32,000 bases of DNA from Pseudodesulfovibrio piezophilus C1TLV30 (GCF_000341895.1 NC_020409.1:2490001-2522000); one strand, 5' to 3'. Shown: positions 1-32,000, counted from the stretch's first letter. Translations and numbers: made by a program. Notes: generated by a model not told the origin, from the sequence alone.

Positions 1-1
1 G

Positions 2-544
2 ATTACACATATGGGTGATGTTTTTCGAGCGTTTAGCAAAGGCGTGGGAGTTGTTAGGGTACTGTCGGTCTTGCGGGTACTTCCGGAAATTGAGAAAACG
101 TCCCGTCTGGCTTTGTTTTGTGACCACTTTCGCCAGTTGGCAAAGGATTTGCGTACTGCGAGGGCTGGATGCGCAGCGATGGATGGCTTGAGCGCACCAC
201 CGGTCCCGGCGGAGACCTCGGGTCTTGCGGAGCTGACAGAAGCTTTGATCACTTCCATATATAGGGCACGTCGGGAGCAACGACGAACTGAAGTCTTGCA
301 GTCTGTTGTGGAGCCTCCCAGCGTGACCGAGTGCGGGGCGCTGGAGTCCCTGCTTGGAGAAATAGGGTCTCTTGATCTGGACAGGCAGCGGGCGCAGGAG
401 AGGTTCGATGCATTGGAGAAGCAGTTGGAGACATTGAAGGATGACATCGCATACCGGGTCGGGGAAGTGGGATGCTGTCCGACTTGCGGTGCGGACATCA
501 ACGCTGAAGCCTTCCTTGATCGGGGGTGTCGTCATGACGGTTGA
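2..544 (+). CDS. 3' part of a coiled-coil protein ending in a CxxC zinc-hook-like motif. Probable N-terminal piece of a split Rad50/SbcC-like ATPase; the 5' end lies outside the window.
   Basis: The frame is open from the window edge. Heptad-rich, charged segments (RQRAQERFDALEKQLETLKDDIAY) are followed by CCPTCGA, which resembles the SbcC/Rad50 hook CP[LT]CG. The stop at 542-544 overlaps the ATG of the next gene at 534. Confidence 0.55.
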   Translation: MTHMGDVFRAFSKGVGVVRVLSVLRVLPEIEKTSRLALFCDHFRQLAKDLRTARAGCAAMDGLSAPPVPAETSGLAELTEALITSIYRARREQRRTEVLQSVVEPPSVTECGALESLLGEIGSLDLDRQRAQERFDALEKQLETLKDDIAYRVGEVGCCPTCGADINAEAFLDRGCRHDG

Positions 545-1493
545 TGTCGTTGAAGCCAAAGGGCTTTTCCTGATCGCGGACCCGCATCTGGCGGACACTC
601 CGCCGGGTCAACGGCTGGATGGTTATCTCGATCAGATCATGAACAAGATGGCCGCGTGTCTGGATCGGGCGCGGGAGTTGGACCTCGCCGTGGTTTTTCT
701 TGGCGACATGTTTCATTGGCCTCGTGACAACTCCAACAAGATGCTTGTGGATCTCATTGCGCTTTTTGGCTCCCGGCAGGGCAATGATCAGGTCTGGGCA
801 TTAGTGGGAAATCACGACAAGTATCAGGCCCGTTTTACCGATGACGTAAGTCTTGCTGTTCTGGAGGCGGCTGGAGTGCTTCGACTCATGAAGGAGGATG
901 GTCCCCAGTTTCGTCTGAAGACGGACAAAGGAGATGTCCTGGTCGGTGCCAGCCCTGACGGGACTCCATTGCCCAAAGGATACGAAAAGCAGGAGGGTGA
1001 CCCTGACACCGTGATCTGGCTTTCCCATCATAATATCCAGTTCCCTGAATTTATGGAGAAAGCTTACTCCATCAAAGAGTTGCCGGGTATTGACTGGCTG
1101 ATAAACGGGCACATACATCGCCCGCAGCCGACCTTGACCAAAGGGCAGACTTCGTGGGCCAATCCCGGCAATGTGACCCGGCTCACTTTTACGCGCATAT
1201 CCATGACTCGGGAACCGGCGGCGGCCATCTGGACCCCCGGATGTGGTGATCTGGAAAAATGGGTTATTCCCTTTGAACCTTTTGCAGCGGTCTTTCCTGA
1301 TCAGGAATTACCACCTGAAGAAGTTCAGGTGGAAGGGGAGTCTGATTACGTGAAGGGACTGGAAAGACTGGCCTGGCAACGGACACAAGAAGGCATGGGG
1401 TTGAAAGAGTTTTTGACTGATAATGTCCCTCGTGAGACCCGTGAAGGGGAACTCATATGGGAGCTTTACGAGGAGGTTGTACGTGGTGAATGA
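534..1493 (+). CDS. Calcineurin-type metallophosphoesterase, Mre11/SbcD-like nuclease
   Basis: The full phosphoesterase motif set is in order: IADPH (DxH), FLGDMFH (GD), VGNHD (GNHD), LSHHN and INGHIHR (GHxH). I chose the ATG at 534 (MTVDVVEAKG) over 441 because it overlaps the upstream stop. Confidence 0.85.
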   Translation: MTVDVVEAKGLFLIADPHLADTPPGQRLDGYLDQIMNKMAACLDRARELDLAVVFLGDMFHWPRDNSNKMLVDLIALFGSRQGNDQVWALVGNHDKYQARFTDDVSLAVLEAAGVLRLMKEDGPQFRLKTDKGDVLVGASPDGTPLPKGYEKQEGDPDTVIWLSHHNIQFPEFMEKAYSIKELPGIDWLINGHIHRPQPTLTKGQTSWANPGNVTRLTFTRISMTREPAAAIWTPGCGDLEKWVIPFEPFAAVFPDQELPPEEVQVEGESDYVKGLERLAWQRTQEGMGLKEFLTDNVPRETREGELIWELYEEVVRGE

Positions 1494-1512
1494 TAATCCC
1501 AATGGAGCAGGC

Positions 1513-1809
1513 ATGAATCCGGACGTGACGCTGGAGCAGGAGTTGAACGGCTTGCGGCGGCAGTATGAACATCTGCGCGATCAGCGGGTGCGGGCCGAAA
1601 CGCAGGTGGCGGATTTATCCGGCCGCCTTGATGCCCTCAAGGCCCAGGCTTTGGAGGAGTACGGGACCAGTGACCCGAAAGAACTGCAACGTCTTTTACA
1701 GGATAAACGTCAAGAAAATGAGCGTATTGTCGCAGAATATCGCGAACATATACAAACGGTTCAGAGTGATCTGGCACAGGTCGAAAACCGCACGGATGGA
1801 GACGGCTAG
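1513..1809 (+). CDS. Small (98 aa) all-coiled-coil protein; candidate returning coiled-coil arm of the split Rad50/SbcC-like ATPase
   Basis: GGAG lies 6-9 nt upstream of the ATG at 1513. The sequence is charged and heptad-like throughout (LEQELNGLRRQYEHLRDQRVRAETQVADLSGRLDALKAQALEE). Its TAG stop shares one nucleotide with the GTG start of the next ORF. Confidence 0.6.
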   Translation: MNPDVTLEQELNGLRRQYEHLRDQRVRAETQVADLSGRLDALKAQALEEYGTSDPKELQRLLQDKRQENERIVAEYREHIQTVQSDLAQVENRTDGDG

Positions 1810-2462
1810 TGGAAACTCCCTTTCCCGGAACGGATTTGAGGGCATTGGAGAGGCGTCACGACCGCCTGTCTGCCAAAGCCGAGGCGTTGCATGCGGAGCA
1901 TGGACGAGTGCGGAAACAGCTTGGAGCCATTCAGAACTTTCTCGTATTGGCTCCTGCGGCCAAGGATCGTTTGGAAGAGTTGTCCAAGACTCTTTTCGGC
2001 AAGATTCTCGATGAGGTGGAATTGAATCTGACCCATGCGATTCGTGAAATTCTCGGGCAGGACCGTGTGGTCTTTACTGAACGGGACGTCAAGAACAACC
2101 GCCTTCAGATACAGTTTCAGATTCGTAATCGGGGAAATGAGGATGAGGTGGAAGATATCATGAGCGGGCAGGGTGGCTCGGTCTGCAACATCCTTTCCGT
2201 GGGCCTTCGGCTTATCGCCCTGTCTCAATTGCCGGAAGAAAAGCACAGGCCCTTTCTTGTTCTCGATGAGCAGGACTGCTGGCTCAAACCTGCTCTGGTG
2301 CCGAAATTCATGCAACTCATTCATGAGATAGCAGAAAGACTTTCCCTGCAACTCCTCGTGATCAGTCATCACCCGCTTGACCTGTTTTCCGGGGCAGCCG
2401 ACCGGATTTTCGAATTGCGGCCGGACAAGGATTCCGGTGCAAGAGTCGTACAGGTCAAATAG
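1809..2462 (+). CDS. C-terminal ABC-ATPase head lobe of a Rad50/SbcC/SMC-like protein, preceded by about 70 aa of coiled coil
   Basis: It carries a degenerate signature motif MSGQGGS, Walker B/D-loop FLVLDEQD and H-loop VISHH. The GTG start at 1809 is preceded by GGAG. No Walker A is present, so it cannot be a complete ATPase on its own. Confidence 0.8.
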   Translation: METPFPGTDLRALERRHDRLSAKAEALHAEHGRVRKQLGAIQNFLVLAPAAKDRLEELSKTLFGKILDEVELNLTHAIREILGQDRVVFTERDVKNNRLQIQFQIRNRGNEDEVEDIMSGQGGSVCNILSVGLRLIALSQLPEEKHRPFLVLDEQDCWLKPALVPKFMQLIHEIAERLSLQLLVISHHPLDLFSGAADRIFELRPDKDSGARVVQVK

Positions 2463-2702
2463 GGAGTGATATTCTTTGATTCGCGGTGTAGGATCGGGGC
2501 AAAGAACATATCTTTTGCGCCTTTTCAAGAGACCCCATGAAATATGAAAGAGGGAATATCCATTCGGTTGTTCTCAAAATGAAATTATAACGGGGCAGGA
2601 CCGTGCTTTCACAGTGTTCTCCGAATGCAGTTCAGCTCCTCCCCGAAAGCAATCGTATGGCAACGGCTTGAATCCCCGTCTGCCTGCATCAGGAGATTGT
2701 TC

Positions 2703-3236
2703 ATGAAACGCATTCAGACTTTCCTTCTCATCGCCACTGTCATGATCGCATCATCGGCTCTTGCCGGGCAGGTGTTCCCGAATCTGGCGCTCACAGGTCA
2801 ACTGACGCCCGAGCAACAGGCGTATCTCGGCGTTGGTTCCGAATCGATCAAGCTCACCGACATCAAGGCAGAGTATCTTTTTATCGAAGGGTACAGCATG
2901 TACTGTCCGGTTTGTCAGCGTGATGCCCCGGCGATCAACGCACTCTATAAAACCGTGACTGAGGCCGATCCGACTGGCCGTATCCGGTTCATGGGCATAG
3001 GACTTGGTAATACGCCATATGAAATTGCCTTCTACAAAAAAAAATACACTGTGCCTTTTCCACTGTTTATGGATGAAGACTACGTCATTCACAAGCAACT
3101 GGGCGAGATAGGCACACCGACTTTTTATATCATCAAACTCGGTCCCACTCCTGAAGTGATCTTCAAGCAGGAAGGGGAGCCGGAAAACATGGACGCTCTT
3201 TTGAACGCAATCAAGGAGACGACCGGACTCAAGTAG
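2703..3236 (+). CDS. Secreted thioredoxin-fold thiol:disulfide oxidoreductase (TlpA/ResA-like), CPVC active site
   Basis: It has an N-terminal signal peptide (MKRIQTFLLIATVMIASSALA) and a single CxxC (YCPVCQ) in a thioredoxin-like context. GGAG precedes the ATG at 2703. Confidence 0.85.
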   Translation: MKRIQTFLLIATVMIASSALAGQVFPNLALTGQLTPEQQAYLGVGSESIKLTDIKAEYLFIEGYSMYCPVCQRDAPAINALYKTVTEADPTGRIRFMGIGLGNTPYEIAFYKKKYTVPFPLFMDEDYVIHKQLGEIGTPTFYIIKLGPTPEVIFKQEGEPENMDALLNAIKETTGLK

Positions 3237-3245
3237 GAGTTGCTC

Positions 3246-3815
3246 ATGAAAAAAAGATTTATATTTGCTCTGGGGTTGGTGCTTCTGGCCACGACGGCAC
3301 TGGCGCATGAAAAATATTATTCGATGGGGAATCTCAAACCGCGAGATAGCGAACTGAAGGTTGCTACGGGTGATATGGCCCCTGATTTTGAATTACCTTC
3401 GGTGTCCGGTGGCACAGTACGGCTCTCGGATTATCGTGGTAAAAAAAACGTGATCCTTTCCTTTGTGCCTGCCGCATGGACGCCTGTGTGTTCTGACCAG
3501 TGGCCTGGGTATAATATTGCGCAGGAAATATTTGAGGAATTGGACACTGTGTTGATAGGCATTTCAGTGGATAATACCCCTTCCCAGGCTGCGTGGACTG
3601 AATCCATGAACACCATTACGTTCCCCGTGCTTTCTGATTTTTGGCCTCATGGTGGGGTTTCGGATGCTTACGGAGTGCTTCGCAGTGACGGTATTGCGGA
3701 AAGGGCGTTATTTGTCATCGACAAAAAGGGAATGATTCGTTTCATCGATGTCCACGATATCAATTCCCGGCCTGATCTGGGAGTTCTGGTCAAGGCTCTG
3801 CAAGCCCTGGAGTAG
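3246..3815 (+). CDS. Secreted peroxiredoxin (AhpC/TSA-Bcp family), 1-Cys type
   Basis: It has a signal peptide (MKKRFIFALGLVLLATTALA) and the peroxidatic motif FVPAAWTPVC. That Cys is the only one in the mature protein. AGGAG lies 6 nt upstream of the ATG. Confidence 0.9.
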   Translation: MKKRFIFALGLVLLATTALAHEKYYSMGNLKPRDSELKVATGDMAPDFELPSVSGGTVRLSDYRGKKNVILSFVPAAWTPVCSDQWPGYNIAQEIFEELDTVLIGISVDNTPSQAAWTESMNTITFPVLSDFWPHGGVSDAYGVLRSDGIAERALFVIDKKGMIRFIDVHDINSRPDLGVLVKALQALE

Positions 3816-3845
3816 CCGTTTTTGTGCAGGAAATATGTCGTCATG

Positions 3846-3884
3846 AAAAGGCGGCATAGCCGAGACCGGGTATACCGCCTTTTT
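3846..3884. terminator. Bidirectional rho-independent terminator between convergent genes
   Basis: The stem aaaaggcgg / ccgcctttt is flanked by A-runs and T-runs on both strands. It sits between the peroxiredoxin stop and the REC-STAS stop. Confidence 0.6.
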
Positions 3885-3901
3885 CCCTTTGGCAAAGGGC
3901 A

Positions 3902-4624
3902 TTAGCGGACTTTCAGGGCTTCCTCTTCCGAGTCGAAGAGTTTTGCCAGTTTGGTAATACCGACCATTTCGAACACAGCTTTGAAATTGGTGGAAAGGCC
4001 GGTCAGGACCACCCGGACTCCGGCATCCCGTTGAGATTGCAGGAGCGTGGTCAGTCCGGTCAGTCCGGCTCCGTTGATGGATGCATTCTTTTCAAAGTCG
4101 ATGAGTACCAGAGACTTGTCGAGCTTCCTTGCCTTGTTGAATGTTTCCGTGAGATGCGGGATGGTATTGGTGGTGACATTTCCGCGTACCCCAATGACCG
4201 CAGCTTTGACGCGCTCTTCAAGAGAGACCTGCCCCTCTTCATTTCTGGCGATCTCCAACCGCTCGGCGGCGCGGGACAACGCCTGCTCAAGCGCTTTGCG
4301 TTGTAGCGGTTTGTTGATGAAATCCGTGGCATCCAGATTGAGCGCCTGAATAGCCAGGTCCATGTCGCCATGCCCGGTGATGACGATGACCTCGGCATGG
4401 GGATTGACGCTTTTTATCTGTTTGAGGACCTCAATGCCGTCCATGACAGGCATTTTGATGTCTGTTAGGACGAGGTTGGGGCGTTCTTTTTTGAACAGTT
4501 CGAAGCCCTCCTGCCCGTTTTCAGCGGTAATGATTTGGTATCCATAGGCTGAGAGCAGCAGGGTAAACATTCGCAATGTGGGTTGCTCATCGTCAATAAC
4601 CAATATTTTTTCTTTCGTTGTCAT
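3902..4624 (-). CDS. Response regulator with an N-terminal receiver domain and a C-terminal STAS (anti-sigma-antagonist-like) domain
   Basis: REC motifs are present: ILVIDDE, the phospho-acceptor context LVLTDIKMP, and FINKP. The C-terminal about 100 aa follow a SpoIIAA/STAS-like pattern (LVLIDFEKNASINGAGLTGL...VVLTGL). The ATG overlaps the kinase stop (ATGA). Confidence 0.9.
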   Translation of the reverse strand: MTTKEKILVIDDEQPTLRMFTLLLSAYGYQIITAENGQEGFELFKKERPNLVLTDIKMPVMDGIEVLKQIKSVNPHAEVIVITGHGDMDLAIQALNLDATDFINKPLQRKALEQALSRAAERLEIARNEEGQVSLEERVKAAVIGVRGNVTTNTIPHLTETFNKARKLDKSLVLIDFEKNASINGAGLTGLTTLLQSQRDAGVRVVLTGLSTNFKAVFEMVGITKLAKLFDSEEEALKVR

Positions 4625-6633
4625 GCTGTGGAACCTCCTCGTGTGCCCGCTTCGGGAAATTGCATGCGAAACACGGTTCCCTTGTTTTTTTCACTTGTTA
4701 TGCGGATATCCCCGCCATAATCCTTGATAATGCCATATGTGATGGCAAGGCCAAGTCCCATGCCCTGCCCTGTTTCCTTGGTCGTGAAGAATGGCTCAAA
4801 GACTTTGTGCTGGTCTTCTTCTGAAATGCCTGTGCCCGTATCCTGCACCTCAATATAGACGAAATTGCCATTCTGATTGCTTCGTATCGTGATGCGACGT
4901 TCTTTGGCCGGAGCGTTGGGCGATGAATTCTCATTAATTGCGTCTCGGGCATTGGCCACAAGATTGAACAGGACTTGTTGCAGTCTGTTGGAGTGTGCCA
5001 GGATCGGAGGAAGCCCCTCGGTCAGCTCCAGTTCAAAGCGGATGTTTTCCAGTTCAAACTGCCGCCGAATCATGGAGAGCACTGCCGTCACCGGTTGGTT
5101 GATGTTGACTTTTTCTTCAATCAAGTCGGATTTGCGACCAAAGGAGCGCAGGGTGTTAATGATTTCGGCGGCCCGGTCCACTTGAGTGGAGATATCAGCC
5201 ACAACCTGGAGAAAATGTTCTCTGGGAACCTCGATATTCTCCTGCTGCATCATGGAGAGAAATTCGCTTCCCATCTTGATGACATTGAGGGGCTGGTTGA
5301 TTTCATGAGCAACGCCTGCGCTCATTTCTCCAAGAGATTTCATTTTGCCCGCCTGTATCAACTGGGCATCTTTTTCTATCATCTCTGTGATGTCTGTTAC
5401 GGCGATGATGATGGCATGACGACCTCGATACGAGATGGGGCAGGCATGCATATTGACAAAAAAAGGTTCATTGTCGAGCTTGTAATGGATTCTCTTGGGG
5501 AAATAGACGCAGCCGTTGCCGCCGTCCCGAAAATAGTCCAGGCAATCGGCATTGTGGTCCGGCCCAAGGGTTTCGAAATTCATGCCCTTGAGCTCTTGTC
5601 TGGACAATCCGTAAAGTTCCACCGTGCGAGGGTTGGCATCGCGGATTTCCCCGCTTTCGCATTCCACAACGAAAATGGGGTCTGGCCCGGAATCGAAGAG
5701 GGAACGGTATTTTTCCTCTGATTCTCGCAGCCTGCGTCTATAGAGTTTTATGGACCAGACCATGTTGCGGAAGGAGTCGCTGAGTTGGACGACCTCGTCT
5801 CCTTCATGTTTTCGGTAAAACGTGCAGTTGGCGCATTGCCGATGTGCATCGCCGGGGGGATCGGCACTGCGTGATTCATCGAAATGCCAGCAGGGGAGGT
5901 CTGTGTTGGTAAAAGCCGGGCAATTCGATGTATCCCACTGTTCATCTCTGCCGAATTTCAGGGGAATATCGAAATTCCCCCGGCTGATTTCATCGGAGAT
6001 GCGCGTCAGGTCGGAAATGGGCTGGGTGATATAGCGAGTCAGCCATGAAGAAAAAAATGCGGTTATCAGGATGATCAGTGAGATGAAGCCGAAAAAGGCT
6101 ACGCGTAACTTTCCGATCAGGGTGTCGATGTGGCTTTTGTTCAGGCCGACATGGACAGTTCCGATACGGTAAAGCCCTTCATTGATGGCTGCCGCGACAT
6201 CATAGATGGATTCGTCCTCGACTTCGATGAGTTTGACAGAATCAGGCTCGCCTTCAGGGACTTGATTGGTCAGCAGAACCTTCGGCAGGTTACGGGTCAT
6301 GGTGTGAGCCAGCAGGTTTCCCTCCGCATCCTGCACAAAGATATATGAGAGCATGTACTTCCGTTGGTGCAGTTTGGCCTCGTCGAAAATAAGGGTCAGC
6401 AACTGAGGGATATCCTTATCCAGGATATAGGAGCCTCCTCGTTCGGCAACGGAGTGAGCCACGGCTTTGCCTCGAATCTCCAATTCATGTGTCAGGGAAC
6501 TGACCAGGATATAGCGAGAGACAAAGGCGATACAGACACTGATGAACAACACGGCCACCAGCATGGAGAGGAGAAGTTTTTCACGCAGGCCGGAGAGAGT
6601 GAACCACTGGATTATTTTGTCCTGTACGCTCAC
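4621..6633 (-). CDS. Membrane sensor histidine kinase: two TM segments with an extracytoplasmic domain, a HAMP carrying a Cys-rich insert, PAS, HisKA and HATPase_c
   Basis: Kinase motifs are the H-box GVAHEINQPLN, N-box LFNLVANARDA, G1 VQDTGTGI and G2 GMGLGLAI. There are two hydrophobic segments (about aa 20-40 and 178-198). The GTG start overlaps the upstream stop (GTGA). Confidence 0.9.
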   Translation of the reverse strand: MSVQDKIIQWFTLSGLREKLLLSMLVAVLFISVCIAFVSRYILVSSLTHELEIRGKAVAHSVAERGGSYILDKDIPQLLTLIFDEAKLHQRKYMLSYIFVQDAEGNLLAHTMTRNLPKVLLTNQVPEGEPDSVKLIEVEDESIYDVAAAINEGLYRIGTVHVGLNKSHIDTLIGKLRVAFFGFISLIILITAFFSSWLTRYITQPISDLTRISDEISRGNFDIPLKFGRDEQWDTSNCPAFTNTDLPCWHFDESRSADPPGDAHRQCANCTFYRKHEGDEVVQLSDSFRNMVWSIKLYRRRLRESEEKYRSLFDSGPDPIFVVECESGEIRDANPRTVELYGLSRQELKGMNFETLGPDHNADCLDYFRDGGNGCVYFPKRIHYKLDNEPFFVNMHACPISYRGRHAIIIAVTDITEMIEKDAQLIQAGKMKSLGEMSAGVAHEINQPLNVIKMGSEFLSMMQQENIEVPREHFLQVVADISTQVDRAAEIINTLRSFGRKSDLIEEKVNINQPVTAVLSMIRRQFELENIRFELELTEGLPPILAHSNRLQQVLFNLVANARDAINENSSPNAPAKERRITIRSNQNGNFVYIEVQDTGTGISEEDQHKVFEPFFTTKETGQGMGLGLAITYGIIKDYGGDIRITSEKNKGTVFRMQFPEAGTRGGSTA

Positions 6634-7889
6634 GGGCCGGTCTCCGTTGTGGGAAGAAGGTCCTTCCAGTCGGAAAAGGGAACAAAGCTTCCCTGATCGA
6701 GATGGGTAAAATAGACCTGATCCAGCCCCTGTCTGTCCCTGGGACCATAGGTGATGGACATCCCTGGTCCGAGGTCATAGTTGCGTATGGATTCTATGGC
6801 GTTGACCAGTCCTTCGCGTGTCAGGTTGCGGCCCGCTTTCTTCAGAGCTTCTACGAGTATCCTTGCATTGAAGAAGCCTTCAAGCCCCACAAAACTGGGT
6901 GTCTCACCGGGGAAGTAATGGTGCAGAAGCTCGACATATTCTTCGGCCGCGTCGTGTGGTGTGCCATCCGGACCGGGAGGGGGGACAACCTGGGACATCA
7001 GCACCGTGGGTGATCCGTTACCAATGCGGCGAGCGAGTTCCTCGGCTCCGACAAACGAGACATTGTAGAAAATGGGCGTGTAGTCATGCTCCTGAGCTTT
7101 GGAGATGAACCGGGCACAGGCTCCATAGGTGCCAACCATGACAACAGCTTTGGCACCGGATGTGCGTATTTTCTCAAGGCCTTCCTTGATATTGAGGGTG
7201 CCGCGAATATAAGACCCTCGGGCCACGGGTTCTAGATGATGTTTCTTGAGAGCCAGTTCCGTCCCGATGAGACCATCAAATCCATAGGCATCGTATTGAT
7301 AGAATACTGCGATCTTTTTGATGCCCAGATCCTGTATGAGGTGAGTGACTGCGGCCTCGGTTTCCTGATAGTAGGACGCCCTGATGTTCACGACATAGCG
7401 ATTGAAGGGTTCTCGGAGTGCATTGGCCCCGGTAAACATGCCGATAAGTGGAATTCTCGCTTCTTCCACCAGGGGAAGTACTTTGACGGTAGTTGGTGTG
7501 CCGACATAGCAGAACAGGGCGAGGACGTCGTTGTCGATGATGAATTGCTGCGTGTTCGAGAGGCAGCGGGGCGGATCATAGGAATCGTCTTTGGCTTCAA
7601 TGATGATTTTTCGTCCGTTGACGCCGCCGTCATCATTGATCTTGCGGATATATGCCTGTGCGCCACGCAGGGTTTGCGTCCCCAGATAGGCAGCATGACC
7701 GGTCAGGGGCAGTGACGAGCCAAGCATGATGCTGTCTGCGGAAACTCCAGGTGTGGGAGGACGCACGGAATCAGTTTCGCCAGCCGGGGAACAGGCCCCC
7801 ATGGTGACGATCAAAAGAAGATAGATGAATATCCACAGAGGTTTATTCAAAAAAAATACTCCAAGGTGACACTGTTCCATTTTTACCAT
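6630..7889 (-). CDS. Periplasmic solute-binding protein, type-1 PBP (LivJ / branched-chain amino-acid-binding-like), probable lipoprotein
   Basis: The signal/lipobox-like N-terminus is LLLIVTMGACSP. Overall composition is LivJ-like (LPLTGHAAYLG, VGTPT, YQYDAYG). I chose the ATG at 7889 because AAGGAA lies upstream; the ORF-track start at 7934 is a TTG. Confidence 0.8.
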   Translation of the reverse strand: MVKMEQCHLGVFFLNKPLWIFIYLLLIVTMGACSPAGETDSVRPPTPGVSADSIMLGSSLPLTGHAAYLGTQTLRGAQAYIRKINDDGGVNGRKIIIEAKDDSYDPPRCLSNTQQFIIDNDVLALFCYVGTPTTVKVLPLVEEARIPLIGMFTGANALREPFNRYVVNIRASYYQETEAAVTHLIQDLGIKKIAVFYQYDAYGFDGLIGTELALKKHHLEPVARGSYIRGTLNIKEGLEKIRTSGAKAVVMVGTYGACARFISKAQEHDYTPIFYNVSFVGAEELARRIGNGSPTVLMSQVVPPPGPDGTPHDAAEEYVELLHHYFPGETPSFVGLEGFFNARILVEALKKAGRNLTREGLVNAIESIRNYDLGPGMSITYGPRDRQGLDQVYFTHLDQGSFVPFSDWKDLLPTTETGP

Positions 7890-8104
7890 GACAAAGAGTT
7901 CCTTATGGGTACTGACATGGGTTGAAAAACTCAAGGGTAGGACACCTCCTCACGATTTTAACCCGGCAGGTTTGTTTTTTGGGTGAAATGGCCGGGTACA
8001 CAGCCTCCAGACTAGCCAAAGCCGTGAGTTATCTATATTGATGGGAAACGAGTATTGTATAGAAACCCATATCTTCATGTAAGTAATCACCAGGAGGACA
8101 ACAT

Positions 8105-8779
8105 ATGCTGGTAAAGAACTGGATGACTGCGGAAGTGGTAACCATTACCCCGGACCGTTCCATGATGAAGGCTTCCAAATTGATGAAGGACAAGATCATC
8201 AGTTGTGTGCCTGTTGTGGATGAAAACGGCAAAATCGTCGGTATCGTTTCCGATCGGGATATCAAGGACGCATCGCCGTCCAAGGCCACGACCCTGGACA
8301 TGCATGAACTCTACTACCTGCTGTCCGAGATCAAGATCAAAGATATCATGACCAAAAAGGTCACCACTATCCGCGAAGACGAGACAGTGGAAAAAGCTGC
8401 GGTCCTGATGCTTGAAGGCCGCTTCGGAAGCCTGCCGGTGGTGGATGAAAATAATGTTGTCGTCGGTATTATCACCGATACGGATGTCTTCAAGGTACTG
8501 GTTGAAATATCAGGTATCTATGAAGGTGGAGTTCAGGTCTGCCTCGAAATTTCCACCGGACCGGGAAGCCTTGCTCCCATTCTTGATTATCTCAAGGAAA
8601 ATGGAGCGCGGATCATGTCGGTGATGACGCATAATGTCCCTGAGAGCGAAGGACTCAAAAACGTCTATATCCGTCTGCGTGATATGGAGAAATCTGATCT
8701 GAAGCGCCTCAAGGCAGGTATGGAAGAGCGCTTCTCCGTCCTGTATTGGACCGTAGACCCTGTTCACCGTGTCGTTTAG
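8105..8779 (+). CDS. CBS-pair plus ACT-like domain protein (AcuB-like)
   Basis: Two CBS repeats are present (MTAEVVTITPD...VPVVDENGKIVGIVSDRDI and MTKKVTTIRED...LPVVDENNVVVGIITDTDV), followed by a C-terminal ACT-like segment. AGGAGG lies upstream of the ATG. Confidence 0.85.
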   Translation: MLVKNWMTAEVVTITPDRSMMKASKLMKDKIISCVPVVDENGKIVGIVSDRDIKDASPSKATTLDMHELYYLLSEIKIKDIMTKKVTTIREDETVEKAAVLMLEGRFGSLPVVDENNVVVGIITDTDVFKVLVEISGIYEGGVQVCLEISTGPGSLAPILDYLKENGARIMSVMTHNVPESEGLKNVYIRLRDMEKSDLKRLKAGMEERFSVLYWTVDPVHRVV

Positions 8780-8862
8780 TGAAGGCCTTCATTCATAAAA
8801 ACAAAGAAGCAGGCCGGATTTTTTGCAGGCGTTTTTCATAAATGGTGCAAAATGAACGGAAT

Positions 8863-8895
8863 CCCCCGGAAACAGCGGTTTCCGGGGGATTTTTT
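8863..8895 (+). terminator. Rho-independent terminator
   Basis: An 11-bp perfect stem cccccggaaac / gtttccggggg is followed by attttttc. Confidence 0.75.
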
Positions 8896-9366
8896 CGGAA
8901 ATTGTTCTTTCATGCTCCAGTTGGAGGGGATATCACCTGACAATCCCACCACAGGCAGTCTCTCTTTCTCCCATTTGCGGGAAACTCCCTAGGTCTTTTG
9001 AAGTCTGTTTTTTATGGTGGCAGGAGAAACATTCTGCCCCTTGCAAAAGAATGTTCTCTCTGGTCGGAAATGAAGACTCTGTGGTGTGTGGCTTGGTTCA
9101 AAGGGGTTGTTCCATGAGGTCTGGAAGGAATCGGGAAACAGCCGCATTGAATCTTTTTTGTAAAAATGTTTATCGATAGCTTGCCGAAAGCCCGGTTATC
9201 TGCAATAGAATGATCTCACAACCGACAACGTTTACCTTTAACCTCCTCAAGAACCGCCCACATTCCCGGGCGGTTCTTCTCCTTTGGTGCTTTTTCCCGT
9301 TTCCCTCTTAAGGTCTTCTGCAAAAAGCCGATAGAGAGGGTACAGAGTTGGAATCAAGGAGTTTTT

Positions 9367-9759
9367 ATGGGAAGTATTGTCGCGCTGGATGAATTTCGCC
9401 AGGCCATGGGCAAGAAGCCGTCGCCTAAACGCCCGCCCCGGCCCAAAGTGTCCGGTGCCGAGGTCTGGGGTCGGGACTACAGGGAGGTCGAGTCCATTGT
9501 TTTTGGCCTGTTGACGGTACGTGGGCTGATGGCACATCACATGGGGCAGCATGACCACGCTTTCGATCATCTCTGTCTTGAAAGTCTTGAAGCAGCGTAT
9601 CAATTGAGCCTTTCAGGACCCGGCAGGCTCAAGACCGTGGTCAAGCCACTGAAGGAATGGATTCTTGACGAAATGACTGAAGACAATAAGCGGGACCTTT
9701 CCTGGGCTTTGGTTATTCTCGATCTCATAGAAAAATCGCCGATCAAGGAAAAACGATAG
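9367..9759 (+). CDS. Hypothetical protein (130 aa), monocistronic
   Basis: AAGGAG lies 6 nt upstream of the ATG and the gene has its own downstream terminator. I recognise no motif; the N-terminus is basic and Pro-rich (KKPSPKRPPRPK). Confidence 0.6.
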   Translation: MGSIVALDEFRQAMGKKPSPKRPPRPKVSGAEVWGRDYREVESIVFGLLTVRGLMAHHMGQHDHAFDHLCLESLEAAYQLSLSGPGRLKTVVKPLKEWILDEMTEDNKRDLSWALVILDLIEKSPIKEKR

Positions 9760-9814
9760 GACCGATCTTTTTTGTGAAAGAAAAAGCTGTGAGTACTGGG
9801 TGACGATGGCTGAC

Positions 9815-9848
9815 GAAAACCGACCAAGAAAGTCGGTTTTCTTTTTTT
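9815..9848 (+). terminator. Rho-independent terminator
   Basis: The stem gaaaaccgac / gtcggttttc is followed by a T7 run. Confidence 0.75.
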
Positions 9849-9960
9849 GGGGTGCAGGGTGAAGAGGTGGTTCTCTCTGTGGGGAACCGTTTACCGGGGT
9901 GAAAAGACCCTTCCCCGAATATGGCGTGAGAGAATATCATGGCTTGGCTAATGAGAGAGT

Positions 9961-10779
9961 ATGGACGTCAACTCTTCCTTCAGACCGAGACCAATGCTGC
10001 TGCTTTCTTCAGGATGTCTTTTTCATCTTCCCTTGCGTCTCATAGCACGCCTTGGCCGTAATGCCGGGTTCGCAGGTCTTGAGGTGATCATGAATTCGCC
10101 CCGGTTGTGTCACTCTTCGGAGCTGGATGGAGTGGATGCGCTGCTTCCCATCAAGAGTTTGCATGCACCTTTTCGACGCTGGTCGGATTGGGGCGGACAC
10201 CTTGCAGCCTGGAAAGCGACGACTTCTCTTGCCAATTCCCTGCCCAACGTCGACCATATCACACTGCATCCACCCGGCACTCGGCTTGCCAACATGATCG
10301 CCAACCGATGGTTCGAGAAGGCTCATGACCTTGCTCTGTTACTCGACGCCAAGGGGCGTGTGCGATTTTCTTTGGAAACCATGCCCTGGGTGCGAGGTTC
10401 ACCCTTTGGCAGGCATCCCTTTGAGCAACTCCTGGAACTGTGTCGTGACAAAAATGTTGGATTGACTTTTGATGTCTGTCATATGGGAGTGTCCGGGTTG
10501 AATATCATGGATGCCATTGGTCATGTGCCTGACGCGCTCTTGTATAACGTCCATTTCTCTGATGCCAAGGGGTATACCGAGCACCTTTCTCCAGGAAAGG
10601 GCGACCTGCCGCTCGATGATTTTCTCAAGCATCTTGGCAAACGTGGGTATGATGGCTACCTTACCCTGGAACTGGAACCGTCTGCTTTCCCCGATGATCT
10701 TGATGCCAGTACCGAAATACTGGCAGGAATGCGGACACATATTGAGACCCGCCTGATGCGGGGTGCAAAGGAAGCTTGA
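9961..10779 (+). CDS. Sugar-phosphate isomerase/epimerase, xylose-isomerase-like TIM barrel (AP_endonuc_2 family)
   Basis: The family-typical pattern of conserved H/E/D strand ends is present (LHAPF, ITLHPP, SLETMP, FDVCH, VHFSD, LTLELE). Confidence 0.75.
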   Translation: MDVNSSFRPRPMLLLSSGCLFHLPLRLIARLGRNAGFAGLEVIMNSPRLCHSSELDGVDALLPIKSLHAPFRRWSDWGGHLAAWKATTSLANSLPNVDHITLHPPGTRLANMIANRWFEKAHDLALLLDAKGRVRFSLETMPWVRGSPFGRHPFEQLLELCRDKNVGLTFDVCHMGVSGLNIMDAIGHVPDALLYNVHFSDAKGYTEHLSPGKGDLPLDDFLKHLGKRGYDGYLTLELEPSAFPDDLDASTEILAGMRTHIETRLMRGAKEA

Positions 10780-10781
10780 AT

Positions 10782-11192
10782 ATGCCCACTCCATATCTTG
10801 AACAGGTCCGAAAAAAGGATCAACAGGTCAACCCGTTGTTTCTTTCACATGGAATAGAAGTCGAATCCATTGCCGTGGATCGGGCCGTCCTTCGTCTTGA
10901 GGTTACTTCCGGATTGATACAAGGCGGTGGTGTGGTTGCCGGAGGCATTGTTGCCTCCCTCTTGGATGGTGCCATGGCTCACGCTGTTCTGGGGGGCAAC
11001 AAGCAGGGTGAGGTGGCATCGACCATTGATATGAATGTTTGCTTCTACCACCCGGTTCTCAACGGAGAATGCATCACATGTGAGGGATGGGTGGACAAGC
11101 GCGGCAGCCGGATTGTTTTTGCCGGGGCCGTGGCCTTGGTGGAGGGGCGCGAGGTAGCCAAGGCAACGGCATCATTCATGATCGTTCACTAG
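10782..11192 (+). CDS. PaaI-family hotdog-fold thioesterase
   Basis: It shows GGGVVAGGIVASLLDGAMAHA, the typical PaaI/4HBT class II core, followed by a C-terminal beta-sheet pattern. AAGGAAG lies upstream. The ATG at 10782 sits just after the upstream stop. Confidence 0.85.
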   Translation: MPTPYLEQVRKKDQQVNPLFLSHGIEVESIAVDRAVLRLEVTSGLIQGGGVVAGGIVASLLDGAMAHAVLGGNKQGEVASTIDMNVCFYHPVLNGECITCEGWVDKRGSRIVFAGAVALVEGREVAKATASFMIVH

Positions 11193-11262
11193 AAAAAGCA
11201 TCCCCAGAGGACGGCTTTGAATGGAATGACTCCGTCATACAAATCAATTCAGGAGATGAAAC

Positions 11263-11697
11263 ATGACTCCATCGACAGATCTTATCGTTTGCCCGGCATG
11301 TCGGGCCATCAACAGGGTTCAGGCTGGTCGGGAAGCTCAGGCAACATGTGGCAAATGCGGTGGCAAGGTCTATGAGCCACATGTGCTGGAATTGGTCGGC
11401 ATGACTTTTGATCGGCATATCGCCAAAACAGGCATTCCCGTGTTGGTGGATTTCTATTCACCGACATGCGGTCCCTGCCTGATGATGGGACCACAATTCG
11501 AGGAAGCTGCGCGATTGCTGTATCCTTCGGTGCGTTTTGGCAGAATTGACACCTCTGCGGAGCACAGCGTTGCTGCTCGGTTTGATATCATGTCCGTTCC
11601 GACGCTGGTTCTTTTCAAGAACGGTCGGGAAATTGCCCGCCAGCCGGGGGCGATGAACGCCCATGATATTGTCGCTTGGGCACGAAAAAATCTTTAA
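11263..11697 (+). CDS. trxC: Thioredoxin 2 with an N-terminal zinc-finger extension
   Basis: The N-terminus has CPAC...CGKCG (two CxxC pairs). A thioredoxin domain follows with the CGPC active site (FYSPTCGPC). Confidence 0.9.
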   Translation: MTPSTDLIVCPACRAINRVQAGREAQATCGKCGGKVYEPHVLELVGMTFDRHIAKTGIPVLVDFYSPTCGPCLMMGPQFEEAARLLYPSVRFGRIDTSAEHSVAARFDIMSVPTLVLFKNGREIARQPGAMNAHDIVAWARKNL

Positions 11698-12124
11698 AGA
11701 GCAGAGTGTGATGTACAGGATTTGATTTGGATACAAGATTTCTTGTCTGTTCGGATAGGGCCGGCGACATGCTCTGCGTCACGCTTATTTGCGCTCCATG
11801 TGTCACCTGATGTCTGCCGAGAGATGTTGCACAGAATGAACAGCTCTGCCGTGATTGCCTTTTGATGACCATTTTGAAGCTCTTCATTCGATAAGTGGCT
11901 TGGGGTCATTGTGGGCTTGATGCCGGACAACTATGGATTTGATACGACAGATAACACCGTGACAATGACACTCCCTGCGGTGATACCGTTGCTGTGGGAG
12001 ATGAGTCGTGATTTTTCAATCAGGCAAATTGATTTTACAATCGGCTATGATAGAGTAGCCAATACTCGGATCATGTTGTATTGTAGGGCTATGCATTAAT
12101 AAAATAATAACCCTCTCATACATC

Positions 12125-12838
12125 ATGAAACGTGTTTTTGTCTGTTTACTCCTGTTTGCGATCCTTCTGCCTGTTCCGGGGATGGCCTTGACTCCTATGA
12201 GAGTCAGCACCTCTATCAAGCCGCCGTTTTCGACTCATGATCAGACAGGTTTTTTTGATCTGCTGATCCTGGAGCTTGGCAGGCGGATCGAGAGGGAAAT
12301 TGAATTCATCCGTCTTCCTCCGGGGAGGGCGCTCGTCTCTGCCAATGACGGGAAATGTGATATGGAATTGCCTCGAATCGGCGGTTTGCAGACAGAATAT
12401 CCAAACTTGATTCAGATACCGGAAAAAGTCATAGAGTATCAATTTGTCGCTTTTTCCCGCACGGGAAAAGGGTTTTCCTGTTGGGAAGCGCTCCGTAATC
12501 GTCGGGTCGGCTATCTCCTTGGCTGGAAAATCTTTGAAAAGAATGTGCCTGATTCAGTCGGAGTGACGCATTTGCGAAATCCCGACATCATGTTTCACAT
12601 GCTTGACCAGGGACGAATTGATGTGGCGCTGTATGAATTGTATGCCGGGAAAGCTAAGCTCCGTGAACTGGGAACTCATGGTATCAAGGTTTGCTGCCCG
12701 CCCCTTGCTGTCAGGCCCATGTATATTTACCTCCATAAAAGTCAGGCGTATCTTTCCTCACGGATTGCCAATTGCCTCAAGGCCATGAAAGCTGACGGCA
12801 CGTATTTGAGGATATTGCACCAGGCATTGGGACAATGA
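12125..12838 (+). CDS. Periplasmic substrate-binding protein, family 3 (amino-acid ABC-type SBP fold), orphan
   Basis: It has a signal peptide (MKRVFVCLLLFAILLPVPGMA) and SBP_bac_3-like composition. No permease or ATPase gene is adjacent. Confidence 0.75.
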   Translation: MKRVFVCLLLFAILLPVPGMALTPMRVSTSIKPPFSTHDQTGFFDLLILELGRRIEREIEFIRLPPGRALVSANDGKCDMELPRIGGLQTEYPNLIQIPEKVIEYQFVAFSRTGKGFSCWEALRNRRVGYLLGWKIFEKNVPDSVGVTHLRNPDIMFHMLDQGRIDVALYELYAGKAKLRELGTHGIKVCCPPLAVRPMYIYLHKSQAYLSSRIANCLKAMKADGTYLRILHQALGQ

Positions 12839-13003
12839 TGGTGAGTTTTCGGTCATGGTATTGGAGGCCGAGTTGTGCATTTATACAAAAAGAACGGACC
12901 CGAAAGCAGCTTCTGTGCTCTCGAATCCGATCTTGGATGATCCAAAGACAGGTCAGGCTGTCTCGTCTCGTTTCTTGCCGCTATACCTGAAGCGGCGCTT
13001 TTG

Positions 13004-13927
13004 TTAAACGTCGTCTGTGTTCGTTTTACCCATGTCTGACGGCGTGTTTTCCGGGAGAGCATCTGCCTGGGGCAATGTCTCTTCAGGCTTCACGGCGTCT
13101 TGACTGAGGGGGGCAGCTTCGACTTTCGGTTCCGCGTCCGTTTCTGGTTTGGGTGCGGCTTTGGGCGGCTCCATGTAGCGAGCAAAAACCAGGAAACCGG
13201 TGTGTGCGACCATGCGATCATCCGGCCGCAAACGGTCTGCCACGGGTTTCCATCGGCGGACCAGAATTTCAAGGACTTCCAACTCTGCAAAAGGACCAGC
13301 TTCCAGGCCGCGCAGCAGATCGGAAACTTGATTGACCGTTGGCAGCAAGAAACCACACATGGCACCAGGGATGACTGCGCTCGGGATGGACTGCAGATAT
13401 TCCCACGGGGTACGGACATCAAGGAAGAGCGCGTCCGCACCAGAGTGGAGGAAGCCGTCCTCGATATTCTGGTTGATCTGCTCGACACGGTGGTCAAGGC
13501 CGACCCGTTGCAGGTTTTTCCCGGCAAGTTTGAAAAAGTCGGCACGGCGTTCATAGGTAATGACCTTGCCGGTATCGCCCACAAACCAGGCCAGGGCGGT
13601 GGTCAGGCCACCGGAACCGGTTCCTGATTCAATGACAGTGGAGCCTGGACCGATGCCGAGCTTCATCATCAGATAGCCGATTTCCTTGGGATACATGATC
13701 TGGGTCTGTCGCTTCACGCCTTTGATCAGGTCGTGCAGGGTTGGTTTCAAAATGAGATATGGTCGCCCAAGATGGGTTTTGACGTACTGGCCGAATCCGG
13801 CCTCCGCCACTTCATCCATGAGCAGTTTGCCATCATGGGTATGAACTTCCCCGCCTGCTTCGAGCTTGCGAAGATATCGTTTTCCCTTGTGGCTGATAAG
13901 CAATATGAGTTGTCCGGCTTCGAGCAT
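13004..13927 (-). CDS. trmI: tRNA (adenine-N1)-methyltransferase (TrmI/Gcd14 family) with an acidic, Pro-rich C-terminal tail
   Basis: The SAM motif IESGTGSGGLT is present, with the Gcd14-type N-terminal beta domain and MVAHTGFL near the C-terminus. I chose the ATG at 13927 because AGGAGG lies 6 nt upstream. Confidence 0.85.
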   Translation of the reverse strand: MLEAGQLILLISHKGKRYLRKLEAGGEVHTHDGKLLMDEVAEAGFGQYVKTHLGRPYLILKPTLHDLIKGVKRQTQIMYPKEIGYLMMKLGIGPGSTVIESGTGSGGLTTALAWFVGDTGKVITYERRADFFKLAGKNLQRVGLDHRVEQINQNIEDGFLHSGADALFLDVRTPWEYLQSIPSAVIPGAMCGFLLPTVNQVSDLLRGLEAGPFAELEVLEILVRRWKPVADRLRPDDRMVAHTGFLVFARYMEPPKAAPKPETDAEPKVEAAPLSQDAVKPEETLPQADALPENTPSDMGKTNTDDV

Positions 13928-14227
13928 TGTGCCGCCTCCTGATGAAATATGGACCTTGGGGGTACGGTGGAGCGCCGTGGAAGTCAAGAAAAACGGCTCA
14001 AGTGCTTCTTTCCCGCCTCACGGCTGCGGGAATTTGATTCTACCTGAGAAAGCTGTCAAAGACATTATTAATACCCGTTGTTTCTTCGACTTTGCTTGCC
14101 ATAGCGGCTCGGCCCCTGTAGGACTGATTCATCCCATCCTTGACATGTGTCTCCGCGTCCTTAATAAACTGAGTAGATTTTTCGCCTGCATACAATGATG
14201 AGCGCAGGCCGCGAGGGAGAAGAGTGC

Positions 14228-15181
14228 ATGGCTTACAAATACGTTTTCGGTCCCGTACTGAGCGGGCGACTCGGCCGGTCGCTCGGGCTTGATCTTTTGG
14301 GTGGCCGTATTTGTTCCATGGACTGTGTATACTGTGAAGTGGGTGCGACCCGCGATTTGACACTCTTTCGCAAACCCTATGTCCCTGCCTCTGATATCCT
14401 TGGCGAGCTCGCCGCCTGGAAGGATGAGGGACTGGCCCCACCGGACATGATTACGCTGGGTGGACTCGGTGAACCGAGTCTTAACTCGGAGATGCCGGCT
14501 GTTATTGCCGGCGCCAGGGAACTTTTTCCTGACACGGATGTCGCTGTGCTGACAAACTCCACCTTGATGACAGACCCGTCTGTCAGGACGGAGCTGGCAC
14601 TGGCCGATGTGATCCTGCCGAGCCTTGATTCTCTGGTGAAGACCGAATTCGACGCCGTGAACCGACCGTGCGCCGGAGTTGATCCCATGGACGTCGCCCA
14701 TGGATTGATGGCATTCAGACAGGGATTCAAGGGAAAGATATTTTTGGAAATTTTGCTTGTTGAGGGAGTCAACGATACTGACGCCAACCTCGCCAAGCTA
14801 ACGGAATTTTGCAAACGGCTTACCCCGGATCGGGTGGATGTGGTCACAACGACCCGCCCCGGTACGGTCAGAGGAACCCGCCCCGTTGACGGGGCAATCC
14901 TGAGCCGTTGGCGCATGCAACTGGAAAGGGGCAAGGAAAAAAACTGCCCGACAGCGACTTCGAATTTGGAAGCACTGTCCCTGGAGCGGGTGACCGCTCT
15001 TGTCGGGGCATCCCTGGTTCGAAGGCCGCAGACAGTTCCCCAGTTGGCCGGAGCCTTGAACGTGGACCAGACGATGGTCCGCCAGGCCGTGGAAGCCCTC
15101 GTGAAGATGGGCGACGTCGTCTCTCGGGAAGACCGGGGCGAGACATTCTTCCACGGCACGGGGCACGTTCTCGAGGGCTAG
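14228..15181 (+). CDS. Radical SAM protein with a C-terminal winged-helix-like domain
   Basis: The CxxxCxxC cluster motif CSMDCVYC lies near the N-terminus, with GGLGEPSL (a SAM-binding GGE-like motif). The C-terminal about 70 aa look like a winged helix. Confidence 0.85.
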   Translation: MAYKYVFGPVLSGRLGRSLGLDLLGGRICSMDCVYCEVGATRDLTLFRKPYVPASDILGELAAWKDEGLAPPDMITLGGLGEPSLNSEMPAVIAGARELFPDTDVAVLTNSTLMTDPSVRTELALADVILPSLDSLVKTEFDAVNRPCAGVDPMDVAHGLMAFRQGFKGKIFLEILLVEGVNDTDANLAKLTEFCKRLTPDRVDVVTTTRPGTVRGTRPVDGAILSRWRMQLERGKEKNCPTATSNLEALSLERVTALVGASLVRRPQTVPQLAGALNVDQTMVRQAVEALVKMGDVVSREDRGETFFHGTGHVLEG

Positions 15182-15224
15182 ACATGCGCTGTGACACATT
15201 GACATTTTTCATACGAGGTTTTTT

Positions 15225-16697
15225 ATGACCGTCATCAAGAAGAGACGACAGAAGATGTTCATTTCCGTACTGCCGGGAGAACAGGTTGAAGTTGTTATTG
15301 CCGAAGAGGGTAAAGTCAACGAGTATTACGTTGAAATGGTCCATCAGGCCAAGACCAAAGGCAATATCTACAAGGGCTACATTCACAATATTGACAACGG
15401 GCTTCAAGCCGCGTTCATCAATTATGGCGCGGAGCGGAACGGATTCCTCCAGATAGACGAGGTCCATCCAGAATATTATATGGGCAGCCCGGCGACCAAG
15501 AAAGGCCAGCGCTTCCCACTCATGCAGAAGGTCCTCAAGCCCGGCCAGGAAGTCCTTGTCCAGGTCGTTAAGGAACCCACCGGTAAGAAAGGAGCCTTCC
15601 TGACTTCCTACCTGTCTTTGCCCGGTCGCAGTTTCGTTTACACTGTGGGGCGTAGCCAGATGGGCGTCTCCCGCAAGATCGAAAATGAAAAGGAGCGCAC
15701 GCGTCTGAAGAAGGCGCTTGAGTCCTTTGAAACCACCGAAGGAGTGGGGCTTATCGCCCGGACTGCCGCTGTGGGACAGTCTAAGGCCGCTCTGGAGCGT
15801 GATTACAAATACCTCAACAGATTATGGACGGATATTCGGTCCAATGCCCAGAGCGAAAAGGCTCCGGTCATTGTCTATGAGGAACTCGGCCTCGCGGCCC
15901 GCGCTGTGCGTGATTATCTCAGCACCGACGTGACTGAGGTGTATGTGGATGACAAGGAGACCTTCGAGCAGGTTCGACAGTTCGTCAAACTGGCCTTTCC
16001 GCGCAAGAACAACCTCGTCAAGTTGCATGAGGACCATGACCTCAGCCTTCTGGAGCGGTTCAATCTCGTGAAGCAGGTGCAGGAAATTTATTCCCGTGAA
16101 GCATCCATGCCGTCTGGCGGGCGACTTGTCTTTGATGCCACCGAAGCGTTGACCGCCGTGGATATCAACTCAGGCAAGATCGGCGGCGAGAGGAATTTTC
16201 AGAAGATGGCCCTCAAGACCAACGTGGAAGCCGCACGGGAAATTGCCCGGCAGTTGCGTCTGCGCGATATCGGTGGACAGGTCGTCATCGATTTTATTGA
16301 AATGAAAAACCCTAAAGATTGCCGGGAAGTTGAAAAAGTCATGCGTGCCGAGATGAAGAATGATCGCGCGCGGACCGATGTCAGCCGCATCTCCTCTTTC
16401 GGATTGATGGAACTTGTTCGGCAACGCCTTGGCTCTTCAGCCATCGCCATTTCCACTGAACCATGTCCCTGTTGCAAGGGAACAGGCATTCGTCGCAATC
16501 TGGAATGGCAGGCGCTTCAGGCGTTGAAATCCATTCATCGTGAGATGCACAAGCCCGGCGATGAGGTCGTGGAATATTTATGCGAAGAGGAGTTGGCCAT
16601 TTACCTACTCAACCACAAGCGCAAGATTCTTGCCGAATTGGAAGAGACCTATGGCAAGGAAATTCATGTGGATATCGAATTTGAATATGATGAATAG
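15225..16697 (+). CDS. rng: Ribonuclease G (RNase E/G family)
   Basis: It has an N-terminal S1 domain (GNIYKGYIHNIDNGLQAAFINYG), catalytic-site motifs AVDINSGK and VVIDFIEM, and a zinc-link CPCCKGTG. At 490 aa it is RNase G-sized. Confidence 0.9.
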   Translation: MTVIKKRRQKMFISVLPGEQVEVVIAEEGKVNEYYVEMVHQAKTKGNIYKGYIHNIDNGLQAAFINYGAERNGFLQIDEVHPEYYMGSPATKKGQRFPLMQKVLKPGQEVLVQVVKEPTGKKGAFLTSYLSLPGRSFVYTVGRSQMGVSRKIENEKERTRLKKALESFETTEGVGLIARTAAVGQSKAALERDYKYLNRLWTDIRSNAQSEKAPVIVYEELGLAARAVRDYLSTDVTEVYVDDKETFEQVRQFVKLAFPRKNNLVKLHEDHDLSLLERFNLVKQVQEIYSREASMPSGGRLVFDATEALTAVDINSGKIGGERNFQKMALKTNVEAAREIARQLRLRDIGGQVVIDFIEMKNPKDCREVEKVMRAEMKNDRARTDVSRISSFGLMELVRQRLGSSAIAISTEPCPCCKGTGIRRNLEWQALQALKSIHREMHKPGDEVVEYLCEEELAIYLLNHKRKILAELEETYGKEIHVDIEFEYDE

Positions 16698-16777
16698 TCT
16701 CAGGGCGTGATTGTCGGGTGATCCTTCCTCTGGAAAGAGGGGGGATTCTGTGATCGACCTGAAGGCAACGAATGATA

Positions 16778-16818
16778 GAAAAACCGGCTTGAAAATGAAT
16801 TTTCAAGCCGGTTTTTCT
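16778..16818. terminator. Bidirectional terminator between the convergent rng and rsmB genes
   Basis: A long stem agaaaaaccggcttgaaaa / ttttcaagccggtttttct is A/T-flanked on both sides. Confidence 0.75.
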
Positions 16819-16851
16819 ATGCTCATTGACGTCACTATAAGAGCGCGTGTT

Positions 16852-18126
16852 TTATCTTACCTCAAGCAGGGCGCTATAAAAGAATTCGCCCAACGGGGAT
16901 TCCGGCGGGGTGGTCCATTCTCTTTTCAAGGTTGCTTCCGGGTATTTTTTCAAGAAACGGGCAGTCAGCCGTTCATTTTCATCCGGGTTGAGCGTGCAGG
17001 TGATGAGAGCGATTCTGCCACCTCGTTTGACGCGCTGGGCTGCATTATCCAGAATCTCGGCCTGGAGTTTGATCAGGTCGTCGAGGTCCTTTGTCTTGCG
17101 TTTCCATTTGGTGTCGGGTCTGCGCGACAAAACACCGAGGCCCGAGCAGGGCAGGTCGAGCAGAATGGTTCCCGGTTCATGCGGGGGAACAGCCGTGGCT
17201 GCATTGGCTTCAAAAACCGTCACTCCGGGGAGTTCCTTCTGAAGAGCCGAGAGTCTCCCGGTATGAGGGTCCGAGGCAAAGACCTTGAGTCCTTTTTCCA
17301 ATAAAATACGGGTTTTCCCACCCCGTCCTGCACATGCATCCCAGACCGGGCCGGACCATGTCTCCGGGTCCAGAGCTTCGATCGCCTGTCGCGCGGCAAA
17401 GGATTGGCGGGCCAGAGGCGGGTCGGGTTCCTCCTCAAACGATGTTCCGGCCGGGAGGGCGAAGCTGAAACCTTCTATATCGAGAATTTCCGGTGCCCCA
17501 GCGAGGTCTGTAAAAATTTCGTCAGCGTCAGGATGGCCGAAGAGGTTGATTCCCATGGCAGGAGGTCCGGTTTGGGCCTCCAGATATTTGATGGCCTTGT
17601 CTTCTCCGTAAGTCACCCACCAGAGATCCACAATCCATTGTGGGCAGGAATACCATCGTGTGAGGAATTCCGGGAGCGATGCGTCCTTGCGGTAGAAATC
17701 CTTATCGTGGGCTTGGTCGCCGAGTTCGGAAATGCGTCGCAGGACCGCATTGAAGAGCCCTGATAAACGTGCGCCGGGTTTGGTCTTGGAAAATTCCACG
17801 GCCCAGTCCACTGAGGCATAGGCCGGGACTTTGTCCAGAAAAAGAATTTCATAGACGGCAACACCCATGGCAAGGCGCATTTTGGGCGACAGTTTTCCGG
17901 GGTCCTTGAGAAATCGTGACAGGACATACTCTATCCGGCCTTTCAGGCGGAGATAGCCATAACTCAGTTGTGTGGCGAGGCCAGCGTCGCGCGGGTCAAT
18001 CGTCCCTGATGACAGGGCGACATCCAGGGCAGCCTGAATGTCCTGCCTGGAAAAAAGGCAGCGATAAAGTGCTTCGAGCGCCACCCGTCTCGCCGGAGGC
18101 AGGGGCTTGGGGGAACGTGCTTTCAT
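16852..18126 (-). CDS. rsmB: 16S rRNA (cytosine-C5)-methyltransferase RsmB (Sun/NOL1/NOP2 family)
   Basis: It has a NusB-like N-terminal domain, the SAM motif DACAGRGGKT, and catalytic Cys motifs DLPCSGLG and ITCTLNPDENE. Confidence 0.9.
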   Translation of the reverse strand: MKARSPKPLPPARRVALEALYRCLFSRQDIQAALDVALSSGTIDPRDAGLATQLSYGYLRLKGRIEYVLSRFLKDPGKLSPKMRLAMGVAVYEILFLDKVPAYASVDWAVEFSKTKPGARLSGLFNAVLRRISELGDQAHDKDFYRKDASLPEFLTRWYSCPQWIVDLWWVTYGEDKAIKYLEAQTGPPAMGINLFGHPDADEIFTDLAGAPEILDIEGFSFALPAGTSFEEEPDPPLARQSFAARQAIEALDPETWSGPVWDACAGRGGKTRILLEKGLKVFASDPHTGRLSALQKELPGVTVFEANAATAVPPHEPGTILLDLPCSGLGVLSRRPDTKWKRKTKDLDDLIKLQAEILDNAAQRVKRGGRIALITCTLNPDENERLTARFLKKYPEATLKREWTTPPESPLGEFFYSALLEVR

Positions 18127-18283
18127 GCTCCCTGCATACTCTTTGTTATACCATGCTGCAAGCGACGGTTTTGTGTCTTTTCTGATATTTTAGAGAGTGC
18201 ACAGTAGTCAGCAGTCTTTTTTTCATGAAAAGAGACTGCGCAGAAGAAAATGAATTTATGGTTTAACGAATAAAAAGAGAGTT

Positions 18284-20509
18284 TTATCGCGAGCACGCAC
18301 GAATAAGACGAATCAGTTCATAAGAGTATTTGGCATCAAGGGCCTCGTAGGTTGGTGAGAGGGCGACGATTCCTTTTTCTTTGAATTCGCGGAGTGTGTC
18401 GCGGATAAGGGATACTTCGATTTCCGGCAGGTTGGCGATCTGTTTGTAGTCTATCAGTCGCAATTGAGCAGCCTGTGTCAGATGTCGCCAAATGGAAGCG
18501 GGCTTGAGAGAACGGCGTTCTGCCACGGCGTCTATATCGCCAAGCTGAAAATAAAGATCCAGGGATTCCTGGGCGGTGGCAGGGAATTCTTTTTGTTTCT
18601 GTTTCTTTTTTTCGCGCTGTTCTGCCCTGTCAGCAGGGAGAGGGGGCGTCTTTGCCGGGCGGCCGTAGTTCTCTTCGTGGATATTCAAGCTCGTGAGGAA
18701 TATTTGGCCGAAACGGTCGAGTTTGACTTCGCCGACGCCGGATATGCATCCAAAGGAGTCCAGGTCCTGTGGGCGATATTTGACGAGTTCCAAGAGGGTT
18801 TTGTCCGGGAAAATGGCATAGGGTGGAACCCCCTGTTCCTCAGCGATAGAGAGTCGTAAGTCACGCAGGGAGTTGAAAAGAGCTTCGGTTTCCCAGTCCG
18901 TGAGAATATCGTCGGCAGCGATGCTGGAACGGGTCTTTTTTGTCCTGGTCTTTTTGGGAAGGGCCGGGTCGGTGCGGAAGCGGATTTCCTTTTCTCCTTT
19001 GAGCACCGGCCATGAACGGGCGTTGAGAGTCAGGGCGTTGAACCGTTCAGTATCAACGGAGACGAGACCGCTGGCCAGCAGTTGGCGGTAGACAGATTTC
19101 CATTGGTTTTGATCCAGTTCCGTCCCGATACCGAAAGTGGAAATGTGGTCATGGCCGAAGCGTTGTATCTGGTCCGTCGTTTTGCCGACCAGAACCTGAG
19201 TCAGATAGTTGACGCCGAATCGTTGTTCCGTCCGATAGATATTGGAGAGCGCTTTTTGTGCGGCGACGGTCCCATCCCATGTCTCCACGGGAGACGTGCA
19301 ATTGTCACAGTTACCGCATGGCTCGATATCCTCACCGAAGTAACCGAGGAGGGTTTGGCGGCGGCAAGTGGCGGTTTCAAGGTAGGCGAACATGGAACCG
19401 AGTTTGGAGACCTCGACCCGTTTCCGTTGATCATTGGCTTCCCCAGAGTCGATCATGGCGCGCAGGATGGCAATATCCTGCATACCATAGCACATCCAGG
19501 CAGAGGCCGGGAGGCCATCCCGCCCGGCGCGACCTGTCTCCTGGTGGTATGCTTCCAGGGATTTGGGAGGCTCCAGGTGGCAGACAAAGCGGACATTGGG
19601 TTTGTCCACACCCATACCGAAGGCCACGGTAGCGACCATGATGACGCCCTCTTCACGCATGAATCGTTCCTGGTTGTCGTGCCGTTCTCGCGGGGAGAGT
19701 CCTGCATGGTACGGGAGCGCATTCAATCCTTTTTCCTTGAGAAAAGCCGCTGTTTTGTCGACTTTTTTTCGGCTCAGTCGATAGACTATCCCTGCATCTC
19801 CGGAATGGTTTTCCTCAATGAACCGCAGGAGCATTTTTCGCCCGTTGTTTTTGGGCAGGATGGTGTAGGATATATTGGGACGATCAAACCCGGTGGCAAA
19901 GACGCCAGCTTGCTCCAGATGAAGATTGGCCACAATATCGCGCTGGGTCGGTTCGTCGGCCGTGGCTGTGAGGGCCAGTCTGGGGACATTCGGAAATCGA
20001 TCCCGCAGGATGGAAAGTTGCATGTATTCCGGCCGGAAGTCGTGCCCCCATTGGGAGACACAGTGCGCTTCGTCAATGGCAAAGAGGCAGGGATTGCAGC
20101 GGTTAAGAAAGTCCAGGAAGCCAGGTTTGAAGAGGCGCTCCGGGGCGATGTAGAGAATGTCGAGTTGGCCTGTCTCCAGTCGATATTCCACGTCTCTTGC
20201 GGTGTGTGGGTCAAGAGAGGAATTGAGGCACGCGGCACGGACTCCCATTTGCGTCAATCCCTGTACCTGATCCTGCATGAGGGCGATCAGCGGAGAAACA
20301 CAGATGCCGACTCCCTGTCTGAGCATGGAGGGGATCTGATAGCACAGGGATTTCCCTCCACCAGTGGGCATGAGAACGAGAGAGTCGCCACCTCTCATGA
20401 CATTGTTAATAACAGGCTCCTGAAGGCCGATGAATTTGTTGAAGCCGAAGACTGTTTGCAGGATGTCGTTGGGGGCCTGAGGAATGGTTGGGTGAGGAGA
20501 TGCTGTCAT
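18284..20509 (-). CDS. recQ: ATP-dependent DNA helicase RecQ with HRDC and an extra C-terminal helical/HTH-like extension
   Basis: Motifs present are Walker [32 protein letters not shown] and the Zn-binding CRRQ...CGNCDNC, plus an HRDC-like segment. I chose the ATG at 20509 (MTASPHP); the start is uncertain because no clear RBS is visible. Confidence 0.88.
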
Positions 20510-20678
20510 GGTGCGCGAGGGTAGGCCAAAGCCGGACAGTTGGCAACGTGGAGACTGTGGCGGCAGAGCCTCGGGGGGCAAGGAACGCTGTTTTTTGGAA
20601 TAACCATATTGCCTAAACTTTTTTTTTCTGCGATTTTCCTATAACTAAAGTCTTTTTATCATACCATGAGGGGATTGG

Positions 20679-23027
20679 ATGACCGCGAAAGAAAAGAATG
20701 CTCAGACAAAGCTGGAGCGAGCGCTTGCAAAGGCCGAGGCACGTATTCGGGAGCTTGAGTCGCGGTTGAAGTTAGAGAACTCGAATGACATGCCGGGAGC
20801 AGAACTTTCCGTGGAACAGAGAGCTGCTCTTCAGGATCACGTTTTTTCCTCCATGAAGAGCGTTCCTTTCTTTTGCCGCAATACCGGAGAATATGACCTT
20901 TTGTATATCGGTGTCAGTGTCGAGGTGGTCACGGGGTTGTCCATGACGCTTTTTTATGAGGACCCGTCCTTGTGGCAGTCCCGGATTCATTCGGAGGACA
21001 GGGATCGGGTGCTCGGCCGTTTTCGTCGTCTGGGGGAGACCAGAGTGACACGGTGTGAATATCGGTGGCAGATAGCGGATAGCAGTTATCGGTGGTTTTG
21101 CATGACCTTGCGATTGGTCCCGTGTGATGAGTTCGGTGATGATGGAACCGAATGTGTCGCCGGTGTTTTTTGGGATATAAACGGCCGCAAAATGACGGAA
21201 AAAGCTCTGCTTGAACGGGAAGAGCGATATCGGACAGTCGCCAACTTCACTCACGATTGGGAGTTCTGGCTCGGCCCTCATGGGATGTTCCTCTATATCT
21301 CACCATCCTTTGAACGGGTGACTGGCTACAAGCCTGAAAAGCTCAAGGAAGACCCTTCGCTTCTCTTCGAGACGATTGTTCATCCGCAGGACAGGGGGGC
21401 TGTTCGGCGCGCCTTGCTTGGTTCGTTGGAATCGGATGAACCTATCAGCCTGGATTTTCGCATCATTACGCGGTCCGGGGATGTCAGGTGGATTGGGCAT
21501 GTTTCTCAGCCTGTGTGGGATGACAAAGGAGATCCTCTGGGGAGAAGAGCCAGCAACAGGGATATCACCGGTTTGAAGGAAACCATGCAGGAGCTACGGG
21601 ACAAAAATCAGTTTATTGATGCCATCATGGATAACTCTCCGGCAGCGATTTATGCCAAGGACGTGGACGGTCGGTATCTTTTTGTCAATGTCCGCTTTAC
21701 TGAAAAAATGCATAGGCCGGATCATGAACTCCTTGGCAAGACTGACTTCGGGATGTTCAGAAATGATTTGGCCGAACAGTTTCAGGAGGGCGACAAAGTC
21801 GTTCTGAAAACCCGTCAGCCGTTGTTTGAGGAGATAACAGTTCCCAATGGTGAGAAGACGGAGCACTGGACATCAACCAAGTTCCCCCTGCTGAGTGCGG
21901 AAGGAAATATTCTTGGAGTGTGTGGTATATCGCTGGATGTCACTGATTGGCGGGAGGCCGAGGTTCGCTTGAGACAATTGGCTCGGGCTGTGGAACAAAG
22001 TCCGGTTTCCATTGCCATGACCGATACGGCCGGTCGTATCTTTTCGGTGAATCCCTGTTTTGCTTCGACATCTGGCTATTCAGAAGAGGAAATGGTGGGG
22101 CGCAAGCTGGGATTCATGCTCACTGATGAGGATGAACTCTTCTATGATCAGGTTTGGGAGTGTGTCCGGGGAGGAGAAGAGTGGCTTGGTGAAGTCAGAA
22201 ACCGAACGAAATCCGGTGATGTCCTGTGGGAACGGTGTTCCATTTCTCCTGTCCGTGACAGGCATGGCGTGGTCGAGAACTTTGTTGTGGTCAAAAGTGA
22301 TATTACTGAACGAAAGCGTCTGGAGCGGCTGGAGAAGGATGTGGAACGGATCGTCCGGCATGACCTCAAGTCTCCCATCATGTCCTTCATCTGGGTGCCT
22401 CGCACTTTGCGTAAGGCCGAGAATATTACCGAGGAGCAGCGGCTTTTGCTCGGGGACATGGAGCAGGCTGCCCATCGATTGCTCAGAATGGTCAATCTCT
22501 CGCTTGATCTTTTCAAGATGGAAGAAGGAACTTACGAGTTTGCGCCGGAGGATCTTAATATCCTCCGTGTCATTCAGAATGTGATGGTTGACTTGGGCGA
22601 AACCCTGGATCGGCTTCAGGTCTCGATCTCGATTTATATTGATGGGAGGCCGGCCGAGGAAAATGAATGTCTCCTTGTGCAGGGCGAAGAGTTGCTCTGC
22701 CATTCCATGCTCGCCAATCTGGTAAAAAATGCAGTGGAGGCCTCTGAAGCCGGCGATCGGGTAACCATCCATTGTAGTACTGACGAAGAGATGAGCATTG
22801 CCGTTCACAACAAAGCTGTGGTCCCCGACGATATCAGGGAGAGCTTTTTTGAAAAATATGTCACGTCAGGCAAGCGGTTCGGTACCGGGTTGGGGACGTA
22901 TTCGGCACGGCTCATCGCCCTGACGCAGGGGGGCAGAATTGAGATGAAAAGTACTGCTGAGTCCGGGACGACTGTGACGGTCTCTTTCCCGGCACGACCC
23001 TGCCTGGCAGGGGGCACCATGTTTTAA
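20679..23027 (+). CDS. Cytoplasmic multi-PAS/PAC sensor histidine kinase
   Basis: It has an N-terminal coiled coil and no TM segment. Several PAS/PAC-like repeats are present (for example RWIGHVSQPVWD, HWTSTKFPL, LWERCSISPVRD). Kinase motifs are the H-box VRHDLKSPI, N-box LANLVKNAVEA and G2 GTGLGTYSA. GAGGGG lies upstream of the ATG. Confidence 0.9.
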   Translation: MTAKEKNAQTKLERALAKAEARIRELESRLKLENSNDMPGAELSVEQRAALQDHVFSSMKSVPFFCRNTGEYDLLYIGVSVEVVTGLSMTLFYEDPSLWQSRIHSEDRDRVLGRFRRLGETRVTRCEYRWQIADSSYRWFCMTLRLVPCDEFGDDGTECVAGVFWDINGRKMTEKALLEREERYRTVANFTHDWEFWLGPHGMFLYISPSFERVTGYKPEKLKEDPSLLFETIVHPQDRGAVRRALLGSLESDEPISLDFRIITRSGDVRWIGHVSQPVWDDKGDPLGRRASNRDITGLKETMQELRDKNQFIDAIMDNSPAAIYAKDVDGRYLFVNVRFTEKMHRPDHELLGKTDFGMFRNDLAEQFQEGDKVVLKTRQPLFEEITVPNGEKTEHWTSTKFPLLSAEGNILGVCGISLDVTDWREAEVRLRQLARAVEQSPVSIAMTDTAGRIFSVNPCFASTSGYSEEEMVGRKLGFMLTDEDELFYDQVWECVRGGEEWLGEVRNRTKSGDVLWERCSISPVRDRHGVVENFVVVKSDITERKRLERLEKDVERIVRHDLKSPIMSFIWVPRTLRKAENITEEQRLLLGDMEQAAHRLLRMVNLSLDLFKMEEGTYEFAPEDLNILRVIQNVMVDLGETLDRLQVSISIYIDGRPAEENECLLVQGEELLCHSMLANLVKNAVEASEAGDRVTIHCSTDEEMSIAVHNKAVVPDDIRESFFEKYVTSGKRFGTGLGTYSARLIALTQGGRIEMKSTAESGTTVTVSFPARPCLAGGTMF

Positions 23028-23121
23028 TTTTGAGGAATCCCTTTTCTTTTTCATAATGGAAATCCCTCGTCATCTTTATTTGACAAGGGATTTTTCATTA
23101 TCGATAGGTGCTGATTCTATT

Positions 23122-24378
23122 CTATTGAATCGGTGGTTTCGGGAAGTCGGAAAAAAAAGTGTCGGCCCAGGTAAAGGCATGCTGGTAGCTGACAGCCACG
23201 GTTCCGGGCAGAAGCTTGAGGCCTTTGGCCTTGACTCCCACTTCATCCCAGTCTGAATTTTCAATGGCCTGGGCAAGCTCAAGCCAGAGAGAATAGCGAT
23301 TTGTCTTGCCGCACAAGGCTTCCTTGATCTGGTCGTCTACAGGGAGATGATTGACCAGTTTCTCCATATTACTGTCCAGCATGGCGTCGAGCATGGAGAA
23401 CAGGCCGAGCATAAAGAGTTTGTCTGATTCGTCCTCGTAGCCGCCGCCCAGAGCCGCTGTCTCGAACAATTTGGCGCGGTGGGCTGAAAGGTACGCCAGT
23501 TCACTGCTCTTCTCCGATGGTGTGAGATCTGTCAGAATAATCAGACGGAGCCAGTTCCGAATGGGTTTCCAGCCAGCCAGAACCACGGCCTGCCGGATTG
23601 AGGTCACAATGGTGGCAAAACTGAAATTTGCGGAATTGAGAAAGTTGAGAAGTCGGTAGCTGATGGAGACGTCCGCCTCGATAGCTGGAGCAAGAGCGTC
23701 AAAATCAGGTTCTTTTTTTTCAATGATTTCAAAAAGTTTAAATCGTGTTGCTTCGGAAGAAGTGATCTTTCGGCCGGATTCTGTCGAAGGATGTTTAAAG
23801 AAAAAACCGTGGAAAAGAGAGAACCCGGCATTCTTGGCACGCGCATGATCCTCGGCGTTTTCAACCCGTTTTGCGACGATATGGGGTGTGCCGAGAGCCT
23901 TTCCTTTCTCGGCTATGGTGGCAAGATCCGGGTCGTTCTTGTCGGCCATATCCACAATGAGCGTGGAAGCGAATTCCGTTAACCGTTCGCATCCTGGTTT
24001 GCCTTCGAAATTGTTGATGGCCAATTCATAGCCATCTGCTTTGAGGTCTTTCAGGGCCGTGAGCAGTTCTTCCGTGGGGTCGGTGTTTTCTTCAAGAATA
24101 AGTAGCGTGTTGTCCCATGGAACAGCCAGATGTGTGCCGCGTATGATGTCGGCCGGCGTGAAATGGATCAGTAGTTTGGCGTTGTTGCCCGCGATTCCTC
24201 CGCACAAGGGGAGGTTGGCAACAAGGTTCATGGTTGCTTCGGAGTCGTCCGTGAAGATGGCTCGGTCAGCATCGTCGCTGTCCCGAAACAATGTCATGTA
24301 TCCCCACGTATTGTTGTGGGCGTCAAAAATGGGTTGCCTGGCTATGAAAATTGACTGGTATGCTCTGTCTTCACTCAT
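23122..24378 (-). CDS. EAL-like plus HDOD domain signalling protein (YuxH/COG3434 type)
   Basis: The N-terminus has the pattern IARQPIFD...GYMTLFR typical of this EAL subfamily. The C-terminal HDOD-like helices include ISYRLLNFLNSANF and LGLFSMLDAML. I chose the ATG at 24378 (MSEDRAYQ) with GAGGG upstream. Confidence 0.82.
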   Translation of the reverse strand: MSEDRAYQSIFIARQPIFDAHNNTWGYMTLFRDSDDADRAIFTDDSEATMNLVANLPLCGGIAGNNAKLLIHFTPADIIRGTHLAVPWDNTLLILEENTDPTEELLTALKDLKADGYELAINNFEGKPGCERLTEFASTLIVDMADKNDPDLATIAEKGKALGTPHIVAKRVENAEDHARAKNAGFSLFHGFFFKHPSTESGRKITSSEATRFKLFEIIEKKEPDFDALAPAIEADVSISYRLLNFLNSANFSFATIVTSIRQAVVLAGWKPIRNWLRLIILTDLTPSEKSSELAYLSAHRAKLFETAALGGGYEDESDKLFMLGLFSMLDAMLDSNMEKLVNHLPVDDQIKEALCGKTNRYSLWLELAQAIENSDWDEVGVKAKGLKLLPGTVAVSYQHAFTWADTFFSDFPKPPIQ

Positions 24379-24602
24379 ACTGCCCTCATGGTGGTCAAAG
24401 TTACGTATCCCACCGAGACTTTCTCTTTTTTCCCTTCTTGCATCAATAAGTCGAAAGGTTTGAAGCGTCAAGCATGCCCCGGTTGATTTTGTCCCTATCC
24501 CAATTGAGCCTTTCTTCTTCGGGCCGAGTATATTATGGAAGCTCCAGCACAGGTGTATCCGCTTTGCGGATTTTGACATTAGCCATGAAGAAGAGGTGCA
24601 TA

Positions 24603-25406
24603 ATGCATATCGGCAAAGCCATCCGTCTTGAGAGAATTTTCAATCGCAACACTCATCGGACAATTATCGTTCCCATGGATCATGGTGTGACCGTCGGCCC
24701 TATCGCAGGGTTGGAAAAAATGCGGGATACCGTCACCAATCTTGTTGCCGGGGGCGCAAACGCCGGTTTGGTCCATAAGGGCCAGGTCAAGCTCGGGCAT
24801 CGTATGCAGGGGCGTGATTTCGGATGTATCGTTCATTTGTCCGCCGGCACCTGTCTTTCCCCGTTTCCCAATGTGAAAAGATTGGTGACTACGGTGGAAG
24901 AAGCCATACGCCTTGGTGCTGATGGCGTGAGCGTCCATGTGAATTTGGGAGATGAAACCGAAGGCCAGATGCTCAGTGATCTTGGGAGCGTCGCAGCCTC
25001 TGCGTCCGAATGGGGCATGCCCCTCCTGGCCATGGTCTATGCGCGTGGGCCGAAGGTCAGTGACGAATATGCTCCGGATGTGGTTGCCCATTGCGCTCGT
25101 GTGGGAGCGGAACTGGGGGCAGATGTCGTCAAGGTCAATTATCCGGGAGATGCGGATTCCTTTGCCAAGGTAGTGGAATGCGCCTGTGTGCCAGTGGTCA
25201 TCGCCGGGGGAGCCAAGCTTGATTCCACCCGCGATTTTCTCGATATGGTCAGGGTTTCCATTGATGCCGGAGGAGCTGGTCTTTCCGTGGGGCGTAATGT
25301 TTTCCAACATGCCGACCCCACCCGCCTCGTGGAAGTGCTGAATCGCATCGTTCATATGGGGATGACAGTGGATGAATCGCTGGAAGGGTACGAAGATATT
25401 CTCTAG
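24603..25406 (+). CDS. Class I aldolase of the DhnA/FbaB family, most like archaeal-type 2-amino-3,7-dideoxy-D-threo-hept-6-ulosonate (ADH) synthase AroA'
   Basis: Strings shared with my recollection of the ADH synthase family include RLERIFNR, IVPMDHGV, TTVEEAIRLGADGVSVHVN, GAELGADVVKV and VGRNVFQH. I chose the ATG at 24603 with AGAGG upstream. Confidence 0.82.
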   Translation: MHIGKAIRLERIFNRNTHRTIIVPMDHGVTVGPIAGLEKMRDTVTNLVAGGANAGLVHKGQVKLGHRMQGRDFGCIVHLSAGTCLSPFPNVKRLVTTVEEAIRLGADGVSVHVNLGDETEGQMLSDLGSVAASASEWGMPLLAMVYARGPKVSDEYAPDVVAHCARVGAELGADVVKVNYPGDADSFAKVVECACVPVVIAGGAKLDSTRDFLDMVRVSIDAGGAGLSVGRNVFQHADPTRLVEVLNRIVHMGMTVDESLEGYEDIL

Positions 25407-25427
25407 CCAGTGCGAATAAAGATGTTT

Positions 25428-25466
25428 CCTCTCCTGTCGGTTTTTTCGGCAGGAGAGTTTTTTTTG
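25428..25466 (+). terminator. Rho-independent terminator of the aldolase gene
   Basis: The stem cctctcctgtcgg / cggcaggagag has one mismatch and is followed by a T8 run. Confidence 0.7.
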
Positions 25467-25615
25467 CTTTTTCTTTGTGTGTCTTGTTCGTGGCTGCGTT
25501 TTTCGATGTCAGTTCGCGGCACGGCCAGAGCCTCGGAGAGGTGATATCCCTTTTGCCTGAGTTCATCAGCACCGGGAAGCTCCCCTCCAGCCTCACGAAA
25601 GATGAATATGGTTTT

Positions 25616-25631
25616 TGGCACGGTTCCCGCT
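25616..25631 (+). promoter_or_regulatory. Sigma54-like -24/-12 element (TGGCACG-N4-CCGCT)
   Basis: TGGCACGGTTCCCGCT has a perfect -24 half and the canonical GG-N10-GC spacing. The -12 half is CCGC rather than TTGC. It lies in a gene-free spacer pointing towards the palindromic terminator at 25859. Confidence 0.2.
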
Positions 25632-25858
25632 CTCCTTTTCCTTGTGCATGTTTGAATCGTCTATAAATCGATTGACCGATTATAATATCGCTTTGTTGAT
25701 TTATAGATAGGTATTTGAGAGCGGAAAGTCCAATGAAAATCACACTTTTTTAGTACGTAATATGCTATTTTACTTTGATTTTTCCATCAAATAAAATTAC
25801 AGGTTTTTTCATTGTTCGAGCCTTCAATGCATGGTCTTTTTCGATGATAAGCCCGTGG

Positions 25859-25908
25859 ATATGACAAAACGCCCCGTGCAGAATTCTGCACGGGGCGTTT
25901 TGTCATAT
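25859..25908. terminator. Perfect 50-nt palindrome (25-bp arms centred on GAATTC), a hairpin terminator
   Basis: I verified base by base that atatgacaaaacgccccgtgcagaa | ttctgcacggggcgttttgtcatat is perfectly self-complementary. It lies 4 nt downstream of the stop of the minus-strand 135-aa gene, and on the plus strand it is followed by ATTTTT. Confidence 0.75.
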
Positions 25909-25912
25909 ATTT

Positions 25913-26320
25913 TTAGGCCTGGGTGTTGTCTGCCTTGAAGACGAAGAGAGGCAGTCTGGCCAGAACTTCCCAGTTGTCGCCGTTTTTGATGGAAACACTG
26001 ACGTGGTGTTTGCCTTCGGCTTCAACTTTGAGTCCTGGGAGCTGAAAATTCATTTTGTGCAGGGCTGTTTCCGCCGGAGTGATTTCCTGAATGCCGAGCA
26101 GGGTGTCCTGGCCGTCCGGGCCGGTCAGGTTGAGAGACACGGTGAATGGTTGTCCCCCATTCTTTTCCATGTCCCAGAGACTGGCAAAGTATACGGGCGG
26201 CAGGACGGCCGGGAGTTCCGGGACCACGGCGTGTTCAACGGTACGAATGAAGGATGTGGAGCTGGAATCTTTGTCTATGAGCAGGTCCGCGCTCATCAGA
26301 GCATAAACAAGTCTGGGCAT
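25913..26320 (-). CDS. Hypothetical 135-aa cytoplasmic protein, predicted beta-rich; last gene of the repressor operon
   Basis: Its ATG lies 9 nt downstream of the stop of the upstream HEAT-repeat gene. It has no signal peptide and alternating beta-strand-like patterns (FTVSLNLTG, HHVSVSIKNG, LPLFVFKA). I recognise no family. Confidence 0.7.
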   Translation of the reverse strand: MPRLVYALMSADLLIDKDSSSTSFIRTVEHAVVPELPAVLPPVYFASLWDMEKNGGQPFTVSLNLTGPDGQDTLLGIQEITPAETALHKMNFQLPGLKVEAEGKHHVSVSIKNGDNWEVLARLPLFVFKADNTQA

Positions 26321-26329
26321 TGCGCCTCC

Positions 26330-27322
26330 TTATTGGTTGATGGGACGATGAACCCCTGAGAGGGTTTCCCGGAGGTCTTCGGGTAACGTGAGAACCGCGT
26401 CGGGGTCAATCTCGACCAGGAGCAGCGCCGAGGCTATGCGTTGGCCCGGGGTGCCATGGTTGACCCCCTCTCTGAGGGCTGGCAGGGCATCTTTGCCTAT
26501 TTCGGCAAGGGTCCTGAATGCCATCTGCGCCAGTGGCGTGCCTCCACGTCCCAGCAGGCGTGTCAAGATTTGACTGGCCTTGTTTCCTATATGCCCGACC
26601 ATGCAAGTGCCGGACTCACTGCCAAGAAGTGCAAGCTCGAATTCTATCATGGCCGGGTCAGCTCCGATCAGGTCTATGGCTTCTGCTATGACATGCATGG
26701 CTCGAATGTCATCAGTCTCCAGAGCCCTGATCAGGGCGGGGACAGCGCTTTGTGCGCTGGGTCCCAGTCTTCCGAGTAGCCATGCGGCCTTGGCTCTAAC
26801 AGCACTGTCTTCTGTCTGCAGGGTTCGAATCAGGGCCGGAATGCTGTTACTCCCCATCAATTTGAGGCTGAACGCAGCGGCATCCCGAACATGGGGCCGG
26901 AGGTCGGCAAGGCGTTTTACCAGGAACGGAGCCGCAGTCTTTCCGAGCATTCCAAGGCTGTGTGCAGCGAGGCTTCTGGTGTGCACGTCCGTATCGTTGA
27001 GTGATTTCAGAAGGGTGTCCATACCGAGTGCCGGGGAGGGCAGGAGAGAGAGACCGATAACCGCCCCCCTGCGTTGGAGCGGCGAGCCGTGCTCGGCCAA
27101 CTGCATCAAGGGTTTGAGGGCGCACTGTCCCATGAGGTCCAGTTCCATTGCGGCTGTAAGGCGAATATCACCGGATTTGTCAGCCAGGCGCATTGCGACA
27201 TCGGGTATCGATATGTCCTGAAGAGGAGCGGCATGAGCACTCCATGCGAACACCAAAAGGAAAAGAATGGCCGGAGCCAGGACTGTGTCCAAAACCATAT
27301 TTTGTCTTTTGACTATTTTCAT
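26330..27322 (-). CDS. Secreted HEAT-repeat (PBS-lyase-type HEAT-like) protein
   Basis: It has a signal peptide (LAPAILFLLVFAWSAHA|AP). About 8 repeats follow the D/S-x-x-V/I-R-x-x-A-A-x-x-L-G pattern (DVHTRSLAAHSLGMLG, RPHVRDAAAFSLKLMG, DSAVRAKAAWLLGRLG and others). It starts 24 nt after the repressor stop. Confidence 0.8.
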   Translation of the reverse strand: MKIVKRQNMVLDTVLAPAILFLLVFAWSAHAAPLQDISIPDVAMRLADKSGDIRLTAAMELDLMGQCALKPLMQLAEHGSPLQRRGAVIGLSLLPSPALGMDTLLKSLNDTDVHTRSLAAHSLGMLGKTAAPFLVKRLADLRPHVRDAAAFSLKLMGSNSIPALIRTLQTEDSAVRAKAAWLLGRLGPSAQSAVPALIRALETDDIRAMHVIAEAIDLIGADPAMIEFELALLGSESGTCMVGHIGNKASQILTRLLGRGGTPLAQMAFRTLAEIGKDALPALREGVNHGTPGQRIASALLLVEIDPDAVLTLPEDLRETLSGVHRPINQ

Positions 27323-27346
27323 GGGGTGCCTTGATGTGATTCGGAC

Positions 27347-28093
27347 TTATTTTCTGGTCATATCGCTCCACGCCCAGACCACATTGCCGCCAATGGCGCG
27401 GGTGATATCGCCTTCGTAGTCGCGTTCGAGGCGGTAGGTGGTGGGGGGGAAGTCCCGACTGTTGTCCGAGTAGAATATGAGTTCGAGATCCTCATCGAGT
27501 CGCTTGGTGTTGACTCGCTTGACCATGGCTCCCCCGTCCTCGCCGGGTTCGCAAACAAGCATGATTTTCCCCGCCGGGCTGGGGTCACGGTCATTGCGGT
27601 CTACCAGGACGATATCGCCAGGATGCAGGGTGGGGATCATTGACAGTTCATTGGCTCCGATCTCGACAGCCACGAGGTTGGTGCGAAAGCGGATGGATTC
27701 CTGATGCCTCCAGACGAGAACCCAGCCCTCCACCTTGTCTTCGGGGATGAGGCCCGGACCTGCCGCCACAGGAGATGCCGCAAGTGGCACAGCCAGATAG
27801 TCATCAGGAAGTGGGTCTGGACTATTGTCTCCTGACTGAGACTTGCCAGGCATGTGAAAGCATATTTCCCGTGCTGCATCGGTCGGTTCGTCGCCAAATG
27901 AAATGGAGACTCCGACCTTGTCGAGAATATGTCCCAGAGAGTCGGCGTTGAGGCCTCTTTCCTGCTTGAGGAATCTGTTCAGCTGGGAAGGATCAATGCC
28001 GAGTTCGTCGGCCATCCTTTTGTTGTTGGGATATCGCTTCCCTCTGCCTATGCGGCTGATAAGCGCCTGCCGTACGTCGTCAGTAAATCCCAT
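27347..28093 (-). CDS. Phage CI/LexA-type repressor: N-terminal HTH plus C-terminal S24 self-cleaving peptidase domain
   Basis: The HTH segment is MADELGIDPSQLNRFLKQERG. A LexA-like cleavage site VAA|GPG lies at about aa 109-114. The catalytic Ser is in ELSMIPTL and the Lys in AMVKRV, 41 residues apart. GGAGGAAG lies upstream of the ATG. Confidence 0.9.
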   Translation of the reverse strand: MGFTDDVRQALISRIGRGKRYPNNKRMADELGIDPSQLNRFLKQERGLNADSLGHILDKVGVSISFGDEPTDAAREICFHMPGKSQSGDNSPDPLPDDYLAVPLAASPVAAGPGLIPEDKVEGWVLVWRHQESIRFRTNLVAVEIGANELSMIPTLHPGDIVLVDRNDRDPSPAGKIMLVCEPGEDGGAMVKRVNTKRLDEDLELIFYSDNSRDFPPTTYRLERDYEGDITRAIGGNVVWAWSDMTRK

Positions 28094-28124
28094 GAGTCTT
28101 CCTCCGTTCCGTGGTCGGGATGTC

Positions 28125-28205
28125 TTGTTTATACATAGTTTTTGATGGATGTCTAAAGTTTTTTGTCAAAATTAGTTGACTCTCTAATAGTCAATCGACT
28201 ATTTA
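28125..28205. promoter_or_regulatory. Divergent promoter/operator region of the repressor switch
   Basis: Four copies of the half-site AGTCAA/TTGACT are present: tGTCAA 28164-69, TTGACT 28176-81, AGTCAA 28189-94 and TcGACT 28195-200, arranged as two inverted pairs. The rightward candidate promoter is TTGACT-N18-TATTTA. The leftward candidate, read on the minus strand, is TAGACA-N16-TATAAA (28150-55 / 28128-33). Confidence 0.5.
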
Positions 28206-28250
28206 TAGGCGTCCATGTGAACGGGAAGGCTGAGGGTCAGAGGAGGATTT

Positions 28251-28661
28251 ATGTTGAAAAAGGTGGAACTGATGCGTGTGGAGCAGGGGGATGAGGGAAC
28301 CTTCGGGGTCTTGCGGCTCGAAGGGCGTGCCTACTGCGTTACTTTAGAGCCTCCGGACAGGGACAACATGGCAAATATGTCGTGTATCCCCGCCGGTCAC
28401 TATATGTGCAGACTGGTGGAGTCTCCACGCTTCGGCAGGACGTTCGAGGTGATGAATGTTCCGGGGCGCTCCCACATCCTGTTACATCCGGGCAACGTGG
28501 TTGGGGATACCCGTGGCTGCGTTTTGCTCGGTAGAGAATTCGGTCGATTGAGGGGAGACAGGGCAGTGCTCAATTCCGGGAAAACCTTTGCCGGTTTTCT
28601 GGAACAGTGCGGCGATGTAAACGAATTCGCCTTTATGGTGACAAACGCATACGAGGAGTAA
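28251..28661 (+). CDS. DUF5675-like protein with a YkuD (L,D-transpeptidase)-like H...[ST]xGC motif; no signal peptide
   Basis: It shows TFGVL...C.TLEPP...IPAGHY...RF...F.V..VPGRSHILLHPGNVVGDTRGCVLLG. H79 and C90 follow the YkuD catalytic pattern H-x(n)-[ST]-x-G-C-[IV]. AGGAGG lies upstream of the ATG. Confidence 0.75.
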   Translation: MLKKVELMRVEQGDEGTFGVLRLEGRAYCVTLEPPDRDNMANMSCIPAGHYMCRLVESPRFGRTFEVMNVPGRSHILLHPGNVVGDTRGCVLLGREFGRLRGDRAVLNSGKTFAGFLEQCGDVNEFAFMVTNAYEE

Positions 28662-28663
28662 TC

Positions 28664-28918
28664 ATGGATAATTTTTGTTTGAAGGGTGCGCGGGATATCT
28701 GCGACGCCGTGGGAGAAAATCCTAAAAATATACATGAATTGGTCAAGGATCATGGGCTGCCGGCATGGAAGCGGGGGGCCAAGGGAACATGGCGGGCCTT
28801 GCCCGATGATCTCAGGCTCTGGATTCGCGAACAGCGGGACCGGAATATCGGGTATTTCCTTTACGGTGACGGTTGCATGATTGACGGAGGCAAGCGTCGA
28901 TCTCCAGAGGACGCCTGA
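28664..28918 (+). CDS. Small (84 aa) excisionase/AlpA-like HTH DNA-binding protein
   Basis: The ATG lies 2 nt after the upstream stop, with GAGGAG upstream. The segment ICDAVGENPKNIHELVKDHGLPAWKRG...WRALPDDLRLWI resembles the phage Xis / MerR-superfamily HTH_17 type. Confidence 0.65.
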   Translation: MDNFCLKGARDICDAVGENPKNIHELVKDHGLPAWKRGAKGTWRALPDDLRLWIREQRDRNIGYFLYGDGCMIDGGKRRSPEDA

Positions 28919-28965
28919 TTTTGACCAACCAAGGGGCCGGGTTTCTCCGGTCCATTCTTTGTGTG

Positions 28966-29676
28966 TCATTCGAGATGATACCTGACTACCCCCGAGCCGT
29001 TGACACCGCTTCGGGGGTGTTTCTCGTTTGGAGCGTTCACAGAGAGCCGTACTCCATGCTCCGGCTCCAGGCGGACCACACGCTCGGCCAAGGCCAGGCA
29101 GTGTTCAAGCTTATTGATCTTTTCGAAAAGCGGGTTCAAAGGGCGTCTCATAAAAGTCCGGTGAGATGGTGGGGTGTCACGAGGCTTTTGTATGACTGAT
29201 TCAGGGACTTTTTGTAAGACACTCCTCTCATCTTTTGTCATCATTTTCGAATCGGTATTGTGGGTGGATATGATCTGGGTATGATTAGTCGGTTCGTTGC
29301 GAAGAGAGACAGGGAGAGCCAGTGATGGTGGTGTGAAGAGAAGGGAGTTGGAAGAGGATATAACGGCCGGAGGCTTATGAAGGGGGGCCTCCGGAGAAAG
29401 GGGCGGAGATTTTCGTATTTTTTTATTTTCAGGAGGAGATGCTGGCGTGGGGCCGAGTAACCAGTTCATTTTATCCTGAAAGACGGTTTGGGGGGATTTG
29501 TCATTCACGGCGAATTCATAGGTATACTCGCCGACTGTGTAGGCTGTCCCTGCATATTGAAGCGGTCCTGTTGAAACAAGCCCGACCACACCAAGGGTGG
29601 CATTGAGAATCATGCAACCAGGCAGAACCAGGATCGCGACTGCAAAGAAAGTGTTTCGGACAAAGAGGTGCTTCAT
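28966..29676 (-). CDS. Hypothetical membrane-anchored or lipoprotein with a Pro/Ser-rich linker
   Basis: The hydrophobic N-terminus has a lipobox-like LPGC. It is followed by low-complexity Pro-rich sequence (PTPASPPENKKIRKSPPLSPEAPLHKPP). I recognise no family. Confidence 0.55.
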   Translation of the reverse strand: MKHLFVRNTFFAVAILVLPGCMILNATLGVVGLVSTGPLQYAGTAYTVGEYTYEFAVNDKSPQTVFQDKMNWLLGPTPASPPENKKIRKSPPLSPEAPLHKPPAVISSSNSLLFTPPSLALPVSLRNEPTNHTQIISTHNTDSKMMTKDERSVLQKVPESVIQKPRDTPPSHRTFMRRPLNPLFEKINKLEHCLALAERVVRLEPEHGVRLSVNAPNEKHPRSGVNGSGVVRYHLE

Positions 29677-29835
29677 GCCAGGGGCATTGCACTGCTTATA
29701 CCGTTTTTGACAATTACGTGTGAATTTGAATTGTTGCCGTGGTGGTCATCATGGCAATTCTTTTGCCATAGACAGAGTGTCAAAAAACCGGGAAAAGCTT
29801 TTGTGGATGTGCAGGACGGCCTGTCATTGGGTTTG

Positions 29836-29872
29836 CTAAAAGAAAGATCGGAGCAGGGTCTCCTTGCTCCGA
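29836..29872 (-). terminator. Rho-independent terminator of the flavin reductase gene
   Basis: On the minus strand the stem tcggagcaagg / cctgctccga has one mismatch and is followed by tctttctttt. Confidence 0.6.
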
Positions 29873-29897
29873 CCTTATTTGTAAGGAATAGACCCGG

Positions 29898-30470
29898 TTA
29901 TTCGGTGAATTGTCGCCCGATGTCGAACGCCTTGCCGACGCGCTCGCCCACAGTGTGATAATCGCGCGTGCCGGGGTTGAAGATGAGTGGCAGAATTTTT
30001 TCTATATCGGGATGTTTGCCATCCACGAGCATATCCTCATCGCACTTGACATCCTTGATCTCACCGACCAGCAGGGTGTGGATACCGAGTTCATAGACAT
30101 GGCTCAACTCGCACTCGATAACAAGCGGAAATTCATCAATGTATGGAGCTTCCACAACATCACTGGCCACGGCGGTCAGTCCGGCCTTGGCCAGTTTGTC
30201 TTCATTCTTTCCCGAGGCGATACCAAGGTAGTCGGCTTCAGCCGCAAGTGCCTTGGTGCAGACGGAAATGGTGAATGCCTTGTGCTTCATGATTCCGGCA
30301 TAGGTATGTCGGGAAGGGCGCACGGAAACTGTCATACTGGCAGGTTGGGAGCTGGCAATGCCGCCCCAGGCTGCGATCATGGCGTTGGGTTTGTCGTTTT
30401 CATCATAACTCCCCACAGCCCAGACCGGTGTCGGTTGGGCCAGGGTTTTGGCTCCGAGGGATTTTTTCAT
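29898..30470 (-). CDS. Flavin reductase-like FMN-binding split-barrel protein
   Basis: The family-typical N-terminal core is PTPVWAVGSYDENDKPNAMIAAWGGIASSQPASMTVSVRP. Its size (190 aa) also fits. Confidence 0.8.
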   Translation of the reverse strand: MKKSLGAKTLAQPTPVWAVGSYDENDKPNAMIAAWGGIASSQPASMTVSVRPSRHTYAGIMKHKAFTISVCTKALAAEADYLGIASGKNEDKLAKAGLTAVASDVVEAPYIDEFPLVIECELSHVYELGIHTLLVGEIKDVKCDEDMLVDGKHPDIEKILPLIFNPGTRDYHTVGERVGKAFDIGRQFTE

Positions 30471-30538
30471 GAATGGTGACTCCTTTTATGAATGATGTTG
30501 AGGATATTACGAGAATCTGTTGAAAATGCAAACCGGTC

Positions 30539-31594
30539 TCAAAGGGTTTGAAGCATTGGGGTAACTCGAGTCACCACCTTTTTTGCGATGGCCGAGCAGT
30601 GTCGGCAGGCATCACAGTCCTTGAGACAGTCAGACACACGATGCAGAAAATCGTCAGGGAAACGGGTGTTCTCCACCACTATCTGATCTGCCAGGTCTCC
30701 GACTGCGTCCAGGAGAAGTAAAAGGTTGCCGGTAAATCGTCCATCGAGATAGGCAGAAATGGTTTGCTTCAGGAACGGGGTTCCCTTGTTTCTCCCGCAT
30801 ATTTTAAGACTCTCCACCATACCTGCATAACGGGCAGCATCTTCAGGCCGGATAAAAGGAGAGGCAAGGATCAGGCTCGGGTCGGTGATAAACCGTCGGA
30901 TGCAGCCGAAATAGTGATTCATGGCAAAGGTTCTGTCCCGACACAGATTCTCGTTGATCATGGCGATGTGTGCATCATGGGCCGGTTTATATGGACAAAA
31001 GGGAAGGCATCCTTCATTGGCAATGAGTTGAAGCTGGATGTCCGGATATGCTCCTTTGAGTCGTTCGGATATCCGGCCCAGATGTTCGAGATCCCGATTG
31101 AGGGAGCGGTCCAGAATGATCCGGCTTGGGGGAAGGAAATGGGTGGTTCGGATCATTGACAGCATGGAAAAGCACCGCCCTGCCGAGTCCAACATGGAAT
31201 TGATGCTGGGAATGGCTTCCAGGCTCGCCGCAACTTCGGGATGTGCATCCGAAAGGGCTTGCAGGTGATACGGATCGGCAAAGATGATTCCGGTGATCCC
31301 GGTTTCTCCTGCCAAATGAGAGAGCGCCTCGGCAGTGGATCGGAGAGCGTGGGGAGAAAAATATGTGTCAGGAGCGTGGAGCCTGGTGTTCATCAATGCG
31401 TATCGGGGAGTACCCTCCAGGGCCTTCAATCCGGCGATCACATCTTTGAGACCATGATGCTCAAGGCGTTGGCGAGCATCGACTATGGTTGGATCATACA
31501 GGCTGAAATGGACTGACGCCAGTGAGCCTCGGCATTCAGTCAGAAAAGAGATGTACTCCGGGTCAGGGGTAAGCGGCACATCCAGCGGCAGCAT
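30539..31594 (-). CDS. Hypothetical Cys-rich enzyme-like protein; possible Fe-S binding with a weak U32-peptidase-like flavour; function unknown
   Basis: Cys clusters are NEGCLPFCPYKP, FGCIRRF and a C-terminal CLKDCDACRHC. I chose the ATG at 31594 with GGGAGA upstream; it lies 2 nt from the stop of the upstream hydrolase gene. Confidence 0.6.
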   Translation of the reverse strand: MLPLDVPLTPDPEYISFLTECRGSLASVHFSLYDPTIVDARQRLEHHGLKDVIAGLKALEGTPRYALMNTRLHAPDTYFSPHALRSTAEALSHLAGETGITGIIFADPYHLQALSDAHPEVAASLEAIPSINSMLDSAGRCFSMLSMIRTTHFLPPSRIILDRSLNRDLEHLGRISERLKGAYPDIQLQLIANEGCLPFCPYKPAHDAHIAMINENLCRDRTFAMNHYFGCIRRFITDPSLILASPFIRPEDAARYAGMVESLKICGRNKGTPFLKQTISAYLDGRFTGNLLLLLDAVGDLADQIVVENTRFPDDFLHRVSDCLKDCDACRHCSAIAKKVVTRVTPMLQTL

Positions 31595-31596
31595 GC

Positions 31597-32000
31597 TTAT
31601 TCTCCCTTGGCAAACCGAGCAACCGGGCTGATCCATTCCGGTCGGGGTTGGTAGAACAGGCCGTGTCCTTTGGTACTCTTGATTCGTTTTTCACTGAAAA
31701 CAAGATCTCTGGTTTTGGACTGGGCAAAAGCCTGCACGCATGATCCGGCTTCAAGGTCACTGCCGGTATAGAGAGAAAGGATACGGCCTCTGAGTCGCGC
31801 TCCGCGTTTTCTTTTGAGGAATTGATCATACGCATAGGATTTGCGCCCTTTGCCGCATCCGGCCAGAATGACGTATCGTGCGCTGGGATTGGCTAGTGAC
31901 GAAGCCGTGAGCAAGGCCATGTAGCCTCCCTTGGAAAATCCGACGACGGTGATGTTTCCGGCCGGGACTCCGGCAGCCATCAGGGTCCGTATCTGCGAAG
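31597..32000 (-). CDS. Alpha/beta-hydrolase-fold protein (3' part; the N-terminus lies beyond the window end)
   Basis: The nucleophile elbow is VVGFSKGG (GxSxG). The frame stays open to position 32000 upstream of the first Met. Confidence 0.7.
   Translation of the reverse strand, partial: SQIRTLMAAGVPAGNITVVGFSKGGYMALLTASSLANPSARYVILAGCGKGRKSYAYDQFLKRKRGARLRGRILSLYTGSDLEAGSCVQAFAQSKTRDLVFSEKRIKSTKGHGLFYQPRPEWISPVARFAKGE

What the first reader, a model, noticed from the sequence alone, without database searches (positions are those of the whole stretch)
25913..28093. Self-cleaving CI/LexA-type repressor heading an operon with two uncharacterised cargo genes, a secreted HEAT-repeat protein and a 135-aa unknown
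What the sequence shows:
- Three tightly packed same-strand genes, with gaps of 24 and 9 nt, end in a perfect palindromic terminator.
- The first gene retains every element of an autoproteolytic S24 repressor: an HTH, a VAA|G cleavage site and the Ser/Lys dyad.
- The second gene is a signal-peptide-bearing protein of about 8 HEAT repeats.
- The third gene is a beta-rich 135-aa protein with no family I can name.

Established knowledge: in temperate phages the genes co-transcribed downstream of cI from the lysogenic promoter are classically superinfection-exclusion or defence cargo, as in lambda cI-rexA-rexB.

Inference: the HEAT-repeat protein and the 135-aa protein occupy that rexAB-like position. 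They may form an undescribed two-component exclusion, defence or envelope-surveillance module, with one periplasmic and one cytoplasmic partner. Their expression would be tied to repressor integrity, and therefore to DNA damage or RecA activation.
Basis: partly seen in the sequence, partly recalled or inferred. Interest (0 to 1): 0.75.

Follow-up and report, generated by a model that had tools for sequence, protein, structure and literature searches.

The report
Domesticated phage-type repressor operon
A lambda-CI-like self-cleaving repressor really does head a three-gene operon here, but the locus is an ancient chromosomal fixture of a whole family of sulfate reducers, not prophage cargo; its last gene belongs to a small protein family that elsewhere sits as the third gene of toxin-antitoxin operons.

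Summary
Three minus-strand genes lie 24 and 9 nt apart and end at a perfect 23-bp hairpin: a CI-type HTH+S24 repressor (VAA|G, Ser151, Lys192), a signal-peptide HEAT protein and a 135-aa beta protein, which is Pfam DUF6941.

The prophage-cargo reading does not hold. The window is ordinary Pseudodesulfovibrio chromosome. The block HTH_17<-DUF5675<-|->repressor->HEAT->DUF6941 sits at the same place in all 13 genus loci that extend across it and diverges in step with flanking housekeeping genes. Neither the repressor nor this DUF6941 type was found in phage collections.

HEAT is a fast-evolving, genus-specific insertion. Sister lineages have repressor->DUF6941 directly, or other genes in between, so HEAT and DUF6941 are not an obligate pair.

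The conserved core is the repressor, a palindromic operator and a divergent small HTH_17 gene, usually with a phage-lysin-like DUF5675 gene. This resembles AlpR/AlpA.

About 40% of repressor orthologues have lost the cleavage site and/or the catalytic dyad.

Distant DUF6941 genes mostly lie just downstream of HicAB, Gp49-XRE or DUF4258-DUF2283 pairs, the slot held by the SecB-like chaperone in TAC systems. I infer that DUF6941 is an accessory partner of the upstream DNA-binding protein.

The parts
27347..28093 (-). CI-type repressor, 248 aa: XRE-like HTH (about residues 24-63), disordered linker, S24 domain. Cleavage site A111|G112 (VAAG), Ser151, Lys192.
26330..27322 (-). Secreted (Sec-type signal peptide) HEAT-repeat protein, 330 aa, about 8-9 repeats. 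A genus-specific, fast-evolving insertion.
   Evidence: Pfam HEAT_2 E = 2.5e-31. Orthologues are 45-52% identical and all have signal-peptide-like N-termini. Absent from L018-L027 at this position.
25913..26320 (-). DUF6941 protein, 135 aa, cytoplasmic immunoglobulin-like beta-sandwich.
   Evidence: Pfam PF22091 29.6 bits. AF2 pLDDT 92.9. 416 representative clusters in the family. Neighbourhoods.
25860..25907 (.). Perfect palindrome acting as an intrinsic, potentially bidirectional terminator that closes the operon.
   Evidence: -49.8 kcal/mol, z = -11.
28094..28250 (.). Divergent control region. Candidate repressor promoter on the minus strand: -35 TTAGAC (28151-28156), 17-nt spacer, -10 TATAAA (28128-28133), SD GGAGGA (28100-28105). 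Candidate DUF5675 promoter on the plus strand: -35 TTGACT (28176-28181), -10 TATTTA (28200-28205).
   Evidence: Blocks invariant across 13 loci, including two other genera. Coordinates read. One promoter-like hit.
28186..28203 (.). Candidate operator O1: AATAGTCAATCGACTATT, family consensus TWGWCA-N2-TGWCWA. It overlaps the spacer and -10 of the DUF5675 promoter.
   Evidence: Found in the repressor upstream region of most related loci, and rarely anywhere else in them.
28251..28661 (+). DUF5675 protein, 136 aa, divergent from the repressor. Phage-lysin-like (C82/YkuD-like, HPGNVVGDTRGC motif), no signal peptide.
   Evidence: Pfam E = 3.6e-33 and phrog_1501. 248 phage records carry homologues. 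Candidate-lysin status from bioRxiv 10.64898/2026.04.11.717860.
28664..28918 (+). Small HTH_17 (Xis/AlpA-like fold) protein, 84 aa, 2 nt after DUF5675. The most constant partner of the repressor across genera.
   Evidence: Pfam HTH_17 23.6 bits, below the cut-off of 27. Orthologues in 20 of 21 related loci.

Best explanation
The locus is a chromosomally fixed, probably prophage-derived, CI/Cro-style genetic switch. It has been inherited vertically in Desulfovibrionaceae.

**How it most likely works (inferred)**
1. The 248-aa repressor (XRE-type HTH + S24 domain) binds as a dimer to the conserved palindrome TWGWCA-N2-TGWCWA. This palindrome overlaps the promoter of the divergent DUF5675-HTH_17 operon. 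A second conserved block covers the repressor's own -35.
2. The repressor therefore shuts off the lysin-like/HTH_17 genes and limits its own operon.
3. DNA damage (RecA*) triggers self-cleavage at Ala111|Gly112 by the Ser151/Lys192 dyad. That would derepress both promoters.
4. HEAT and DUF6941 would then be co-induced with the repressor, as lexA itself is.

**Roles of the two downstream genes**
- DUF6941 is the older companion. It directly follows the repressor in a sister lineage. In distant relatives it is the last gene of toxin->antitoxin operons, immediately after the DNA-binding antitoxin.
- I infer that it binds or modulates the upstream DNA-binding protein, as a chaperone, adaptor or sensor, as SecB-like proteins do in TAC systems.
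- The periplasmic HEAT protein is a later, genus-specific passenger inserted between them. It is not an obligate partner of DUF6941.
For: **Shown**
- Anatomy and motifs of the three genes.
- The same five-gene block lies between the flavin reductase and the DeoC aldolase/HDOD genes in all 13 Pseudodesulfovibrio loci that extend across it.
- Pairwise identities track those of DeoC and HDOD: r = 0.92/0.92 for DUF6941, 0.64/0.84 for the repressor, 0.80/0.89 for HEAT.
- The repressor family extends to Paucidesulfovibrio, Humidesulfovibrio and Desulfovibrio spp. at 59-71% identity, with varying downstream genes.
- The intergenic blocks are invariant across genera. The palindrome lies in the repressor upstream region of most loci and is rare elsewhere in them.
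- umuDC lies directly downstream in two lineages. In L024 DUF6941 overlaps umuD by 4 nt; in L021 the order is repressor->RlmL->umuDC.
- Among roughly 21 interpretable distant DUF6941 contexts, 15-16 have a HicB, XRE or DUF2283 gene immediately upstream (gaps -19 to +18 nt, with two exceptions: L043 at 82 nt, and L046, where the XRE ORF overlaps the called start of the DUF6941 ORF). HicA, Gp49-like or DUF4258 toxins lie one gene further up.
- TAC systems place a SecB-like chaperone in that same slot of HigBA, HicAB and MqsRA operons (PMC5105189).
- Precedent for a chromosomal self-cleaving repressor controlling a small HTH regulator and lysis genes: P. aeruginosa alpRABCDE (PMC7969949).
Against: - No transcription, cleavage or binding data exist for this locus.
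- The Pfam S24 score is 0.5 bit under its threshold, and sequence searches of the PDB find no LexA or CI.
- In the window the second conserved block is a poor palindrome (TTTAGACATCCATCAAA), so autoregulation is less certain than repression of DUF5675.
- About 40% of orthologue clusters have lost the Ala-Gly site, the Lys or the Ser yet keep the locus. Damage sensing is therefore not essential for whatever keeps the locus.
- No toxin gene precedes the repressor here, so the TAC analogy is only positional.
- The DUF6941 fold is a generic beta-sandwich with no informative PDB match.
- The distant contexts come from one motif-biased scan.
Confidence: 0.55

Rival explanations
1. The operon is a lysogeny-type cI-cargo unit. 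HEAT (periplasmic) and the 135-aa protein (cytoplasmic) act together as a two-component exclusion, defence or envelope-surveillance module.
For: - The gene order resembles cI-rexA-rexB.
- Remote DUF6941-like proteins occupy moron or lysogeny-module positions in the temperate phages A403 and StB12.
- DUF5675 and HTH_17 are phage-type genes.
Against: - No prophage features are present and synteny holds across the genus.
- HEAT is absent from every non-Pseudodesulfovibrio locus that has repressor plus DUF6941.
- A GNAT gene separates HEAT from DUF6941 in L008 and L014.
- PADLOC gives only a generic HEAT-ARM hit.
- No phage hits were found for the repressor or for this DUF6941 type.
Confidence: 0.08
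2. The repressor is a housekeeping DNA-damage regulator, a second or alternative LexA analogous to UmuDAb. HEAT and DUF6941 are ordinary members of its damage regulon, for example envelope or mutagenesis-related functions, with no TA-like or partner logic.
For: - The gene is conserved across the family at the level of neighbouring core genes: mean pairwise identity 0.72, against 0.67 for HDOD.
- umuDC lies immediately downstream in two lineages.
- The cleavage triad is intact in 73 of 121 members.
Against: - The DNA-binding domain is XRE-type, not the LexA winged helix.
- Within 12-16 kb of each locus the operator occurs mainly at the divergent promoter, and not upstream of umuD.
- The cleavage elements have been lost repeatedly.
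- The constant partners are phage-type genes (DUF5675, HTH_17).
- Whether these genomes also have a canonical lexA could not be checked with the tools and quotas that remained.
Confidence: 0.17
3. DUF6941 is itself a toxin or effector, and the upstream DNA-binding protein is its antitoxin: HicB or XRE elsewhere, the CI-type repressor here. Repressor cleavage would unleash it.
For: - The tight order DNA-binding gene -> DUF6941 recurs.
- Some loci (L028, L036, L043, L022) show no recognisable toxin upstream of HicB.
Against: - Where the context is complete, a recognised toxin (HicA, Gp49, DUF4258) is already present.
- The fold has no catalytic signature, and the broadly invariant residues (P37, W49, P68, G103) look structural.
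- DUF6941 persists alone, or detached from the repressor, in L017 and L008.
Confidence: 0.1
4. The adjacency has no functional meaning. The three genes are neighbours by descent with independent promoters and unrelated roles.
For: - The slot between repressor and DUF6941 tolerates an aldolase, a GNAT gene, a secreted protein or nothing.
- DUF6941 is missing from four repressor loci.
Against: - The gaps are 9-38 nt, with an SD but no terminator between the genes, in the window and in most species.
- The link between the repressor locus and DUF6941 persists across at least four lineage types.
- The wider family is independently linked to DNA-binding genes.
Confidence: 0.1

Closest known systems
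Phage lambda immunity region (cI-rexA-rexB with divergent cro)
   Same: - An HTH+S24 repressor with an Ala-Gly site and a Ser/Lys dyad.
- It is the first gene of an operon with two non-regulatory genes.
- There is a divergent promoter region with dyad operators and a small HTH gene on the other side.
- Lambda CI is the best structural match.
   Different: - It does not lie in a prophage and is inherited vertically across a bacterial family.
- The downstream genes are unrelated to RexAB and are not a conserved pair.
- The cro position is held by a lysin-like gene plus an HTH_17 protein.
- The operator layout suggests that cleavage induces the operon, whereas lambda P_RM needs CI for activation.
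Pseudomonas aeruginosa alpR-alpA-alpBCDE (and prtR-prtN)
   Same: - A chromosomal, domesticated self-cleaving repressor.
- It controls an adjacent small HTH regulator and cell-wall or lysis functions in response to DNA damage (PMC7969949, PMC9998450).
   Different: - No alpBCDE homologues are present; the lytic candidate is DUF5675.
- HTH_17 is not shown to belong to the AlpA family or to act as an antiterminator.
- The repressor here carries extra downstream genes (HEAT, DUF6941).
[quoted passage not shown]
   Same: - Distant DUF6941 genes hold the third position after toxin-first TA pairs of the HicAB and HigBA-like classes.
- The antitoxins there carry C-terminal tails of 45-80 aa (PMC5105189).
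   Different: - DUF6941 is an immunoglobulin-like beta-sandwich, not a SecB fold.
- The window has no toxin gene, and its 'antitoxin' is a CI-type repressor.
- No functional data exist for any DUF6941 protein.
Canonical LexA / Acinetobacter UmuDAb
   Same: - An S24 self-cleavage module on a transcription factor.
- umuDC is a neighbour in two lineages.
   Different: - The HTH is XRE-type, not the LexA winged helix.
- No hits to LexA family models.
- Local operator sites are seen mainly at its own divergent promoter.

Membership tests
CI/LexA-type autoproteolytic repressors (MEROPS S24) | N-terminal DNA-binding domain | tested here: met
   AF2 helices at 24-31, 35-42 and 50-60. Foldseek matches to XRE-type HTH domains (HipB, C.Esp1396I, ImmR). 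Pfam HTH_3 and HTH_19 are only weak, E about 0.05.
CI/LexA-type autoproteolytic repressors (MEROPS S24) | C-terminal S24 beta-fold | tested here: met
   The best PDB structural matches are lambda CI: 7jvt, and 2ho0 at TM 0.61 normalised to the target. PHROG_4 E = 9e-16. Pfam S24 scores 22.8 bits against a cut-off of 23.3, so it is marginally sub-threshold.
CI/LexA-type autoproteolytic repressors (MEROPS S24) | Ser/Lys catalytic dyad and Ala-Gly cleavage site | tested here: met
   S151 (LSMIPTLHPGD), K192 (MVKRV) and A111-G112 (VAAG). All three are kept in 73 of 121 family members and are lost together in many others.
CI/LexA-type autoproteolytic repressors (MEROPS S24) | RecA*-stimulated self-cleavage | not testable with these tools
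   Needs biochemistry.
Prophage lysogeny operon with exclusion cargo (lambda cI-rexAB type) | Resides in a prophage (integrase, att sites, phage modules); variable presence between strains or species | tested here: not met
   The neighbours are an aldolase, an HDOD protein, a flavin reductase, RecQ and RNase G. There is no tRNA and no integrase. The chromosomal position is the same in 13 species-level loci. No relatives were found in the phage collections.
Prophage lysogeny operon with exclusion cargo (lambda cI-rexAB type) | Cargo genes co-occur as a functional pair | tested here: not met
   HEAT is confined to Pseudodesulfovibrio. DUF6941 occurs without it in L017-L019 and L023-L025, and in all distant contexts.
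Canonical LexA | LexA winged-helix DNA-binding domain; match to LexA family models | tested here: not met
   No LexA_DNA_bind or lexA model hit in Pfam or NCBIfam. The N-terminal domain is XRE-like.
Pfam DUF6941 (PF22091) | Score above the gathering threshold | tested here: met
   29.6 bits against a cut-off of 27. The profile of the orthologues recovers 416 representative clusters of stand-alone proteins of about 130-150 aa.
TAC-type tripartite toxin-antitoxin systems | Toxin gene and antitoxin gene upstream in the same operon | tested here: not met
   In the window, the gene upstream of the repressor is the divergent DUF5675. The feature is met only in distant DUF6941 loci: HicA-HicB, Gp49-XRE and DUF4258-DUF2283.
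TAC-type tripartite toxin-antitoxin systems | Third gene is a SecB-like chaperone | tested here: not met
   The DUF6941 model is a nine-strand beta-sandwich. SecB is not among the listed Foldseek matches.
alpR/alpA-type damage-induced lysis pathway | Self-cleaving repressor next to a small positive regulator of the AlpA family, plus alpBCDE lysis genes | tested here: inconclusive
   The repressor and an adjacent small HTH gene are present. HTH_17 scores 23.6 bits, below the cut-off of 27, and no AlpA-family hit was returned. No alpBCDE genes are present; a DUF5675 candidate lysin is there instead.
HEAT / PBS-lyase HEAT-like repeat proteins | Repeated HEAT motifs above threshold | tested here: met
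   HEAT_2 108 bits, HEAT 59 bits, HEAT_PBS 37.8 bits. It is not a member of any specific NCBIfam equivalog; all such hits are far below their cut-offs.

The most novel reading that the evidence does not exclude
DUF6941 defines a previously undescribed, non-SecB third component of tripartite toxin-antitoxin or defence operons, built on HicAB, HigBA-like (Gp49-XRE) and DUF4258-DUF2283 pairs. It would act on the C-terminal tail of the DNA-binding antitoxin. In Desulfovibrionaceae this accessory protein would have been re-wired to a RecA-sensitive CI-type repressor fixed in the core genome, giving a DNA-damage-gated switch over a phage-derived lysin.
Probability: 0.3. Interest if true: 0.75.

Novelty: new variant of a known kind. 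Interest (0 to 1): 0.55.

Why it matters
If the model holds, three things follow.
1. A phage immunity switch can be kept for a long time, across several genera of Desulfovibrionaceae, as a host regulator. Self-cleavage was lost repeatedly along the way, which offers a natural experiment on what CI-type repressors do once they are uncoupled from RecA.
2. An uncharacterised Pfam family (DUF6941, with no literature) gains a concrete, testable role as an accessory partner of DNA-binding antitoxins or repressors. That would widen the TAC concept beyond SecB-like chaperones. TAC systems are known antiphage sensors.
3. It is a caution against reading every 'cI plus downstream unknowns' arrangement as prophage defence cargo.

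Tried and rejected
- **The search for related loci with diverse DUF6941 alignments** failed because no stretch was conserved enough. I replaced it with a hand-made degenerate DNA pattern.
- **Sequence searches of the PDB** found nothing useful. The repressor, DUF5675 and DUF6941 gave no hits. The repressor profile gave only SEC11C at E = 0.02.
- **Foldseek of DUF6941 against the PDB** gave only generic beta-sandwiches with query-normalised TM of about 0.5 or less: Integrator subunit, UNC119/PDE6D and Asf1. These say nothing about function.
- **PADLOC** gave no defence-system match except a generic HEAT-ARM model.
- **Phage and virus collections:** tblastn and IMG/VR scans for the repressor and for Desulfovibrionaceae-type or distant DUF6941 found nothing.
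- **Rfam and tRNA scans** of the window found nothing.
- **Literature:** no paper mentions DUF6941. None pairs DUF4258 with DUF2283, so their toxin/antitoxin status rests on my own knowledge. I could not establish from papers whether these genomes also have a canonical LexA.
- **Operator elsewhere in the window:** only one site with 2 mismatches, inside HEAT codons 3-7 (27302-27315). This is compatible with chance, since 7 of 100 shuffles gave at least 2 matches.
- **Considered and rejected:**
  - That the repressor is canonical LexA: the DNA-binding domain is the wrong type.
  - That the HEAT protein is a member of the DVU0298 or CpcE families: its scores are far below their cut-offs.
  - That L025's middle gene is a degenerate HEAT: it is a beta-rich secreted protein with no Pfam hit.
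Full report
**1. Observation**

The three minus-strand ORFs exist as described: 27347..28093 (248 aa), 26330..27322 (330 aa) and 25913..26320 (135 aa). The gaps are 24 and 9 nt, and the third gene is preceded by GGAGG.

A perfect palindrome lies at 25860-25907. On the operon's RNA it forms a 23-bp stem of -49.8 kcal/mol, z = -11 against shuffles.

Gene 1 matches PHROG_4 'transcriptional repressor' (E = 9e-16). It matches Pfam Peptidase_S24 at 22.8 bits, 0.5 bit below the cut-off. Its AlphaFold model (pLDDT 83) finds lambda CI as the best solved structure, and XRE-type HTH domains for the N-terminus. VAAG (109-112), Ser151 and Lys192 are all present.

Gene 2 is a HEAT-repeat protein (HEAT_2 E = 2.5e-31) with a Sec-type N-terminus, which all orthologues share.

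Gene 3 is an all-beta protein (pLDDT 92.9) that belongs to Pfam DUF6941. The only correction is that the third protein does have a family name.

**2. Context: chromosome, not prophage**

The rest of the window encodes ordinary functions: RecQ, RNase G, RsmB, thioredoxin, peroxiredoxins, sensor kinases, a DeoC-type aldolase and a flavin reductase. There is no integrase, no tRNA and no phage structural gene.

DUF6941 homologues at 58-80% identity occur throughout Pseudodesulfovibrio. In P. profundus, P. mercurii and eleven further genomes the same five-gene block lies between the same flavin reductase and aldolase/HDOD genes. The block is HTH_17 <- DUF5675 <- | -> repressor -> HEAT -> DUF6941.

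Pairwise identities of the block's proteins track those of the flanking aldolase and HDOD genes: r = 0.92/0.92 for DUF6941, 0.64/0.84 for the repressor and 0.80/0.89 for HEAT. Mean pairwise identities are 0.72 (repressor), 0.60 (DUF6941), 0.57 (DUF5675) and 0.49 (HEAT), against 0.81 (aldolase) and 0.67 (HDOD).

Neither the repressor nor this DUF6941 type has relatives in 50,697 phage records or in IMG/VR.

**3. What is core and what is passenger**

The repressor family extends to Paucidesulfovibrio (about 70% identity), Humidesulfovibrio (63%) and Desulfovibrio spp. (59%). The genes downstream of it vary by lineage:

| Locus or loci | Genes downstream of the repressor |
|---|---|
| L018 | DUF6941, 22 nt after the repressor |
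| L019, L023, L024 | aldolase -> DUF6941 |
| L025 | unrelated secreted 232-aa protein -> DUF6941 |
| L020, L027 | bactofilin |
| L021 | RlmL -> umuDC |
| L024 | DUF6941 overlaps umuD by 4 nt |

HEAT occurs at this position only in Pseudodesulfovibrio and is the least conserved gene (45-52% identity to the window copy). In L008 and L014 a GNAT gene on the other strand separates it from DUF6941. HEAT and DUF6941 are therefore not a co-occurring pair.

The most constant partner of the repressor is the divergent small HTH_17 gene, present in 20 of 21 related loci. It is usually accompanied by DUF5675.

DUF5675 is phage-typical. It has homologues in 248 phage records, including Microviridae, and a preprint groups it structurally with C82 peptidoglycan peptidases as a candidate lysin.

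**4. Control region**

An alignment of the repressor|DUF5675 intergenic regions from 13 loci, including two other genera, shows invariant blocks:
- ATAGTCA-N2-TGACTAT, a palindrome; in the window it is AATAGTCAATCGACTATT at 28186-28203.
- AGTCAAC, which contains the -35 TTGACT of the DUF5675 promoter.
- TTTAGACA, the -35 of the repressor promoter.
- TGTATAA, the -10 of the repressor promoter.

The palindrome, generalised as TWGWCA-N2-TGWCWA, lies in the repressor upstream region of most related loci. It includes TTGTCAATTGACAA in L021. Only two weak matches lie elsewhere in 12-16 kb of flanking sequence. In the window the only other match is a 2-mismatch site compatible with chance.

From this I infer classical repression of the DUF5675-HTH_17 promoter and probable autoregulation. 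That part is inference.

**5. Self-cleavage is not universal**

Of 121 family members, 73 keep the Ala-Gly site, the Ser and the Lys. The other 48 have lost one or more, typically Lys->Arg together with loss of the Ala-Gly site.

The correlated loss argues that the triad is a functional unit where it is present, as in the window. It also shows that the locus is retained without it.

**6. DUF6941 elsewhere**

A profile search of 1.84 billion representatives finds 416 clusters, nearly all stand-alone proteins of 130-150 aa.

Two distant members retrieved by exact look-up each lie 3-11 nt after a HicB-family gene. A degenerate-pattern scan of metagenomes gave 27 further HMM-confirmed loci. Among roughly 21 interpretable, non-duplicate contexts, the immediately upstream same-strand gene is:
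- a HicB antitoxin in 8;
- an XRE-HTH protein of about 140 aa in 6-7;
- a DUF2283 protein in 1.

These upstream genes carry C-terminal tails of 45-80 aa. One gene further upstream lies HicA, a Gp49/HigB-like toxin or DUF4258. That DUF4258 and DUF2283 form a toxin-antitoxin pair is from my own knowledge; the literature search found no paper pairing them.

The arrangement toxin -> antitoxin -> third gene is the architecture of TAC systems, which are built on HigBA, HicAB and MqsRA pairs with a SecB-like chaperone (PMC5105189). TAC systems can act as antiphage sensors (bioRxiv 10.1101/2024.02.24.581848).

DUF6941 is not SecB-like. Its model is an immunoglobulin-like sandwich with only generic PDB matches.

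Against predicted viral structures it matches small uncharacterised phage proteins at TM 0.70-0.80:
- One is Anoxybacillus phage A403 gene 35864-36268. It lies in the lysogeny module between ImmR/ImmA and the integrase and scores 15-18 bits against my DUF6941 HMM.
- Staphylococcus phage StB12 has a tandem pair after the endolysin.

The superfamily therefore lives in TA, moron and immunity contexts.

**7. Mechanism proposed**

- **Shown:** the anatomy, conservation, synteny, motifs and neighbourhoods described above.
- **Inferred:**
  - The repressor dimer holds the DUF5675-HTH_17 promoter and its own promoter.
  - RecA*-stimulated cleavage at A111|G112 derepresses both.
  - HEAT and DUF6941 rise together with the repressor.
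  - DUF6941 acts on the upstream DNA-binding protein as a stabiliser, adaptor or sensor.
  - HEAT is a periplasmic passenger.

The closest functional analogue is the chromosomal alpR/alpA damage-induced lysis switch of P. aeruginosa (PMC7969949). The closest structural relative of gene 1 is lambda CI. The closest positional analogue for gene 3 is the TAC chaperone. Membership in the rexAB-type, LexA and TAC families fails on tested defining features; see the membership table.

**8. Limits**

- There are no expression or biochemical data.
- The distant-context sample is biased by the search motif.
- Whether these genomes carry a canonical lexA was not determined.

**9. Verdict**

This is a real operon headed by a genuine CI-type repressor. 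It is a domesticated, vertically inherited switch rather than prophage cargo. The HEAT/135-aa 'two-component module' is not supported. The link between DUF6941 and toxin-antitoxin operons is the most interesting new lead.

Noticed in passing
window 28251-28918 (+): A divergent bicistron: DUF5675 (136 aa, no signal peptide, YkuD/C82-like His...Gly-Cys motif HPGNVVGDTRGC) followed 2 nt later by an 84-aa HTH_17 protein. A terminator-like hairpin follows at 28934-28953. DUF5675 has homologues in 248 phage records, including Microviridae.
   Followed up: partly
repressor family alignment; e.g. P0161 (P. cashew), P0192, P0226 (P. indicus): About 40% of orthologue clusters have lost the Ala-Gly site and/or Lys192 (to Arg) and/or Ser151 (to Ala, His or Asp), usually together, yet they keep the locus. 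This is repeated loss of autoproteolysis in a conserved CI-type regulator.
   Followed up: partly
L024 6001-8195; L021 6001-9754: umuD-umuC lie directly downstream of the locus in two lineages. In L024 the DUF6941 stop overlaps the umuD start by 4 nt.
   Followed up: no
window 28966-29676 (-): A 236-aa predicted lipoprotein (LPGC lipobox) with no Pfam hit, conserved at about 30% identity at the same place in most Pseudodesulfovibrio loci. Some species also have an NlpC/P60 gene next to it (L004 3191-4546).
   Followed up: no
window 25460-25860: A non-coding, AT-rich gap of about 400 nt (GC about 0.40, against about 0.55 around it) between the aldolase terminator and the operon terminator. In P. 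profundus the equivalent slot holds PCC and GntR genes and IS elements, so it is a variable insertion spot.
   Followed up: no
L019 265-2412; L026 1341-3512; L025 8377-10539: A large (about 720 aa) secreted HEAT protein (HEAT and Sel1 repeats confirmed by Pfam for L019 only; the L026 and L025 proteins match the window HEAT protein by tblastn) lies a few kb from the repressor in non-Pseudodesulfovibrio loci. It is a possible source of the 330-aa HEAT gene.
   Followed up: no
L030 1901-2796; L058 277-1151; L041 1943-4172; L068 4995-5803: DUF6941-type genes often come as tandem or duplicated copies within one locus, both in metagenomic TA-like operons and in Staphylococcus phage StB12 (gp73/gp74).
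   Followed up: no
L022 6001-10230; L033 429-2501: In two distant loci DUF6941 is followed by secretion genes: SapC plus an ABC exporter and a HlyD-like protein in L022, and an ABC exporter in L033. This is a second possible association.
   Followed up: no
window 27302-27315: TTGTCTTTTGACTA, a 2-mismatch match to the operator palindrome inside codons 3-7 of the HEAT gene. It is probably chance, since 7 of 100 shuffles give at least 2 matches.
   Followed up: partly
L003 (P. profundus LT907975) 307-1538, 4096-5327, 10328-11362: IS elements (rve and DDE_Tnp_1 transposases) have inserted around the block in one P. profundus genome without disrupting it.
   Followed up: no
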